NCBI GenBank assembly: GCA_963842085.1
Contig: CAWJET010000002.1
Location: forward strand, 32,001 to 96,000
Direction of reading: 5' to 3'
From: an uncultured delta proteobacterium
GTDB taxonomy: Bacteria; Desulfobacterota; Binatia; Binatales; Binataceae
Length of the DNA: 64,000 bases
Numbering within the stretch: position 1 is the first letter of the stretch; every line of letters starts with the position of its first letter. This document shows, piece after piece, positions 1-64,000 of the stretch. The notes below the pieces were generated by a model. The model ran no database searches, had not been told where the DNA came from, and saw nothing but the letters and a program-made list of their open reading frames with translations. The position numbers were made by a program, and so were the translations under genes.

Positions 1-2
1 CC

Positions 3-185
3 GTAGCCGTCAGTCTGCCGATATTCATGCTGACGGCGCCGATTGCCAGGCTGCTGATGATTAGCCCGATCGCGCCCGCTGATTGGGGCATCGCAATTTT
101 CGGCGCGACGGCCGCCGTGTGCTGGCGCGCCTTCGGCTCGAGCCGCGTCAGCCCTTGGGTGGGCCCAGCGCGCGCCCGCCTATGA
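3..185 (+). CDS. 3' end of a membrane protein, possibly a cation-transporting P-type ATPase (partial)
   Basis: Frame 3 reads VAVSLPIFMLTAPIARLLMISPIAPADWGIAIFGATAAVCW...stop; hydrophobic, with an 'LL.I.P....DW' pattern like P-type ATPase C-termini. Confidence 0.45.
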   Translation, partial: VAVSLPIFMLTAPIARLLMISPIAPADWGIAIFGATAAVCWRAFGSSRVSPWVGPARARL

Positions 186-203
186 TGCTCTGCCTATAGT
201 GCC

Positions 204-1484
204 TTAGCTGGCAGGCTTGAGCTTGTAGTTGATCGGCATGTGCTTGATGCCGCCGACGAAGCTCGACCGCAGCCGCTCAACCGGTCCCGCCAATTCGGCG
301 TACTCGAGGCGTTTGGCGAGCTCGCGGAATATCACTTCGAGTTCGAGCCGCGCCAGGTTCGAGCCGAGACAGAAATGCTCTCCAATACCGAACGCGAGGT
401 GAGGATTCGGATTGCGGCCGATGTCGAACTTGAACGGCTCGTCGAAAACGTCCTCGTCGCGGTTCGCGGACGGGTAGAACAGGCACACCGACTCGCCGGC
501 GCGAATCTTCTGTCCGCGCACAACCGCGTCGCTCGCGGCGGTGCGCGTGAACTGGATCACCGGAGAAGTCCAGCGCACGATTTCCTCGACCGCGGTTTTG
601 ATCAACGCTGGATCGGACTTGAGCCGCCGGAATTGCTCGGGGTTTTCGATCAGCGCGAGCAGACCGCCGCTGGTCGCATTGCGGGTGGTCTCGTTGCCCG
701 CGACCACGAGCACCAGCAGGTAGGAGAGAAGTTCCAGGGCGGGGATGGGCGCGCCGTTTATTTCCGCATTGGCGATGATGCTGGTGACGTCGTTGGTGGG
801 ATGCTTGCGGCGCTGGTCGACCAAATTGGTGAAGTACTCGAACACCTCCATGCGCGCCTGGGCGAAGGTTTCGTTGGCGTCTTTGCCGCGCTGAAACTCA
901 GGATCGCCGCCGCCGATGATTTCGTTGGTCCATCGGAACAATCGCGGCCAATCCGGACGCGGCACGCCCAGCATTTCCGCAATCACGGCCACCGGCACCT
1001 TTGACGAGATCTCGGTGACGAAGTCGCATTGCTCCCGATCCATCACGTCGTCGAGAATTTTCGCGGTTATGTTCGCGACCTCGGGCTCGAGCGCGCGAAC
1101 CGAACGCGGGGTGAAATAGCGGCTCAGGATCGTCCGATACTCGCCGTGCTGCGGCGGATCCATATTAAGGAGATGCTTCAGTGGCAGCTCGGGCGGCAAG
1201 CCAGTGTCGCCCTCGTCCAGCACAAACACCGCGAGCCGCGGTCCATTGAGCCACAACCGCGGCTGAACGCTGATCTCCTTGATGTCGGCCGCCTTGGTGA
1301 TTGCCCAAAACGGATCGACTCGCGGACGCTGCACGTAAAACACGGGGTGGTGCTTGCGCAAGTACGTCCACTCCGCGTGCGGGTAGCCGTTTTTCTGGTA
1401 GTGGTCGGGGCTGATCACATCGATCGTGTCGAGCGAGAATTCGGGGGCGCTCGCGACGCGAGTGCTTGCGGCCTGGGTTTCCAT
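204..1484 (-). CDS. Cytochrome P450 (CYP125/CYP142-like)
   Basis: AGNETT I-helix, EEIVR (ExxR), FGIGEHFCLG heme-Cys motif. Confidence 0.95.
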   Translation of the reverse strand: METQAASTRVASAPEFSLDTIDVISPDHYQKNGYPHAEWTYLRKHHPVFYVQRPRVDPFWAITKAADIKEISVQPRLWLNGPRLAVFVLDEGDTGLPPELPLKHLLNMDPPQHGEYRTILSRYFTPRSVRALEPEVANITAKILDDVMDREQCDFVTEISSKVPVAVIAEMLGVPRPDWPRLFRWTNEIIGGGDPEFQRGKDANETFAQARMEVFEYFTNLVDQRRKHPTNDVTSIIANAEINGAPIPALELLSYLLVLVVAGNETTRNATSGGLLALIENPEQFRRLKSDPALIKTAVEEIVRWTSPVIQFTRTAASDAVVRGQKIRAGESVCLFYPSANRDEDVFDEPFKFDIGRNPNPHLAFGIGEHFCLGSNLARLELEVIFRELAKRLEYAELAGPVERLRSSFVGGIKHMPINYKLKPAS

Positions 1485-1520
1485 GGGTCACTCCTGCTGG
1501 TATTGCTTATTTTCGCGCGC

Positions 1521-2030
1521 CTACGCGAACATCATCTTTCTGAGCGCCGGCAGCAGGCGCATTTCCTCGCTGTCGATCAAATCGTCGAGCTTGACCGCGA
1601 GCAGGCATAGAGCCTTGCCGGCGGCGGCGACGACCTTGTCGGGATCCTGCTCGAACGAGACTCCGACCAGCTTGGCGATCAGCGCGCGCAATTCACGGTG
1701 GCTCTTCTTGATTCGATCGATCACCGCGGGAGAAAGTCTGCCCGCACCCTCAGCCCAGGGCAGCACGGTTTCATCTTCGCTGAGCAGATGCTGATTGAGC
1801 TGCGGCTTCAGAGCTTCCCAGCATCGTTGCGCCTGCGCGCGCATCTCGCGATCCGACGGCTTGAAGCCGAGGATGACGCCCGCGACGGCCGCGTCGAGCA
1901 ATGGTATCCCGAGCTGGTATTCGTTGCGGCTGAGCTCTTCTGTGAGGTTTCTGATCTTGCGCGTGTCGGCGAGCTTTTCGGGTCGCATCGCTGACGGTTT
2001 CTTTGCGGTCGGCATGTTCGTCGTCCCCAT
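1521..2030 (-). CDS. Hemerythrin-like (HHE) domain protein, degenerate
   Basis: QHLLSEDETVLP, SHREL and DSEEMRLLP match HHE repeats; some His ligands are absent. Confidence 0.65.
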   Translation of the reverse strand: MGTTNMPTAKKPSAMRPEKLADTRKIRNLTEELSRNEYQLGIPLLDAAVAGVILGFKPSDREMRAQAQRCWEALKPQLNQHLLSEDETVLPWAEGAGRLSPAVIDRIKKSHRELRALIAKLVGVSFEQDPDKVVAAAGKALCLLAVKLDDLIDSEEMRLLPALRKMMFA

Positions 2031-2038
2031 TGGCTTGC

Positions 2039-2497
2039 CTACGATACCACGCTTCCGGCGCCGAGGCGCGTGTCGGCCGAGGGGTTACGGCGAAAATAGA
2101 TTTCCCGCCCGTCGAGAGTTTCCAGAAAGCCGTAACCATCGGGCGGAAAGATGGTGGTAACGCGAACGTCAGGAGAACGTCCCTGGGTTATCGCGTCATG
2201 GCGCAGCCGGTGGACGTATTCCTCGAGCTTGATTCGCGTCGCGGCGAAAGCCTCGCTTATAGCTTGCGACAGGTCGATGCTGTTTTGCTTGTCGATCGTG
2301 AGCTCACCGCCGGGAATGTCGAGATGAATTCGAACGCGGCCGGCCTTTGCGATGACGATGAACCGCAGGTGCTGCAGGCATCTCGTGCAGCCGGTCAGGC
2401 CGTTGACGTAATCCTCGAGCGCTTTGACCTGCCGGCTGATCTCGGTCTCAACCGCTTCGGCCATCGCCGGTTCGGATGGATTTATCTGAATCTGCAT
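2039..2497 (-). CDS. HPF/RaiA-family ribosome-associated protein fused to a short cold-shock-like domain
   Basis: RaiA-like N-terminus (VRIHLDIPGGEL...AISEAF) followed by YGFLETLDGREIYF. Confidence 0.75.
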   Translation of the reverse strand: MQIQINPSEPAMAEAVETEISRQVKALEDYVNGLTGCTRCLQHLRFIVIAKAGRVRIHLDIPGGELTIDKQNSIDLSQAISEAFAATRIKLEEYVHRLRHDAITQGRSPDVRVTTIFPPDGYGFLETLDGREIYFRRNPSADTRLGAGSVVS

Positions 2498-2542
2498 TGT
2501 CGTCCTCCGAATCCAGAATCGTTCACACCGCCGTCATTCCAA

Positions 2543-2558
2543 TTCATTCTTCGTGCCG
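2543..2558 (-). promoter_or_regulatory. Possible variant sigma54 promoter for the HPF-hemerythrin-P450 genes
   Basis: Minus strand CGGCACGAAGAATGAA: good -24 GGCAC, but GA instead of GC at -12. Confidence 0.4.
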
Positions 2559-2966
2559 AGCTTCCAGGGCTGTGCGAGGCCTGATATGAGGCGAATTCCG
2601 GCGGCAGCCCGCGCGTTTGTATCATTTGGACACAGGACACTGCTCCCCTTGGCAACACAAACGAAGCTTAGATGAGGCGGCGATTGCAGATGACCGGACG
2701 AAGCGGCGCGAGCGTCATGTCCTCAGGGGATATTCAGCCATCTCGTATGCGATCGGGCCCATTCTTTTTGACAATTTGATCATTTTGCGCAAGGTTTCCC
2801 CGAGCAGTCGGCCGGGTGCCTCGCAGTTCATTACGAGACGGTCGATAAATGAATTGTGGAGGTAGTTACAGATCTGGATGCTGGACGGATCAGAAGTTTT
2901 GGTTCCTGGGGCACAAAATGTTGCTGACGAATGCGCCGAGGTTTTGGCGCCGATTCGGGGAAAGCT

Positions 2967-4529
2967 ATGTCAACTGGACGAATTTTCTCGATGTCTCTGT
3001 GCACACTTGGTGTCGTGACGTTATTGCTGGGGGGACTGGCGCGCGCGGCTGACAGCGACGGCAGCGACGCCGCCGCTCTAAAGGAGATCAGAAGCGAGAT
3101 GCGCCAACTGCGGGAAGATCGCAAGCGTGACCGCGCGGTGATCCGCTCGCTCGAGATCAAGGTGCAGCAACTCGAGACCAAAGATCAAAAGGTCGAGAGC
3201 ACTACGCAGCAACTGCAGAACACCGATCAGAAGCTCAAGGAGACAACGCTCGAGCTGCAGCAGACCAACCAGCAGGTGAAGACCCTGCAGACGAAGGTCG
3301 ATGCGCCGATCGCCGAGTCGCAGTTTGGCGACGCCGTCCAGCGATACCTCGGATCGCACTCGTTCACGGTGACCGGGGCGGCCGGCGGCAACTTCATCTA
3401 TGACCAGCAAAGCGGCGCACTCGACGACCTGCATCACGCGTCGCAGAACTCGTTCTTCTTCGACTGGGAGCCGATGATCCTGTATCGCCCGGCTGACTGG
3501 ATCCTGTTCCAAGGGGTGTTCAGCGCGGGGTTTGGTGCAACCGGGACGGGAACCGACCTGTCCACGGCAGATTTCCAGATTTTTCTCAACAAGTACATGA
3601 CGGTCGTGGCCGGGCTTTTCGATCAGCCATTCGGCGACTGGTACGAGGCCCAGAGCCCGATGTGGGTGAACCGGTTTGTCACGGCGCCGCTGCCGTTCGG
3701 AGTCGAGCCGGTAGTGCCGCCAGGCGAGCTTGGACTCCAGCTTCGCGGCGGCATGCAGTTCGGCCAGCTCGGTCAGGATTTCGACTACACGGTCTGGGGT
3801 GGAAACGGCCCCAGCTACAGCTCGGATGTCCTTGGCGCCACGGTTTCGAGCCCGTCCTCGGTCGCGTCCACCGAGACCAACGGCAAGTCGATCGGCGCGC
3901 GCTTTCGCATCTATCCGCTCCCGGTCGATACGGAGTGGGGGCGGCTCGAGCTCGGCGCGTCCACCTACAACGGCAAGTGGGCGAACGGAAACTGGTTCAA
4001 CTCGTGGGGCGTCGATTTCAACTACTTCGTAGGCAACCTGCAGACCCGCGGTGAATGGATGCAATCGTACCGCCAGATGCCCGATGGGCAGGCCTCCGAC
4101 AATCGCCAGGGATGGTACGTGCAAGCCGGCTACTTCCTGACCGGGCTCAAAGTCCCGGGTCTGCCCGACGTGATCAATAACTACCTCCGTCGATTCGAGC
4201 CGTTGGTGCGTTACTCGGGAGTTAACCAGCGCGGTGTTTCAACCGACGATATCGAGGGCGCCACCGGCGTCGGTTTGGGCGGCACGCAGGTGGGACTGGT
4301 TCCCGATTTCGGCATCAACGGGTCGCCGGCGACGTACGCACCGCATTCGCGCGAAGTGGCGCTGGGACTCGACTATTGGATCGCGCCGTCGATCGTCTGG
4401 CAGAACGAATTCGACATCGAGCTGCCGCATGCGGGAGGAGTATTCGTGTCGTCAACCGGCGCGGAGACGCCCGCGGGTTCAATTCCGAACGATCACGCGT
4501 TCCTTAGCCAATTCACGATTGGATTCTGA
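2967..4529 (+). CDS. Outer-membrane beta-barrel (porin-like) with N-terminal coiled coil
   Basis: Signal peptide, Q/E/K-rich coiled coil, amphipathic strands, terminal QFTIGF. Confidence 0.75.
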   Translation: MSTGRIFSMSLCTLGVVTLLLGGLARAADSDGSDAAALKEIRSEMRQLREDRKRDRAVIRSLEIKVQQLETKDQKVESTTQQLQNTDQKLKETTLELQQTNQQVKTLQTKVDAPIAESQFGDAVQRYLGSHSFTVTGAAGGNFIYDQQSGALDDLHHASQNSFFFDWEPMILYRPADWILFQGVFSAGFGATGTGTDLSTADFQIFLNKYMTVVAGLFDQPFGDWYEAQSPMWVNRFVTAPLPFGVEPVVPPGELGLQLRGGMQFGQLGQDFDYTVWGGNGPSYSSDVLGATVSSPSSVASTETNGKSIGARFRIYPLPVDTEWGRLELGASTYNGKWANGNWFNSWGVDFNYFVGNLQTRGEWMQSYRQMPDGQASDNRQGWYVQAGYFLTGLKVPGLPDVINNYLRRFEPLVRYSGVNQRGVSTDDIEGATGVGLGGTQVGLVPDFGINGSPATYAPHSREVALGLDYWIAPSIVWQNEFDIELPHAGGVFVSSTGAETPAGSIPNDHAFLSQFTIGF

Positions 4530-4539
4530 GGGAGTCACG

Positions 4540-4830
4540 ATGATGAAAAAAATATTCGTGGCAATCGCATTCGCGGCTCTCTTGATTGGAGCGGCGCACG
4601 CTCCCGTTTCGGCGCAGCAGCAGGACAATATGTCCCCGGCCGAGCACAAACGACTGTTCCGGGAGGGTGCGAAGCTCTGGCCGATATACTGCAATACTTG
4701 TCACAACGCGCGCCCCGGGTCCGAGAAGGCTCCGTATGAGTGGAACCTGATCATCATGCACATGCGTACGCTCGCAAACTTCCCGCAAGACGACACCCAG
4801 GCGATATTGGAATACCTTAAGGGCCGCTGA
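4540..4830 (+). CDS. Small periplasmic monoheme cytochrome c
   Basis: GGAG RBS, signal peptide, CNTCH, EW..IIMHMR candidate axial ligand. Confidence 0.85.
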   Translation: MMKKIFVAIAFAALLIGAAHAPVSAQQQDNMSPAEHKRLFREGAKLWPIYCNTCHNARPGSEKAPYEWNLIIMHMRTLANFPQDDTQAILEYLKGR

Positions 4831-4869
4831 AGCGGGGTGTGGCGCGCAAAAATTGAAACGGAGGACGAC

Positions 4870-5226
4870 GTGAACCGACTTATCTCCAGCCTTGGCGCAT
4901 GCGTAATAATCGCATGCGCGTTTGTGCCCGTGCGCGCGGCCGACATGGCCGCCGCCAAGCAGAACTACGACACGTTTTGCGTGAAGTGCCACGGCCCCGG
5001 CGGCAAGGGCGACGGTCCGGCCGCGGCGACCCTCTCCACCAGCCCGCGCAATTTCACCGATTGCGCCGCGATGGGCAAAATTTCCGACGAGACATTGTTC
5101 AACGTGATCAAAAACGGCGGCGCCTCGGCCGGTCTCAGCAAGGACATGCAGGCGTGGAGCTCCGGGTTCGAGGACGACGAGATTCACGACCTCGTCGCCT
5201 ACGTCAGGACCTTCTGCAAGAAGTAA
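4870..5226 (+). CDS. Class I monoheme cytochrome c
   Basis: GTG start after GGAGG, signal peptide, CVKCHG..GKGDGP, distal Met (DMQAW). Confidence 0.9.
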   Translation: MNRLISSLGACVIIACAFVPVRAADMAAAKQNYDTFCVKCHGPGGKGDGPAAATLSTSPRNFTDCAAMGKISDETLFNVIKNGGASAGLSKDMQAWSSGFEDDEIHDLVAYVRTFCKK

Positions 5227-5237
5227 GCGCGCCTGCA

Positions 5238-7157
5238 ATGAGCGATGGAAGTTCGATCGACGCGACTCCGCGCGACCTGTGGTGGTTTCGCAAGAACGTG
5301 CCGTGCCTTGACGCGTGCCCGGTCAAGACCGACGCCGGCCGCTATGTTCAACTGATCGCCGAAGGACGGCTGGCGGAAGCATATCGCGTCGCGCGCTCGC
5401 CCAATCCGATCGCATCGATCTGCGGGCGCGCTTGCGGCGCTCCATGCGAGGATGCGTGCCGCCGCGGCAAGATCGATGCGCCGGTGACGATTCGCGCACT
5501 CAAGCGTTTCCTCACGGAGCAATTCGGCCCCGAAGCGCTCTCCGCCAGGGGAATCCGCGACATGATAGCCGGACCATCGGGCGGTGGCAGTGTCACTCCG
5601 GGTCATCTCGATATTCTTGGCACAGGGTCCGAGGCGGGGTCATCGAAGCGCAAAGTCGCAATCGTCGGCGCCGGGCCGGCCGGACTGGCATGCGCAAACG
5701 ATCTGGCTGTGATGGGCTACAGCGTGACGGTTTTCGAGGCGATGCCGCATCCGGGCGGAATGCTTCGATACGGAATTCCAGCCTACCGCTTGCCGCGCGA
5801 CGTGATCGACTGCCAGGTCGGCGAGATCGAAGCGCTCGGTGTCGAGTTTCGGTACTCAACGCCGCTTCGACCCGGTTTCGGAGTTCAGGAACTGAAAGAG
5901 CAGGGTTATGAGGCTATTTTTCTCGCCGTGGGCGCGTCGCGCGGCCGCGCAGTGCCGATCGAGGGGAGCGATGCCGACGGGGTGATCAAGGCCATCGACT
6001 ACTTGCTCAATATCCATCGCGGCTTCCGCGTCCCGCTGGGCGGCAAGGTTGTCGTGATCGGCGGCGGCCTGGTCGCGATCGATGCGGCCCGAACCGCGGT
6101 TCGCACCCTGCTGCCGGGTCTGGTCATGTCGGAAGAGGAGGAGCAGGGCGTCGAGGCCGGCACGATGCGCGTGGCGCTGGATGCGGCGCGTGAGGCGGCG
6201 CGGCGCGGCGCGCTGGAAGTCACGGTCGCGAGTCTCGAGTCCGAACCTGAGATGCCGGCGATGAAATCCGCGCAGGGCCGCGAGGAACTCGACATCGCGC
6301 GCGACGAGGGGGTCTCTTTTTTGCCCGGCTGGGGCCCGAAGCGAGTCGTCGTCCGCGACGGCCACGCGGTCGGAATCGAACTGGTAAAATGCGTCAAGGT
6401 ATTCGACGAAGCGGGCCGCTTTCGGCCGCAGTTCGACGAGAACGATCGCCGTGTCGTTGACGCCGACGGGGTGATCCTTGCCATCGGGCAAGCGCCCGAC
6501 CTTTCGTTCGTCAGGCCCGAAGACGGGATCACGATCACGCCGGCGGGAACGCTCAAGATCGATCCACTCACGCTCGAAACCGGCATTGCGGGCGTATTCG
6601 CGGGCGGCGACGCGGCCTTTCCGCCGTCGCTTCTGATCACATGCGCCCAGCATGGCAAGATCGCCGCGCGCGGCATCGACGCGTACCTCCGGGGCAAGCC
6701 GCTCGGCCAGCCGCGGATGCACGTCACCATCGAGGAGCTGCCGACTGACACGTACACGATGGTCGATCGCTACGAGCAGAAGCGCCGCGAGATCCCGCTG
6801 GTTCCACTGTCGCGCCGCACCGGAATCACGGAAGTCGAGTCCACGTTAACCCCGGGCGACGCGCGCGAGCAGGCCGAGCGATGCCTCTACTGCCATATCC
6901 ATCCGATCTACGACGGCGCGAAATGCATCCTGTGCAATCGATGCGTGGACATTTGCCCCGAGCATTGCCTGCATTTCACACTCACGGGTGAGATCGCCGA
7001 CCAGGAGCGGGTCGCCGGCGTGATGGCGGAAGCGGATACGCGCAGCGCGTTTCTCTACGACGAGGCTAAATGCATCCGCTGCGGCCTGTGCGCGATCAGG
7101 TGCCCGACCTCGGCGATCACGATGGAGCGTTTTCAGTTCGAAGAGACGGCGGGCTGA
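5238..7157 (+). CDS. GltD/DsrL/NfnB-like FAD-NAD(P) oxidoreductase with C-terminal 2x[4Fe-4S] domain
   Basis: [63 protein letters not shown]. Confidence 0.9.
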
Positions 7158-7618
7158 TGGACGGCGAGCGGCGAAAGATACTGCGCTTCATCGGCAAGGG
7201 CTCGGTGTTGGCGGCTTTCCTTGCGCAAATAGGCGCGGCCGGGCGCGCGTTCTTTCCCAACGTGCTCTACGAGCCGCCGAGCCGTTTCAAGCTCAAGCGT
7301 CCCGAGGAATACCCCGACGGCTATACCCTCGACGAGGCGCACCGGCTGTACGTGATTCGTCAAAAGGATTCGTTCCACGTCATTTCCGCGATCTGCACGC
7401 ACCTGGGATGCACCGTGCAGTGGCGCGACGCCGAGTTCGATTGCCCGTGCCACGGCAGCCGCTTTCGTCCCGACGGCACGGTGATTTCAGGACCTGCGCC
7501 GCGTCCGCTCGATTGGTTCGCAACGACAGTTTCGCCCGACGGATTCCTCGAAGTCGACAGCGCAACCGACGTTGCGCGCAACTTCAGACTGATCATCGGC
7601 GGCAAAGGCAAGGCATGA
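7157..7618 (+). CDS. Rieske [2Fe-2S] subunit of a Rieske/cytochrome b complex
   Basis: RR Tat-like anchor, CTHLGC and CPCHGS; start overlaps the upstream stop (TGATG). Confidence 0.93.
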
Positions 7619-7621
7619 GCG

Positions 7622-8923
7622 GTGGGCGATAAGATCAGCGCGCTGTGGCGCAAGATTTCGTGGGCATGGTCGCCCGAGAGCGAGCGCGAGTCGTCGGAAG
7701 CGATCGTCAAGAACTTCTGGCTCCATTGGTTCCCCGCCAAAGTCGCGCGCGCGAGCATGGACTGGAACTACTCGTTTTGGCTCGGCACGGCGTCGGCGTC
7801 GCTGCTGCTGATCCTGACCGTCACGGGCGTGATGCTGATGTTCTTCTACGTGCCGTCGACCGAGCGCGCCTACGGGAGCATCAAGGATCTGGAGTACGCC
7901 GTCAGCTTCGGCCGGCTGCTCAGAAATCAGCATCGATGGGCGGCGGAAGGGATGGTCGCCGTCGTGTACATCCACATGGCGCGAGTGTTCTTCAGCGGCG
8001 CGTACCGCGGCGACCGGGCAGTCAACTGGGTGGTCGGGGTAATTCTTTTCCTGGCGACTTTGCTGCTGTCCTTCACCGGTTACCTGCTGCCGTGGGACCA
8101 GCTGGCGTTCTGGGCAATCACGGTGGGGACCAGTATCGCGAAGCAGGCGCCGGTAGTCGGGCCGACGATCCAATTTCTTCTGCTCGGCGGTCATGAAATT
8201 GGACAGCAGACGTTGCTGCGCTTTTACGTGCTGCACGTTTTCTTCCTGCCGGTCTTCGTGATGGCGCTGTTCGCTTATCACATGTGGCGCATTCGCAAGG
8301 ACGGCGGGCTGGCGGCGATCGAGCGCGTCCGCCTCGAGCGCACGATGACGCCGAAGGCGACGCCGAAGACCAAGAGCTACTCGCTGTTTGGAATCACGCC
8401 GGGCACCTCCGTGCAGGTGATGAGCTCGACCGGACTCGAAGAGTCCGACCAGGTTTTCTCCTCGCCGAATATGTCGCGGCGAATCGTGCTGGTCTTCCTG
8501 GTCGTGTTCAACATCACGCTGCTGGCCGCGCTGCTGTTCAACGCACCGCTGGAGGGTCTCGCCAATCCGTCGGTGACGCCCAATCCGGCGAAAGCGCCGT
8601 GGTATTTCGTCTGGCTGCAGGAACTGGTCGCGTCGACGACGGTCCGGTTCGGCGGCTTCACCGTCAGCGGCGCGTTGCTGGGCGGAATACTGCTGCCGGG
8701 ATTTCTGCTCGGCGTGCTGACGCTGTGGCCGTGGCTGGATCGTTCACCGTCGCGGACCGAGGGGCAATGGCTCGCGCCTGAGCGCAAGCGTCAGAACGCG
8801 ACCTTCGCCATCGCGACACTCGTGATCATCCTGCTGATCCTGGTCGGGGTTTACCTGCGCGGTCCCTACTGGCGGATCTACTGGCCCGGCCAGCCGCGGC
8901 CCGAGACACCGCGGCTCTACTGA
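7622..8923 (+). CDS. Cytochrome b (b6 plus subunit IV-like, unsplit)
   Basis: HRW...IHMARV, GYLLPWDQLAFWA, LH...YH heme ligands; Qo motif reads APWY. Confidence 0.93.
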   Translation: MGDKISALWRKISWAWSPESERESSEAIVKNFWLHWFPAKVARASMDWNYSFWLGTASASLLLILTVTGVMLMFFYVPSTERAYGSIKDLEYAVSFGRLLRNQHRWAAEGMVAVVYIHMARVFFSGAYRGDRAVNWVVGVILFLATLLLSFTGYLLPWDQLAFWAITVGTSIAKQAPVVGPTIQFLLLGGHEIGQQTLLRFYVLHVFFLPVFVMALFAYHMWRIRKDGGLAAIERVRLERTMTPKATPKTKSYSLFGITPGTSVQVMSSTGLEESDQVFSSPNMSRRIVLVFLVVFNITLLAALLFNAPLEGLANPSVTPNPAKAPWYFVWLQELVASTTVRFGGFTVSGALLGGILLPGFLLGVLTLWPWLDRSPSRTEGQWLAPERKRQNATFAIATLVIILLILVGVYLRGPYWRIYWPGQPRPETPRLY

Positions 8924-8924
8924 C

Positions 8925-9869
8925 ATGGCCGACAAGAACGAATCGTTCGAGACGAAGGACTTCGGCTGGATGGTCGCGATGTCGGTCCTGTTCCTGGTGC
9001 TGGTCGTGGTCTGCTTCTGGCGCGAGTTCAGCACCGAATGGGGAACGTATCAGGCGGAGTTTCCGCAACTGCTCGGCCACTACGGCAAAGTCGAAGACGC
9101 GCGCGACTTCCGCACGGGTATCAAACAGATCTGGATACCCAAGATCGGCGTGACCGACCGCTGCATCACGTGCCATCTTGGCTACGAATGGACTTCGGTT
9201 CTGCCCGCCACGATTGCCGAGCCGCTGACACCGCATCCGATGAACGATTGGCTCGTCAAGCATGAGTTCGCACGGTTCGGATGCACGCCGTGCCACGGTG
9301 GCGACGGATCGGCGACGACCGTCGCAGGGGCTCATTTGGGCGGCAGGGGATGGGAGGATCCGATGCTCTCGCCCGCCCTGGCGGGACGATACGGGCTCAC
9401 GATTAACGAGATGATCCAGATGCGATGCAATTTTTGCCATCGCCACGATGTAGCGACGCCCGGCATGGACGAGATCAATCTCGCCAAGCAGTTGTTCAAG
9501 AAGAAAAAGTGCCTGCTCTGCCACGTCGTCGAAGGGCGCGGCGGCGTCACCGGACCCGAGCTGACCTATGAGGGCGATCGCAATCCCGAACTGCTGATTT
9601 TCACGCACGTGACCGGCGAACACACGATGTTTAACTGGAACGTGCAGCATCTGACGAAGGCGAGCGCGGTTTCGCCGAACACGGCGATGCCCGATTTCAA
9701 CTTCAAGCCCGAGGAAGCGCGAGCGCTGACCCTCCTCGTGATGAGTTGGCGGCATCTTGCGTATCCACCCGAATACATTCCGGATCCCGAAGCGGCCGCG
9801 GCGGCGATGCAGCCCTCGCCAACGCCGGCGGCGACTCCATCTCCAGCCGCGACGCCCGTTGCGCGCTGA
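8925..9869 (+). CDS. Membrane-anchored tetraheme cytochrome c
   Basis: N-terminal TM helix; CITCH, CTPCH, CNFCH, CLLCH; Pro/Ala tail. Confidence 0.9.
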   Translation: MADKNESFETKDFGWMVAMSVLFLVLVVVCFWREFSTEWGTYQAEFPQLLGHYGKVEDARDFRTGIKQIWIPKIGVTDRCITCHLGYEWTSVLPATIAEPLTPHPMNDWLVKHEFARFGCTPCHGGDGSATTVAGAHLGGRGWEDPMLSPALAGRYGLTINEMIQMRCNFCHRHDVATPGMDEINLAKQLFKKKKCLLCHVVEGRGGVTGPELTYEGDRNPELLIFTHVTGEHTMFNWNVQHLTKASAVSPNTAMPDFNFKPEEARALTLLVMSWRHLAYPPEYIPDPEAAAAAMQPSPTPAATPSPAATPVAR

Positions 9870-9881
9870 GCACGGTTACAC

Positions 9882-10295
9882 TCAAGTTCCGAGCACGGTC
9901 GTGCCCAATGCTTTCGCGGCCTTGATCAGATCCTCGTCCAGGGTGGCGAGTGGCAGTTTCCTGCGCTGCGCAAGTTCCAGATAGGCAGCGTCGTACACGC
10001 TGAGCCGGTGGCGTTCAGCCAGCCGGGCCGTAGCCGTCCATGCCTGGTCCGCGGTCTCTGCATCTAAGGTGACGGGCAGGGCGCGCAAAAGACCCGCAAG
10101 ACGCTGTCGCCGCCTGGCGTCAACACGCCTTCTGCGCTCGGCCATCAGAAGCCCGTTCAAGGCCTCAAGTGGCCAGAGTGACGGAGCAAAGGCGCCGGTT
10201 TCAGCGACGCGATCCAGCAGATCCATTAGCGGCTGGGTGTGCTGATCTTCGAAGCACCACGCGAGCGCTACGGAATTATCGATGACGAAGCTCAC
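9882..10295 (-). CDS. vapC: VapC-family PIN toxin
   Basis: VIDNSV, E.LN, SVYDAAYLELA, LATLDEDL. Confidence 0.92.
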   Translation of the reverse strand: MSFVIDNSVALAWCFEDQHTQPLMDLLDRVAETGAFAPSLWPLEALNGLLMAERRRRVDARRRQRLAGLLRALPVTLDAETADQAWTATARLAERHRLSVYDAAYLELAQRRKLPLATLDEDLIKAAKALGTTVLGT

Positions 10296-10534
10296 GGGCG
10301 CCCTTCATTGATCAGGTCCTTGATTTTGAGGCCACGGAGCCTGATCCCCTTGCTGGCGTCGCGCAGACCGGCGGCGGCGCGTTTTGCCTTGTTGCGGTCG
10401 AATCCCGGCTGCGCGGGCACGAGCTTGGCAACGGCTTTCCCGCGGCGGGTTATTACTACTTCCGCGCCGTGCTCGACCTGGTCGAGGAGCGCGCTCAACT
10501 TGTTCTTTGCCTCGAACGATCCGACTTCTCGCAT
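10292..10534 (-). CDS. Phd/YefM antitoxin
   Basis: EAKNKLSALLDQVEHGAEVVITRRGKAVAKLVP; 4-bp overlap with the toxin. Confidence 0.92.
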   Translation of the reverse strand: MREVGSFEAKNKLSALLDQVEHGAEVVITRRGKAVAKLVPAQPGFDRNKAKRAAAGLRDASKGIRLRGLKIKDLINEGRP

Positions 10535-10543
10535 AGTATTTCC

Positions 10544-10563
10544 AGCTAGCTTACAATCTAGCT
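10544..10563. promoter_or_regulatory. Likely toxin-antitoxin operator
   Basis: AGCTAG-N8-CTAGCT inverted repeat just upstream of the antitoxin ATG. Confidence 0.55.
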
Positions 10564-10772
10564 TAATCTGTCAGCAGAATGAAACGCGCGAACTATTAAG
10601 CCGGAAGCGTTCTTTTGCGCGGGCCGTCGCGCCGGCCTTTGCCCACGCCACGTTGACCGGCCAATCGCCGGGTGTTAGCCGAAATAGAGAGGCTGCGTGT
10701 ATCGGACGGCACTGTGATGCGCGGCTTCGCATTTCAGCAAACCTTCGTTGGCGCCAATGCCGGAGGTGCTTC

Positions 10773-12182
10773 ATGAACCGCGCGCTTTCATTAGCAATCG
10801 CCATGATAACGATTCTGTACGGCGTCACAGGCGCGAGCGCCGCCGCGGTCAAGCCTGGCGACGTTATCACCAAGGAGAACGCCGGCGAGGTCGCCGGACT
10901 GCTCAGTCCGGGCAACTACGTGCTGGCGCGCCAGGGCATGGAGATGAAGATCGTTCCGACCAGGGACTATGACTGGCCGCCGCCCTACAAGAGCTCGACC
11001 GAACAATACTCGCCGCAGGTTCGGCTCGGTCCGAACGGCGAGTTGCAAAACTACCGGGGAGGATTGCCGTTCCTCGTGCTTGATCCCAACGACCCGAAAG
11101 TCGCGCAGAAAATCATGTGGAACTTCGAGTTTGGGCCGTCGTACACCGACGATCTCGATTCGCAAGACGACGAAATAGCCTCCTATGCGCCCGGGCGGTC
11201 GGAGCCGTGGTCCGTCTATCCTGTCGGGCACCTGGCGGTCTATCGCAACGTCGGGCGCGAGGAAGTCGCCCCCATTACCACCGACGACGAGGGCTCGGGA
11301 ATCATGCAGCGGGTAGCGCTGGGCGCCATTATCGTCCCGATCGAGCCGCCGTTCTGGCAGCACCCGTGGGATTTTATGGTGCGTTACCGCTACTCGGACC
11401 CGCAGCGAGCGGATCTCGTTTGGTCGGGACTATCCAACTGGGGATGGTGGAACGAGGACCATCGGGGCATGGGGCCGACGAGTTATCTGGTCGGGACCTC
11501 GTTCTTCGGTAACCTCGACATGGATTCGTTGTTCGGCTTTTCGGGTCGGTTTACAGACTTTGATTTCAAATATCTTGGCGAGAAAGAGATGCTGGCGGTG
11601 GTGCACGCAAAGAGTCTTCCAGCCAGATCATGCGCGGCCGATGGCGGCCGTACCATATGTCCCGAGGACTGGGAGTTGCGCCATGTTTACGTGATCGAGG
11701 CGGATGCGCGCAGGTCCGGCAGATTTGGCGATATTCCTCCGATCGCAAAGCGGATTCTGTACATCGATTCTCAGGGATGGTTTATCACAGCTTCGGATCA
11801 ATACGACCACGGCGGAAATCTATGGAAGACGCTGGCGGTCTTCAACACGGTGCGTGACCGCGAGTATCCGGATTCGAGAGCCGCGGTCTATTCCTTCAAC
11901 CGCGTGTTCCAGACCGCGATGGTCGATGAGGACGTGCAGAGCGGGTATTCGACGATTCTCTTCACCCCCAGCCCGGACCGGCCCCGACACGACACATGGT
12001 TCATCAACCAGGGCGTGATTTCGCCGCACTGGATAATCCCGAATCGGTTTACGACCTACCGGTCATATTTCTATTTAGGGGAGCGTCATCGCCGAGCGAT
12101 GTGCAGGAGGACGCAGTATGCGCGCGGGTGGCCGATGCTTGAGTCGACGCCTATCGCGCGTCGAGTATTTCGACTTAAATAG
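10773..12182 (+). CDS. DUF1329-family periplasmic protein, divergent
   Basis: GGAGG RBS, signal peptide, VKPGDVITKEN, GLPF..DPNDP...KIMWN, DQYD..G.LWK. Confidence 0.8.
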   Translation: MNRALSLAIAMITILYGVTGASAAAVKPGDVITKENAGEVAGLLSPGNYVLARQGMEMKIVPTRDYDWPPPYKSSTEQYSPQVRLGPNGELQNYRGGLPFLVLDPNDPKVAQKIMWNFEFGPSYTDDLDSQDDEIASYAPGRSEPWSVYPVGHLAVYRNVGREEVAPITTDDEGSGIMQRVALGAIIVPIEPPFWQHPWDFMVRYRYSDPQRADLVWSGLSNWGWWNEDHRGMGPTSYLVGTSFFGNLDMDSLFGFSGRFTDFDFKYLGEKEMLAVVHAKSLPARSCAADGGRTICPEDWELRHVYVIEADARRSGRFGDIPPIAKRILYIDSQGWFITASDQYDHGGNLWKTLAVFNTVRDREYPDSRAAVYSFNRVFQTAMVDEDVQSGYSTILFTPSPDRPRHDTWFINQGVISPHWIIPNRFTTYRSYFYLGERHRRAMCRRTQYARGWPMLESTPIARRVFRLK

Positions 12183-12189
12183 CAAATCG

Positions 12190-12615
12190 ATGAAGCCAAA
12201 ACCTTTTGCGTCTATCGTTGCGTTGGGCATCGCACTCGTGTTCTCACAGCCTGCTCTGTCCGCCGGCAACGACGTGGCCGACGGGCATCATTATTTCATG
12301 CGCTTCTGCGCGTCGTGCCATGGCATCGACGGTCTCGGAGACGGTCCGGTGGCCAAGAGCCTGGTTACGCCGCCGGCAAATCTGCGCAAGCTCGGCGATA
12401 AATACGGCATGCCACTGCCGGCCCATCGCATAGCCGAGCTGATAGACGGCCGTGATACCCCCAGAGCCCATGGAACTCACGAGATGCCCGTATGGGGGGA
12501 GAAGCTTTACGAGGTCGGCGAAGGCGAAAGGGGCGAGTACGGGATCGGCGAGCTGATCGGCAAGATAATCGCCTACCTCGACACGATCCAGGATCGGCGG
12601 ACCGCGATGCGATAA
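12190..12615 (+). CDS. Monoheme cytochrome c
   Basis: Signal peptide, CASCHG.DG.GDGP, IDGR...HG..EMPVWG. Confidence 0.9.
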   Translation: MKPKPFASIVALGIALVFSQPALSAGNDVADGHHYFMRFCASCHGIDGLGDGPVAKSLVTPPANLRKLGDKYGMPLPAHRIAELIDGRDTPRAHGTHEMPVWGEKLYEVGEGERGEYGIGELIGKIIAYLDTIQDRRTAMR

Positions 12616-12622
12616 TCCGATC

Positions 12623-12762
12623 ATGATCATGCTCGGATGGACGACGGGCAGGCAGTACTCCCGACGCGAGCTTTCGGACATGCTGCGAGAGGCGGGCTTC
12701 AAAGATATCAGGGTCAAACCGACGTTCGGCTATATGAGCACGTCACCGGCGTGAAACCATAG
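12623..12762 (+). pseudogene. C-terminal remnant of an O-methyltransferase, frameshifted
   Basis: MIMLGWTTGRQYSRRELSDMLREAGFKDIRVKPTFGYMS then, after a 1-nt shift, VTGVKP-stop. Confidence 0.6.
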
Positions 12763-12793
12763 CCCGCAGGGGGCGCCCTGCGCACGCGCGGTC

Positions 12794-14476
12794 TCACGAG
12801 AGCGCCTGAGTTGCGATGCTCGCGGAAACCGCATGCGCCAGGCGCTCGAGTGCGTCCTCGATTTCGGCGATGACGCGTTCGCGCTGCTGGCTGGTGTCGA
12901 TGCGCAGGTGGCTTTGCGGCGAGATTTTGCCAATCGGCTCGAACTCGGCGCGCTGCCTGCGGTACACCTCCGGCGTGGCGTCCGACACTTCATTTTCCAT
13001 CGATGCGCGCCGCTCGAGCCGGCGTATCGCTTCGTCTTCGCTGACCACGCATTCGACAAAGAGCACCGGCACCTTGCACCGCGCAGCCAGCGCCAGTGCG
13101 AGCTGCCGGTCGGCAGAGGCTTTGAACGTAGCGTCGAGAATCGCTCCGCGCCCTTCGCTGAGCAGGCTCTCCGCCTCGGCCAGCATCGTGTCATAGGCGA
13201 GCTTCGTAAACCGGTCCGAATATATGTTCACCCCGTAATCGGTGCGGACGTGCTGATGCGGCGAGATCGACGCCAGCCGCTTGCGGACGCGGTCGGAGTT
13301 GATTGCCTTGAAGCCTTTGCGATGCTGCAGCACGCGGGCGACGGTCGATTTGCCCGTACCCGAAAGCCCGCATACTATTATCAGCGCGGGCGACGCACCG
13401 CGGGCATAGCGCGACGCCAGCGCGAAATAGCTGCTCGCCAGCTGGCTGGCACCCTTGCGCTCGGCATCGCCAACCTCGCGCTCCAGGCTGCGCAGGCTCT
13501 CGACCTTGCCGCGCACGCACGCCCGGTAGCATTTGTAGAACGGGACGAACACCGCAAGCTCCTCGTCGCCGGCGAACTCGGCGTAAGCCTCGACCAACTC
13601 ATCGGCGAGCCCGGGCGCGCCGAGTCGATCGAGGTCCATCGCCAGGAATGCGACCTCGGAAGCAACGTCGCCATAGCGCAAGCGCTCGCTGAACTCGACG
13701 CAATCGATCACGTCAATCTCGTTGCCCAACAGGCAGATGTGCTCGGCGCGCAAGTCGCCGTGCCCTTCGCGGACGCGGCCCTCGAGCGCGCGGTCATTCA
13801 AGGGCCGCCAGTGAGCGGTGAGAAAGGCGCGGCAGAAAGCTTCGATCGAATTGAACTGGTCTTGGCCAAGCGTGTGACCGACGAAAGCCTCGTTCTGCGC
13901 GATCTCGTCCGTCACGCTGCGCCAGATCGCGGCGGCCGAACCGTAGACCCATCCATGATTTGAGTGGGCGCTGGCGTGAAACTCCGCGATGCGCGCCGCA
14001 ATCGCGCGAATCGCGGCGTTGTCTATCTGGCCCGCGGCCAGCAGCCGGTCGAGCATCCGGTCTTCGGGCAGCCGGCGCATCTTGACCGCGTACTCGACGG
14101 CTTCGGGATGCCGCGCATGCACCTCGGGTCCGAGCGCGAAGGAGTCTCCGCGCCCAAGAATCGCGCACACGCCGAGGTACACCCGCGGGGAAAGGCGCGC
14201 GTTGAGCCGCACCTCCTCGCAGCAGTAGTGGAACCGATCCGCAAGCCTGGAACAGTCCAGGAATGCGAAATGGGCCGGCTTCTTTACCTTGTAAACGAAG
14301 TCGCCGGCGAGGAACACGTAGGAAATATGCGTCTGCTTCAACTCGACGCGCGCGGGCGAATCCGGGTAGAACCCCGTCCGCATCATTGCCTCGACCAGCG
14401 GCGGCACATAGCCGGCCGAACGACCAGCGGGCATCGACATTCCGCGTGCGTCAGTGATTTCTACTGCGGGGTCCAC
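12794..14476 (-). CDS. Aminoglycoside-phosphotransferase-like / AAA kinase fusion (Rv2004c-like)
   Basis: QTHISYVFL..KVKKP, HGDLRAEHI, DCVEF, C-terminal GLSGTGKS P-loop. Confidence 0.9.
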   Translation of the reverse strand: MDPAVEITDARGMSMPAGRSAGYVPPLVEAMMRTGFYPDSPARVELKQTHISYVFLAGDFVYKVKKPAHFAFLDCSRLADRFHYCCEEVRLNARLSPRVYLGVCAILGRGDSFALGPEVHARHPEAVEYAVKMRRLPEDRMLDRLLAAGQIDNAAIRAIAARIAEFHASAHSNHGWVYGSAAAIWRSVTDEIAQNEAFVGHTLGQDQFNSIEAFCRAFLTAHWRPLNDRALEGRVREGHGDLRAEHICLLGNEIDVIDCVEFSERLRYGDVASEVAFLAMDLDRLGAPGLADELVEAYAEFAGDEELAVFVPFYKCYRACVRGKVESLRSLEREVGDAERKGASQLASSYFALASRYARGASPALIIVCGLSGTGKSTVARVLQHRKGFKAINSDRVRKRLASISPHQHVRTDYGVNIYSDRFTKLAYDTMLAEAESLLSEGRGAILDATFKASADRQLALALAARCKVPVLFVECVVSEDEAIRRLERRASMENEVSDATPEVYRRQRAEFEPIGKISPQSHLRIDTSQQRERVIAEIEDALERLAHAVSASIATQALS

Positions 14477-14489
14477 GCGCCACTCCTGC

Positions 14490-15308
14490 TCACTGGCCGT
14501 GCTCAGCCCCGTGCGTCAGCGCCTCGAGCACGTCGCAGGTGGTTATCACGCCGGCCAGCTTGCCATCCTCGATCACCGGCAGCGCTCCGATCTTGCGCTC
14601 GCGCAGCAAGCGCGCAGCCTCCCGAATATCGGTCGCCGGGGTCACGGTTATCAGCGCTTCGCTCATCGCCTTGAACGCCTCGGTTTGATCGAGGTAACCG
14701 GTGCGCTGGCGGATGTCGCGGTCGGTCACAATTCCGACCGGGGCGCCCTCACACACGATCGGCACGCTTCGAAAGCCGCCTGCGTGCATCTTTGCCGCGA
14801 TGGAGGAGAGCTTTTCCTGCGGAGTCGCGGTAACGGGATTCTTCGTCATCCAGGTGCCGACCAGATCGCTTTGAACCGGGGTGCATCGCACGGTCAGGAC
14901 CGGGCAGGTCGATTCGCGCAGTACGAGTTCGGCTATGCTGCCAAGGAAAAAGCGCTTGAAGCCGCGCCGTCCGTGCGTGGCCATTACCACCACGTCGGCG
15001 TTGGTCCTCTTTTCGGCGTTCAAGATGGTACCGGCGGGCTCGCCCGTATGGATCAGGAGTTCGTACTTGATCCCGGCGAGCCGCTTGTGCGCAATCTCGA
15101 GCAGCTTGGTGCGAGCAGTCTCTTCCTGGCCCTTGTAGAGGTCCACATAAACCGGCATTCCGGTTGGCGCGAGGATCATCGGAACCACGTGCAGGACGAA
15201 TACGATTCCATCGCTCTCGCGAGCGAGATTCGCCGCGGTATCGAGCGCTTGCATCGAGTTGTCGTCGAAATCGACCGGGCAAAGAATTCTGCTGAATTGC
15301 CGTGCCAT
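14490..15308 (-). CDS. Universal stress protein fused to a CBS pair
   Basis: ILCPVDF, MATHGRRG...LGSIAE..CPVL; GIVTDRD and GVITTCD. Confidence 0.92.
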   Translation of the reverse strand: MARQFSRILCPVDFDDNSMQALDTAANLARESDGIVFVLHVVPMILAPTGMPVYVDLYKGQEETARTKLLEIAHKRLAGIKYELLIHTGEPAGTILNAEKRTNADVVVMATHGRRGFKRFFLGSIAELVLRESTCPVLTVRCTPVQSDLVGTWMTKNPVTATPQEKLSSIAAKMHAGGFRSVPIVCEGAPVGIVTDRDIRQRTGYLDQTEAFKAMSEALITVTPATDIREAARLLRERKIGALPVIEDGKLAGVITTCDVLEALTHGAEHGQ

Positions 15309-15346
15309 AAAATTTTCCTCCATACGCAGTAGCGCTCATTTGTATT

Positions 15347-15362
15347 AGCCAATGCTGTGCCA
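15347..15362 (-). promoter_or_regulatory. sigma54 (-24/-12) promoter for usp-CBS and the kinase
   Basis: Minus strand TGGCACAGCATTGGCT (GG-N10-GC). Confidence 0.65.
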
Positions 15363-15490
15363 TCGTCGTGGCCTCGATTTCTCGCGGATATAAAGGCTCG
15401 CTGGATACGATGTCCTACGACTCTGTATCCGATCGCACCACTTACAAATTGTAGATGGAGCTAAATCGGCCTATTGACGCGTAATCTTGG

Positions 15491-15506
15491 TGGCAAGCGA
15501 ATTGCT
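15491..15506 (+). promoter_or_regulatory. sigma54 promoter for CBS and BCAM0308
   Basis: TGGCAAGCGAATTGCT (GG-N10-GC, TTGCT). Confidence 0.75.
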
Positions 15507-15540
15507 CCTAATTCAAGTGAATGACCTGGAGGAACAAACC

Positions 15541-15933
15541 ATGCAGATTGTCAACTTGATGACTTCGGATCCGGTGACGATCGGTCCGCAAGATACGCTG
15601 GCGAAGGCCAAGACGATCATGGACGCCGGTCGCTTCAGGCGCGTGCCGGTAATGGATGACGGGCGGCTGGTCGGCATCGTGACTGAACGCGACCTGCGCG
15701 AATACACCGGTTACCTGGAATCAACGCGGGTCAACGCGGCGATGCGCACCGCGCTGGTCACGGTCACGCCATACAACACAGTGGAAGACGCGGCGCGCCT
15801 GATGCTGAAGCACAAGATCGGCGGACTGCCGATTGTCGCCAACGGCACCCTGGTCGGCATCGTCACCACGAGCGATCTGCTCAGGGCATTTTTGCTCGTC
15901 GTGGCCGGAACCCGCCAGATCATGAACCCCTAA
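15541..15933 (+). CDS. CBS-domain protein
   Basis: GGAGG RBS; two CBS motifs, LVGIVTERD and LVGIVTTSD. Confidence 0.92.
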   Translation: MQIVNLMTSDPVTIGPQDTLAKAKTIMDAGRFRRVPVMDDGRLVGIVTERDLREYTGYLESTRVNAAMRTALVTVTPYNTVEDAARLMLKHKIGGLPIVANGTLVGIVTTSDLLRAFLLVVAGTRQIMNP

Positions 15934-15969
15934 CTGCATGCAAGCGGAAGAAAAAGGAAAGGGAATCCA

Positions 15970-16518
15970 ATGAAGCAGCAGACCACTAGCAACACCAGCA
16001 AGGGCCTCGCCCGCAGCCTCGACCGCCGCGGCACACGTTCCGACATGAGCCCGCCGGTCGCACAGAAAGGGCGCGCACCCGAAGATCCGTCCGTCTGCGA
16101 CATCTGTGGCAGCGTCTATACAGCCAAGACCTGGCGGCGCGACCGGCCACTGCCGGCGAAACTCCTGAACGCGGCGGCATGGACGATTTGCCCGGCGTGC
16201 AAGCAAGCGAAGAGTGGCAGGTACTTCGGGCGCGTACTGGTGCGCGGTTCGAGTGCCCTTTCAAACCTGGAGGCGATTCGCGCGCGGATTGCCAACGTCG
16301 AGCGGCGCGCCGAATTCACGCAGCCCGAGCGGCGCATTATCGCCAGCAACTGGAACGGGGAAACGCTCGAGGTGCTGACCACGTCGCAAAAGCTGGCGCA
16401 TCGGATTGCCCGCGAACTGCAGAAGGCGTTCGGCGGACGCGCGCGTTACACCTGGTCCGAGCACGACGGCGCGCTGACCGCCGTCTGGCAGAGCGAGACG
16501 GGTCTTACCGGCGCGTGA
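15970..16518 (+). CDS. BCAM0308-family protein
   Basis: CDICG..Y...W, CPAC, TTSQKLAHRIAR.L.KAFGG. Confidence 0.8.
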   Translation: MKQQTTSNTSKGLARSLDRRGTRSDMSPPVAQKGRAPEDPSVCDICGSVYTAKTWRRDRPLPAKLLNAAAWTICPACKQAKSGRYFGRVLVRGSSALSNLEAIRARIANVERRAEFTQPERRIIASNWNGETLEVLTTSQKLAHRIARELQKAFGGRARYTWSEHDGALTAVWQSETGLTGA

Positions 16519-18021
16519 TCATTCGATGCCGTACTTGGCGATCTTGGCGTAGAGCTTTTTGCGCGAGATCTTGAGCAGCTTGGCGGCTTGGAGCTTGTTG
16601 CCCTCGGTCGCCTCGAGCGCGCCGCGGATAAGGTCTTGTTCGGCATCGGCGAAACTGCCCACCGGAATTCTTCTGCCGATGGGCGCGCTTTGGCCCGCGC
16701 TCAAACCGGAGATCGACGCCGGCAGGTCCGGCAATCGGATCACGGGCGAGCGGCTGAAGGTGAATGCGGTCTCGATCGCATTGGCAAGTTCGCGGACGTT
16801 GCCCGGCCACGAATAGCGCCGCATCGCTTCGAGCGCTTCGTTTTCGATCCCGGTGACGGGGACCGCCCGCATCTGCCGCGCGTTGAACAGCTCGATGAAA
16901 TGTTCGACCAGCAGCGCCACGTCCTCGGCGCGCTCCCGCAGCGGCGGTATGTGAATGACGCCCGCCTGGAGACGGTAGTAGAGGTCGTCGCGAAGCCGCC
17001 CCGCCTCGACCGCTTCCTGCGGCTCGCGGTTGGTCGAGGCGATCAGGCGCACGTCCACCGCAATCTCTTTGGTCGAGCCTACCGGACGCACCGTGCGCTC
17101 CTGCAGAGCGCGCAGCAGCTTGCTCTGCGTATCGGCGCTCATCTCCGTTACTTCGTCGAGGAACAGAGTCCCGCCCTCAGCCGCGCGGAACAGCCCCAGG
17201 TACTCGGTGTTCGCTCCGCTGAATGCGCCGCGCTTGTATCCGAACAGCTCGCTCTCGATCAGGTCCCTCGGTATAGCCGCGCAGTTGAGCGCGACGAACG
17301 GCGCCGCCGGTTGCGGGCCGCATTCGTGAATGGCGTGCGCCACCAGTTCCTTGCCCGTGCCGCTTTCGCCGACAATTAGAATCGTGCCGCGCGTGGCGCC
17401 TGCCGATTCCACCCGGTCGTACAACTGCCGCATTGCCGCACTGGCGCCGACCAGGCCATGGAAACGGCTGCGGGATTGATTTGGCATCCCGCCGGCCTCG
17501 CGTTCGAGCGCCAGGATTCGCGCTCCGGAGACGGCGGTCTTCGACCGGAAATAGGTATCTGCGAGCACGATCATTCGTATGTGGCTCAGTTTGTCGAACG
17601 AGTGGTAGGTCCGTGGCATCACCGGCGGAAACGATGGAAACGCGGTGGCCGCGCTCTCTTCGAACAGATGTATCGAGACGATCAGCTCTGAGAAGGGGAC
17701 GCCGCGCTCGGCGAGATCCTCCGCAACTCGGGCGATGTCGGCGGCGAAGCGGTCCATGTCTTTGTCGAGCAGATCCTTCAGCGTGGCATCGAGCTCGCCG
17801 CCGAAGATCGCCATGAATTCCACCCTGGTCAGCGCGCGTGTGTCGGCAAAGTGCAGCACGTAGAGCTGGTACCAGTGTTCCAGCACGCGGTCGCGATTTT
17901 TCTGGACGGACTCCAGGACCGGACGAAGGTCGTCGAGCTCCGCGTCCCACAGTAAGTGAAAATAGCGGGGCGTTCCGCTTGGCAGTGAAGCAGGAGGCGC
18001 TGAGGTGGTGTTGGGTTTCAT
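16519..18021 (-). CDS. sigma54 enhancer-binding protein with helical (RsbRD_N/globin-like) sensor domain
   Basis: GESGTGKE, ESELFG..GAFSGA, LFLDEV, WPGNVREL, Fis-type HTH; start uncertain. Confidence 0.9.
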   Translation of the reverse strand: MKPNTTSAPPASLPSGTPRYFHLLWDAELDDLRPVLESVQKNRDRVLEHWYQLYVLHFADTRALTRVEFMAIFGGELDATLKDLLDKDMDRFAADIARVAEDLAERGVPFSELIVSIHLFEESAATAFPSFPPVMPRTYHSFDKLSHIRMIVLADTYFRSKTAVSGARILALEREAGGMPNQSRSRFHGLVGASAAMRQLYDRVESAGATRGTILIVGESGTGKELVAHAIHECGPQPAAPFVALNCAAIPRDLIESELFGYKRGAFSGANTEYLGLFRAAEGGTLFLDEVTEMSADTQSKLLRALQERTVRPVGSTKEIAVDVRLIASTNREPQEAVEAGRLRDDLYYRLQAGVIHIPPLRERAEDVALLVEHFIELFNARQMRAVPVTGIENEALEAMRRYSWPGNVRELANAIETAFTFSRSPVIRLPDLPASISGLSAGQSAPIGRRIPVGSFADAEQDLIRGALEATEGNKLQAAKLLKISRKKLYAKIAKYGIE

Positions 18022-18155
18022 TCCTTGAGGATTGGCTCGAAAGGCGTCAGTCGTGTGAAAAACCGCTACATGCGGGGACAAACCTCTTTAACATATGTTC
18101 CCCCGAAAACCAAAATTGCGTGTATTTCAGCGGCGTTTCGGCGGAACAGCTGCGC

Positions 18156-18171
18156 TGGCATGCTTCAAGCA
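18156..18171 (+). promoter_or_regulatory. sigma54 promoter for the receiver-like gene
   Basis: TGGCATGCTTCAAGCA (GG-N10-GC). Confidence 0.55.
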
Positions 18172-18207
18172 ATAACCAAGCTCAGATTGCCGAATAGCGT
18201 GGAATCA

Positions 18208-18693
18208 ATGCTTGAGCCGTACAATCAGCTTAAACCGGGACCAGACCGCCGCGGCAGAGGAAGCCGCAATTTCGCTCCTCGGGTGGCGCTTGCGCAAGCG
18301 GCGGACTCGGCTGGAACCGGCGCCGGCCCGCGGGTTATAGCGGTTTTTTCGCGCGACCAATCGATCGTTCGGATGATCGCCGAGGCGCTGAACGATTCGT
18401 GGGTCATGGTCAACTTTACCAATCCGCAGGAGGCGCGCGCCTCGCTGCTGAAGCCGGGCATCAAGATAGTCGTAATCGACGACGAGGTGCTCGAGGAATC
18501 CAGCCGTGGCTGGCTGCTCGACCAGGTGCGGAAGTGGGCGCCCCACGCACTTGTCGCCTACATCGCGGCGATTCACAGTCACGCCACGGAGCGGCGCGCG
18601 CGTAGATATCGCGTCCAGTACTACACCTCGAAACCGATGGATCGAGAACGCACTCTCAGGGTCTTGCATTCGTTCGAGCGCGCGGCCCGTTAG
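18208..18693 (+). CDS. Atypical stand-alone receiver-domain protein
   Basis: IVVIDD and YTSKP in a REC-like pattern; N-terminal acidic pair missing. Confidence 0.6.
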   Translation: MLEPYNQLKPGPDRRGRGSRNFAPRVALAQAADSAGTGAGPRVIAVFSRDQSIVRMIAEALNDSWVMVNFTNPQEARASLLKPGIKIVVIDDEVLEESSRGWLLDQVRKWAPHALVAYIAAIHSHATERRARRYRVQYYTSKPMDRERTLRVLHSFERAAR

Positions 18694-18707
18694 CCGCCAG
18701 GCGTGCG

Positions 18708-19112
18708 CTACTTCTGCTGCAGGCTCTCGACGTATCGCGCCATAGACTCGATTCTTCGTTTCACTGCGGCATTGCTTTCCGGAGTGAACTCCTCGCCCGG
18801 TTTTTGCAGGGTTGTCCCCAGGAAGGGCATCTGGATGCGCTCGTGAGACGGAACAACTTTGCGGCCGTCGATCGTATCCACGACCTCCTGGAAAGGAAAC
18901 TTGCCGCCATTTTCCCTGGTCAGCAGAGTAAGGTCGGACGGTGGCGGAGTCATTGGAATGGTCGAGACTGAGGGGCCGTTACCTTTGCCGTCGGGCCCGT
19001 GGCATTCGGCGCAGTAACTATCGTAATCCTGCTTTCCGGACTGAGCTACGGCAGGCCCGGCGGTAAGCGCGAGCGCTACCATCAGCAGCAGCAATGCGGT
19101 CGCCCTCTGCAT
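18708..19112 (-). CDS. Monoheme cytochrome c (same family as 12190..12615)
   Basis: Signal peptide, CAECHG.DGKGNGP, IDGR...MPF. Confidence 0.88.
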   Translation of the reverse strand: MQRATALLLLMVALALTAGPAVAQSGKQDYDSYCAECHGPDGKGNGPSVSTIPMTPPPSDLTLLTRENGGKFPFQEVVDTIDGRKVVPSHERIQMPFLGTTLQKPGEEFTPESNAAVKRRIESMARYVESLQQK

Positions 19113-19243
19113 AGTGAGCACTATGCCGACCAGGGGAATCGCGATGCCATCATGTTGATTTGTCACTGTGCGGGTCCTTCGTAGTGATTCCGTTGGCGCC
19201 ATGACTGGAGCGATCGGCTACATGGTGCGCCAGTTCGCGAGCG

Positions 19244-19732
19244 TCACTGGATGACGCGAATGGTTGGCGTCGCCACCGGCTTCGGAGTTGACCGGATATG
19301 CTCGAATACGGTCTTGTTGGCGGTGGCTAGTTGACCCACGGCGGCCAGGATTCTATCCGACATCTCGCCGGTGGCGTCCTTGCCGACTCTAAACACGGAA
19401 GAATCTTCGTACACTTCGCCCGGCAGTCGGTCGGCATAGATGGTGAACGCGACCGACACCGCAGACATTGTGCCAGTGAGCTTGCTGTCGATGCCCGGAA
19501 GTCCCGTGAACAAATCCATGCACCAGAGATGCACTCCGATGCCGTATTTGTCGGTGTGATCGACGAGCATATATGCGGTCGAGTCTTTGACTTTGTCCTT
19601 GAAGGCGGAGCAAAAGTCTCCGCCGACCTGATCGGAGCAGTGACAATCGACGAAGACGCTCAAACGGTTGTCGTTTTCGTTGCCGGCCGCCCGGCCATTT
19701 GTGGGCGAGACAAGCAGCAGCAGGGCCAGCAT
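19244..19732 (-). CDS. Secreted hypothetical protein, Cys-containing
   Basis: Hydrophobic N-terminus, DCHC...C...C; start uncertain. Confidence 0.6.
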   Translation of the reverse strand: MLALLLLVSPTNGRAAGNENDNRLSVFVDCHCSDQVGGDFCSAFKDKVKDSTAYMLVDHTDKYGIGVHLWCMDLFTGLPGIDSKLTGTMSAVSVAFTIYADRLPGEVYEDSSVFRVGKDATGEMSDRILAAVGQLATANKTVFEHIRSTPKPVATPTIRVIQ

Positions 19733-19902
19733 TCCTAGCGAGGCTGCGAGATTCGTTTTCAAAGTAAGTGGCAGGGTAGCGGAGTGACGGCGATCCGGGC
19801 AAATGCTTCGTTTCACGCATCGCGACATCGCTCTCGCCGCATGATAGCATTTCAGGGTTATTTTGAACGAGGGAGTTTGAACATTATCCGATGTTATTGA
19901 AT

Positions 19903-20979
19903 ATGAGTGACGCAGGGCGCCGCCCTCAATCCGTGCGGCGTGTCGTTTTCGTTGTTGCCGCCGTCGCATTTGTGTTCGCAATCACCTCCGTGCCTCACGC
20001 ATGGGCCGACGATCCCAACGCGGTTGTCGCCACCGTCGGCGATCATAAGATCAGCGAGAAGGACCTCGATGCGAAGGTCAAACCGCAGCTCGAGCAGATG
20101 CGTGCGGCGCTCGAGAAGCGCGTCGATCAACTGATCGCCGATAAGACCTTCGATCTCAGGCGCCAGACGCTCGAGTCGATGACCGATGACTATCTGATCG
20201 AGCAGGCCGCCCAGCGCGACAAGCTGAGCGTCAATGACTACCTCAAGCAAGAGTACTCCGGCAAATCGGCGGTGACCGAAGCCGCCGCGAAGAAGTTTTA
20301 CGATCAGAACAAGGGCGCCGGTACCGCGCCGTTCGACCAGATCAAGCCGCAGCTGATGCAGATGTTGAACCGCCAGGCGCTGCTCCAACGCCTGCGCAAG
20401 GATGAGCCGGTCAAGATTTTGCTCGAGCCTCAGCGCGTAGCGGTGAACAGCAGCGGGCATCCGGTGCTCGGCGCCAAGGATGCGCCCGTCACCATCGTCG
20501 AGTTCACCGACTTCCAGTGTCCGTTTTGCAAGGCGACCGAAGCCACTCTGAAGCAGTTGCGCGAGAAATATGGCGACAAGATTCGCCTCGTGCATATGGA
20601 CTTCCCACTGCCGTTCCATTCGCATGCGCTTGACGCCGCGAAGGCCGCGCGATGCGCCAACGAGCAGGGCAAGTTCTGGCCCTACCGCGACGCGCTGTTC
20701 GCCAATCAAGGCAAGCTGGCGCCCGCCGACCTGAAGGCTACGGCCAAGACGCTCGGCATGAATACCACTGAGTTCGACGCGTGCTTTGACAAGGCGAAGT
20801 ACGACAGCCAGATCAAGAGCGATCAGGCTGCCGGCGAGAAAGCCGGCGTGGACGGGACCCCGGCGTTCTTCATTGATGGCCGGCCTCTGACCGGGGCGCA
20901 GCCCATTCCCAAGTTCGAAGAGCTGATCAACGACGAGCTGGCTAACGGCGGCGCCACCAAGCAGGCGTCGGCACGTTAG
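19903..20979 (+). CDS. DsbA-family oxidoreductase with SurA-like N-terminal domain
   Basis: FTDFQCPFC, DFPL, GVDGTPAFFI. Confidence 0.92.
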   Translation: MSDAGRRPQSVRRVVFVVAAVAFVFAITSVPHAWADDPNAVVATVGDHKISEKDLDAKVKPQLEQMRAALEKRVDQLIADKTFDLRRQTLESMTDDYLIEQAAQRDKLSVNDYLKQEYSGKSAVTEAAAKKFYDQNKGAGTAPFDQIKPQLMQMLNRQALLQRLRKDEPVKILLEPQRVAVNSSGHPVLGAKDAPVTIVEFTDFQCPFCKATEATLKQLREKYGDKIRLVHMDFPLPFHSHALDAAKAARCANEQGKFWPYRDALFANQGKLAPADLKATAKTLGMNTTEFDACFDKAKYDSQIKSDQAAGEKAGVDGTPAFFIDGRPLTGAQPIPKFEELINDELANGGATKQASAR

Positions 20980-21009
20980 ATTTTTCTCGACCTGCAGTTA
21001 CTTATGTTT

Positions 21010-21047
21010 TCCGGCGCCGACTTCGAGCCGGCGCCGGATTTTCTTTT
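21010..21047 (+). terminator. Rho-independent terminator
   Basis: TCCGGCGCCG/CGGCGCCGGA stem followed by TTTTCTTTT. Confidence 0.8.
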
Positions 21048-21178
21048 GGCGTGCGCAGGGCCAAAATGACCCGCGCTTCCAACTTAAACGATGGTCGGCT
21101 TGCCTTCCTCAGTCGTTTAACCTTAAATTCATTCAGCATTGATCAATTTATTGGGAGGCCGGTGGGTTCATCGATTTT

Positions 21179-21619
21179 ATGGCGATTAGCTTTCCTTCGA
21201 CCGAATATTTCGAGGCGCTTAAGGCGCAGATGGCCGCGAACGAGGAAAAGTTCCGGCGCTTGGGGTTTATCGACACGACCTTCGGCGTCAGCGTCGGCCT
21301 CAACGGCAAGGCGCGCAACTTCGTGCTCGAGTTCGAGGTCTTCGACCTCAAGAACATCAGCGAAGTGCCGGCGATCGATCTCAAGAAAGTCGACTTCAAG
21401 ATCGAGGGCGACTCGCGCGTGTGGCGCGAGATGATCGAGAACATCCGGCGCAACGGCGAGGCGGATTCCTCGCACGACATCAATACGCTGGCGCATTTCG
21501 GCGAGCGTCTGAAGATTGTCTATGACGATCCCGACGGTCACGACAAACTTTACCGGTTCATGGAATCGATCCAGGAATTTTTTGACCTGTCGAGCAAGCT
21601 CGAAGTGAGTTTCAACTAG
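21179..21619 (+). CDS. SCP2-like (lipid-binding fold) hypothetical protein
   Basis: FPS.EYF N-terminus and DFKIEG...W.EM pattern. Confidence 0.55.
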   Translation: MAISFPSTEYFEALKAQMAANEEKFRRLGFIDTTFGVSVGLNGKARNFVLEFEVFDLKNISEVPAIDLKKVDFKIEGDSRVWREMIENIRRNGEADSSHDINTLAHFGERLKIVYDDPDGHDKLYRFMESIQEFFDLSSKLEVSFN

Positions 21620-21641
21620 CAAGCGCGGAGGCGCGGCGACG

Positions 21642-22787
21642 ATGGCATACCTTTCGACCACGGATTTCAGCCAGGACAAGGACTTCATCGACAAGTGGCT
21701 CTATACGATAAGGACCGGCGAGATGGACCTGTCGTGGATGAAGTCGGCGACCGAGAAAGTAAGTCCCGAAGAAGCCAACCCGCGCCGCGGGTTGACCTAT
21801 CGCGATCTTAACCTCGGAACCTATGGCTACACCGACATACCCGAAAAGGTCCGCTCGAATCGATCCTATGCGCCGCGCGGCGCCGAGATTCCCGAGGGCG
21901 TGCCCGATGCGCAGCCGTGGGTCTCGCGCAAGAGCGAGCTATGGGCGTTCAACACCGAGAGCTATTACGAGGAAGCGGTGTCGCGCCAGTGGAATGCTAC
22001 CACCGACATTCCGTGGGACCGCCTGGACGGGGTCGAGCTGCCCGAGGTGACGGGCAAGGCGCTGTCGCAGTTGATGACGTTTCTGACCGAAGTGGAAATG
22101 ATCGCGACCGACACGCCGGCGATGTGGCTGCCGCGGCTGAATCCCGACTTTATCGAGGTGCGCTCCTTTATCGCGGCGCAGGCGATGGACGAGGCGCGTC
22201 ACGCGGAGGTGTTCCGCAAGCGCGCGCTCACCACCGGCTGGGGCCTGATGCAGGCGAGCCCGATCAACGAGATGGCGCTGAAGCATCTGCGCGACGCCGA
22301 TTCGTTCAGCGAGATGTCGGTGGCGCTGCACCTGGTGGCGGAGGGCAACGTGCTGACGCTGTTCCGCTTCAGCGAATACCTGTCGCCGACCGATGTTGAC
22401 AAGAAAATTTTCAGGCTCGTGATGCAGGACGAAGCGCGGCACGTCGGCTACGGCATGCAGCATTTCAAATACGTGCTCGAGCACTTTCCCGAGAAGCGCG
22501 AAGTGCTGCACGCGCATCTGGACGAAGCCGAAAACATTTCGTTTGCCGGCGCGGCCGCGACCGAACTGACCGAGGCGTTTATTATTCTGGCCGGCGGCGG
22601 GCTCAAGAAGGAAAATATCGAACAAGGCATTCGCGTCACTACCCAGTTCAATCTCAAGCAGATGCAGGAGCATTTCGAGCGCCTGGATAAGTGCGGGATG
22701 CCGGAGCGCCGGGAGCGTTCGAAGCTCTTTATGATGTACGAGATGGGACGCGCCGCGGCCGAAGCTGCGGGAATCAAGCTGAACTAG
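21642..22787 (+). CDS. Ferritin-like diiron protein with intact ligands
   Basis: TEVE, DEARH, AEG, DEARH. Confidence 0.85.
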   Translation: MAYLSTTDFSQDKDFIDKWLYTIRTGEMDLSWMKSATEKVSPEEANPRRGLTYRDLNLGTYGYTDIPEKVRSNRSYAPRGAEIPEGVPDAQPWVSRKSELWAFNTESYYEEAVSRQWNATTDIPWDRLDGVELPEVTGKALSQLMTFLTEVEMIATDTPAMWLPRLNPDFIEVRSFIAAQAMDEARHAEVFRKRALTTGWGLMQASPINEMALKHLRDADSFSEMSVALHLVAEGNVLTLFRFSEYLSPTDVDKKIFRLVMQDEARHVGYGMQHFKYVLEHFPEKREVLHAHLDEAENISFAGAAATELTEAFIILAGGGLKKENIEQGIRVTTQFNLKQMQEHFERLDKCGMPERRERSKLFMMYEMGRAAAEAAGIKLN

Positions 22788-22803
22788 ATCTTTGACTCCG
22801 GTT

Positions 22804-22837
22804 CCCCTTCCCGCGTGGGAAAGGGTCAGGGGTTAGG
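22804..22837. repeat. REP-like palindromic element
   Basis: CCCCTTCCCGCGTGGGAAAGGGTCAGGGGTTAGG resembles the common ccctctccc...gggagaggg..agggtgagg repeat. Confidence 0.55.
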
Positions 22838-22887
22838 CTAGCCAGACCTGCAGCGCATTCTGAGGAAGTTCTAACGAGGCAGCTTAA

Positions 22888-24003
22888 GTGGCATTTTACG
22901 CTGACAAGGATTACACAGTCGATGAGACGGTCCTCCAAGCCGCGCAGAAGGTGATGGAGGGGCACTTGGGCCTGCATTGGTACGATGCCAAGACCGAACA
23001 CATAGCGGGGCACGCGTCGGACCCAAAGCGGGGACTTACCTACCAGGACCTCGACATCGGCAGCTACGGCTACACCAGCATTCCTGAGGACGTCCGCACC
23101 AGCCAGTCGATGGTGTCGCGCGGGAGTGAGAAGGTCGGCAAGCTGCCCGACATGGGCTACGTCGTGAATCGCAAATCGGATGTATGGTCCGACAACGTCG
23201 CCGAGCTTTACGAAGAGGACAAGGCTCGGCGATGGGTCCCGGCGATCGACATCCCATGGACCGAACTGCATGCGCATCCGCTGGCGCCCGAACTCGAGAA
23301 GGCGTGCGCGCAGCTATACACGTTTCTGCAGGAATGCCAGATCGTGTCGATGGACTTCCCCTCGAAGTGGGTGGCGCTGATCAACCAGGACTTCCTCGAG
23401 CTGAAGAGCTGGATGTGCGCGCAGATGCTCGACGCGTCGCGGCTGTTCGAGGTGTTTCGCAAGCGCGCGCTCTTCGGCGGGGCCGGACTCGGGCGCGCCA
23501 GTGCGACGGCGGAGCAGGGACTCAAGGAATGGCTGTGGGCGGATCAGTTTCCGCAGGGCTCCGTTTCGATCAACTTGTCGCTCGCGGGATTCCTGCTGGT
23601 CGTATATCGGCAGATCGCCGCATTTGCGCCGACTAACGTCGATCGCAGGATCATGCGCTACGCGATGCAGGACGCGGCACGGCAGACCGCGTATGGACTT
23701 GGACAACTGCGCTACCATTTGAAGCATCGCCCGCTCGAAGCGAGCGCGATTGAGGGCTATCTCGATCACACCGAGCACGCGCTGCTCGGACTGATTGGGA
23801 GTCCCGAACTGCTGGAGCCGATGATCATCGTCTGCGGCGGCGGACTCGAAAAGGCGCAGGTCGATAAGGGCCGCGTCGCGACCGCGAAGTTCATCAAGCT
23901 GGTCGTACGCGAGTACATGGAGCGAATCGCGGCGGCGGGCCTGGCAGGACACGCCAAGCGCAGCAAGATCCCCACCCTCGTAGATCGCATCGCCGCCGCA
24001 TAG
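22888..24003 (+). CDS. Ferritin-like paralog lacking diiron ligands
   Basis: Shares RGLTY.DL..G.YGY and DIPW with the upstream gene; DEARH replaced by DASRL and DAARQ. Confidence 0.8.
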   Translation: MAFYADKDYTVDETVLQAAQKVMEGHLGLHWYDAKTEHIAGHASDPKRGLTYQDLDIGSYGYTSIPEDVRTSQSMVSRGSEKVGKLPDMGYVVNRKSDVWSDNVAELYEEDKARRWVPAIDIPWTELHAHPLAPELEKACAQLYTFLQECQIVSMDFPSKWVALINQDFLELKSWMCAQMLDASRLFEVFRKRALFGGAGLGRASATAEQGLKEWLWADQFPQGSVSINLSLAGFLLVVYRQIAAFAPTNVDRRIMRYAMQDAARQTAYGLGQLRYHLKHRPLEASAIEGYLDHTEHALLGLIGSPELLEPMIIVCGGGLEKAQVDKGRVATAKFIKLVVREYMERIAAAGLAGHAKRSKIPTLVDRIAAA

Positions 24004-24112
24004 GTTTTCCCCTCTCTGTTTCTTCCCCTCTCCCTGCGATTGATCTCGACAGGGTTCTTAACAGTCGCGATGCGTGTTTTCTGGCTTATGCGCGACTGCT
24101 AAAGTCTTTGGC

Positions 24113-26146
24113 ATGCCAAATCGTGGTTCTGTTATGATTGCCGGCGCGCCGGAGACGGCGGATTGTTCCCTTGGGGAGCAGACCGGCGCTCCCGACGACC
24201 CCGACCAACCTGGCCGCGGCTTTTTCGAGCGCCTCTTTGATCGCTTCGTTCCGCGAACTGCCCTGGCGCGCTTCCTCGGTTACGTGCGGCCGCATCTGTG
24301 GCTGGTGGCGGGCGGCTCCGTCATGGGCATCCTGAAATTCACGCTGCCGCTCGCGTTTCCGCTCGCCTTCAAATACGTGTTCGACGTTTTACTGGTTCCG
24401 GAGGCGCATCCTGAGCGTTTGAACTCGATGATCGACGGGTGGTGCCGCGCAATTGCCGCGACGCTGCATCTGGGCGTGGGCTCTGCTGCCAAGCTCGAAG
24501 CTTTGACCGTTGCGATGTTCGCGCTGTTCCTCGTCCAGGCGATCGCGACCTACTATCGCAATTACTGGGCGAGCATGGCGGGGCATCGCTTGATCTTCGA
24601 CCTGCGCTACGCGCTGTACAAGCACATGCAGCGCCTATCGCATTCGTTTTTCGATCGCACGACGTCGGGTGCAGTGGTCGCGCGGTTCATCTCCGACATC
24701 TCGATGGCGCAGAACTTCGTCGGCTCGGCGATGATCAACATCTGGATGGACGGCGTGTCGCTGGGTTTCGTGATTTGGCTGCTGTTCTCTCTGAACGTGC
24801 GGCTGGCGTGGATTTCGCTGATCATCGTTCCATTTTATGTCGCGGTGATCAGGATTCTGTCGCCGAAGATCAAGGAGACGAGTCACGACCTGCAGGAAGT
24901 GGTCGAGGAGTTTTCGGGCGAGTTGCAGGAGCGTGTCGCTGGCATCTCGACCGTCAAATCGTTCGCGCGCGAAGCCGACGAGGCGCGCCGGTTCCATCAG
25001 CGCACAACCGAAATGTACGACCTGACGATCGAGAGCGTGAAGCTTTCGTCAACCCATCAGATGTTCACCGAGTTCATCTCGCGCGGCGCTCCGCTGATCG
25101 TGATCTGGGCCGGCGCGCTGATGATCATGCACGGCAAAATGACCATCGGCACCGTGGTCGCGTTCTTCGGCCTTCTCCCAGCGCTCTACCTGCCGCTGCA
25201 GCGCTTCTCGGAGTTGTCGGTGATTGTGGCGACAGCCCTGGCGGCCATCGAGCGGATCTTCGCGTTCTTCGACGAGACGCCCGAGGTGCATGACCGGTCC
25301 GGCGCGTCAGCGCTGAAAGTGAAGCGCGGACTGGTCGAGATCGAGCATCTGCGCTTTGGCTACAAGCCGCTCGACGGCGGGCCGCTGCGCATCACGCTGG
25401 ACGACGTGAACCTTGCCGTGCCCGCAGGGACAACGGTGGCGCTGGTTGGGCGTTCGGGGGCCGGCAAGACCACGCTCGCCAGCCTGATTCCGCGATTTTA
25501 CGAGCTCGCCGCCGGCCGCATTCTGATCGACGGCACCGACATTTCGACGGTGACACTGAAGTCGTTGCGCGATTCGATCGGGATCGTGCCGCAGGACGCG
25601 ATCCTGTTCAGCGCGTCGATTCGCGAGAACGTGCAATACGGGCAGCCCGGCGCGCCCGATGGGAACATCTGGCGAGCGCTCGAGCAGGCCAACATCCGCG
25701 ACTTCGTCGAGTCGCTGCCCGACAGGCTCGACACGATGATAGGCGAGGGCGGAGTGCGGCCTTCGACCGGCCAGCGGCAGCGCCTGGCGCTCGCGCGCGT
25801 GTTTCTGAAAAACCCGCCGATTTTGATTCTCGACGAAGCGACGTCGGGACTCGACTCGGAAGTCGAAAACCTGATTCACGACGCGGTGCGCCGCCTGATG
25901 AAGGGACGGACGTCGTTCGTGATTGCGCATCGGCTCGCCAGCGCCGTCGATGCGGACGTGATCGTGGTGCTCGATCGCGGGAAGATCGTCGAGGTCGGCT
26001 CGCATGCGGAGCTGGTGAAGCGCGCCGGCGTCTATTCACAACTCTTCAACGAGCAGACTCGCAAGCTGCGCCTGACGCCCGAGCATATCGCGCGTGCGCC
26101 TGGCTCGTTGAGTCCTGCGCCGGTTGCAGAAGATCGTACTGACTAG
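24113..26146 (+). CDS. ABC exporter half-transporter (Sav1866/MsbA-like)
   Basis: TM domain, GRSGAGKT, PSTGQ signature, ILILDEATS, IAHRL. Confidence 0.92.
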   Translation: MPNRGSVMIAGAPETADCSLGEQTGAPDDPDQPGRGFFERLFDRFVPRTALARFLGYVRPHLWLVAGGSVMGILKFTLPLAFPLAFKYVFDVLLVPEAHPERLNSMIDGWCRAIAATLHLGVGSAAKLEALTVAMFALFLVQAIATYYRNYWASMAGHRLIFDLRYALYKHMQRLSHSFFDRTTSGAVVARFISDISMAQNFVGSAMINIWMDGVSLGFVIWLLFSLNVRLAWISLIIVPFYVAVIRILSPKIKETSHDLQEVVEEFSGELQERVAGISTVKSFAREADEARRFHQRTTEMYDLTIESVKLSSTHQMFTEFISRGAPLIVIWAGALMIMHGKMTIGTVVAFFGLLPALYLPLQRFSELSVIVATALAAIERIFAFFDETPEVHDRSGASALKVKRGLVEIEHLRFGYKPLDGGPLRITLDDVNLAVPAGTTVALVGRSGAGKTTLASLIPRFYELAAGRILIDGTDISTVTLKSLRDSIGIVPQDAILFSASIRENVQYGQPGAPDGNIWRALEQANIRDFVESLPDRLDTMIGEGGVRPSTGQRQRLALARVFLKNPPILILDEATSGLDSEVENLIHDAVRRLMKGRTSFVIAHRLASAVDADVIVVLDRGKIVEVGSHAELVKRAGVYSQLFNEQTRKLRLTPEHIARAPGSLSPAPVAEDRTD

Positions 26147-26176
26147 GAGTCGCGGACAGCGGGTTCGGCCCGGCGG

Positions 26177-26449
26177 CTAGAGTTCCGTAATCACGTAAGC
26201 GAACAGCGCGAAGAACGCCGCCCCTACGATCGCGTACTCCATGACTTTTCCCGTCGCGACCCTCGGCGGAGCAAACGACTTATCGTGAGTCTGGTATTTC
26301 ACAACGACAGGTCCGCCTGGTCGGTGCAGCGTCGTGCCAAACACCGTGGGAGAATTGGCGATCGACAGCACGTTGATCCGCCCGTTGGCGTGCTTCAGCC
26401 AGTCTTCATAGTCGTCGGCGTCCGAGAACTGCTTGGTGAAAATAGCCAT
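26177..26449 (-). CDS. Small protein with C-terminal TM helix
   Basis: ORF with RBS and terminal YAIVGAAFFALFAYVI. Confidence 0.55.
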   Translation of the reverse strand: MAIFTKQFSDADDYEDWLKHANGRINVLSIANSPTVFGTTLHRPGGPVVVKYQTHDKSFAPPRVATGKVMEYAIVGAAFFALFAYVITEL

Positions 26450-26549
26450 TGTAGCCACCTGATAGAGCTCAATAGGCTTGGACATGACAAAAGTAGGCAG
26501 AGCGTCGAGCTAAATCAATCCAAGTGATTCAACAACTATCTAACTTCGC

Positions 26550-27863
26550 CTATCGATATGGATAAAAAACGTAAAATAGAGCCGACAAAATGCATAAAAT
26601 CCACAATCCGGCGTGAATCTCGCGATAGTGCCCGGCGGCCAGCTTGAAAAGGGGATAAAGAACCAGCCCGGCCGTGATGCCGACGCCGATGTTGTAGGTG
26701 AAGCTCATCAGGGCAATCACTGTGAATGCGGGAATCAGTTCGGTGTAATCGTCGAAGTCGATTTTGACCACCGGCGCGACCATCATGGCGCCGACTACAA
26801 TCAACGCCGGTGCGTAGGCGGCGGCCGGGATAGCGGCGACCAGCGGCGCGAAGAACAGCGACATCGCGAACAGTGCGGCGACCACCACTGCCGTCAGGCC
26901 GGTGCGTCCGCCGACATGGACGCCCGCGGCTGACTCGATGTACGCGCCGGCGGTGGTGGTGCCCACCAGGCCCGCGAACATCGTGGCAATTGCGTCGGCA
27001 AGCATCGGGCGTTCGATCTGCGGCAACGTGCCGTCGGCGTCGAGAAATCCGGCGCGCGCGGAGACTCCGATCAGCGAGCCCATCGTGTCGATCAGCGCCA
27101 TCACGAATATCGTCAGCAGGACGCCGAAAAATCCGACGCTCAACGCGCCGCGCAGATTGATTTGCAGCATGATCGGCGCGGGATTCGGCGGCATGCTGAC
27201 CCATTGTGACGGCGGCTTCGCGACGCCCGTGACGAATGCGATCGCGGCCGAGATCAAAATCCCGAGCAGGATCGCGCCCGGCACGCGGCGGACTATCAGT
27301 ATCGCGATCAGAACGAAGCTCAGAATCGCGATCTCGACCGACGGCGTCGCAAGGTTGCCGAGCCTTACCGGTGCGCCCGGCACGCCAATCGACACGATGC
27401 CGGATTCGTTGAGTCCGATGAAAGTGAGGAACAGGCCGATTCCCACGCCGAAGCTGTAGGAGAGGCCGGGCGGAAGCGCCTCGACTATCCAGGCTCGCAC
27501 GCGCGCGACCGTCAACAGCGTGAACATCACACCCGCCAGGAACACCGCAGCCATCGCGGTTTGCCAGCTGTAGCCGAGCACCTTTACGACCGTGTATGCG
27601 ACGAATGCGTTCTCGCCCATGTAAGGCGCGATCGCGAACGGGCGATTGGCGTACAAGCCCATCACGAGCGTTCCGACCACCGCGGTCATCACGGTCGCGA
27701 CCATCGAGGGTCGTTCGGGGATGCCCGCGGCTTTCAGAATCGCTGGATTGACCGCGATTATGTACGACATCGTGACGAAGGTGGTGACGCCGGCGAGCAC
27801 CTCGCGTCGAAACGTGGTGCCGGCGAGTTCCAGGCCGAAGTAATCTGCTATTCGCGATCCCAA
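26550..27863 (-). CDS. NCS2/AzgA-family purine permease
   Basis: EVLAGVTTFVTMSYII.VNP, YIESAAG..GGRTGLTA. Confidence 0.93.
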   Translation of the reverse strand: MGSRIADYFGLELAGTTFRREVLAGVTTFVTMSYIIAVNPAILKAAGIPERPSMVATVMTAVVGTLVMGLYANRPFAIAPYMGENAFVAYTVVKVLGYSWQTAMAAVFLAGVMFTLLTVARVRAWIVEALPPGLSYSFGVGIGLFLTFIGLNESGIVSIGVPGAPVRLGNLATPSVEIAILSFVLIAILIVRRVPGAILLGILISAAIAFVTGVAKPPSQWVSMPPNPAPIMLQINLRGALSVGFFGVLLTIFVMALIDTMGSLIGVSARAGFLDADGTLPQIERPMLADAIATMFAGLVGTTTAGAYIESAAGVHVGGRTGLTAVVVAALFAMSLFFAPLVAAIPAAAYAPALIVVGAMMVAPVVKIDFDDYTELIPAFTVIALMSFTYNIGVGITAGLVLYPLFKLAAGHYREIHAGLWILCILSALFYVFYPYR

Positions 27864-28026
27864 TAGAAACCCGCCTCCGGTCCGCGCGCGAGGCCTGAAT
27901 TACCACGGCGCGCCGAGTACATGCCACAAGAATGCGCGTAAACGCGGTTTGGTATATAAGGAACGAATCGCAAGGACGGACTCACGTGCGTCGCCGCCAG
28001 GGTTCCTTCAATCGCAGAGTGAACAG

Positions 28027-28851
28027 ATGAAAGAAGAACAAGCTCAGAAGATCCCCGCGGCAAAACCAATCGCGGACGGGCCCGCACCAACGAAGCCGCC
28101 CGCGCCCGCGACGCCGCCGGCGCCCAAGTCGATAACCACACTCGCCGTGGACGTCGGCGGTACTGGGATCAAGGCAGCCGCGCTCGACGAAAAAGGCAAG
28201 ATGATAACCGAGCGGCAAAAGATCAAGACGCCGCGTAACGCGACGCCGAAGAAAGTGATCGCAATTATCGCAGAGCTCGCGAAGATGGCCGGCGCGTTCG
28301 ACCGGGTGTCGGTGGGATTCCCCGGCGTCATCAAAAATGGTGTCGTCTACACGGCGCCGAACCTTGGCAAAGGATGGAAGAACTTTCCCCTCGAGGCGGC
28401 GCTGAAGAAGAAGCTCAGGCGACCGCTGCGAATCGCCAATGACGCCGACGTACAGGGTCTCGGATGCGCGACCGGCCGCGGCGACGAGCTGGTGATCACG
28501 CTGGGCACTGGATTCGGATCGGTGCTGTTCGTCGATGGGCATCGGATTCATCTCGAGCTGGGGCATCATCCGTTTCGCAACGGCAAGACCTACGAAGACG
28601 AGCTCGGCAACCGGGCGTTCCTGAAGAAGGGCAAGAAGAAGTGGAACAAGCACCTGCGCGAAGCGATTGACGAGATGGCCAAGACGTTCAACTACGACCG
28701 GCTGTACATCGGCGGCGGCAATGCGGAGACGATCAACTTCAAGCTGCCGCCGAACGTCAAGGTGGTAAGCAATACCGAGGGCCTGCTCGGCGGTATCAAG
28801 CTGTGGCAGGATCAAGCTGTCACGAAGAGGGCGCCGCAGCGCGCGGGGTAA
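28027..28851 (+). CDS. ROK-family kinase, polyphosphate glucokinase-like
   Basis: DVGGTGIK, NDADVQG, TLGTGFGS, ELGH, GGGN. Confidence 0.85.
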   Translation: MKEEQAQKIPAAKPIADGPAPTKPPAPATPPAPKSITTLAVDVGGTGIKAAALDEKGKMITERQKIKTPRNATPKKVIAIIAELAKMAGAFDRVSVGFPGVIKNGVVYTAPNLGKGWKNFPLEAALKKKLRRPLRIANDADVQGLGCATGRGDELVITLGTGFGSVLFVDGHRIHLELGHHPFRNGKTYEDELGNRAFLKKGKKKWNKHLREAIDEMAKTFNYDRLYIGGGNAETINFKLPPNVKVVSNTEGLLGGIKLWQDQAVTKRAPQRAG

Positions 28852-28863
28852 ACGGGAGATGCG

Positions 28864-29784
28864 ATGAGAGTCATGCTGGCGGGCGCGACGGGCGCGATCG
28901 GTCGGCCGCTGATCGGTTGCTTGAGAGAAGCCGGTCACACTGTGTTTGGGCTGGCGCGTTCGCCGGAATCGGCGCGTGCGCTGGCCGAGGCAGGTGCCGG
29001 GGTGGTCATGGCGGATGCGCTGGAAGCGGCCGCTGTAAGAGCGGCGATTGCACGCGTTCAGCCGCACGCGGTCATCAACGAGCTGACCTCGCTGCCCGCG
29101 CACTACACGCCGGCGGAAATGAAAGCCGCGGCCGAGCGCGATCGCAAAGTTAGAATCGAAGGCAACGCAAACCTGCTGGCGGCGCTCCACGATGCGGGTG
29201 TGCGCCGCTACATTCTGCAATCGTCGGGATTTTGGTACGCGCCAGGCGCGGGGCTGGCCGATGAGTCGGCGCCGTTTGCACTTGACGCATCGCCGGCGGT
29301 GGCAGCCGGCGCTCACACCTATGCCGAACTGGAATCGTTGGCATCGCGAACGCCGGGTATAGAGTGGGTTGCCCTGCGCTACGGATTTTTCTATGGGCCG
29401 GGCACCTGGTATTGCAGCGAAGGCGACATGGGCGATCAGGTACGACAACAGTGGATCCCGGTCATCGGCGCTGGCGAAGGTGTGTGGAGCTGGGTGCACA
29501 TCGAGGACGCCGCCGCAGCCACGGTCGCGGCACTTGACTGCGCTCCGGGCGCGTACAACGTCGTGGACAGTGAACCGACGCCCCAGCGCGAATGGCTGCC
29601 CGCCTTTGCTCGGGCCGTCGGCGCGCCGCCGCCTCCCACCGTAACAGAGCAGCAAGCTCTGGACACATTTGGAGCGGATACCGTCTATTACGCGACGCGG
29701 CTGCGCGGGGCGTCAAACGACAAGGCCAGACGCGAGCTGCACTTTCGCCCACGCCCGCTCGAGTGGCTCCAGCCCGTCCCGTGA
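28864..29784 (+). CDS. NAD-dependent epimerase/dehydratase family
   Basis: GATGAIG, LRYGFFYGPG, VHIEDAA. Confidence 0.9.
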   Translation: MRVMLAGATGAIGRPLIGCLREAGHTVFGLARSPESARALAEAGAGVVMADALEAAAVRAAIARVQPHAVINELTSLPAHYTPAEMKAAAERDRKVRIEGNANLLAALHDAGVRRYILQSSGFWYAPGAGLADESAPFALDASPAVAAGAHTYAELESLASRTPGIEWVALRYGFFYGPGTWYCSEGDMGDQVRQQWIPVIGAGEGVWSWVHIEDAAAATVAALDCAPGAYNVVDSEPTPQREWLPAFARAVGAPPPPTVTEQQALDTFGADTVYYATRLRGASNDKARRELHFRPRPLEWLQPVP

Positions 29785-29844
29785 ACTGCGCGGACACTCA
29801 GCTAGTCGCCCCGCCACCGCGAATGCGATAAATGCTTAAGCCCT

Positions 29845-29934
29845 GGAGGGGTGGCCGAGTGGTTGAAGGCACCGGTCTTGAAAACCGGCAGGGATGAAAG
29901 TCCCTCGTGGGTTCGAATCCCACCCCCTCCGCCA
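29845..29934 (+). tRNA. tRNA-Ser(TGA)
   Basis: GGAGGGG acceptor stem, CCGGT-CT-TGA-AA-ACCGG anticodon arm, long variable arm, GTTCGAATCC, CCA end. Confidence 0.97.
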
Positions 29935-30145
29935 GGGAGTCCTCGAAACTGCAATTCCCGACAATCTCAGGTGGGTCTGCGCCGGCAGGGCGAGTCACGA
30001 GTGGGTCTTTTGGATGCATGATCGACTTTGGCAAATATATCCACGACTCAAATCTCCTCTCTCGGTCTGCCCTTTTTGTGACGCCGAGCTTGGCAGCAAC
30101 CTTGCTTCTGATTCGCAGCCTGTCTGCGAGGTCGAGGTAAGGCAG

Positions 30146-30757
30146 ATGCTATACATGATCGGCGGTGCCCCGCGTTCCGGCAAAACCACGCTTGCGCGGC
30201 GGATGCTCGCCGAGCACGGGGTCCCGTACTTCTCGATTGACACTCTGATCGCCAGTCTTGCGAGCGCGGCGCCTCAACTCGGAATGCGGGTGAGCGATCC
30301 AGCGCTCAAGCGGATGGAAGTAGTCTGGCCGACGATTCGCAAGGTCGCGAGCGACATATTGCAGAGCGGCGACGATCTCCTGCTGGAAGGCGATGTGCTT
30401 TTACCCAAGCATCTAATGGAATTAGGTCAAGGTGCTCACGCCGGCATCAAGGCATGCTTCATCGGCTATGCGGACGCGGACCCCGTACAGAAACTGCGCG
30501 CGATTCGGGAGCATGCCGCGGACGGAACCGACTGGACCGAGGAACTCGACGATGCCCGTCTGCTTAGCTTGATTGGCGAGCTTCGCACTTTCAGCCAATA
30601 TCTGCGACGCGAATGCTGCCACCACAAGATTCCGTACTTCGACGGGTCTACGTGCTTTGCGGGAGCGATCCGCGACGCCAAAAACTATCTGCACTCCGGC
30701 GCGTGGCCCGATCACCTGCACGCGCCGCAATCTCAATCCAGCTTGCGCTTGCCGTAG
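30146..30757 (+). CDS. P-loop kinase (AAA/2-phosphoglycerate kinase-like)
   Basis: GGAPRSGKTT, LLLEG; GAGGT RBS. Confidence 0.75.
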   Translation: MLYMIGGAPRSGKTTLARRMLAEHGVPYFSIDTLIASLASAAPQLGMRVSDPALKRMEVVWPTIRKVASDILQSGDDLLLEGDVLLPKHLMELGQGAHAGIKACFIGYADADPVQKLRAIREHAADGTDWTEELDDARLLSLIGELRTFSQYLRRECCHHKIPYFDGSTCFAGAIRDAKNYLHSGAWPDHLHAPQSQSSLRLP

Positions 30758-32490
30758 TAGGGCAGGGTAGTTTCGCCACTCGCGTCGGGGTTTGGCTTTT
30801 CCTTCGGGAGACTGGCAAGGCCGGCGCTGTACATCGCGAGAGTGCTCGGCTCGATTATGTCGCGGTCGGTGACGATGTTCAGGCAAGCAGGCCGTCCCGA
30901 CGCGAGCGCCCGCTTGAGCGCAGGCGCGATATCCGCCGCGCGCTCGACCAGTTCGCCCTGTGCGCCGAGCCCCTCGGCGGCGCGCTCGTAGTGTACCATC
31001 CCGAGTTCGGTGGCTATGCTGCGGCCTTTGCCCCACATCAGCTCCTGCCCATGCTTCGACATCCCCCACTGCTGGTCGTTGTTGATTACGACGGTGATCG
31101 GCAGGTTGTTCTTCGCAGAGGTATGAAATTCCGAGAAATTGAGCCCGGCCGATCCGTCGCCAACGATGCAGAAGACCTGCTTGTCGGGATGCGCCGCCTT
31201 GGCTGCGAGTGCGAACGGCAGACCGGTCCCAAGGCATCCGAGATAACCATGTGACAGGAATCGTCCCGGATACCGCGCCGTCCACGCATTGGACATCCAG
31301 GCGGCGGTCTCGCCGCCGTCGGCGACCACGATCGCGTCGGGGCTCAGGGTCTTTGCGATCTCGTGCACCATCCGCGCCGGATGAATCGGGCCGGGCCGGT
31401 CTTTGAGCGCGTCGTCGAAGCGATGGCTCGTCGCGCTGCGGATCGCGCCCAACCGCTCGAGCCATTCCGCATGAGGGTCGAATTTCTCGTCCTTCGCCGC
31501 TGCGCAGGCCTGGCGCAGGAATTCGCCGCAATCGGAAACGATGCCGAGTTCGATATTGCGGTTGCGCCCAATCTCCTCGGGCTCGATATCAACCTGGATT
31601 ACGCGCGCGTCGCCCGGAATCACCGAGTTGCGCCCGCCGGTGAACAGCCCAATTCGCGTGCCGAGCAGGATTACGAGATCGGTGTTGCCGCCGCTGGCCG
31701 CATGGATCGCAGGATGAATCGCGCCGAAGCTCCCGAAGCATAGCGGATGCTCCTCGGAGATCGAGCCGCGCGCCTTGGCGTTGGTCATTACCGGCGTGTT
31801 GGTAAGCTCGGCAAAGCGCGTCAGCTCCGCCGCAGCCTGCGCGAACCATACCCCGCCGCCGGCGAGGATGGCGGGGCGCTTGGCCTCGCGCAGCCAGTTG
31901 AGCGCCTGCGCGAGTGCAGCGCGGCCAGGCCCAGCAGCCTCCCTGGGCCGATAATCTTTGGGAAACTCGACTCGGTCTTCATCGGCGCGTGCGAAGAGCA
32001 CGTCGATCGGCAGCTCCAGGAACACCGGCCCGGGGCGGCCCGAGGTCGCATGGCGGAATGCGGCCGCCAGGTATTCCGGGATCCGTTCGGTATGCGTGAC
32101 GCTGCGCGCCCATTTGGTGATTGGGCGCAGGATACCCATCTGATCGACCGCTTGCAGCGGCAGCTTGTCATCGTCGGCGAGCGGGCTTCGTCCGCCGATC
32201 AGAATCATCGGGATCGAATCCATGAACGCGTTGGCGACCCCGGTGACTGCGTCCGTGACTCCCGGCCCCGCCGTCACGACCGCGACGCCGGGGCGCCCCG
32301 TCGTGCGCGCCCATCCGTCGGCCATGTGCGCCGCTGCCTGCTCGTGACGCGTGTCGATCACGCGGAAGGCGTGTGCGCGGCAAGCTGCATAGATCGCGTC
32401 GAGATGGCCGCCGTGGAGGGTGAAAATCTCGCGTACGCCCTCGTGCTCGAGCGTCCGTACCAGCATCTCTCCGCCGTCGATTTTTGCCAT
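30733..32490 (-). CDS. ThDP-dependent enzyme (benzaldehyde lyase / 2-hydroxyacyl-CoA lyase-like)
   Basis: TRHEQAAAH, TAGPG, GCLGTG, GDGSAG...NN. Confidence 0.9.
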   Translation of the reverse strand: MAKIDGGEMLVRTLEHEGVREIFTLHGGHLDAIYAACRAHAFRVIDTRHEQAAAHMADGWARTTGRPGVAVVTAGPGVTDAVTGVANAFMDSIPMILIGGRSPLADDDKLPLQAVDQMGILRPITKWARSVTHTERIPEYLAAAFRHATSGRPGPVFLELPIDVLFARADEDRVEFPKDYRPREAAGPGRAALAQALNWLREAKRPAILAGGGVWFAQAAAELTRFAELTNTPVMTNAKARGSISEEHPLCFGSFGAIHPAIHAASGGNTDLVILLGTRIGLFTGGRNSVIPGDARVIQVDIEPEEIGRNRNIELGIVSDCGEFLRQACAAAKDEKFDPHAEWLERLGAIRSATSHRFDDALKDRPGPIHPARMVHEIAKTLSPDAIVVADGGETAAWMSNAWTARYPGRFLSHGYLGCLGTGLPFALAAKAAHPDKQVFCIVGDGSAGLNFSEFHTSAKNNLPITVVINNDQQWGMSKHGQELMWGKGRSIATELGMVHYERAAEGLGAQGELVERAADIAPALKRALASGRPACLNIVTDRDIIEPSTLAMYSAGLASLPKEKPNPDASGETTLPYYGKRKLD

Positions 32491-32676
32491 TGGAGAATCT
32501 CCCTCTGCTGTGCGAAGATCGGTTTGCGCAATCGCAGGCAAGTACCGTCCGCGCTCTTCTGTTCCAACTTATAGACCCGCGCCGCGTATTCGCCTAGCCG
32601 CGCGTTGCCATTTGAGTTGAGCCGAAAGGAATCATTGACGCGATCGGATACAGCTGAAATGAATGAAACTCGTAAT

Positions 32677-32690
32677 TGAACGATCGTTCA
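32677..32690. promoter_or_regulatory. Perfect palindrome, TetR-type operator candidate
   Basis: TGAACGATCGTTCA between the divergent ThDP-enzyme and acyl-CoA dehydrogenase genes. Confidence 0.6.
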
Positions 32691-32749
32691 TTTCAGGCAC
32701 GAGGTATGCACAGCACTTACCGCGACACAGCGCCAATCTCGGAGCAAAA

Positions 32750-34015
32750 ATGGACACCTACCGCGAGCTAAACGTCGAATTTCCCAAGGATGTCGATTCA
32801 ATCAAAGGAACCGTTCACCGCTTCGCCAAGGAGGTCCTTCGCCCGGCAGGGGTGATGCTTGACCGGATGGCAGACCCGCGCGAGGTGATCGCGCTCGATT
32901 CTCCGCTCAGGAAGGTTTTCAAACAGGCATATCAGCTCGGATACCACGTGGCCGGCCTTCCTGTAGAAATCGGCGGAATGGGCCTGCATGGGCTGGGACT
33001 GCACGTGATGATTGAGGAGATGTCGTGGGGCTCGGTGGATCTTGGGCTGGGCCTGCTCTGTGCGGGGTTCCCGTTTAGCGCCGCCGCCGCGAGCGGCAAT
33101 CCGGAGCTCTACGAAAATTTCGTCAAGCCTTTTGTCGCCGACCGCGAGGGCAGTCTCATCGGATGCTGGGCGATCACCGAGCCTCAGCATGGCTCCGACA
33201 CCCTGGTGCCGGGGACGCCCCAGTTCCACAATCCGCGCGTGTCGGGCCAAGTCGTCGCCCGCGCCGAAGGCGACTCGTATGTGATCAACGGGCAGAAGGC
33301 GGCGTGGGTCTCGAACGGGACGATCGCTACTCATGCGGCGTTGTACCTGACGACCGAGCGCAAGGCCGGCATGGCCGGCGGCGGTATCGCGTTCGTCCCG
33401 CTCAACCTGCCGGGCGTGACAAAAGGCAAGCCGCTCAACAAGCTCGGCCAGCGTGCGCTCAACCAGGGCGAAATTTATTTCGACAATGTGAGGATTCCGC
33501 GCAGCTGGATGCTGACCAAGAGCGAGGGCTACGAGCTCGAGCTCGAACGAACCCTCACATTTGCCAACTCGGCGATGGCGACTGCGTTCACGGGTGTGGC
33601 GCGCGCTGCTTTCGAGGAAGCGCTCGAGTACTCGAGGCAGCGCGTGCAGGGCGGGCAGGCGATCTGCGAGCATCAACTGGTCCAGAAGCATCTGTTCGAG
33701 ATGTTCACCAAGGTCGAGGCATGCCGGGCGCTGTCGCGGGCCGTGATGATCTACAATCAGACCTCGACGACGCCGTCGCTGGAGCATGCGATCGCGGCCA
33801 AGACCTTCTGCACGCAGGCGGCGTTCGAGGTCACGAGCGACGCGCTCCAGGTATTCGGCGGCAACGGCCTCAGCAAGGAGTACGGAATCGAAAAACTCTT
33901 CCGCGACGCGCGCGCCTCATTGATCGAGGACGGCACAACCGACGTCCTGAGCCTCGCGGGCGCACGCCAGATTCTGAGTCGCAACGGTGTAGCCGGAGAG
34001 CCGATGGCGCAGTAG
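32750..34015 (+). CDS. Acyl-CoA dehydrogenase
   Basis: WAITEPQHGSD, INGQK.WVSNG, KLGQR, QVFGGNG..EKLFRD. Confidence 0.93.
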   Translation: MDTYRELNVEFPKDVDSIKGTVHRFAKEVLRPAGVMLDRMADPREVIALDSPLRKVFKQAYQLGYHVAGLPVEIGGMGLHGLGLHVMIEEMSWGSVDLGLGLLCAGFPFSAAAASGNPELYENFVKPFVADREGSLIGCWAITEPQHGSDTLVPGTPQFHNPRVSGQVVARAEGDSYVINGQKAAWVSNGTIATHAALYLTTERKAGMAGGGIAFVPLNLPGVTKGKPLNKLGQRALNQGEIYFDNVRIPRSWMLTKSEGYELELERTLTFANSAMATAFTGVARAAFEEALEYSRQRVQGGQAICEHQLVQKHLFEMFTKVEACRALSRAVMIYNQTSTTPSLEHAIAAKTFCTQAAFEVTSDALQVFGGNGLSKEYGIEKLFRDARASLIEDGTTDVLSLAGARQILSRNGVAGEPMAQ

Positions 34016-34044
34016 CCTTGCGCCGGGATCGCAGAGGAATTGAG

Positions 34045-35604
34045 ATGGCGCGTCTTCAGGGACCGATCGAGCAACTGATCAGGCATCGCGTCGCCGAGCA
34101 TCCGGGCGAAGTCTGGCTCAAATTCAAGGACGAGCGTTTCACCTGGGAACAGGTGCTCGACAATATCCAACGCGCCGCCAACGGTCTGCTCGAACTGGGG
34201 ATCCGTCCGGGAGAGCGGGTTGCGATAATGATGGGCAACCGGCCGGAATTTCTCTGGCTGCATTTCGCCATCGGATTCATCGGCGCCGTCAGCGTGCCGG
34301 TTAACACCTCGCAACGCGGCGCCACGCTGCATCACATTCTCGCGGATTCGGATTCAACCGCGGTCATTTTCGAAGAACCGCTCAGGGAAGCGGTAATGGC
34401 GGTCAAGGCTACCGTGCCGAGTCTCAGGCGCACGGTGGTCGCGGACGGCAAGGCGGGAGGCGGAGTCGATTGGACCCTCGAGCGACTGCTCGCTCATTCC
34501 GCTCGCGAGCCGCAAGTGGAGGTCGGCCAACACGCGGGCGGCGGCGGGATGATGTACACGTCCGGGACCACCGGACCGCCGAAGGGCGTCGTCGCCAGTG
34601 GCTCCGACGGCTACTCTCTTGCTGCCGTCCTCGCCGCCACAGGGGTCAAGCCGGGCGAGACGATGTACACCGCGCTGCCGCTGTTTCACGGCAATGCGCT
34701 GATGATCTCGGGCTTCGGCTCGATGACGCTGGACGCGAAATTCGCGCTGGGCGAGCGCTTCAGCGCGTCGCGGTTCTGGGACGACTGCCGCAAATTCGAC
34801 GCGGTGGAATTCAATACGCTTGGCGGAATGCTCTCGATCCTGCTCAAACAAGCGGCGCGGCTCGATGATCGAGAGCACAAGGTGCGAGTGGTGCTCTCGG
34901 CCGCATGCCCTCCAAGCGCGTGGAAGGAATTCGAAGATCGCTTTGGCGTGAGGATCGTCGAGTTCTACGGAATGGTGGATTCGCCCGGACTCCTGCTCAA
35001 CGACGTCGGTCGGGTCGGGTCGATGGGCAGGCCGGTCGGTGGAGTGGATTTCAAGGTCGTCGATGACGACGACAATCCACTTCCGGCCGGCAAGGTGGGC
35101 GAACTGGTATTCCGCCATCCCAAGGGCCAGCTCAGCCAATATCACAAGCTACCCGACGCCACCGCCGAGGCCTATCGAGGCGGATGGTTTCATTCCGGCG
35201 ACCTCGCCAGGACCGACAACGACGGGTTCTTCTACTTCTGTGGGCGCAAGAAGGCGTCGATTCGCCGGCGCGGCGAGAACATTTCGGCGTGGGAAATCGA
35301 AACCGTCGTCAACGAGCATCCCGCGGTGCTCGAATCGGCCGCCTACGCGGTGCCTTCCGAGCTCGGCGAGGATGAAGTCAAAGTCGCAGTCGTGCTAAAG
35401 GACGGTGCGCGCTTCAGTCCCGAAGAACTGATCGAGTTCTGTCGCGGGCGAATGGCCTACTACGCCATCCCTCGATACGTCGAGGTGGTCGACGAGCTTC
35501 CCAAGACCGGTACGCAACGAATCCAGTACGCCGCGCTCAAACAGCGCGGAATCGGCAACGCGTGGGATCGAGAAAAAGCGGGGATCAGCGTCGCCCGCAC
35601 ATGA
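34045..35604 (+). CDS. Acyl-CoA ligase (CaiC-like)
   Basis: YTSGTTGPPKG, YGMVD, FHSGDL, RRRGENIS, PKTGT. Confidence 0.93.
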   Translation: MARLQGPIEQLIRHRVAEHPGEVWLKFKDERFTWEQVLDNIQRAANGLLELGIRPGERVAIMMGNRPEFLWLHFAIGFIGAVSVPVNTSQRGATLHHILADSDSTAVIFEEPLREAVMAVKATVPSLRRTVVADGKAGGGVDWTLERLLAHSAREPQVEVGQHAGGGGMMYTSGTTGPPKGVVASGSDGYSLAAVLAATGVKPGETMYTALPLFHGNALMISGFGSMTLDAKFALGERFSASRFWDDCRKFDAVEFNTLGGMLSILLKQAARLDDREHKVRVVLSAACPPSAWKEFEDRFGVRIVEFYGMVDSPGLLLNDVGRVGSMGRPVGGVDFKVVDDDDNPLPAGKVGELVFRHPKGQLSQYHKLPDATAEAYRGGWFHSGDLARTDNDGFFYFCGRKKASIRRRGENISAWEIETVVNEHPAVLESAAYAVPSELGEDEVKVAVVLKDGARFSPEELIEFCRGRMAYYAIPRYVEVVDELPKTGTQRIQYAALKQRGIGNAWDREKAGISVART

Positions 35605-35618
35605 CAGGGAGAATCGTT

Positions 35619-36845
35619 ATGCCCAACAGAGAACGTGTGACAGTCGCCGGCGTCGGGATGACACGCTTCGGCAAGTACTCCGAGCGCGGCGTTCGTTCGC
35701 TGGCCGAAGAGGCGGTGGGCGATGCGCTCAAGGACGCCGGTATCGTGCCGAAGGACGTCGAGGCGGTGTTCTTTTCCAATGCGATTGCCGGATTGATCAC
35801 CGGCCAGGAAATGATCCGCGGCCAGGTCGCGCTTCGGAACACCGGAATCCTCGGGGTCCCGCTGTTCAACGTGGAAAACGCGTGCGCGTCGGCTTCGTCC
35901 GCGTTCCATCTCGCGTGGATGGCGATTCAATCGGGACTCTACGACGTCACGCTGGCTGTCGGCGCGGAGAAGATGACGCATCCCGACAAAGCGGTCACGT
36001 TCAGGGCGATCGGAACCGCCGTCGATCTGGAGCAGCTTCGCGAACTCAAGGCGCGGATGAGCGTCGGCGACAAGAAGCCGGGAATCGAGGAGGGCGGCGA
36101 AAAGAAATCGTTCTTCATGGACATCTACGCGGCTTCCACGCGCGAATACATGAAGATCAGCGGCGCGACCGCAGACACCTTTGCCGATATCGCCGTCAAG
36201 AGTCACGCCTTTGGCGCGCTCAATCCCAAGGCACAGTTCCACGACCGCGTCACGCGCGAGCAGGTGCTTGACGCGCGCGAGGTCTCGCCGCCATTGACCG
36301 TGTTGATGTGCTCGCCGATCGGCGACGGGGCGGCCGCGGCAGTGCTCATGTCGGAGAAGTATGCGCGGCGAATGGGCATCGCGACGCCGGTCGAAGTGCG
36401 CGCGTCGGTGATCTACTCGGGACGCGATCGCGCAGCCGACGAACCGACCGCGCTCGAGCGCGTGGCCAAGCGCGCTTACGAAATCGCCGGCGTCGGGCCG
36501 TCGGAGATCAACGTGCTCGAGGTACACGACGCAGCCGCGCCGGCGGAACTGATCGCATGCGAGGAACTAGGACTCTGCGGCAGAGGCGAGGGTCCGGAGT
36601 TTCTGGCGCGAGGGGCGATGGAACTCGGCGGAGCCCACGTCGTCAATCCCAGCGGCGGACTGCTCTCGAAGGGCCACCCGATTGGCGCCACCGGAATCGC
36701 ACAGATCGTGGAAATCGTCGATCAGCTGCGCGGGCGATGCGGCGCGCGGCAGGTGAACGGCGCGCGCGTGGGGCTCACCGAAAACGGCGGCGGCTTTTTG
36801 GGACGCGATGCCGCCGCGATGTCGGTGCACATTTTCTCGACCTAG
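35619..36845 (+). CDS. SCP2-type thiolase family protein
   Basis: ENACAS, GDGAAA, EVHDA, GHPIGATG. Confidence 0.92.
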   Translation: MPNRERVTVAGVGMTRFGKYSERGVRSLAEEAVGDALKDAGIVPKDVEAVFFSNAIAGLITGQEMIRGQVALRNTGILGVPLFNVENACASASSAFHLAWMAIQSGLYDVTLAVGAEKMTHPDKAVTFRAIGTAVDLEQLRELKARMSVGDKKPGIEEGGEKKSFFMDIYAASTREYMKISGATADTFADIAVKSHAFGALNPKAQFHDRVTREQVLDAREVSPPLTVLMCSPIGDGAAAAVLMSEKYARRMGIATPVEVRASVIYSGRDRAADEPTALERVAKRAYEIAGVGPSEINVLEVHDAAAPAELIACEELGLCGRGEGPEFLARGAMELGGAHVVNPSGGLLSKGHPIGATGIAQIVEIVDQLRGRCGARQVNGARVGLTENGGGFLGRDAAAMSVHIFST

Positions 36846-36891
36846 CAGAGGCGCGATGGAGTACCATGCTTAACCTTGCGGAGCAGCGACG

Positions 36892-37230
36892 ATGACCGAG
36901 CAAGCGATCGAAGCGTACGAGTCAGTCAGAACCTGGCGGCGCGATCTGAGCGATCAGTGGGGCGGCGACCCGATCGCCGAGGAACCCGACAAGCTGCTAG
37001 CGCTCGCGCGATTCTGTGAATTCGTGGGCGAAGATCCCGACGCGATCATTGCGCGATGCTTTCGGATCAGGAAGTCAGACGGTGAGCAGGTGATCAGCGC
37101 CAAATGGCGCGCCCACTACGCCCAGAAGATTCGCGAGTTTCGCGAAAAGAACCCGGACCCGGAGTCGCAACGCCTTGGCGCCAACGTGTTGAGCTTTTTG
37201 ATCCACAACGGCGTGCTGGTCCAGGTCTAG
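36892..37230 (+). CDS. Hypothetical protein
   Basis: GGAG RBS; co-directional with the thiolase operon. Confidence 0.7.
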   Translation: MTEQAIEAYESVRTWRRDLSDQWGGDPIAEEPDKLLALARFCEFVGEDPDAIIARCFRIRKSDGEQVISAKWRAHYAQKIREFREKNPDPESQRLGANVLSFLIHNGVLVQV

Positions 37231-37239
37231 GGGCAAGAG

Positions 37240-38526
37240 CTATTTGGCCCGGCTTGCCGCGTACTGTTCGGCGCGCCGCGACGCGTCCTGCCTACGGATG
37301 GCGCGCGCGCCCAGAAATGGCACGTCACGGCCGCGCAGCATCAGGTTCCAATACAGCCACGGCAACCCGTAGCGCTTCAAAAGCCAGGTGTCGTAGCGCT
37401 CCGCGGCGGTGTTGATGAAGGGAATGGTCGGAGTCGGCTTGCCGGTGTAATCGAATTCACAGAGCAGCAGCTTGCCGTAGGCGGTCGTGATCGGACACGC
37501 GACGTAGCCGTTGTATTTCGCCGTCGGTAACGCTCCACGCATCACCTTTAGCAGATTGCTGACGACGACCGGGGCCTGTTTGATCGCCGCTGCGCCGGTC
37601 TTGGCGTTGGGCGAACTCGCCACGTCGCCCAAAGCGAATACATTTGGATACCGCTTGTGTTGAAGCGTGTATTGATCGACCTCGACCCAGCCCAGTCCAG
37701 GCTCGCCTTGCGCGGGTAGTGCGCTGTTGCGGATGAACTCCGGAGCGATCTGCGGCGGCGCGACGTGCATGATGTCGTAGCCAATCGTCACCCGTGCGCT
37801 GGAGGGATCGTCCTTGCGGACGAATACCGCTTCCCTTTTGTCTGGTCGAATTTCCACCAGGTCATGACTGAACCGCGCGTCAATCTCGTAGCGCCGAACC
37901 ACCGTGTCGAGGACCGCCGCGTACTCCTTGACGCCATAAATCGTGGGAGTGGCGGAGCCATAGATGACGTTGGCGGAGATCTTTTTCCTGCGAAAGTGAT
38001 CCGCCGCGAGGTACATGATTTTCTGCGGCGCGCCCGGGCATTTTATGGGCGTCCCCGGCATATGGAACAGCGCGGTGCCGCCCTTGAAGTCGCGAATCAG
38101 GTCCCACGTTTGGGGCGCGTTTTCGTAAGTATAGTTGGTCGATACCGAACCATTCCCGACCGCCTCGCGAAGGCCCGCAATCGCGCCCCAGTTGAGCTCG
38201 AGACCCGGCGCGACGATCAGGAAGTCGTACGAGATACGCCCGCCCGAACGAGTCGTGACACATTTGGACTCGGGAGAAATCTCGCACGCCCAGTCTTTGA
38301 TCCATGTCACTCCCGCCGCGATGTAATCGCGCTCCGAGCGCGCGGTCGCCTCTCTGCGGACCGCACCCGCGCCGACCAGGGTCCACAGCGGCTGGTAGAA
38401 ATGCTTCTCCGACGGCTCGATGACTGCGAGGTCCGATTCACCCGCGCGTCTGAGCCGCGCCGCAACAGTGAGACCAGCGGTGCCACCACCAATGATGAGG
38501 ATTTTATGACGGCTGTTTTGAGCCAT
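37240..38526 (-). CDS. sqr: Sulfide:quinone oxidoreductase (type II-like)
   Basis: GGGTAG, YQPLWTLVG, KCPGAPQK, Y.ACPITT. Confidence 0.88.
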   Translation of the reverse strand: MAQNSRHKILIIGGGTAGLTVAARLRRAGESDLAVIEPSEKHFYQPLWTLVGAGAVRREATARSERDYIAAGVTWIKDWACEISPESKCVTTRSGGRISYDFLIVAPGLELNWGAIAGLREAVGNGSVSTNYTYENAPQTWDLIRDFKGGTALFHMPGTPIKCPGAPQKIMYLAADHFRRKKISANVIYGSATPTIYGVKEYAAVLDTVVRRYEIDARFSHDLVEIRPDKREAVFVRKDDPSSARVTIGYDIMHVAPPQIAPEFIRNSALPAQGEPGLGWVEVDQYTLQHKRYPNVFALGDVASSPNAKTGAAAIKQAPVVVSNLLKVMRGALPTAKYNGYVACPITTAYGKLLLCEFDYTGKPTPTIPFINTAAERYDTWLLKRYGLPWLYWNLMLRGRDVPFLGARAIRRQDASRRAEQYAASRAK

Positions 38527-38569
38527 GCTTGACCCTATCAGGACCGTCCTGTTCTCGCAGCAGCCGCCG

Positions 38570-39388
38570 TCACTTCACGCCCATCCTGAGCCGGTAGCTC
38601 CAGAACCACTGCACGATCGAGTCGCCTAGAGCGCGGCGCGCCGTCTCGCGCAACGCCGTGATCCCGATCTCATCCTCGCCGATGCCGTGCTTGAGCAGCG
38701 TAGCGATCTCGCCCTGGCTTAGCGCGAGCCCGACCAGCCGCTCTGCGCCTCCCCTCTCGACGTGATGCAGCCCGATCTCCTTTACATAACGGAACCGCCC
38801 GCTCTGCCTGATCCTTTCCAGATGCCCGCCTTTGTTCCATTGATGAACCTCCGGCGTGAGGCGGATCGAGCGCTCGAGCGCCTCCGCTTTGGCTCGACAT
38901 GCGTTGTAAGCCTGCTCAGCCTCGGCGTTGAGCGTCGGCGGCCAGTCGCAGTCGTAAGCGGCGAACACGCCGCCGTCGCGCAAGATGCGCGCAACCTCGG
39001 CGAAGGTGCCGTCCGGCTCCATCCAATGCAGCGACTGCGAGCAGGTCACGATGTCGGCGCATTGGTCGGGGAGGCCGGTCGCGGTCGAGAGCCCCTCGAC
39101 AAACCGGACGGTGTTCGCACTGGCGTCGGCCGCGCGCCGCTCGGCCTGCGCGCGCATGTCGGCATTCGGCTCGACTCCGACGACCTCGGCTGCGCGGCGC
39201 GTCCACAGCAGGGTCGAAAGTCCCGTGCCGCTGCCGAGATCGACGACCACGGGCCGTTGCTTTGCGGCCAGTTGCGTCAGGAGATCCACGATGACTTCAG
39301 GCAGCCTCGGCCGGTGCATGTCGTAGAGTTCGGCGAAACCCGAGAAACGATCGGCATTTGCCGCGACGTGCGCGCGATCGGAGCTCAT
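38570..39388 (-). CDS. Class I SAM-dependent methyltransferase
   Basis: VDLGSGTG, GVEPN, QSLHWM. Confidence 0.9.
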   Translation of the reverse strand: MSSDRAHVAANADRFSGFAELYDMHRPRLPEVIVDLLTQLAAKQRPVVVDLGSGTGLSTLLWTRRAAEVVGVEPNADMRAQAERRAADASANTVRFVEGLSTATGLPDQCADIVTCSQSLHWMEPDGTFAEVARILRDGGVFAAYDCDWPPTLNAEAEQAYNACRAKAEALERSIRLTPEVHQWNKGGHLERIRQSGRFRYVKEIGLHHVERGGAERLVGLALSQGEIATLLKHGIGEDEIGITALRETARRALGDSIVQWFWSYRLRMGVK

Positions 39389-39459
39389 GACGGGAACCTC
39401 GGCATCGGGAGAAGGATGATGGGTGCGCTCGTCCAGGACGAACGCATTTTGCAGAACAC

Positions 39460-40893
<1,434 letters not shown>

Positions 40894-41034
40894 GATGGAT
40901 CGGCTCGCGGCTATTTGTAACACCTTGCAATCGGCTGCCATAGTGCCACCGCGGTTGCGCCTACCGTCTTCCTGCGCCAGGAAGTTCAGTTTTCGTCCGG
41001 CATCAGGTAAATCAACCGCGAGCGGAATTCACAG

Positions 41035-42624
41035 ATGCCATCCTCCACGCCACTGAAATACGTGCTGGCCATCGACATGGGCTCCGGCAGCACAAAGGTT
41101 GCCGTCGTCTCGAGCGCGGGCGAGGTCGTTGCATCGGCAATGCGCCATACGACCACGAAGTTCATGGCGGGTGGAGCGGTCGAGCAGGATCCCGAGGAAT
41201 GGTGGCGCTCCGTGTGCGACGCCGCGAAGGAGGCGATCGCAGCCTCGCACGTGCCGGCGGATCAAATCATCGCCATTGCATGCACCACGCTGTGGGCTGT
41301 GACGGTGGCCGTTGACGAGGGCGGCACCGCAATCGGCAACGCGATCTCGTGGATGGACACGCGGGGTGCGAAATACAATCGTGCGATCGCGGGCGGATGG
41401 CCGCGAATCCAGGGTTACGGCCTGTTCAAGGTGCTCAAGTGGCTGCGCTTCACGGGCGGCGCGCCGGTTCAATCGGGGGTCGACGGCCTCGGGCACATCC
41501 TGTTCATCAAGCATGAGCGTCCCGAGGTATATGCGCGGACCTTCAAGTTTCTCGAGCCGATGGATTACCTCAACCTGCGGCTCACCGGGCAATTCGCGGC
41601 CTCGTACGCGACGATGTTCACCTATTGGCTGACCGATATTCGCAACCCTAACCGGATTGACTACGTGCCTGAGTTGCTTGCGATGGCCGGCGTCGATCGC
41701 GCCAAGTTGCCGGACTTGCGGCCAGTCAACACTGTGCTCGGCACCGTCAAGCCCGAAGTCGCAGCGGACCTGGGCCTGGCGCCGTCCACTCGCGTCGTGA
41801 TGGGCTCCTGCGACGGACATGCTGCGACTTTGGGCGCGGGGACCGTGCGCGACTACGAGGGCTACTTCTATATCGGCACCACGGCGTGGATGAGTTGCCA
41901 CGTGCTGGCGAAGAAGACCGATCCGATCCACATGCTGACCGCGATGCCGGCCGCGCTGCCGGGCCGTTACATGGTCGGCGCGGAACAAGGCGCGGCGGGA
42001 CGCAGTCTCGAATTTCTGAAAGACATCCTGTATCCGGCGGGAAGCGCGAATTCCCCCGCCGACGTTTACGCCGACATGAATCGGCTCGCGGCGGAGGTCG
42101 CGCCGGGGAGCGACGGCTTGATCTTCACGCCATGGATCAACGGCGTGCTCGCGCCGCACGAGGATGCGTCGACGCGCAGCGCCTTCTTCAATCAGACCGC
42201 GCGCACCAGCCGCGGCCATTACGTCCGGGCGGTTATGGAAGGCGTCGCGTACAACCTGCGATGGCTCAAGGGCCACGTCGAGAAGTTCATCGGGCGGCCG
42301 TTCGAGCAGCTCAATTTCATCGGCGGTGGCGCGAGCTCCGACCTATGGTGCCAGATCCAGGCCGACGTGCTCGGATGCCCGGTCCGGCAGGTCGCCAATC
42401 CGCGCAATGCCAACGCGGTGGGCGCCGCGATGGCGGCGTTTGCCGCGCTCGGCGAGGTCGCGATCGAGGACATCTCCGCACGGGTGAAGATCGCCGCCGA
42501 GTATCGGTCAATCGAGAGCAACCGGCGAATCTACGATCGCCAGTTCCGCGAGTTCCTGGAGTTCTACAAGCGCAACCGCGCGATCTACCGCCGCCTCAAC
42601 CCGGTCGCGCGCGCGTCGGATTAA
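41035..42624 (+). CDS. FGGY-family carbohydrate kinase
   Basis: IDMGSGSTK, EQDP..WW, W.DTRG, RAVMEGVA, GGGA.S. Confidence 0.92.
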   Translation: MPSSTPLKYVLAIDMGSGSTKVAVVSSAGEVVASAMRHTTTKFMAGGAVEQDPEEWWRSVCDAAKEAIAASHVPADQIIAIACTTLWAVTVAVDEGGTAIGNAISWMDTRGAKYNRAIAGGWPRIQGYGLFKVLKWLRFTGGAPVQSGVDGLGHILFIKHERPEVYARTFKFLEPMDYLNLRLTGQFAASYATMFTYWLTDIRNPNRIDYVPELLAMAGVDRAKLPDLRPVNTVLGTVKPEVAADLGLAPSTRVVMGSCDGHAATLGAGTVRDYEGYFYIGTTAWMSCHVLAKKTDPIHMLTAMPAALPGRYMVGAEQGAAGRSLEFLKDILYPAGSANSPADVYADMNRLAAEVAPGSDGLIFTPWINGVLAPHEDASTRSAFFNQTARTSRGHYVRAVMEGVAYNLRWLKGHVEKFIGRPFEQLNFIGGGASSDLWCQIQADVLGCPVRQVANPRNANAVGAAMAAFAALGEVAIEDISARVKIAAEYRSIESNRRIYDRQFREFLEFYKRNRAIYRRLNPVARASD

Positions 42625-42680
42625 ACCTGGCGATGGACTAGTATTCAAATCGACGAGAGATCTCTCCAAGGAGTCGTACC

Positions 42681-44108
42681 ATGCCCAAGGCAGCGAAGAA
42701 GCAGCAAGAGCCCTCCGGACCTTTCGGAGATATGTTCCCCTATCGCGAAACCTTCGAGACCTGGCGCGAGCTGCCCAGCAAGAGCCGCCGGCCCGAGGAC
42801 GTCATGCGCGAGCTGCGCAGCATCGCGCGCGAGGAAAACGCGCGCTGGCAGACCGGCCAGATCTCCGGCACCTACTACCACGGCGGCATGGAGCATTACG
42901 CTTACCTCAACCGCGTGTTCTCGCTCTTCTCGCACGTCAACCTGCTGCAGCGCGACATGTGCCCGAGCGGCACCAAGTTCGAGGGCGAGATAATCGCGAT
43001 GACGGCGCGGATGCTCGGCGCGGAGCTGGCGCGCGAGAACGATCCGCAGGCCGACGTCTGCGGGGCGATCACCTCGGGCGGCACCGAGAGCATCATCCTG
43101 CCGATGCTGGCGTATCGGGAGAAAGCCAAGGCCGAGCGCGCAATCACGGCGCCCGAGATGGTGGTGCCGGAGACGATTCACCCGGCATTTTCCAAGGGCG
43201 CGCACTTTTTCGGAATCAAGTTGGTTCGCGTGCCGGTCGGCCCCGACTACCTGGCCGATGTGGACGCGATGCGGCGCGCGATCGGGCCCAACACCATCGC
43301 GCTCGCCGGCTCGGCGGCCAACTATCCGCACGGGCTGATCGATCCGATCGAGAAGTTGTCCGACCTCGCGCTTGAAGCCGGCGTCGGGCTGCACGTCGAT
43401 AGCTGCTTCGGCGGTTTCATCCTGCCGTGGATCGCAAAGCTCGGATATGACATTCCGCCGTTCGATTTCCGCCTGCCCGGCGTCACCTCGATGTCCTGCG
43501 ATACGCACAAATGGGGCTACGGGCTGAAGGGCGCGTCGGTCGTGCTCTATCGCAATGGCGGGTTACGCCGGCGCATGTATTTTTCGATGACCGACTGGCA
43601 GGGCGGGTTGTATGCGTCGCCGACCGTCGCGGGCAGCCGCTCGGAGGGTATCAGCGCATCGACCTGGGCCGCGATGGTCACGCTCGGCGAGGAGGGCTAC
43701 CTGAAAGCGACCCGCCGGATCATGAAGGCAGCAGACACGATCACGTCGGGAGTCGCGAAAATCCCGGAGCTCAAGATTATCGGCAAGCCGACCTACTGCA
43801 TCGCGTTCACCTCCGACAAGGTCGACATCTACCACGTTAACGATTATCTCGCGGAGCGTGGATGGCGCCTCAACGGGCTTCAGAAGCCCGCGGGCTTTCA
43901 TCTATGCGTCACCTTGCCGCAGACGCTGCCGGGAGTGGCGACGCGTTTCGTCAGGGACATCGCGGCCGGCGTCGAATACGCGAAGAATCCGCCGGCGACG
44001 CCCGCACGCAGCGGCGCTGTGTACGGTGGCGGCGCGGCCTCGCTCGAGCCGTCGATGGTGAATGAACTGATGCTCGCGTGGCTCGACGCCAGCACCGAAG
44101 TCCCGTGA
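42681..44108 (+). CDS. PLP-dependent sphingosine-1-phosphate lyase-like enzyme
   Basis: SGTYY, TSGGTES, HVDSCFGG, PFDFRLPGVTSMSCDTHKWG, GSRS. Confidence 0.85.
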   Translation: MPKAAKKQQEPSGPFGDMFPYRETFETWRELPSKSRRPEDVMRELRSIAREENARWQTGQISGTYYHGGMEHYAYLNRVFSLFSHVNLLQRDMCPSGTKFEGEIIAMTARMLGAELARENDPQADVCGAITSGGTESIILPMLAYREKAKAERAITAPEMVVPETIHPAFSKGAHFFGIKLVRVPVGPDYLADVDAMRRAIGPNTIALAGSAANYPHGLIDPIEKLSDLALEAGVGLHVDSCFGGFILPWIAKLGYDIPPFDFRLPGVTSMSCDTHKWGYGLKGASVVLYRNGGLRRRMYFSMTDWQGGLYASPTVAGSRSEGISASTWAAMVTLGEEGYLKATRRIMKAADTITSGVAKIPELKIIGKPTYCIAFTSDKVDIYHVNDYLAERGWRLNGLQKPAGFHLCVTLPQTLPGVATRFVRDIAAGVEYAKNPPATPARSGAVYGGGAASLEPSMVNELMLAWLDASTEVP

Positions 44109-44136
44109 CCGGTTCTTTTCCCGGTGAGACCAGCCG

Positions 44137-44946
44137 ATGACGATGGACGATCGCGCGCTCGGGGAGAACATCGCCTTCGCCTGCCATCTGGCGGACCTCG
44201 CGGGACGCACGATCCTGCCGTATTTTCGCGTGCGCCTCGCGGTCGAGAATAAGACTGCCGGTCGTGGCTACGATCCGGTGACGCTCGCCGATCGTGCGGC
44301 GGAGCAGGCGATTCGTGATGAGATTCAGCGCGTCCATCCCGGCCACGGAATCCTCGGCGAGGAGCATGGCTTTGCCGCCGGGACCGACGGGCTGACGTGG
44401 ATCATCGATCCGATCGACGGCACGCGCGCCTTCATTATCGGACAACTGCATTGGGGCGTATTGATCGCGCTCAACGACGGCGCGCGTCCGGTGATTGGCG
44501 TGATGCATCAGCCATACACCGGCGAGACGTTCGTCGGTTCACGCCTGGGCGCAGAACTGAGGCGTAGCGGTACGAGCAATTCGATTCGGGTGCGCGAATG
44601 CAGGCGGCTCGAAGACGCGATCGTCTGTGCGACCGATCCGGCGATGTTCTCCGGTCCGGGCGAGCGCGACGCGTTCCGCCAGCTCGCCTCGAAGGCACGG
44701 ATGAGACGCTACGGCGGCGATTGTTATTCGTACTGCCTGCTCGCCGCGGGCTTAATCGACTTGGTCATTGAATCGGGGCTGCAGCCTTACGATATCCAGC
44801 CGCTCATCCCGATCATCGACGCCGCAGGTGGAGTCGTGACGAGTTGGGCGGGCGGCTCGCCGTACGATGGCGGGCAGATCATCGCCGCCGGCGATCGCGA
44901 GCTGCACAAAATCGCGCTCGCGATGCTCGCACCCGCCGCGCGATAA
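44137..44946 (+). CDS. hisN: Histidinol-phosphatase (inositol monophosphatase family)
   Basis: DPVT.ADR, GEE, DPIDGTRAF, GGDCY.Y, QPYD. Confidence 0.85.
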   Translation: MTMDDRALGENIAFACHLADLAGRTILPYFRVRLAVENKTAGRGYDPVTLADRAAEQAIRDEIQRVHPGHGILGEEHGFAAGTDGLTWIIDPIDGTRAFIIGQLHWGVLIALNDGARPVIGVMHQPYTGETFVGSRLGAELRRSGTSNSIRVRECRRLEDAIVCATDPAMFSGPGERDAFRQLASKARMRRYGGDCYSYCLLAAGLIDLVIESGLQPYDIQPLIPIIDAAGGVVTSWAGGSPYDGGQIIAAGDRELHKIALAMLAPAAR

Positions 44947-44980
44947 CTAATCCGGTCGCGTCGGTCCCTCTCTGGCCTTT

Positions 44981-45202
44981 TCAGGCCACGGAGTCGCCTT
45001 CCAGCCGGAATCCGATGCGCACCTCCACCTGGAAAGTCGGAGCGCCGGCTCTGTTCACCGCGCCGCGAATATTTCCCACCTCGAACCAGTCGATATTCCG
45101 GATCGTCTGGCGGGCCTTGGTTATGGCGTTGCGCACCGCTTGCTGGATGCTGTCCTCGGACACGCCGACGACCTCGATTATCTTGTACGTCTTATCCGGC
45201 AT
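44981..45202 (-). CDS. Dodecin (flavin-binding)
   Basis: YKIIEVVGVS...RNIDWFEV..IRG...FQV..IGFRL; AGGAG RBS. Confidence 0.92.
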   Translation of the reverse strand: MPDKTYKIIEVVGVSEDSIQQAVRNAITKARQTIRNIDWFEVGNIRGAVNRAGAPTFQVEVRIGFRLEGDSVA

Positions 45203-45334
45203 CGGACTCTCCTTTGCGTGAGAGACACATCGCGGATGCGCGACGCCTCCGCTGGCATCTGGCTCTCCTGCTGCTCTATTCCGAATATCCGGCGGCGCGC
45301 AAGCCTGTCGCCGTCCGCGAATTTGACTGACGCG

Positions 45335-45427
45335 AAAATATAGGCCCGGCAGGGCTGGCGCCGCAAAGCGGGGGAGGCGCTGCGGCTACCAACCCTGCCG
45401 GGAGGGGGGAGGCTTAGTTATCGATCA
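45335..45427 (-). ncRNA. Candidate sigma54-dependent sRNA with CCUCCCC motifs
   Basis: Long stem (45345-45354 pairing with 45393-45402 plus inner helices), apical loop CCUCCCC, 5' CCUCCCCCCU, 3' UAUAUUUU. Confidence 0.6.
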
Positions 45428-45437
45428 CCTGCTATCG

Positions 45438-45453
45438 AGCAATCCTGATGCCA
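45438..45453 (-). promoter_or_regulatory. sigma54 promoter
   Basis: Minus strand TGGCATCAGGATTGCT (GG-N10-GC, TTGCT). Confidence 0.75.
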
Positions 45454-45596
45454 CCAAGCTCGACAGGAATTTCGCACGGCCCACGTGTTTTTTTGCCGTT
45501 TAAGGGCCGTTCGCGAGTGAGAACTGTGTAATAGCTACCCGGAAGTGAGCTGAATTGCAGGTCGAAGAGCTGGAACAGCGGCTATCCGCGGGCGCG

Positions 45597-46343
45597 CTAA
45601 GGTGTGGACGGAATAGCGGAGTCGGCGAGTTTGGGGAGCGGTTCGAGCAGGGTTGAGGCTTTGGTGGCGAGACTCATCGCGGCGACGCTGTCGCGCTCGG
45701 TGAGAGCCTCCTTGGCATCCTGCAACAGCCGCTGGGCGAGAATATCGCGTTGAGAATAGTCGCTGCTCAAATTATTGCGGTCGACTCGTTTTTCGATTCT
45801 GTCGATGTCCTCGATCATTTTCGCCGCCTTGGCGGGATTGGCGTCGCCCGGCGCCCCGGATGCTTCCGACGCCGGCGGACTCAGCGTCGGTGTTCCCGCT
45901 TCAGGCGCGATGCTCGCGGCTGACGCCGCCGCTGCCGGAGTTGCGCGAGCGCCGGCTGGCGTTGCGCCCGGATTGTTCTCCAGACTCACGTCGGGGTTCG
46001 CGCCGGAGGTCTTGACCTGGTTGGACGTATTGGGCGGCTGCTTCGACGTAGTCGCGGCTCGCCTGCCAGTTTTCCTGCTCTCGTGTTCCTTGTTGATTTC
46101 TTCCGCCTCCGGAGTTGCCGAAGGAGGCGCAACTGTCGGCGGAGTCGGAGTAGCGGTCGGCGTCGGAGATTGGGCAGGCGATGATCTGGTAAAGAAATTC
46201 GTGATTTGCGCCATGCTCGGCGTGCCGCCAGAGCATCCGGCCAGAAACATCAATAGGAACGAAAGTGCGACGAGGATCGGCAGAATGAGCGGCCGATTGA
46301 TTCGCTCAGGCAGCGCTGGGAACCGCTGATTTGGCAGGCGCAT
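45597..46343 (-). CDS. Lipoprotein with Pro/Thr/Ala-rich linker and helical C-terminal domain
   Basis: Lipobox LAGC; overlaps the kinase 3' end; start uncertain. Confidence 0.75.
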   Translation of the reverse strand: MRLPNQRFPALPERINRPLILPILVALSFLLMFLAGCSGGTPSMAQITNFFTRSSPAQSPTPTATPTPPTVAPPSATPEAEEINKEHESRKTGRRAATTSKQPPNTSNQVKTSGANPDVSLENNPGATPAGARATPAAAASAASIAPEAGTPTLSPPASEASGAPGDANPAKAAKMIEDIDRIEKRVDRNNLSSDYSQRDILAQRLLQDAKEALTERDSVAAMSLATKASTLLEPLPKLADSAIPSTP

Positions 46344-48111
46344 TGGCTGCAATCGGAATCGTAACCTTGCACACCGTACCTTGACCCAATTCCGACTCGA
46401 TCGCTATCTTCCCGCCGTTTAGTTCGATCGCCCGCATCGCGAACGGCAGGCCGAGCCCACTCCCGCCGGCTTTGGTGGTGAAATACAAGTCGAAGATCCG
46501 GTCCAGCTGCTCCTTGCTCATGCCCGGACCGCGGTCGGCGATTGTGACTTCGACTGCCGGGCCCTGCGACCGGCTGGCAAGCGTCAACCCTCCGCCGTCG
46601 GGCATCGCCTGTTCGGCGTTGGTTATCAAATTGGTCAGCGCTTCGTAAATCAGGCCGCGATCCGCTTGCACCGACGGCAGCGCGGGGTCGAGCTGGTACT
46701 CGACCTTGATCCGCTCGCTGTTGACGCGCGCGCCGAGTTCCTTGAGTAACGCGTTCATGTCGAAGTCGCTCAGCTTCAGTTGCTCGGGCCGCATGAACCG
46801 CAGCAGCGCCTCGACCGCTTCGTCGAGGCGGGTCACCTCATGGCGCAGCTTGTCGATGTGCTTGGCGCCCGCGTCGCCGGCTTCGCGGCGCAGCAGCTCG
46901 AGCCGCATGTTCATCCCGTTGAGCGGGCTGCGCAGTTGATGGGCCAGGCCGGAGATCAGCGTCCCCAGACGCGCGAGCCGATTCGACGAATCGAGCGCGG
47001 TTTCGAGTTCGATCACCGGCGCCAAGTCTCTGAGCACGATCAGCAGGCCGGCTGGAACCCGTTCGCGGCCCAGGCGAAAAAACGAAACCAGGTAGGTGCC
47101 GCCCGCCGGCAGCGCCAGCGGCACGTCGTGCGCTTCGGTGCCGGCCACCGTGGATTGCACCAGCGCCAGCAGCGGATGCCCGGGGTCGAGCGCCGAGGCG
47201 AGCGAGGCGCCCTCGAGCGCGCTGTTTTTCGGCGCCAGCCGCTCCTGCGCTTCCTTGTTCGCGAACAGCACCACGCCGTTGGCGTCGAGCAGCACCACCG
47301 CGTCCTGGATCGAACGGACCACGTCAAACAGATGCGCCTGATCGCTGTCCAGCCGCGACCGATCCTCCCGTACCTGGCGCGACAGTTCATTGAACTTCTC
47401 GGCCAGCGTGCTCAACTCGCCGGTTCCCGAGACCCTCATCTCCGAGGGACTCTTGCCGGCCGCCAGCTGCTCGAACCCGCGCGTCAGGACTGCGAGTTGT
47501 TCGAGAATCCGGTTGGCGATGAGCAACACCACGAGCATCGCGGCCGCGATCACCAGCGCCGCGGTGGCCACGATCACCACCAGCAGACGGCGGGCCTGGT
47601 CGGCAATCAGCGCCGTCGTCACTCCGATCGAGATTGTCACCGCCGGCCGGTTGTTGATGTCCACCTGGCGCCGCGCCTCGTAAACCTTGGCTGTCAGCAG
47701 ACTGGGCAGCGACATGAACAGCAGCCATCGCGAGGCCTGGTCGTCCAGCTCCCTGACCGACGGCAGAGTGAGCGCGGGCTTGCCCTCGCCGTCGCCGTTG
47801 GCCGCCACGATTACGGTGCCGTCGTTGCCGACGATCTGCGCGGACACCACCGCCGGACCAAAGGCAACCGTCGAGTCGAGCAGCCTGCGCAGCGGTTCGC
47901 TGCCGCGCAGCGCGGCCGGAACGTCGCCTTCGCCCTGGGAGAGAGCGAGGCGCACCTGTTCGAAGATCTGCGCGATCATGAAGTCGGCCGAGCGCGACAT
48001 GCCGTCGACCATTGTGTTGACGCGGGAGTCGAGCGAGATGATGCTCAGCGCGACGGTCGGAACCAGCATCAGCATGAGAGCAATAAGGGCCAGTCTTGCT
48101 CGCAGTTGCAT
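46306..48111 (-). CDS. Sensor histidine kinase (periplasmic, HAMP, PAS, HisKA, HATPase)
   Basis: LAHQLRSPL, NLITNA, DRGPG, FTTK..GSGLGL. Confidence 0.95.
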   Translation of the reverse strand: MQLRARLALIALMLMLVPTVALSIISLDSRVNTMVDGMSRSADFMIAQIFEQVRLALSQGEGDVPAALRGSEPLRRLLDSTVAFGPAVVSAQIVGNDGTVIVAANGDGEGKPALTLPSVRELDDQASRWLLFMSLPSLLTAKVYEARRQVDINNRPAVTISIGVTTALIADQARRLLVVIVATAALVIAAAMLVVLLIANRILEQLAVLTRGFEQLAAGKSPSEMRVSGTGELSTLAEKFNELSRQVREDRSRLDSDQAHLFDVVRSIQDAVVLLDANGVVLFANKEAQERLAPKNSALEGASLASALDPGHPLLALVQSTVAGTEAHDVPLALPAGGTYLVSFFRLGRERVPAGLLIVLRDLAPVIELETALDSSNRLARLGTLISGLAHQLRSPLNGMNMRLELLRREAGDAGAKHIDKLRHEVTRLDEAVEALLRFMRPEQLKLSDFDMNALLKELGARVNSERIKVEYQLDPALPSVQADRGLIYEALTNLITNAEQAMPDGGGLTLASRSQGPAVEVTIADRGPGMSKEQLDRIFDLYFTTKAGGSGLGLPFAMRAIELNGGKIAIESELGQGTVCKVTIPIAANAPAKSAVPSAA

Positions 48112-48176
48112 GGTCTCCCCGCACGCTCAGCCGGTAGGGTAACTCCGCGATCTTACATCGCGGTCGCTTGGGCCAC

Positions 48177-49544
<1,368 letters not shown>

Positions 49545-49714
49545 AGATCTCCGCGAATTGTCAATGACTTGTGATGTGCAATAACCGTGCACACGTTGCG
49601 TTCCGAAAATCCCATAATTTATCGACTGTTTTGGCTCAGAGCCCCGAGCCTGGCATCTGTAAGATTTACCGATATCGGCGCGTTCCACCTTCCTAGCTGG
49701 TTTACACTATTGAC

Positions 49715-51511
49715 TCAACGCGCAGATCGATGAGCTGCAGGACCTTCAACCTGCATGAGATTGTGGGCAGTGTTGACCAACGAGACATGCGTGAAGGCTT
49801 GCGGAAAATTACCGAGCTGGCGTTTGAGAACGGGATCGTATTCCTCGGACAGCAGGCCCACGTCATTGCGTAAATCGAGCAGACGCTCGAACAGCGCGCG
49901 CGCCTCCTGATCACGGCCAGCGAGTGCAAGGTTGTCCGCGAGCCAGAACGTGCACGGCAGGAACGCCCCTTCGCCCGGCGGAAGTCCGTCGACGGCGGTC
50001 TCGGTCGGGTACCTGAGCACCAAACCGTGATAGATCAGCTCACGTTGAATTGCGTGGACAGTTGAGATTACGCGCGGATCGTTGGCCGGCAGAAAGCCGA
50101 CCAGCGGAATCATCAGCACTGACGCGTCGAGCGATTTTGAACCGTAGTACTGGACGAAGGCATTGCGCTCGGTGTCGAAGCCACGCTCGCAAACGTCGCG
50201 ATGGATCTCGTCGCGCAAGGCAAGCCAGCGGTCCAAAGGCCCCTCGCCATAACCTCGGCGAATATCCTTGACCGAGCGATCGACCGCTACCCACGCCATC
50301 ACCTTGGAATGCGTGAAATCGCGCCGCGGACCGCGCACCTCCCAGATTCCCTCATCCGCCTGCTTCCAGCCCGACTCGAGGAAGTCCATCAGCGTGCTTT
50401 GAAGGCGCCAGGCGTCATCGTTACGCTCCAGTTTGTACTTGCGTGCGACGTGGAGCGTGTCGATCACTTCGCCGTATACGTCGAGTTGAAATTGCTCATG
50501 CGCGGCGTTGCCGATGCGCACCGGAGCGCTATTCTCATAGCCGGGCAGCCATGGAAGCTCTGACTCGGTAAGCATCCGCTCGCCCGCAACTCCATACATA
50601 ATCTGGGTATCTTGCGGATGGCCTGCTATCGCTCTGAGCAGCCATTCCCGCCACGCACGCGCCTCATCCGTATAGCCGGAAATCAGCAATGCATAGAGCG
50701 TAAAGGTCGAGTCGCGCAGCCAGCTATAGCGATAGTCCCAGTTGCGCGGACCGCCCAGACTTTCGGGAAGAGAAGTAGTCGGCGCGGCGACAATCCCTCC
50801 CGTCGGCGCGTAGGTGAGAGCCTTCAGCGTGATAAGGGAGCGTACGACGGTGTCGCGCCATTCGCCCCGGCAACCGCAGCGGCCGGCCCAGTCGCGCCAC
50901 CATTGTTCGGTGGCTGAGAGCATGCGGAGCGGATCGTCTTCGCCCGGCTCGGCTTGATTGGACGGATACCAGGTCAGCCTGAACGGCACGGATTGACCTT
51001 CGGCGACAGTGAATTCCGCGAAGGTAGTATAATCCTCGCTGCGCAGTGGGACCGCCGTTCGCAGCGCGATCGCGTTGGGTCCCGAGACCGCGCTGAGGCC
51101 GTAGTCGCGTCTTCGAACCCATGGGATCGTGCGTCCGTAGTCGAAACGGAAGTTCAGTTCCGCTCGCATCGCAACGCTCCCGCGGATGCCCTGCACGACT
51201 CGAACGACATCGACTTGCTCGGGCCCCTCGGCGATCGGCATGAAGTCGACGACCGTGGCGACGCCGCCGTCGGTCTCGAACTCGGTTTCGAGCAAGAGCG
51301 TATCATCGCGATACCGGCGCCGGACCTGCCTGACCTCGCTCTGCGGCGCCAGGAGCCAACGTCCGTTCTTCTCGTCGCCGAGGATCGAAGCGAAGCACGC
51401 GCCGGAATCAAACCGAGGCAAACATAGCCAGTCGATCGAGCCGGTACGGCTGACGAGCGCCGCCGTGCAGAGGTTTCCAATCAGCGCGTAGTCCTCGATC
51501 GGCCGGCTCAT
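49715..51511 (-). CDS. Glycoside hydrolase family 15 (glucoamylase/trehalase-like)
   Basis: IEDYALIG, RNWDYRYSWLRD, GIWEVRG, LGNFPQAFTH. Confidence 0.95.
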   Translation of the reverse strand: MSRPIEDYALIGNLCTAALVSRTGSIDWLCLPRFDSGACFASILGDEKNGRWLLAPQSEVRQVRRRYRDDTLLLETEFETDGGVATVVDFMPIAEGPEQVDVVRVVQGIRGSVAMRAELNFRFDYGRTIPWVRRRDYGLSAVSGPNAIALRTAVPLRSEDYTTFAEFTVAEGQSVPFRLTWYPSNQAEPGEDDPLRMLSATEQWWRDWAGRCGCRGEWRDTVVRSLITLKALTYAPTGGIVAAPTTSLPESLGGPRNWDYRYSWLRDSTFTLYALLISGYTDEARAWREWLLRAIAGHPQDTQIMYGVAGERMLTESELPWLPGYENSAPVRIGNAAHEQFQLDVYGEVIDTLHVARKYKLERNDDAWRLQSTLMDFLESGWKQADEGIWEVRGPRRDFTHSKVMAWVAVDRSVKDIRRGYGEGPLDRWLALRDEIHRDVCERGFDTERNAFVQYYGSKSLDASVLMIPLVGFLPANDPRVISTVHAIQRELIYHGLVLRYPTETAVDGLPPGEGAFLPCTFWLADNLALAGRDQEARALFERLLDLRNDVGLLSEEYDPVLKRQLGNFPQAFTHVSLVNTAHNLMQVEGPAAHRSAR

Positions 51512-51716
51512 TTGAAAGCTCCCGTTGAATGACCGCCGTCATTCCACTTCAAGATTGCGACAGAGACCGGCGGCAATTCAATCGCGCGGCCCGAGCCGTC
51601 AGGCGCATTAGCTCGGCTCTGAGCGGTCCTCGCTCACCGTCTCCATCGCCGGCGATTGGACGACTGGATAGCGCTCAATTAGAGTGGGTGGCGGCACGGC
51701 TCAGGACTCCTGGCAG

Positions 51717-53243
51717 ATGGAATCGCCGCTCAACGTATTGTTCATAACGGCCGACCAATGGCGCGGCGACTGCCTTTCTGCGCTGGATCATCCCGTCGTT
51801 CGCACGCCGAATCTCGACGCGCTGGCGGCCGAGGGCGTACTTTTCCGGCGTCACTTCGCCAACGCTGTTCCGTGCGGCCCCAGCCGAGCGTCGCTTCACA
51901 CCGGGATGTATCTGCAGAATCATCGCTCCGGGACCAACGGCACTCCGCTCGATGCGCGGCACACCAACTGGGCCAAAGAGGCCGCATCGCACGGCTACGA
52001 TCCGGTGCTGTTCGGTTATACCGACACCAGCCAGGATCCCCGCATGCTCGATGCTGGCGATCCGTGGCTCAAGTCGTACGAAGGGCCTCTGCCTGGCATC
52101 CGGCCCGTATGCCTGATGATCGGCACGCCGACGCCGTGGACCGATTGGCTCAAGGCTCGCGGTTTCGAAGTGCCGGCGGATATTCGGTTCGCCTATGGCT
52201 ATCGTGCCGATGGGCCGGACTACGAAGACGGCGCGGCGCATCCCAAGCCGCTCAAGTATCCGGCGGAATTCGACGACACCGCGTTCCTGGTCGGCCAAAC
52301 GATCGATTACATCAAAAGCGCGCACGGTCCGTTCGTCGCGCACTTGTCAATTCTGCGGCCGCATCCGCCCTTCATCGCGCCCGAGCCTTACAACGCGATG
52401 TACGATCCCGCGCGAGTGCCGGGATTCACGCGTCTGGCGACACCCGAAGAGGAGGCGCGTCAGCATCCGTGGCTCGCGCATCAGCTGACGCGCCGAATTT
52501 TCAGGGCCACCGACAATGAGAAGAGACTTCGGCGGCTGAAGGCCGTTTACTACGGACTCATGAGCCGGGTTGACGCGGAGATTGGAAGGCTGGTCCGGTT
52601 TCTCAAGGAGTCGGGGCGATGGGATTCGACGTTCATCATCTTTACTTCCGATCACGGTGAGCAGATCGGCGACCACTGGCTCATCGGCAAGTGCGGCTAT
52701 TTCGACGGCTCCTACCACATACCGCTAATCGTCCGCGATCCGCGGCCGCAAGCCGATTCCGCGCGCGGCGCGGTGATTTCGGACTTCACCGAAAACGTCG
52801 ATATCATGCCGACGATGCTGCAAGCGATCGGCGCCGAAATTCCAGTGCAATGCGACGGGCTATCGCTCGCGCCGTTCCTCGAAGGCGCGAGCCGCCCCGA
52901 CCAATGGCGGAGCGAAGCGCATTGGGAGTTCGACTTTCGCGATCCCGCCGACGACTCCGCGGAGCGCGCTCTCGGCCTCACGATGCATCAATGCACGATG
53001 AACGTCGTCCGGGGCGAGCGCTACAAATATGTTCATTTCACGAATCTTCCGCCATTGTTTTTTGATTTGAAGAACGACCCGGGCGAGTTCGTGAATCTGG
53101 CGGGTGACGCTGCGTACGCGCCGCTGGTACTCGAGTACGCGCAGAAGCTCCTGTCATGGCGCATGAACCATGATGAGCAAACACTGACGCATATAATGCT
53201 CAGTGACGGCGGCCCGATCGCGCGCCGCGCACCGCGCTACTGA
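51717..53243 (+). CDS. Phosphonate monoester hydrolase (sulfatase superfamily, PehA-like)
   Basis: ADQWRGD, CGPSRASL.TG.Y..NH, SDHGEQ.GDH. Confidence 0.8.
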   Translation: MESPLNVLFITADQWRGDCLSALDHPVVRTPNLDALAAEGVLFRRHFANAVPCGPSRASLHTGMYLQNHRSGTNGTPLDARHTNWAKEAASHGYDPVLFGYTDTSQDPRMLDAGDPWLKSYEGPLPGIRPVCLMIGTPTPWTDWLKARGFEVPADIRFAYGYRADGPDYEDGAAHPKPLKYPAEFDDTAFLVGQTIDYIKSAHGPFVAHLSILRPHPPFIAPEPYNAMYDPARVPGFTRLATPEEEARQHPWLAHQLTRRIFRATDNEKRLRRLKAVYYGLMSRVDAEIGRLVRFLKESGRWDSTFIIFTSDHGEQIGDHWLIGKCGYFDGSYHIPLIVRDPRPQADSARGAVISDFTENVDIMPTMLQAIGAEIPVQCDGLSLAPFLEGASRPDQWRSEAHWEFDFRDPADDSAERALGLTMHQCTMNVVRGERYKYVHFTNLPPLFFDLKNDPGEFVNLAGDAAYAPLVLEYAQKLLSWRMNHDEQTLTHIMLSDGGPIARRAPRY

Positions 53244-53292
53244 GAAATTTCTGTCTCCTCGCCCTGCGTGCGGATTGCGCAAAGCGCACCCG

Positions 53293-54111
53293 CTACGGGC
53301 GCTCGCCGTTGCGGATGCGCGCCTCGATCTCGTCGAGAGCAGGCTCTAAATCCGCCACCGCGTCGATTACCTGATGCGCGCCGGCTGTGGACAGCGCGAT
53401 CCGCGCGTGCTCGAGCCGCGTCGCTTGCTCTGCCGGTGTGAGTGCCGCGAAATCTTCCGCGGGCAGCCCGATCATGTTGCCGGTGCGGGCGACGCCGATC
53501 GTCCACACGCCTGCGCGCAATCCCTCTTCGATATCGACGGGTGTGTCACCGACTTTCACGATCGCTTCGAGCGGCTCGACCTGCAGACGTATGGCGTTGG
53601 CGAAGATCATCCACGGATGCGGGCGTCCGGCGCCGACGTCATCCGGAGTGATGGCGCAGTCGGGCTGGTACCCATGCTCGGCGGCTGGCCGGAGGATCTT
53701 GTCGAGCATCGCGCGCGTGTATCCGGTGGTGCTTCCTATTTTGATTCCGCGTTTGCGGATGCGCACGACGGTTTCCGCGACTCCGTCGATCACGGTTGAG
53801 TATTTCAGCAGGCATTCGAGCTGCAGCGGCACGAAGTTCGCGAACAGGCTCTCGACGTCCGCTTCGCTCGGCTCATGCCCAACGGCGTCGCGCCATCGGG
53901 CAGAGACGTTTGGCCCGAACAGTATCTTTCTGATGTGGTCCTTTTTGAGGACGCCCATGTCGCGCCGCGCTTGCGCTTCCGAGATGGGAACGCCGCGCTC
54001 GGCAAACACCTGTTGCAGAACGCGGACCGGAGCGAGGCTGCCGTGATCGACCGTCGTGCCCGCCCAATCCAGAATGACGGCCTTCACCGGCCCCGAATAT
54101 GATTGCTTCAT
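53293..54111 (-). CDS. phnX: Phosphonoacetaldehyde hydrolase
   Basis: DWAGTTVDHGS.AP, MG..KKDHI, STTGY, GRP.PWM, KVGDT. Confidence 0.93.
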   Translation of the reverse strand: MKQSYSGPVKAVILDWAGTTVDHGSLAPVRVLQQVFAERGVPISEAQARRDMGVLKKDHIRKILFGPNVSARWRDAVGHEPSEADVESLFANFVPLQLECLLKYSTVIDGVAETVVRIRKRGIKIGSTTGYTRAMLDKILRPAAEHGYQPDCAITPDDVGAGRPHPWMIFANAIRLQVEPLEAIVKVGDTPVDIEEGLRAGVWTIGVARTGNMIGLPAEDFAALTPAEQATRLEHARIALSTAGAHQVIDAVADLEPALDEIEARIRNGERP

Positions 54112-55253
54112 TATATGTCCATCTCGCGAATCATCTGTTCGGCCAGGCCGAACGACAGCGTCATCCCGGAGCCGCCGACTGCCGTCACGATGCGCACGCC
54201 GGGCGCGGCGTCCATCGCGACCCAGGACTTGTCGGGATGCTTTGCGTAGACGCCGTACCATCGCTGCGCGATCGAAAGGTCCGGCGCGATCAGGAATTCG
54301 CGCACGTTTTTCATCACGAGTTCGTCGATTTCGGTTTTGTTGAACACATCGACCGCGAGGCCGTACTCGTGCGAATCGCCAAGCGTCAGCGCGCCGTCGG
54401 CAGTCTGCGAGACCAGCGTGTGAATGGCGAAGCGATCGTAGTCGGCCAGTTCGCGTGCGACGCGCTCCTTGTATTTCGGTAACGTCGCCGTGCAGATTTC
54501 AAACGCGGGATAAAAGCGCAGCGTGAGGCCAGCGGCGAGCGACGGGCCAAGTTGCCAGCCGGCTTTCTGCGGAGCGGTGCGCATCATCTGCAGCTTGCAT
54601 CGATCGATCGCGCTGGCGGCGAACAATTCCGGGTAGAGCGTTTCGAAATCGTCGCCGCCGCAGACAACCGCGTGCGCGGCCTGCCAGACTTCCGTGCCGG
54701 CTTCGATACGCGGCAACTGGATCGATCGCACTGCGGTCCCGAAGCGGAACTGCACGCCGAATTTCTCAGTCAGAAAGGCCGGCAGCTTCGCAAGGATCTG
54801 CCGCGGATCGACGGTGAGCTCGGTCGGACTCCAGATACCGCCTAGAAGTCCATCGGGATTAACGGCCTGGCTCTTCTTCGCTACGTCGGCGGGCGAAAGC
54901 CACGTGCACGTATAGCCGACGCCCGGCGCGCGCTCGGCGAACTCGCGCGCCACGTCCGCTTCGTCCTGATGATAAGCAACGTGCAGCGAGCCGGTCGGAC
55001 GATACGGCAATCCGGCGGCCTCGAGAATCTCATTCCAGATCTGGCGGCTGCGCAGCGCCATCTGATGAACCGCGCCAGCGCGTTGCCCGATCGGCCAGAT
55101 CATGCCGAAGTTACGCACCGACGCGCCCTGCGCTCTGGGAGTGCGCTCGAACACGACGACCGAGCGCCCGCGTTTCGCGGCAAAGTACGCATGGGCGAGC
55201 CCGAGGATGCCGGCGCCGACGATTGCCACGTCCGCTTTTCGATTTGCGCTCAT
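54111..55253 (-). CDS. FAD-dependent amine oxidoreductase (TIGR03364/Pbf-like)
   Basis: GAGILGLAHA, GASVRNFG, CKLQM, GDSHEY, W.GVYAK, GMTLSFGLAE; coupled to phnX. Confidence 0.85.
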   Translation of the reverse strand: MSANRKADVAIVGAGILGLAHAYFAAKRGRSVVVFERTPRAQGASVRNFGMIWPIGQRAGAVHQMALRSRQIWNEILEAAGLPYRPTGSLHVAYHQDEADVAREFAERAPGVGYTCTWLSPADVAKKSQAVNPDGLLGGIWSPTELTVDPRQILAKLPAFLTEKFGVQFRFGTAVRSIQLPRIEAGTEVWQAAHAVVCGGDDFETLYPELFAASAIDRCKLQMMRTAPQKAGWQLGPSLAAGLTLRFYPAFEICTATLPKYKERVARELADYDRFAIHTLVSQTADGALTLGDSHEYGLAVDVFNKTEIDELVMKNVREFLIAPDLSIAQRWYGVYAKHPDKSWVAMDAAPGVRIVTAVGGSGMTLSFGLAEQMIREMDI

Positions 55254-55356
55254 CGCGTGCTTTGCCGGAGTCTCCACAGCAATAGCACTTGACGCAACCG
55301 TGATCAGCGTCCCGGCGTTGAACGCCGGTTCGAGTTGACGCTATGTACATGACAGT

Positions 55357-56052
55357 ATGCGGGGATTTAGCATCAAGCGCCGTGGACGCGCGCTCGCGGG
55401 CATCCTGATCGCGGCGCTGATTGCGGCCTTGGCGACCGCGCCGAACGCGCGGAGCACGGACCTGACGACGCCTTCATTTCTGGTCGCCACCCGCGACCTG
55501 CAGGATCCATTATTTCAGCACTCCGTGGTCCTGATGGTGCCGTCAACGGAGCCGCCGCTGCTGGCCGGCCTCATAATCAACAATCCCGCCAGAGAGCGGG
55601 TGCGAGATATGTTCCCGCAAGCGCGCCAGTTGAACGGCGCGGATGAATCGATCTACACGGGCGGTCCGGTGGAACCGGACGAGGCGTCGGTGATCTTTCG
55701 GGCGTCGTCGGCAATCGGATCGGCGGTCAGGGTTTTCGATGATACTTACGTTGCGACCGGCCACGACGCGATAGCCGCGGTCCTGAAAGACCCGCGAGTC
55801 GCCGACCGGCGCGTCATCCTGGGCAAGGCTCAGTGGTTGCACGATCAGCTCTACAGCGAAGTCATGGCGGGCGCGTGGTACGTGGTCCCGGCGAAGACCG
55901 ACCTGGTTTTCAGCGATCCCAGGGATTTGTGGTCGATCCTGGTGAAGGGCGGCGATATGGAGGAGGCCGAAGCCGCCCCGGCCTCCGCGCTGAATTTGCC
56001 TTACAGGCGCTTGGATGCTACAAACTGGCAGCGTCGAATCTTACCCAATTGA
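55357..56052 (+). CDS. YqgE/AlgH-family protein with signal peptide
   Basis: LVA...L.DP.F..SVV, GLIIN, GGPV, W..DQL..E. Confidence 0.75.
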   Translation: MRGFSIKRRGRALAGILIAALIAALATAPNARSTDLTTPSFLVATRDLQDPLFQHSVVLMVPSTEPPLLAGLIINNPARERVRDMFPQARQLNGADESIYTGGPVEPDEASVIFRASSAIGSAVRVFDDTYVATGHDAIAAVLKDPRVADRRVILGKAQWLHDQLYSEVMAGAWYVVPAKTDLVFSDPRDLWSILVKGGDMEEAEAAPASALNLPYRRLDATNWQRRILPN

Positions 56053-56106
56053 TACGGAACGCGGTTGATCCCACGCCGCGCAGGACTTCTCAAGGGGACA
56101 CCGACA

Positions 56107-56535
56107 ATGGCACGGACCAAGGAACGCAGTTTCGGTCAAGTACTTCGCGATCGCCGCCGGCAGCTCGACCTGACCCAGGAAGAGGTCGCGCGACGCATCA
56201 AGACCTCCACTCCTTACATCGGGCACCTCGAATCGGCCAAACGCCACCCGTCGGACAAGATCGTCACCCGGCTTGCCGAAGTGCTCGGGCTCGATCGGCG
56301 CGAACTGTTCTTCCTGGCCAATCCGCGCGCTCAGGCTATCCTCAGCCCCGAGCCGGAGGGCGACGCCAAGTCGGCGTGGGAAGATTTTCGCAAGGACGAG
56401 CAACTCAGGCGCATTCACAACATCTCGGGCGACGAGATGGAAATGCTCGCACGCGTGGCGCTGCTGGGTGACGTGAAATCGCCGCGCGACTTCATCTATA
56501 TTCTCAATACGGTCCGCCACGCGGTCGGCCGATAG
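56107..56535 (+). CDS. XRE-family HTH regulator with C-terminal domain
   Basis: FGQVLRDRRRQLDLTQEEVA...YIGHLES..RHPS. Confidence 0.9.
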   Translation: MARTKERSFGQVLRDRRRQLDLTQEEVARRIKTSTPYIGHLESAKRHPSDKIVTRLAEVLGLDRRELFFLANPRAQAILSPEPEGDAKSAWEDFRKDEQLRRIHNISGDEMEMLARVALLGDVKSPRDFIYILNTVRHAVGR

Positions 56536-56540
56536 CAGGT

Positions 56541-57710
56541 TCAGATCGTCTTTCGAAAGGCGTCGGCTGGCGTCACCCGCAACGCGCCCATCACGGGAAT
56601 TACCGCGCTCAGGATACTGATCGCGATCGCTGCAAGCAGCGCCTCGAGCGCCGCGCCGTAGGTTACCGTCAGATAGCCGGCACTCTCCAGCACCGAGCGC
56701 AGCGTGGTGCCGCTGCCGAACTGCCACAATGCCAGCGCGCATCCAAACGCGCCGCCGACGGCGCCGATCAGAGCGCACTCGCCGAGCAGCAGGCGCGCAA
56801 CGTACGGCGGGTTGAATCCGAGCGCGCGCAAGACCGCCACGTCGCGCAATCGTTCGCGCACCGTCATCGACATCGAGTTGGCCGCGATGAGAAAAATCGT
56901 CAGCGCGATCACCGCGGAGACGGCCGAGACGATGCCGCGGATGTCGCCGACCGTGGACATCAGCCCCGAGACCGCCTCGCTTTCGGTCATCGACGCGGTC
57001 TCGAAATCCGAGTTGTGAAAGGTGCGGTCGATTTCATGAATGACCGCGGGAACGTGAGCCGCCGAATCGACCCGGGTCACCAGGAATCCCGCGGGATGCT
57101 TTTGTTCGGGGATGCCGATCGCCTTTTCCGCTTCGACCAGGTAATCGCGCCGAAACATGAAAAAATTTGGATAGTTGTCGGCCGGGATCTCGCCGACCAT
57201 CTTGAACTTGATGTCGAGCCGGTTCGAATCGCCGCGCAGCATGACCACGTCGCCGACTTTCCAGCCATGCTTGCGCATCAGGAGGCGTCCCGCGACCGCG
57301 GCGTCGCGGTTGCTCGTAAACTGCTCGAGCACCTCCGGCGGAAGATTGTAGTCGAGATACATCAGCGCGACTTTGTCCGCGTCCAGCGCGAACGCCTGCA
57401 CGGTTTCCGACGCGTTCTGGTAAGTCGCGCGCAGCACGACCATCGGCATGCAGGCGACCACGCCGGGTATCTTTTCGATCGTCCTGCAATCGCGCGCCGG
57501 CACGCCAAGGTAGCGCCCGTCGGCGTTGTAGGAATACACGCGCAGAGTCTCCGCGGTCTTCTTCAGAATCATGTCGATCGAACCGGGTATCGCGGCGAGC
57601 ACCGTGAAGATGAACGTTGCGACCGCGAACGTCAGCATCGTCAGGATCGCGCGCCGCGGCTGGCGGATGACGTAGCGGAAGACCAGATGGAGCGTTCGCA
57701 CGCGCCTCAC
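56541..57710 (-). CDS. MacB/FtsX-type ABC permease
   Basis: NSMSMTVRERLRDVAVLRALGF. Confidence 0.9.
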   Translation of the reverse strand: MRRVRTLHLVFRYVIRQPRRAILTMLTFAVATFIFTVLAAIPGSIDMILKKTAETLRVYSYNADGRYLGVPARDCRTIEKIPGVVACMPMVVLRATYQNASETVQAFALDADKVALMYLDYNLPPEVLEQFTSNRDAAVAGRLLMRKHGWKVGDVVMLRGDSNRLDIKFKMVGEIPADNYPNFFMFRRDYLVEAEKAIGIPEQKHPAGFLVTRVDSAAHVPAVIHEIDRTFHNSDFETASMTESEAVSGLMSTVGDIRGIVSAVSAVIALTIFLIAANSMSMTVRERLRDVAVLRALGFNPPYVARLLLGECALIGAVGGAFGCALALWQFGSGTTLRSVLESAGYLTVTYGAALEALLAAIAISILSAVIPVMGALRVTPADAFRKTI

Positions 57711-58876
57711 GCCTCGCGCAGCGACTCAATGATCGGCAGACGAGACGCGCGCCAGGCCGGCATCAGGCCGCCGGCAATGCCAATCAGCAGCGCGGCGGCG
57801 ATTCCGCCCAGGAGCGCGCCCACGGTGAAGGACGACGAAAAGACCACGGCGCCGACGCTCATCAGCCGGTGATTCAGCCCGGCCGCCACGCCCAGGAATA
57901 TCGCCAGCAGATCGCCGATCACGCCGCCGGCCGCCGCCAGAATCACGCTTTCAACCATAAAGCTCGTCAGCACCGAGCCCCGGCTGAAGCCCAGCGTGCG
58001 CAACACTCCCACTTCCCGCGTGCGGCGGGCGACCGCGGCGTACATCGTATTCATGCCACCGAAGGCCGCGCCCGTTCCCACGATCAGCCCGACCAGCAGC
58101 ACCAGCTGGCGCAGCCGGTCGGCGACCTTGGCCTGCTCCGCAAAGAAATCCCGCTCGCTAACCGCGTCAACCGTCAATCGCGCATCTTCGGTGAGCGCGT
58201 TGCGAAAGGTGTCCTCGGTGCCGGGCTTCAGCACGACGTGAAACGACGAATACCCATTCTCGAACCGCGCATCCTGCTGCAGGACGTCGATGTCGGTCCA
58301 GAATTCGGACTCGAGCGCGCTGCCTCGATCGGCAAAAATCCCGACGATCGTCCAGGTGCGGCGGCCGTATCTGAAGCTCGTGCCCACGCCCAGCTCGGGG
58401 AATCGCGCTGCCTGCTTCACCCCGATCACCATCTCATCGCGACCCTGCGCCGGCCATCGCCCCGCCACCAGCTTGAGTCCTCGGCGCATCCGATACGCCA
58501 CCGGCGAGACCCCGCGCAGCGACGCCGGCCGAAACTGGTTGGCCGGCCGGTCCAACGCGGCATTGAACGGTACCACCATCTCGGGAGAAAAGAGCGCCGC
58601 GCCCGACGAGTTGGTGGCGATCTCGGGCCGGGTCCGCAGGATGTCCGCCTGCTCGCGCGGAATGTAGCTCTCGCCCTCGGAACTCGTACCGCGGCTGAGA
58701 ATGATCCAGTGTCCCGGCTCGCCCGCCAGTTCCAGGCTTTGCCGCAAGCCGCTCACGAAGCTGAGCAGGATCACCACCACCATCACGACCAGCGCTATGC
58801 CAAGCGCGGTCATCAGCGAGGTAGTCCGCCGGACCATCAGGCTTCTAAGGTTGTAGGTTATCGGAATAACAGCCAT
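57707..58876 (-). CDS. MacB/FtsX-type ABC permease
   Basis: YNLRSL..R.TT, NTMYAAVARRTREVGVLRTLGF. Confidence 0.9.
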   Translation of the reverse strand: MAVIPITYNLRSLMVRRTTSLMTALGIALVVMVVVILLSFVSGLRQSLELAGEPGHWIILSRGTSSEGESYIPREQADILRTRPEIATNSSGAALFSPEMVVPFNAALDRPANQFRPASLRGVSPVAYRMRRGLKLVAGRWPAQGRDEMVIGVKQAARFPELGVGTSFRYGRRTWTIVGIFADRGSALESEFWTDIDVLQQDARFENGYSSFHVVLKPGTEDTFRNALTEDARLTVDAVSERDFFAEQAKVADRLRQLVLLVGLIVGTGAAFGGMNTMYAAVARRTREVGVLRTLGFSRGSVLTSFMVESVILAAAGGVIGDLLAIFLGVAAGLNHRLMSVGAVVFSSSFTVGALLGGIAAALLIGIAGGLMPAWRASRLPIIESLREA

Positions 58877-59040
58877 TCACAGACCGGGTAAAATCCGCCG
58901 CCGGACGGAGTCCTCCCCTGTCCTGGCCGTCGCTGCCGGTTCTCGCGCCTGGCGCAACTCTACAAGTCCGCGCCCGTGATGTGCAAACAGGCAGACATGC
59001 GTGTGACTACAGAAAGTTGTGCTGCGGCCGTATCAGCCCG

Positions 59041-60135
59041 TCAACCGGTGGCCTCCGCGACGTGCGGGATACGCCCGAGCTTCGCGCCGTCCTCTGCGCC
59101 AATCTTGCCGCGACGCGCCGGCGTGCGGCCGACCGCTTCCTCCAGCACGCCCCGGTAGCTACTCGTGATGTGAGCGCCTTCGCGAAACTCCGGCTTCGAC
59201 ATCAGGATCGCGTGGAGCTCGGGCAGGCGATAGAAGGGCACGCTCGGAAAAAAGTGATGCTCGATATGGTAGTTGACGTTTTTCGGCGCCAGAAAAATCC
59301 GCTCCAGCCAGCTCGCGTGCGTGGTCCGCGTCAGCGGGTACGCACTGTCCCCCGGCTCGATCGCGTGATGCTCGGCGATGCTGCGGATGCGCATGATCAA
59401 TACCAGCCACGTGAACATCGGCACCAGCCAGTACAGCGCGAAACCCTCGAGCGCGCCGGCGTACGCGATCGCGCCCAGGGCCGCCGCGTAAAATCCATAG
59501 CGCGCGACGAGGAACCCCGTCGGCACCGTGTCCGCCGACGCCACCGACGCCGCCAGCTTCAGCAGCGCCAGCGCGTTCAACCCGGTCACGTCGCGCAACA
59601 GCAGTTTCGCCATCCCCGGCGTCGCCTGCGGAAATACCCACGCCGCGTCGCCTGCCCGCCGCCGCAAGTCCGGATCGTCCGGCGTGTTCAGGTACCGGTG
59701 ATGCGCAAAATGGTTCTTGCGGTACTGCCGCGCCGCAACCAGATGCGGCCACGCCAGGACTACTTCCGACATCCAGTCGTTCAACCGGCGATTGCGCAGC
59801 AGCCGGTAATGCACGCCGTCGTGCATCAGGACCAGCAGCGCATGCTGGCGCGCGCCGATGAATGCGACCGCGAAGACGTACAGCATCGGATGCCAGAACC
59901 GCTGGCACAGCCAGATGGTCGCCACGATCAGTCCCCACTCGGCGCCGACGTGAAGGCAGCCGAGCCACGAATTGACGGTGGAAAGCTCCCGCAGTTCCTT
60001 CCTGGTTAGTTTGACCGGAATGTTCGTGCCGATGTCGCCGAAGCGGCCCGCCTCGGGCGACGACGCTGTTGCAGATCCGTGATTCATTTCTCCCCTCGTT
60101 CGAGCGCTCGAACCCTCGCTTGAAATCGGCGTCAT
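59041..60135 (-). CDS. Membrane fatty-acid desaturase family diiron enzyme
   Basis: His boxes HDGVH, HFAHH, HIEHH, plus AEH; start overlaps the upstream stop. Confidence 0.9.
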   Translation of the reverse strand: MTPISSEGSSARTRGEMNHGSATASSPEAGRFGDIGTNIPVKLTRKELRELSTVNSWLGCLHVGAEWGLIVATIWLCQRFWHPMLYVFAVAFIGARQHALLVLMHDGVHYRLLRNRRLNDWMSEVVLAWPHLVAARQYRKNHFAHHRYLNTPDDPDLRRRAGDAAWVFPQATPGMAKLLLRDVTGLNALALLKLAASVASADTVPTGFLVARYGFYAAALGAIAYAGALEGFALYWLVPMFTWLVLIMRIRSIAEHHAIEPGDSAYPLTRTTHASWLERIFLAPKNVNYHIEHHFFPSVPFYRLPELHAILMSKPEFREGAHITSSYRGVLEEAVGRTPARRGKIGAEDGAKLGRIPHVAEATG

Positions 60136-60845
60136 TGCATTTGCGCCGCGCTGTCTTCCTGCATCGGCCGCGAGCCCGCCATCATCGGTGCGTCCCCGTC
60201 GGCGAACGCCGGACGGCCACCCGCGGATTTTCCCTTCAGGAAATTTCGGAAGCGCAGGACCTGGTTGTCGTCGCGGGCCTCGGTGATCAATTGCGCAAAC
60301 ACCCGGGTCAGCTTCCCGAGCGATTCGCCCGCCAGGATCATCGGTTGCGCCCAAATCGCTTCGCCCTTCAGCGTTTCCAGGTACGGATACTCGACCGCTT
60401 CGCCCGCCTCGACGAAGCCCGCCGCGCGGTAAAATGGAGTGCCGTCAAACGGCTTGACCCCCAGGTACGCCAGGATCGCGCGCGCCCCCAGCCGCCCCGC
60501 CAGGATCGCCGCTCCCGCCCGCGCCAGCGCGCCCGCCCCGATCGCGCACGACCACAGTTCGCTGACCTCCAGCACCGTTCGCGGCGGCAGATGCGACAGA
60601 TCCGGCTTGGGGCAGGTCTGCGGAAACATTTCGAGGTCGTGCATCACCAGGCCGGCGATCATTCGCTCGGCCGGGTCGTCGTCGTTTTCAAACAGCGCGT
60701 AGAGATTGCCGAAGGTCAGGTGAATTCTGGCCAGTCGCGAGCGCGGGCGTTCCTTGAAGCCGACTCCATGCTTGGCACGAATCTGTTCCGTGCGCGCGGC
60801 GAAAATCCTTCGTTCGCTTTCGGTTGACAGTAAACGCAGTTCCAT
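60132..60845 (-). CDS. Hypothetical protein, GNAT-fold LuxI/FeeM-like acyltransferase candidate
   Basis: AAGGAG RBS; VLEVSELW and PFYRAAGF...G..V.YP resemble acyl-ACP acyltransferase motifs. Confidence 0.5.
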   Translation of the reverse strand: MELRLLSTESERRIFAARTEQIRAKHGVGFKERPRSRLARIHLTFGNLYALFENDDDPAERMIAGLVMHDLEMFPQTCPKPDLSHLPPRTVLEVSELWSCAIGAGALARAGAAILAGRLGARAILAYLGVKPFDGTPFYRAAGFVEAGEAVEYPYLETLKGEAIWAQPMILAGESLGKLTRVFAQLITEARDDNQVLRFRNFLKGKSAGGRPAFADGDAPMMAGSRPMQEDSAAQMQ

Positions 60846-61196
60846 GAATGCTCCTTCCCTCAGTTGAAATTCGTCGCGATTTCTCATGTCGGATTTGGAG
60901 ATGCGGCTCCTGAGCTTGCCTGCCGCATCGCGGGGGTGAACGCTGCACTCTGAATTGCCGAAGAGGCCGACAAGTCTTCGTGCGGGCCGCGCTGCCGGTT
61001 TGAAAAGCGGTCGTCAAAATCTAAACACTCAGCTTAGAAATACGTCATTTTGTTATATACTGGCGGTTAATACACAGTCCCGACTCCGGAACGCAACGTG
61101 ATTTGCACCAAAAAGAGCTGAAATAGCGCGGTTGTTGCCTATCTAGCATTAAATCCGTACTTTTGGTTATAATTTGGCTCTAAGGACGGCCTCTAA

Positions 61197-61994
61197 ATGG
61201 GCGTGAAGAAAAAAATCTCTCGCATGGTCGGGCTCACAGCCGACATCGTTAGAAGTACTCAAACTGCTTCAAGCGTAAACGTGAGTGCACCTACCGCCGG
61301 TTCTGACGAAATTTCGCGTCTCTGGAACTATGAATACGGACCTGCTCTGCGCGCCTGCCTTAGCCACGCTGAAGTGCTCGAGATTATCGGCGAAGCCAAA
61401 CGCAAGGCGTGGCCGCGGCTGAACCAGGATGCGGCTCGGCTCGGCTCCCTGCGTCAATTCGCCGAACGCGCGTCCCAGCTGGGTGCGGACTTTCGAATCG
61501 CCAGCATGCCGTGGCCGACGGGCCTCGCCGTGATGGGCTTCTACCTCGGCAAGGATTCCGGTTTGGAGAAACGTCCGCTCATCTGCGTCAACGGAGCCCA
61601 TCACCCGGCCGCTGTCGCCACTGCGTTCCTGCACGAACTTGGGCATCACGTCACTGCCGATCTCTTCTCCATGCGCAACGACATGGTTCAGCTTTCGCGG
61701 CAGACCGGCTATGAGGGGCACCTCAAAGCTCCGCGCGAACTCGCTGCCGATGTGCTCGTGAGCCTCGGCCTCTATCCGCAAGGCTTGGCCGTTAAATTGT
61801 TCGATATGGGAGCGGCTCGGAGGACCGCGGCTGGACTCGCGGAGTCGCCGGCCGCCGAGGCGGTGCTCGGCACGGCTCGCCGTTACGGCCTCGACTTCGA
61901 CAGCCAGCCGCTGCAGAAGAGGCTCCAGTATCAGGCTGGCCTCATCCATTTTACGAGACTGCGCCAAACCCTCCTCGAGGAGTACGGCTTGTAG
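61197..61994 (+). CDS. ImmA/IrrE-family zinc metallopeptidase-like protein without HTH
   Basis: GFY...PLICVN..HHP....AFLHELGHH ... ELAAD; TATAAT at 61168-61173. Confidence 0.75.
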   Translation: MGVKKKISRMVGLTADIVRSTQTASSVNVSAPTAGSDEISRLWNYEYGPALRACLSHAEVLEIIGEAKRKAWPRLNQDAARLGSLRQFAERASQLGADFRIASMPWPTGLAVMGFYLGKDSGLEKRPLICVNGAHHPAAVATAFLHELGHHVTADLFSMRNDMVQLSRQTGYEGHLKAPRELAADVLVSLGLYPQGLAVKLFDMGAARRTAAGLAESPAAEAVLGTARRYGLDFDSQPLQKRLQYQAGLIHFTRLRQTLLEEYGL

Positions 61995-62336
61995 CGCGAT
62001 CCTCCCACGGCCTCGCGTAAGACGGTCTTCTCTTTTTTCCGGAGCGCAGCTGACCGTCCCGGCCCCCCCAACGCTCGCCGGCCCGCAGCATCGCAGAATT
62101 GCGCACCTGCGGGAAGAGTTGCGATGTTCTGCTTTACGCAGATTTGACGAAAATCGCGTAAAGATTTTTCTCTCTGACTCCGCGAACTCGTCAATCCCAG
62201 CGCGACGCGCAGCTCCGATGGCCGCGCTCGCGCGTTCGCCGGTTGGCTCGACGCGACCGCTCTGGAACAGCGGAGCGCAGCACCGCTCTCTGACTGGCCG
62301 CAAAAAGTACGCGACCGTGATTGCGACGGCCTGCGC

Positions 62337-62397
62337 CGCACCTCACCCGTCGCTCACTTTCAGCGCGCGGCCGACCCCTCCTCGGACAAGGAGAAGT
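62337..62397. repeat. Degenerate REP-like element
   Basis: cctcacccg...ccgacccctcctcggacaaggagaag, similar to the 22804 element family. Confidence 0.4.
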
Positions 62398-62495
62398 AGC
62401 AGCAGGCATCTTTTTTTTTAACACTGGGTGCAGCGGCTGGCCCCTGCCCAGGGAAGTGTCAAACCCTCGGCGGGTTTCACATACGATTAAGTTCC

Positions 62496-62837
62496 TTAGC
62501 TTTCCGAACCGCTGAGTCCCAGCGCGGCGCGCAGCTTGCCCTTGAGCAACTGGATCAGCTCGACCTCCCAGCAGACGTAGTTGTCGGGAACGTCCAGCAC
62601 CACGACTTTTCCCGCGTGCGCTTCGCCGAAGCGGTCACGGATATGCCGCCGATGCGCCTCTTCCATCACGCAAATCACGTCCGCTTCCTCGACCAGTTCC
62701 AGGCTGACCCGGTTCTTCGCCCACGGCTCTGTACCTGCCGACGTAACCCACATCGGCGCGCACATTTCCGCCAGCACCATCGCGGCCGTCGGACTGCGAT
62801 CCATGTTGCCGGTGCAAACCATCAGCACCTTCTTCAT
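62496..62837 (-). CDS. Low-molecular-weight phosphatase-like protein
   Basis: VCTGNMDRS (CX5RS), SAGT, LDVPD. Confidence 0.88.
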   Translation of the reverse strand: MKKVLMVCTGNMDRSPTAAMVLAEMCAPMWVTSAGTEPWAKNRVSLELVEEADVICVMEEAHRRHIRDRFGEAHAGKVVVLDVPDNYVCWEVELIQLLKGKLRAALGLSGSES

Positions 62838-62847
62838 GATCGAAAGG

Positions 62848-64000
62848 CTACGCCAGCCCCAGTTCTTTCAGCGGCCCGCGATCGGATACCGGACGGCGCG
62901 CGGTTCCCGACGTCAGCTTGATCGACCCGGGCGTACGCTTGAGCGCGTCGACCAGGTCGATCGACTTCGCATGTTCTTTCAGCGCCGGAATTACCTCCTG
63001 CGCGATCAGCCGCATGCTGGTCTGCCGATCCTGGTTCGGCACCGGCCCCTGCACGCTGAAGATCACCAGCGACCCCGGCCGCAGCACGGTCAGGATAGCC
63101 TTCAACTTCGGGATCACCGACTTGGGAGTGCCGATCACCAGTTGTATCGCCTTCTGCGCTTTCTGATAGCCGGGAATCAGCTTCGCTCTGATAGCCGCCG
63201 GATCGATTTCGACGTCCTCGGTGTGCCCGCGCATTTTGTCGCCGCTGATTCCGAGCCAGCTCCCTTGCGGCTGATGCGCGAGTTTTCGAATCGCCTCCTT
63301 CGAGTTGTAGCCGGGCGGCAGCGTATGCTCGACGCGCGCGAATGAGTTCTGGCCGCCGCCGAACAGAAAATTCTTGCCCAGCTCCTGCGCCTTGTCTTCG
63401 GTCTCGGCCACGAAGGTCGGCAGCACGTAGCCGAAATTTTCCGAACCCGCTTCGTATCCGTGCCTGGCCGCTTCGTCCGCGTAGTAATCCCACAAATCGC
63501 AGGTCGGCCCGAGCGAGGTTCCCAAACCAAAATATGGATAGGCCTTTTCCGCGCACCATCGCACCGTCTCCGGGCTGAGCGTTCCCGGAATCCACATGGG
63601 CGGATGCGGTTTCTGATAGGGCAGGGCCCACGGATTCACGTGGCGGTAGTGAAAATGCTTGCCCTCGTAGCGCCACGGCCCCGGCCTGGTCCACGCCTGC
63701 ACGATAAAATCATGCGCCTCCTCGAACAGCTCGCGGTTGTACGCGGGATTGGCGTTGTTGAAGAACTGCTCGCTGCCCGCGCCTCGCACCCATCCTGAGA
63801 TCAGTCGCCCGCGCGAGATCAAATCGATCTCGGCCAGCTCCTCGGCCATGCGCAGCGGATGCTTGATCACCGGCAGCGGGTTGCCGATCAGCAGTATCCG
63901 CGCTTTCTTGCTGAGCCGCGCCAGGATGGCAGCCTCGACGTTCATCACGCTCCCCATGCAGAACGGATTACCGTGATGCTCATTCAACGCGATGATGTCG
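62848..64000 (-). CDS. LLM-class flavin-dependent oxidoreductase (5' end outside window)
   Basis: NEHH, PLRMAEELA.ID.ISRGR, PYQKPHPP.W. Confidence 0.92.
   Translation of the reverse strand, partial: DIIALNEHHGNPFCMGSVMNVEAAILARLSKKARILLIGNPLPVIKHPLRMAEELAEIDLISRGRLISGWVRGAGSEQFFNNANPAYNRELFEEAHDFIVQAWTRPGPWRYEGKHFHYRHVNPWALPYQKPHPPMWIPGTLSPETVRWCAEKAYPYFGLGTSLGPTCDLWDYYADEAARHGYEAGSENFGYVLPTFVAETEDKAQELGKNFLFGGGQNSFARVEHTLPPGYNSKEAIRKLAHQPQGSWLGISGDKMRGHTEDVEIDPAAIRAKLIPGYQKAQKAIQLVIGTPKSVIPKLKAILTVLRPGSLVIFSVQGPVPNQDRQTSMRLIAQEVIPALKEHAKSIDLVDALKRTPGSIKLTSGTARRPVSDRGPLKELGLA

Follow-up and report, generated by a model that had tools for sequence, protein, structure and literature searches.

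A conserved gene unit of an SCP2-fold protein, a ferritin-like protein and its ligand-less paralog points to a probable, uncharacterised dimetal oxygenase

What is made by three consecutive genes of which two encode homologous ferritin-like proteins, one with a metal site and one without, and the third an SCP2-fold protein? This question is raised by positions 21179-24003 of the window, that is, the whole 64-kb stretch of DNA that we analysed. The three genes are co-directional on the forward strand, and none of their open reading frames (ORFs) is interrupted. The first gene, S (21179-21619), leads the unit and encodes a protein of 146 aa, identified from its ORF and assigned to the SCP2 fold with AF2, Foldseek and VIA-align. 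It is followed by A (21642-22787), encoding a ferritin-like (R2-like) dimetal-carboxylate protein of 381 aa that is the putative catalytic subunit, and by B (22888-24003), which starts with GTG and encodes a 371-aa, full-length paralog of A devoid of metal ligands and putatively structural. A previous sequence-only reading had described A and B as a tandem pair of homologs, and we recovered the pair at exactly these coordinates, with 37% identity over 362 residues (BLASTP, E 6e-90).

That reading also held that the first ferritin-like protein keeps all its ligands, and our alignment agrees. The metal-site motifs of A are E152 (codon 22095-22097), D183-E184-A-R-H187 (with the first ExxH, E184 to H187, at 22191-22202), E234 in the third helix (22341-22343) and D263-E264-A-R-H267 (with the second ExxH, E264 to H267, at 22431-22442), all on the forward strand. 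The positions E152, E184, H187, E234, E264 and H267 are kept in each of the 74 catalytic-labelled rows of our tree set. The first ligand is likely E152 and not E150, because the latter is Q in seven catalytic homologs; the E152 column is E in every row with a full ligand set and in both A fragments that cover it. As judged from the alignment, the six-ligand E/ExxH/E/ExxH site is intact in A, and metal binding is predicted. Four residues past H187, at what we take to be the position of the radical-tyrosine motif of the ribonucleotide reductase (RNR) subunit R2, A carries a nearly invariant phenylalanine (F191).

The A family has no name in Pfam or NCBIfam. The top matches of A in both collections lie under the cut-offs of the models, including Ribonuc_red_sm (PF00268, 20.0 bits against 33.6), DUF455 (PF04305, 21.1 bits against a gathering cut-off of 34.3) and the NCBIfam model of R2lox (NF006200, 26.4 bits against 194). 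Pfam models of the Phenol_Hydrox/MmoX type match neither A nor B at E<=0.1, a scan of 45 family members with a threshold of E<=0.01 returned none either, and the AurF model (PF11583) does not match A. The lack of a clear match to PaaA/PaaC or to the soluble diiron families, noted before from the letters, is therefore upheld: nothing exceeds the Pfam or NCBIfam thresholds, and the structural matches are ties at the level of the superfamily. Full-text searches, judged from titles and the openings of abstracts, returned neither a description of the A family nor a ferritin-like oxygenase with an SCP2 partner.

The AF2 model of A is a helical bundle (pLDDT 93.9), and approximately 100 residues at the N-terminus of A are specific to the family. 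The nearest solved structures by VIA-align are a VlmB homolog, R2lox, the methane monooxygenase hydroxylase MMOH, ADO and RNR R2, which are tied at Z 21-24 with 13-17% identity (23.6 to 6d9f, 22.4 to 4hr0 and 22.1 to 1fyz_A). A might instead be a non-enzymatic or protective ferritin-like protein, involved in iron handling or peroxide detoxification or resembling R2lox without turnover, with B and S as mere neighbours. The fold is indeed common to bacterioferritin, Dps and rubrerythrin-type proteins, and even for R2lox there is no agreed physiological function. However, A aligns with R2/BMM-type enzymes over 250-290 residues at Z 20-24, well over the Z 13-14 of the Dps and ferritin rows, S and B are tied to A across phyla in both gene orders, and ferredoxin genes in the neighbourhood of relatives point to redox turnover. 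We hence regard a purely protective role as very unlikely.

When the A-family profile was compared with solved chains, the top match was the VlmB homolog (6d9f, 8wvr; E 1.1e-10, profile positions 140-285), which is also the top VIA-align row of A (6d9f; rmsd 2.9 Å, 257 residues aligned). The closest solved homolog by profile is thus an enzyme that forms N-N or azoxy bonds and not a lipid enzyme, which counts against a lipid oxygenase. This raises the alternative that A is an N-oxygenase or oxidase of the VlmB/AurF type, whose target would be the amine or hydrazine group in a secondary metabolite and not the C-H bond of a lipid. Sub-threshold AurF matches (E<=0.01) occur in 8 of the 45 family members, and an AurF-like third gene lies downstream of the pair in one locus (L020), in line with this alternative. 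Nevertheless, the identity to VlmB is only 17-19%, which indicates distant homology and not membership, and its Z score is tied with those of R2lox, MMOH, ADO and R2. Moreover, the neighbour clusters annotated in 80 related loci include no gene of the biosynthetic-cluster type, and a quarter of the genomes sampled from the class carry the unit, which is more in keeping with a housekeeping or catabolic function than with a rare natural product. Overall, N-oxidation of this kind seems quite improbable.

The second ferritin-like protein has lost the ligands. All six positions are substituted in B, which reads Q151, D182-A183-S-R-L186, A233 and D262-A263-A-R-Q266 at the ligand columns of A, the replacements being Q151, A183, L186, A233, A263 and Q266. 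The sequence-only reading was right about this loss and slightly off in its placement, since the E of the 'ECQ' motif that it quoted aligns with E150 of A, and the residue of B opposite the likely ligand E152 is Q151. The full set of ligands is absent from every B-type row, and the substitutions at these positions differ among the 18 full-length B sequences. In a quick IQ-TREE analysis of 100 rows, the A sequences of Type I (17 rows) and the B sequences (18 rows) form sister clades, with a joint SH-aLRT of 100. A and B thus stem from a single duplication, and the ligands were lost a second time, independently, in a mostly-Chloroflexota clade.

Is B then a functionless duplicate on its way to becoming a pseudogene? 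The loss of all ligands and an evolutionary rate about 2-4 times that of A could be taken in this sense, as could two exceptions in a survey of the class, namely a B match with an internal TGA (genome G114) and a genome where only B fragments with stops were found (G076). On the other side, B is a single ORF in the window, full length and uninterrupted as had been stated, and it is likewise intact in 35 of the 36 ortholog-bearing genomes and in all loci that are not truncated by the end of a contig. In the tree, the clade of B mirrors that of A, and an alignment of 20 B-type sequences, with identities down to 37%, has 56 invariant columns. The dN/dS ratio (Nei-Gojobori) is 0.10-0.24 for B, compared to 0.02-0.11 for A and 0.04-0.18 for S. 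Purifying selection keeps B intact, and decay is extremely improbable. B also travels with A. Orthologs of B (E<=1e-100) were found in 36 of the 151 genomes sampled from the class; in 32 of these B has an A-like gene as its immediate neighbour, in three such a gene lies within 4 kb, and in one it is on another contig. Both concerns that the sequence-only reading had raised about the second gene, its possible decay and its co-occurrence with the first, are in this way settled in its favour.

The description of the leading gene as SCP2-like is correct by fold and finds no echo in Pfam, where S has no match at E<=0.1, SCP2 (PF02036) included; among 38 S homologs, PF02036 matches one (E 0.015). 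The AF2 model of S (pLDDT 93.3) resembles the Thermus SCP2 proteins 1wfr and 2cx7 with a Foldseek TM of 0.69-0.74 (0.69/0.70 for 1wfr). VIA-align superposes it on 2cx7_B with Z 13.9 and rmsd 2.2 Å (123 of 130 residues aligned), and each of the ten best VIA-align rows is an SCP2-fold protein. In the profile comparison with PDB chains, SCP2 2cx7 is found at E 0.006. Across phyla, no gene accompanies A more constantly than S, which adjoins an A-family gene in 57 of the 80 loci, and both S copies of the genome studied here lie beside A paralogs. Since A occurs without a detectable S in 20 of the loci, nearly all from Chloroflexota, S is not obligatory for the A family. No natural S-A or S-B fusion is evident, and longer S proteins amount to one of 616 candidates (306 aa, 40% of S), which is a weak pointer. 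In a complex prediction of A, B and S, with S as the scored partner, the scores were 0.64-0.69; the value was 0.00 when S was replaced and 0.85 when A was replaced by an unrelated protein, and we therefore count the prediction neither for nor against binding.

S may alternatively be a cofactor-less effector or gating protein that docks on A and B to control oxygen activation, in the role of MmoB, DmpM or T4moD. Its size and operon position resemble those of the small effectors of multicomponent monooxygenases. In addition, conservation in S is highest at polar residues of the C-terminal helix (D122, R126 and Q132, invariant in the 38 sequences), which fits a protein-protein surface. The fold itself speaks against such a role, because the top VIA-align and Foldseek rows are SCP2-fold binders of lipids or isoprenoids, with no MmoB-type chain among them. 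We consider an effector function unlikely; carrier and effector roles of S could also coexist.

The A family comprises 847 clusters at 50% identity (E<=0.001), and at least 579 of the 600 pattern matches listed from species-representative genomes are relatives of it. The family is common in abundant, uncultured soil lineages. The order S-A-B or S-B-A was detected in 21 of the 80 loci, and the linkage of S and B to A holds across phyla and in both orders. A 4Fe-4S ferredoxin gene lies beside the pair in 24 loci, directly 3' of S in 20 and divergently upstream of S in four (L017-L020); the ferredoxin is of the 4Fe-4S dicluster type and not Rieske. The survey for neighbouring ferredoxins that had been proposed was thus positive, and the earlier statement that no reductase is adjacent has to be divided. 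It holds for the 64-kb window, where HMM and Cys-motif searches returned no small ferredoxin and no reductase gene is present, and it fails for the family. The missing redox gene is therefore a trait of the locus in this clade and not of the family. An ortholog of the Type II ferredoxin is likewise missing from the genome studied here, the closest match being at E 2.9e-6 over 57 residues.

The remaining neighbours are less constant. Type II pairs have neighbours of a lipid type, namely genes of the membrane FA_desaturase family (cluster c10 in 6 loci and cluster c44 in 3 loci), in line with a hydrophobic substrate. Apart from S, A and B, no gene neighbour is conserved across clades, and hence no pathway context fixes the substrate. 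The genes seen beside the S-A-B unit include none for quinone biosynthesis, and no Paa-family match turned up among eight proteins of the window that were compared with Pfam.

On the 5' side, the unit is bounded by a terminator-like hairpin at 21011-21047 on the forward strand, 3' of an upstream DsbA-like gene. Read directly from the sequence, it has a 9-bp G+C stem (21011-21019 with 21029-21037) and a 9-nt loop, followed by ATTTTCTTTT. A consensus scan for promoters and terminators in 20800-26400 returned counts at or below the shuffled expectation; it misses this hairpin because only loops of 3-8 nt were permitted. The DsbA/SurA_N gene shows synteny in seven close loci (cluster c6), all labelled Binataceae or unclassified delta-proteobacteria. 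We rejected it as a part of the module, as the hairpin parts it from S and the synteny is confined to these loci. The MsbA-like ABC gene at 24074-26146 was also rejected, since, among the close relatives, it lies directly 3' of B in no locus but that of the window and L009. A stem-loop in the 100-nt spacer between A and B was discarded as well: its fold energy equals that of shuffles (z -0.14), and a relative has a 39-nt spacer instead. Rfam returned nothing at E<=0.1 in 20900-24200. For the sigma-54 promoter consensus, we found 25 matches in the whole window against 26 expected, none of them between the DsbA-like gene and S, and we therefore do not link the nearby sigma-54 activator to the unit. 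Soil metatranscriptome contigs 90-99% alike to the locus cover S and A in four of four runs from four studies, and B in three. One such contig spans the S-A junction and one the A-B junction, while 23928-24100 has no cover. These contigs give a weak hint that the three genes are transcribed, and DNA carry-over is possible.

Taken together, S, A and B form a conserved unit that probably encodes an uncharacterised soluble ferritin-like (RNR-R2-like) dimetal oxygenase of a hydrophobic substrate, with B as structural partner. A would bind two metal ions (Fe/Fe or Mn/Fe), be reduced by a ferredoxin encoded elsewhere in the genome, and activate O2 to oxidise the substrate. By analogy with MMOH beta, PaaC and yeast Rnr4, B would occupy the second position in a dimer that was ancestrally A2, and serve in structure or assembly. 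S would bind the greasy substrate or product and present it to the enzyme, although an SCP2 fold alone is no proof of lipid binding. The lipid, sterol or acyl-CoA that the sequence-only reading proposed as substrate, and its delivery by S to a heteromeric enzyme, would be candidates within this scheme. A broader proposal can be put forward only tentatively, and we would not bet on it. It joins an SCP2-fold carrier, a heterodimer of catalytic and ligand-less R2-like chains and a 4Fe-4S donor into a new class of soluble three-component dimetal oxygenases, possibly acting on a long hydrophobic substrate such as an alkane, a fatty acyl, an isoprenoid or a hopanoid-type lipid. Under this proposal the class would be widespread in soil taxa (Binatia, Actinomycetota, Myxococcota and Gammaproteobacteria), and its pairing of a catalytic with a dead paralog would have arisen on two occasions within the family. 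Among the most demanding oxidations known in biology are several performed by ferritin-like dimetal enzymes, such as those of methane, alkanes and arenes and N-oxidation. If S supplies the metal site with a lipid or hydrocarbon, the unit would constitute a new soluble route for the oxidation of greasy substrates, with a bearing on soil carbon turnover and possible use as a biocatalyst scaffold. The A/B family may also be viewed as a natural experiment, in which heterodimers of a catalytic and a dead paralog arose repeatedly from a homodimeric ancestor.

Several known systems share parts of this arrangement. R2lox (4hr0 from Geobacillus kaustophilus and 3ee4 from M. tuberculosis) has the R2-type ferritin-like fold of A (VIA-align rmsd 3.4 Å over 257 residues for 4hr0; Foldseek TMt ~0.6, E 1.5e-4 to 5.5e-4; profile E 7e-7), and in both the first ligand is Glu and not Asp. 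R2lox has an Mn/Fe cofactor and a Tyr-Val cross-link and co-crystallises with a fatty acid. Its identity to A is however only 14-21%, with the NF006200 score far under the cut-off, and it is described as a homodimer, with no degenerate paralog or SCP2 partner known. The VlmB-type azoxy synthase, or 'protein 60', has DEARH-type motifs aligned with those of A. According to the title of its structure entry its substrate is a hydrazine of an antibiotic pathway, a gene context not seen at A, and we know of no SCP2 or degenerate-paralog partner for it.

The bacterial multicomponent monooxygenases (MMOH 1fyz and 1mhy, phenol hydroxylase 2inn, ToMO 1t0q and T4MO 3dhg; Z 19.6-22.1 to A) resemble A and B in combining a catalytic chain, with an E..ExxH..E..ExxH site, and a homologous ligand-less chain. 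The relatives of S-A-B further share with them a small accessory protein as well as an electron donor of the ferredoxin type. They differ in the length of the alpha chain (~500 aa against 381 aa in A), in their MmoB/DmpM-type effector, whereas S, the only small protein of the unit, has the SCP2 fold, and in their gamma chain and reductase, for which there is no gene here; nor is the ferredoxin of the relatives Rieske. PaaA/PaaC (3pvr) is likewise an active and ligand-less paralog pair with small partner proteins. PaaC (3pvr_B) aligns with A at Z 17.0 over 200 residues, under the top group, the PaaA_PaaC model of Pfam matches neither A, B nor the 45 family members, and the neighbours in the window are the DsbA-like and MsbA-like ABC transporter genes, not paaB/D/E. 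For S, the parallel is with COQ7-COQ9 and the quinone hydroxylases assisted by UbiJ/UbiT, in which a separate lipid-binding protein presents a greasy substrate. The SCP2 domain of UbiJ (6h6n) is among the structural matches of S (Z 7.7), while Pfam reveals no sequence relation between Coq7 and A. RNR R2 itself differs from A in its radical tyrosine, absent in A, and PF00268 stays below its cut-off. Within the RNR family, yeast Rnr2/Rnr4 pairs a catalytic R2-fold protomer with a paralog without metal ligands that serves folding and cofactor assembly, and this parallel is the closest analogy to the role proposed for B.

Three co-directional ORFs on the plus strand make up the gene unit, and they lie exactly where the sequence-only reading had placed them: S, the SCP2-fold protein (21179-21619, 146 aa), A, the putative catalytic chain (21642-22787, 381 aa), and B, its ligand-less paralog (22888-24003, 371 aa, GTG start). 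S and A are separated by 22 nt, A and B by 100 nt. A DsbA/SurA_N-type gene by Pfam (19891-20979) ends 200 nt before S and is followed by a terminator-like hairpin read from the sequence (21011-21047: 9-bp G+C stem, 9-nt loop, then ATTTTCTTTT). Downstream, 70 nt past B, an MsbA-like ABC exporter gene (24074-26146) matches TIGR02203 with 456.6 bits, below the cut-off of 602; among close relatives, it directly follows B only in the window and in locus L009. Also upstream, the minus strand at 16519-19981 encodes a sigma-54 enhancer-binding protein (520 aa), a c-type cytochrome (164 aa) and a 245-aa protein lacking Pfam matches; a search for sigma-54 promoters gave no match ahead of S. The window DNA comes from soil, and contigs 90-99% alike were present in all four soil metatranscriptome runs, each from a different study, covering S and A throughout and B in three runs. 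One contig (X20, record 27) bridges S and A, and another (X15) bridges A and B, with a 39-nt spacer replacing 91 nt. These contigs, which derive from relatives, are a weak hint of expression and are proof neither of transcription nor of a single transcript.

The paralogy of A and B is clear from BLASTP (37% identity over 362 residues, E 6e-90). The ligand residues of A are E152, E184-x-x-H187, E234 and E264-x-x-H267, and B has Q151, A183/L186, A233 and A263/Q266 at the aligned positions, which confirms the tandem of a ligand-bearing and a ligand-less ferritin-like protein first proposed. The six positions read EEHEEH in all 74 full-length 'catalytic' rows of the tree set. B-type sequences have various replacements at these positions (for example, A/L, W/L or G/L in the first ExxH), and one B subclade retains the first ExxH with the other four ligands lost.

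Pfam and NCBIfam hold no name for A, which gives only sub-threshold matches to DUF455 (21.1 bits, cut-off 34.3), the RNR small chain (20.0 bits, cut-off 33.6) and R2lox (26.4 bits, cut-off 194). The sole library match of B was judged spurious. When run against solved structures, the profile built from a 45-sequence alignment of the A family retrieved a VlmB homolog (6d9f/8wvr, E 1.1e-10) and R2lox chains (E about 7e-7). AF2 modelled A with confidence (pLDDT 93.9, pTM 0.92), and Foldseek ranks R2lox, RNR R2 and VlmB first (TM about 0.5-0.6). Against all structure representatives, VIA-align returned nearly tied top rows: the VlmB homolog (6d9f, Z 23.6), R2lox (4hr0, 22.4), MMOH alpha (1fyz_A, 22.1), an ADO-like protein (5ux2, 22.0), phenol-hydroxylase beta (2inn_C, 21.9) and R2 (6y2n, 21.5); PaaC (3pvr_B, 17.0), BoxB (3per, 16.1) and AurF (2jcd, 14.8) score lower. 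This places A in the ferritin-like dimetal-carboxylate superfamily, within the R2/BMM size class but outside every described family. The initial view that A and B have no obvious match to PaaA/PaaC or the soluble diiron monooxygenases survives: no sequence-based membership test run for known families placed the S-A-B unit in one, and the structural comparison of A with PaaC, BoxB, MMOH alpha and AurF yielded no family assignment. The lead of the VlmB homolog in the profile search and in VIA-align, in the latter within a near tie, speaks for a rival proposal, judged unlikely, in which A would perform VlmB/AurF-like N-oxidation chemistry.

Nine of the 45 aligned A-family members carry a TusA-like N-terminal domain (PF01206, best E 3.2e-7; examples are P0278, P0285, P0288, P0301, P0341, P0344, P0350 and P0383) and also share a C-terminal '...LHTPNFM' end; a different extension, roughly 100 aa long, is present in P0259. 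The A family recruits several different accessory domains.

The description of S as SCP2-like holds for its fold but not for its sequence, which has no match in Pfam or NCBIfam. Its AF2 model is confident (pLDDT 93.3) and adopts the SCP2 fold, with TM 0.69-0.74 to Thermus SCP2 by Foldseek; VIA-align gives Z 13.9 and an rmsd of 2.2 A over 123 of 130 residues, and its first ten rows are all SCP2-fold proteins. A profile of 38 S homologs reached SCP2 2cx7 with only E 0.006, and one of the 38 matched Pfam SCP2 (E 0.015).

A word-indexed search retrieved more than 1,800 relatives of A from Binatia and other MAGs, the named ones labelled merely 'ferritin-like domain-containing' or 'hypothetical', and an exhaustive search returned 847 clusters at 50% identity (E<=0.001), or 102 at E<=1e-30; S has 578 relatives. 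Among 600 pattern matches listed in species-representative genomes, at least 579 encode an A relative, and we analyzed the best 80 loci by ORF calling, BLAST and HMMs. They fall into three architectures. Type I (21 loci: L009-L026, L033, L044, L082; labelled Binatia, Myxococcota, Thermodesulfobacteriota and 'Spirochaetaceae') has the order S-A-B, with S-B-A in L023-L025. All but one of these loci (20 of 21) have B, the exception being L021, whose contig ends inside A, and S is present in all 19 with the upstream side on the contig. Type II is A-S without B (Binatia, Actinomycetota, Acidimicrobiia, Gammaproteobacteria), and Type III, mostly Chloroflexota, has A alone or with a 28-31%-identical paralog after it. 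Counting all types, S adjoins an A-family gene in 57 of the 80 loci, and the other 23, which lack S, comprise 20 Type III loci and three that a contig end truncates. Exactly two S homologs occur in the genome from which the window comes, and both are beside an A paralog. The second copy is the Type II locus L002 (contig C1, 425498-429484), with an A paralog (1411-2532, 47% identical), an S paralog (2532-2972, 36% identical) and then a luciferase-like oxidoreductase (monooxygenase) gene (3029-3982); its close relatives add an opposite-strand membrane FA_desaturase-family gene. In L085 (6974-10057, labelled Azotimanducaceae), A is followed by a degenerate paralog and two consecutive S-like genes. 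In one MAG (L015, 6538-8149) a single 498-aa ORF joins the C-terminal part of S to A (S HMM E 1e-34), more likely an assembly frameshift error than a real fusion.

The possibility that B is a decaying gene can be set against its conservation. Twenty B-type sequences, with identity down to 37%, have 56 invariant columns in common. By the Nei-Gojobori method, dN/dS ranges over 0.10-0.24 in B, 0.02-0.11 in A and 0.04-0.18 in S, with window pairs near saturation (dS 0.7-1.5); in three closer pairs (dS 0.35-0.82) the ratio is 0.10-0.15 for B against 0.02-0.05 for A. Of 151 sampled genomes of the class, 36 have a B ortholog (E<=1e-100, 47-93% identity); an A-like gene is its immediate neighbour in 32, lies within 4 kb in three and is on another contig in one. 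The sample takes in the unpublished G079, whose single match, with 40% identity, underlies none of these statements. From these comparisons B emerges as a gene that is maintained, with an evolutionary rate 2-4 times that of A, and the suspicion of decay is not borne out. One ortholog has an internal TGA (G114:C6:37033-38130), and G076 retains only B fragments with TGA stops (C4:86461-88613); both may reflect local decay or assembly errors.

In a quick IQ-TREE tree with SH-aLRT support (100 rows, after 11 of 111 shorter than 300 or longer than 470 aa were dropped), Type I A (17 rows) and B (18 rows) are sister clades, with similar internal branching, in a clade with support 100. Degenerate paralogs that are mostly from Chloroflexota (8 rows, long branches) group apart from these, in a clade next to the catalytic chains with which they are paired. 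The 'degenerate' label needs two changes on the tree, and thus the pairing of a catalytic chain with a dead paralog has arisen at least twice in the A family.

Where no reductase had been noticed next to the genes, the ferredoxin survey agrees for the window but not for its relatives. The 64-kb window contains no ferredoxin gene of the kinds found in related loci, and none of the genome's genes is an ortholog of the Type II ferredoxin. Such genes, assigned by Pfam, accompany the module in 24 of the 80 best loci: a roughly 140-aa 4Fe-4S dicluster ferredoxin directly after S in 20 Type II loci, and a divergent 117-151-aa ferredoxin upstream of S in four Type I loci (L017-L020). No other neighbour is conserved from clade to clade; SDR, acyl-CoA dehydrogenase, AMP-binding, luciferase-like, thiolase, P450 and TPP-enzyme genes are among those found. 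A hint of lipid chemistry recurs only in the form of membrane FA_desaturase-family genes, near the module in three actinobacterial loci and in six Type II loci of the clade that includes L002. One Type I subclade has a third, more distant ferritin-like gene 1-3 kb downstream (L018, 7154-8263; L019, 5549-7306; L020, 10570-11949), which in L020 is AurF-like (PF11583, E 8.8e-11).

The comparisons show that A keeps its dimetal site intact, that its ligand-less sister paralog and its SCP2-fold neighbour are both conserved, and that relatives have ferredoxin genes beside the pair. A non-catalytic role would suit the ferritin-like fold but is unlikely, and has to be weighed against these features. 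In the oxygenase reading that we favour, A would bind Fe/Fe or Mn/Fe, be reduced by a ferredoxin and then activate O2 on a hydrophobic substrate carried or presented by S. B would stand in for one protomer of an ancestral A2 dimer, with a role in structure, assembly or docking, and Type II loci would still use A2.

A full-text literature search, with subscription journals largely outside its coverage, returned nothing on the A family or on an SCP2 partner of such enzymes. The pairing of a live with a dead chain likens A and B to the alpha/beta hydroxylases of multicomponent monooxygenases, to PaaA/PaaC and to yeast Rnr2/Rnr4, in which a live chain is also paired with a dead one. R2lox resembles A in fold, and its link to a hydrophobic ligand is a trait that the S-A-B unit may share. 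In a less likely reading S would be an MmoB-like effector, but the fold of S differs from the accessory proteins of all four systems. S-A-B is thus a putative dimetal-carboxylate oxygenase with a degenerate paralog, a kind already known, whose SCP2-fold component is unprecedented.

Follow-up and report, generated by a model that had tools for sequence, protein, structure and literature searches.

A putative ORF-less, sigma-54-driven small RNA from a previously uncatalogued, genus-restricted RNA family

On the minus strand of the 64,000-nucleotide stretch of DNA analysed here (the window) lies a compact unit (45333-45584) that comprises an upstream region, a sigma-54 promoter and an ORF-less RNA element, and that is bounded by a 971-bp duplicated segment (ending at 45585) on one side and by the upstream block of a dodecin gene (from ~45324) on the other. 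The reading favoured here, with a probability of roughly 0.55, is that this unit encodes an ORF-less, sigma-54-driven small RNA (sRNA) of ~93 nt that acts through anti-Shine-Dalgarno motifs and belongs to a genus-restricted family. The window copy itself probably makes only this ~93-base RNA. A preliminary description of the locus had proposed an unannotated trans-acting translational regulator, an interpretation that is supported by the comparisons reported below and that appears to have been largely right.

According to the proposed mechanism, the ancestral unit would have had an activator site upstream of a -24/-12 promoter, then a short leader leading into a 27-28-aa SEC-C ORF, then a single-stranded CU/C-rich motif and a long hairpin, rich in GC and capped by a CCUCCCC(C) apical loop, and finally a U tail. 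The leader and ORF (~105-110 nt) would have been deleted in the window copy, so that, with an NtrC-type activator driving the RpoN holoenzyme, transcription would start near 45427 and terminate near 45335 to give a ~93-nt non-coding RNA. The two exposed C-rich motifs of this RNA could then pair with the G-rich Shine-Dalgarno regions of target mRNAs and block the initiation of translation. The sequence features, the homology, the conservation of promoter and structure and the repeated loss of the ORF are shown by the analysis, whereas we infer that the unit is transcribed, where its RNA begins and ends, that it acts in trans and which activator drives it. A crude scan for G-rich Shine-Dalgarno sequences returned 112 candidate starts and singled out no specific target.

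The element in the window

The promoter (TGGCATCAGGATTGCT, 45453-45438, on the minus strand like the other parts of the unit) is a strict sigma-54 motif in which GG (45452-45451) and GC (45440-45439) stand in the GG-N10-GC spacing that is canonical for -24/-12 elements, and transcription is predicted to start near 45427. It had been described as a near-consensus sigma-54 promoter about 235 nt before the next start codon, which holds true, as 236 nt separate it from the dodecin ATG at 45202. A C-rich, anti-Shine-Dalgarno-like motif (motif 1, CCUCCCCCCU, 45412-45403) begins 25 nt past the promoter, is unpaired in the centroid fold and leads directly into a 58-nt hairpin (45402-45345) with 24 pairs in the minimum free energy (MFE) structure and a folding energy of -48 kcal/mol. 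The apical loop of the hairpin reads CUCCCCC (45376-45370), motif 2 being CCUCCCC at 45377-45371. Taken as a whole, the 101-nt stretch has an MFE of -49.9 kcal/mol (z = -4.4), and none of 200 shuffled sequences was equally stable. Directly 3' of the GC-rich hairpin comes a U-rich tail (CCUAUAUUUU, 45344-45335), and the two together have the form of an intrinsic terminator. The U tail of the window copy (UAUAUUUU) is weaker than the tails of relatives (e.g. UUUCUUUUUU), and a terminator consensus scan did not flag the window hairpin, probably owing to its internal bulges and its length. The arrangement claimed in the preliminary description, that is, a single-stranded C-rich stretch, a long hairpin exposing CCUCCCC and then a tail, is present in all its parts on the minus strand; folding confirms the hairpin and leaves the first motif unpaired, and the product predicted here (45427 to ~45335, minus strand) agrees with the ~93 nt that had been suggested for the transcript.

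The motif CCTCCCC is itself scarce in this genome, with 226 occurrences observed against ~1605 expected from base composition, a depletion of about sevenfold. Same-strand pairs of CCTCCCC within 80 nt of each other occur in only two places in 4.93 Mb, one of which is the window element. The other place (C1:2431731-2431769) was considered as a possible sibling and rejected, having no promoter or hairpin of such kind. The features of the unit exceed what chance would produce.

Distribution of the family

The family is effectively invisible to primary-sequence searches. BLASTN with 45200-45600 and 45325-45590 against 40 and 46 relatives yielded no homologue of the element, the only hits being the dodecin upstream block or chance matches of 20 nt, a null result that is a failure of sensitivity and not evidence of absence. 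A metagenome scan with the exact 20-mer CCTCCCCCCTCCCGGCAGGG gave two matches, both unrelated on inspection, and a pattern scan of genome contigs retrieved no relatives of the window element, only an unrelated family from Coriobacteriia.

A covariance model (R1) based on nothing but the window sequence and its fold, on the other hand, was matched over its full length in 21 genomes of the genus (E 1.6e-14 to 6.2e-6) and revealed a second copy in the source genome (G000:C2:1672795-1672895, plus strand), the unit there extending about 140 nt further upstream. When the model was rebuilt from 24 copies (R2), 22 of 46 relatives within the genus matched at E <= 2e-14, with one further weak partial match. 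The 24 copies analysed throughout are the two in the source genome and 22 in 21 relatives, the copy in G046 being left out; the genome counts include two genomes flagged as unpublished (G018 and G023), both negative. The search was extended to a class-wide sample of 150 other genomes, of which five belong to the same genus, 12 to other genera of the family and 133 to the remainder of the class. The only full-length match among the five was in G059, a genome already counted, none of the 12 genomes from sister genera matched, and two of the 133 remaining genomes gave weak partial matches only. Judged by these models, the element represents a real family of predicted RNA units that is restricted to one genus and occurs in about half of its species.

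The preliminary description had allowed that the hairpin might be only a dispersed repeat. BLAST finds no second copy in the genome, which argues against such a repeat, and the covariance models place no more than one or two copies in each genome, so that the element behaves neither as a dispersed repeat nor as a REP sequence. A cmscan of 44900-45700 against Rfam 15 (E <= 10) returned only four chance-level matches to miRNA and snoRNA families, the loci of five relatives had no match at E <= 0.1, and no description of the element was found in open-access text. By these comparisons the element is a previously uncatalogued, new genus-level family of putative RNAs.

The unit retrieved from Coriobacteriia deserves separate mention. 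It occurs in Coriobacteriia and other Actinomycetota MAGs (for example L091 1214-1345 and L106 2368-2500, both on the plus strand), is unrelated to the window element and also has a sigma-54 promoter. Present in about 36 of the 41 loci L091-L131 and conserved in a MAFFT alignment, it is laid out as TGGCAT-N5-TTGCT, ~30 nt, a hairpin with the loop CUCCUCCCCCCUCA, another hairpin that carries CCCCCC in its loop, and finally a U-rich tail. Two loci were scanned against Rfam and neither had a match. It looks like an independent family of sigma-54-driven sRNAs with C-rich loops.

Anatomy and conservation of the family

In 19 of the 24 copies the sigma-54 motif lies 110-121 nt before the start of the model. 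Next come a leader and then a 27-28-aa ORF preceded by a GGAGG Shine-Dalgarno sequence, the typical product of this ORF being MANKPNPSAPCPCGSGKPYRDCCGKDSK. The product matches the SEC-C motif PF02810, a CxC...CC/CH metal-binding motif, at 31.8 bits (cut-off 20.4), and no SEC-C ORF is present in the window copy. When the 17 ORFs that share one length are compared, variation is seen at 21 of 28 third codon positions as against eight of 28 first and seven of 28 second positions, a third-position bias which indicates that the ORF is truly coding. Directly 3' of its stop codon follow the CU/C-rich motif, the hairpin and the U-rich tail, so arranged that in most relatives the C-rich hairpin is, to judge from this layout, the 3' end and terminator of the SEC-C ORF.

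Mean pairwise identities among the 19 copies with an intact ORF show where constraint is concentrated. In conservation the hairpin (0.80) equals the coding ORF beside it (0.82, or 0.69 at third codon positions) and far exceeds the flanking spacers, namely the sequence far upstream (0.36), the region between upstream block and promoter (0.32) and the downstream spacer (0.30). Intermediate values were obtained for the upstream block (0.56), the promoter (0.75), the leader (0.48), the motif 1 region (0.65) and the tail (0.60). In an alignment fitted to the model, which by its nature leans towards structure, 91.5% of cells are paired, against 22-52% when the partners are slid, and nine hairpin pairs change on both sides across the 24 copies, values that none of 500 shuffles reached. 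RNAalifold independently gives the same helix, with seven of 19 pairs compensatory and one column pair divided between CG (11 copies) and AU (10 copies). The covariation that the preliminary description had looked to relatives for is thus found, the hairpin being paired and carrying compensatory changes across all 24 copies. In the window the hairpin is fully paired, a close relative (L135) having two non-standard pairs, and its outermost pair is C-G as against U-A in 21 copies.

Conservation extends to the unpaired bases. CCUCCCC is kept in 22 of the 24 loops, a C-rich loop and the hairpin are present in all 24 copies, and in all 24 the stem is immediately preceded on its 5' side by a CU-rich run that ends in CCCC(C). 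A terminator requires structure and not a fixed loop, and the loop is nonetheless kept, so that the exposed CCUCC-type motifs are conserved beyond the requirements of structure. Counting against the sRNA reading is the fact that motif 1 is often CCUUCC instead of CCUCC.

Predicted sigma-54 control and the downstream genes

The genome encodes RpoN (PF04552, 215.7 bits) and has about 24 full sigma-54 activators, with 24 strong matches to PF00158. The strict motif TGGCAY-N5-TTGCW occurs 19 times in the 4.93-Mb genome, where ~7 occurrences would be expected by base-composition arithmetic, and 13 of these lie within the ~18% that a crude, GC3-based gene model leaves uncovered. Five of these strict motifs in the source genome have the form TGGCAYATTNATTGCT (C1:30458, C1:1662148, C1:2553913, C2:1286033 and C2:824893) and may constitute a paralogous promoter set.

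A sigma-54 motif stands upstream of the element in all 24 copies analysed. Promoter-anchored alignment further revealed, ~63-79 nt upstream of the -24 element of the window copy, a block that resembles an activator site (ATTACACAGTTCTCACT, 45532-45516, minus strand). This 17-nt block, with the consensus ATTACAYRGTTCYCACT (also ATTACAYRGTTCYCAC), is conserved ~60-80 nt before the promoter in 23 of the 24 copies, where it is a candidate activator-binding site; that of one relative (L146) is identical to the window's. Between block and promoter lies an A7 tract (45494-45488, minus strand) that might serve as a bend or IHF region, and A-rich runs occupy the same place in most copies.

Downstream of the unit, 130 nt past the tail, lies the dodecin gene (PF07311, 44981-45202, minus strand), possibly a cargo of read-through transcription. 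In most relatives ~35-40 nt separate the tail from the start of a gene for a DUF6496 protein (PF20106), which has a Shine-Dalgarno sequence and no evident promoter of its own, and the hairpin that precedes this gene may be a leaky terminator or an intercistronic element, and not the end of an sRNA. From these arrangements comes a serious, if unlikely, alternative, in which the unit is a promoter followed by a leaky terminator: the sigma-54 promoter would transcribe dodecin by read-through, as it may DUF6496 in the relatives, and the hairpin would be an attenuator or stabiliser with the short RNA as a by-product, a reading that is compatible with the sRNA. The U tail that separates dodecin from the hairpin is rather weak, and the genes clustered near these sigma-54 promoters, those for CsbD, BON-domain and DUF6496 proteins and for dodecin, all encode small proteins, both of which suit read-through. 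The hairpin, however, is very stable (-48 kcal/mol) and directly followed by a U-rich tail, an attenuator role leaves the conservation of the loop sequence unexplained, and dodecin keeps a conserved upstream block of its own where no RNA unit precedes it. This block of ~110 nt (in the window 45203-45324, minus strand; core CTTGCGCGCCGGCAGATATTCGGAATAGAGCAGCA) is found in roughly half of 29 relatives and travels with dodecin, the sequence further upstream being unrelated among them. Its role could be that of a promoter, operator or leader. A sigma-54 promoter can be discounted: a second sigma-54-like motif nearer to dodecin (CGGCGACAGGCTTGCG) was rejected on the ground that relatives keep the rest of the block but not the GG of this motif.

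Loss of the ORF

Pairwise alignments of the window copy with those of G045, G059, G009 and G016 show that upstream region, promoter and 3' element are homologous on either side of one large gap. The distance from promoter to model is 9 nt in the window as against 110-121 nt in the ORF-bearing copies, which means that ~105-110 nt, corresponding to leader and ORF, are missing. On this comparison the window copy is a derivative in which the promoter has been fused almost directly to the RNA element. A first MAFFT alignment had suggested instead that the promoter was decayed coding sequence of the ORF, a view overturned by the promoter-anchored and pairwise alignments.

Nor is the window copy alone in this respect. 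The ORF is absent from two of the 24 copies (the window and G055) and damaged in another three, with promoter and hairpin kept in all five. G055 has a different deletion, which leaves 37 nt between promoter and model; G045 has an internal deletion and a stop codon, G049 a premature stop, and the second copy in the source genome has lost two of the four cysteines. A tree built from the non-coding parts groups each of G055, G049 and the source genome's second copy with ORF-bearing copies (supports 81/71, 97/96 and 85/94) and leaves the window copy and G045 in a poorly resolved part, but their lesions differ. Thus at least three of the five damaged or ORF-less copies have ORF-bearing copies as their closest relatives in the tree, and the ORF has been lost repeatedly.

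Such losses invite a further explanation, a lesser rival than read-through and an improbable one, namely that the window copy is the decaying relic of a SEC-C small-gene locus broken by rearrangement, in which promoter and hairpin persist merely for want of time. Besides the deletion of the ORF, this explanation can draw on the length of the terminal branch that leads to the window copy (0.45, compared with 0.05-0.07 for G045, G061 and G059), which could reflect relaxed constraint, and on a source genome that has no DUF6496 and no intact small SEC-C ORF. The other copy in that genome, 2.3 kb downstream of a lipoprotein fragment, a csbD gene and a BON-like gene, is itself degenerate, as its upstream block is degraded, its tail is poor and half of its cysteines are gone, so that it is probably decaying. 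Moreover, the locus borders a 971-bp duplication of 99.9% identity, which implies that the rearrangement was recent. Against decay stand the parts that would constitute the sRNA gene: all 24 hairpin pairs form in spite of the long branch, both partners having changed in comparison with close relatives; the promoter matches the strict consensus and its upstream block is the same as in L146; neither C-rich motif is damaged; and the independent ORF deletion in G055 retained the same parts.

The ORF-less copies also bear on the possibility, which we consider very improbable, that the element acts in cis, its C-rich motifs pairing with the Shine-Dalgarno sequence of its own ORF or of the downstream gene for autoregulation, in which case the window copy would be functionless or repurposed. 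The GGAGG of the ORF is complementary to CCUCC, and motifs and ORF share one transcript in 19 of the 24 copies. Yet when the 19 intact transcripts were folded, the Shine-Dalgarno sequence paired with motif 1 with a mean probability of only 0.12 (above 0.5 in two of the 19) and with the loop with a probability of 0.00, and the motifs persist in both copies that have no ORF.

The adjacent operon and the history of the locus

Upstream of the unit, and likewise on the minus strand, is an activator-kinase-lipoprotein operon. It consists of an NtrC-type sigma-54 activator (REC, Sigma54_activat and HTH_8 domains; 48177-49688), which lies 2.7 kb upstream of the window promoter and is a candidate regulator, a sensor histidine kinase (HAMP, PAS, HisKA and HATPase_c domains; 46306-48111) and, as its last gene, a predicted lipoprotein of 251 aa with the lipobox LAGC and no Pfam family (45597-46352). 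Directly upstream of the activator gene is a gene for a GH15 trehalase-like glycoside hydrolase (49715-51511, minus strand), and a second sigma-54 activator gene occurs elsewhere in the window (16957-17454, minus strand; G000:C2:48957-49454). In relatives, orthologues of the kinase (73-91% identical) adjoin the lipoprotein gene, and the pair is followed, ~100-170 nt past the lipoprotein stop codon, by a sigma-54 promoter and a csbD gene. This promoter, mostly TGGCCCTATACTTGCT, is present in 27 of 28 such loci (L052-L079) and is likely to be the ancestral target of the activator-kinase-lipoprotein system. It has an upstream block of its own, CGGAATCGTGAAGAAATTAC, ~55-75 nt before the -24 element. 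An activator site common to the csbD promoters and the RNA units was sought by eye and is not claimed here, the resemblance amounting only to a vague TTCTYCAC; separately, TTCGGAAT is common to the dodecin and csbD upstream blocks.

The source genome holds two partial duplicates of this region. A 971-bp segment (C1:2183813-2184783) is 99.9% identical to 45585-46555, that is, to the 3' end of the kinase and the lipoprotein gene, and keeps no more of the kinase than its last 85 aa; a 530-bp segment (C2:1669953-1670482) is 93% identical. Both precede the sigma-54 promoter TGGCCCTATACTTGCT and a csbD gene, as in the relatives. In the window, homology to the duplicates stops 12 nt past the lipoprotein stop codon and the RNA unit begins, which indicates that its juxtaposition with the two-component operon is the product of rearrangement, and the unit lies within 3 kb of the operon in only two of 22 positive relatives (G058 and G050). 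That the hairpin is a mere terminator of this operon and the sigma-54 motif a chance occurrence is hardly credible, for although the window hairpin lies 195 nt past the stop codon of the lipoprotein gene and shares its strand, the hairpin of the relatives is usually on other contigs or 60 kb to 1.3 Mb from the operon and is always preceded by its own sigma-54 promoter, and it is the csbD promoter that comes after the operon there.

All 22 RNA-positive relatives are among the 29 that have the lipoprotein gene of the operon and none of the 17 genomes without that gene has the RNA, a co-occurrence that is suggestive, although related genomes do not count as independent samples. The adjacent activator-kinase-lipoprotein operon is only a candidate source of the activator of the putative sRNA.

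Significance

With regard to the family as a whole, one may ask what the combination of peptide and hairpin signifies. We tentatively suggest, at less than even odds, that it is an uncatalogued dual-function RNA family in which a stress or nutrient signal relayed by sigma-54 yields both a 28-aa, zinc-finger-like SEC-C peptide and a riboregulator residing in the terminator hairpin, the latter being the more durable of the two. If this were true, the step from the 3' end of an mRNA to a free-standing sRNA gene would have been caught under way, and the series that runs from an intact ORF through a stop codon, lost cysteines and an internal deletion to complete deletion would depict a regulator outliving its ORF. 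A sigma-54-controlled riboregulator would thereby be added to a mostly uncultured genus known from metagenome-assembled genomes, and the Coriobacteriia unit would make the association of sigma-54 with C-rich loops a convergent design. The analysis also points to a testable sigma-54 regulon of small proteins (CsbD, BON-domain and DUF6496 proteins, the SEC-C peptide and possibly dodecin). In terms of method, a covariance model made from a single sequence recovered a family that BLAST misses entirely.

Comparison with known systems

Stand-alone sigma-54-dependent sRNAs encoded beside two-component activators include CrcZ (CbrAB), NrsZ (NtrBC), Qrr (LuxO) and GlmY (GlrKR), which act by protein sequestration or through other types of seed. 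The window element shares with them a -24/-12 promoter motif, a short predicted RNA ended by a putative terminator and an adjacent NtrC-type operon, and has a candidate for the upstream activator site found in them; it differs in that it has no Rfam match and in that its proximity to the operon stems from rearrangement and recurs in only two of 22 positive relatives. C-rich or anti-Shine-Dalgarno loops are a feature of the AbcR (ar15) and RsaE-type sRNAs, and the window element resembles these in having one single-stranded and one loop-exposed C-rich motif with the potential to pair with ribosome-binding sites, but Rfam gives no match and promoter type, architecture and taxon are different. 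Dual-function sRNAs are exemplified by SgrS/SgrT and RNAIII/hld. The likeness here is that in 19 of the 24 copies one predicted transcript combines an ORF under purifying selection with a conserved candidate base-pairing element, whereas in the window the ORF is gone and, in the family, the functions of peptide and riboregulator are both putative.

Neither the window nor the loci of relatives scanned had a covariance match in Rfam to cuckoo/ar14 (CcsR) or AbcR/ar15, and these scans together with the architecture exclude membership in either family. An sRNA located at the 3' end of an RpoN-dependent mRNA has been described in Campylobacter jejuni, where CJnc230 (FlmE) represses translation of its targets (PMC11187230). 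It is unrelated in sequence and context to the window copy, which has its own putative sigma-54 promoter directly upstream.

The closest analogue is the ccaF1-CcsR ('cuckoo') locus of Rhodobacter sphaeroides, in which the RNAs CcsR1-4 (Rfam ar14 group) lie downstream of the DUF1127 gene ccaF1, and the small ORF and the anti-Shine-Dalgarno hairpins with C-rich loops share one stress-induced transcript, the sRNAs arising from its 3' UTR (PMC8034643). Each of these RNAs has two hairpins whose loops carry CCUCCUCCC, and tandem arrays and dependence on RpoHI/HII are described as well (PMC8034643). Set against this description, the window family has one hairpin, a CUCCCCC/CCUCCCC(C) loop in place of CCUCCUCCC and a second motif that is single-stranded; its promoter is predicted to depend on sigma-54 and not on RpoHI/HII, its ORF encodes a 28-aa SEC-C motif and not a DUF1127 protein, and the genus is different and does not look alphaproteobacterial, clusters of proteins similar to the lipoprotein giving a weak hint of Acidobacteriota. 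What the two have in common is a small ORF and a C-rich anti-Shine-Dalgarno hairpin on one transcript, in locus configurations that vary between taxa.
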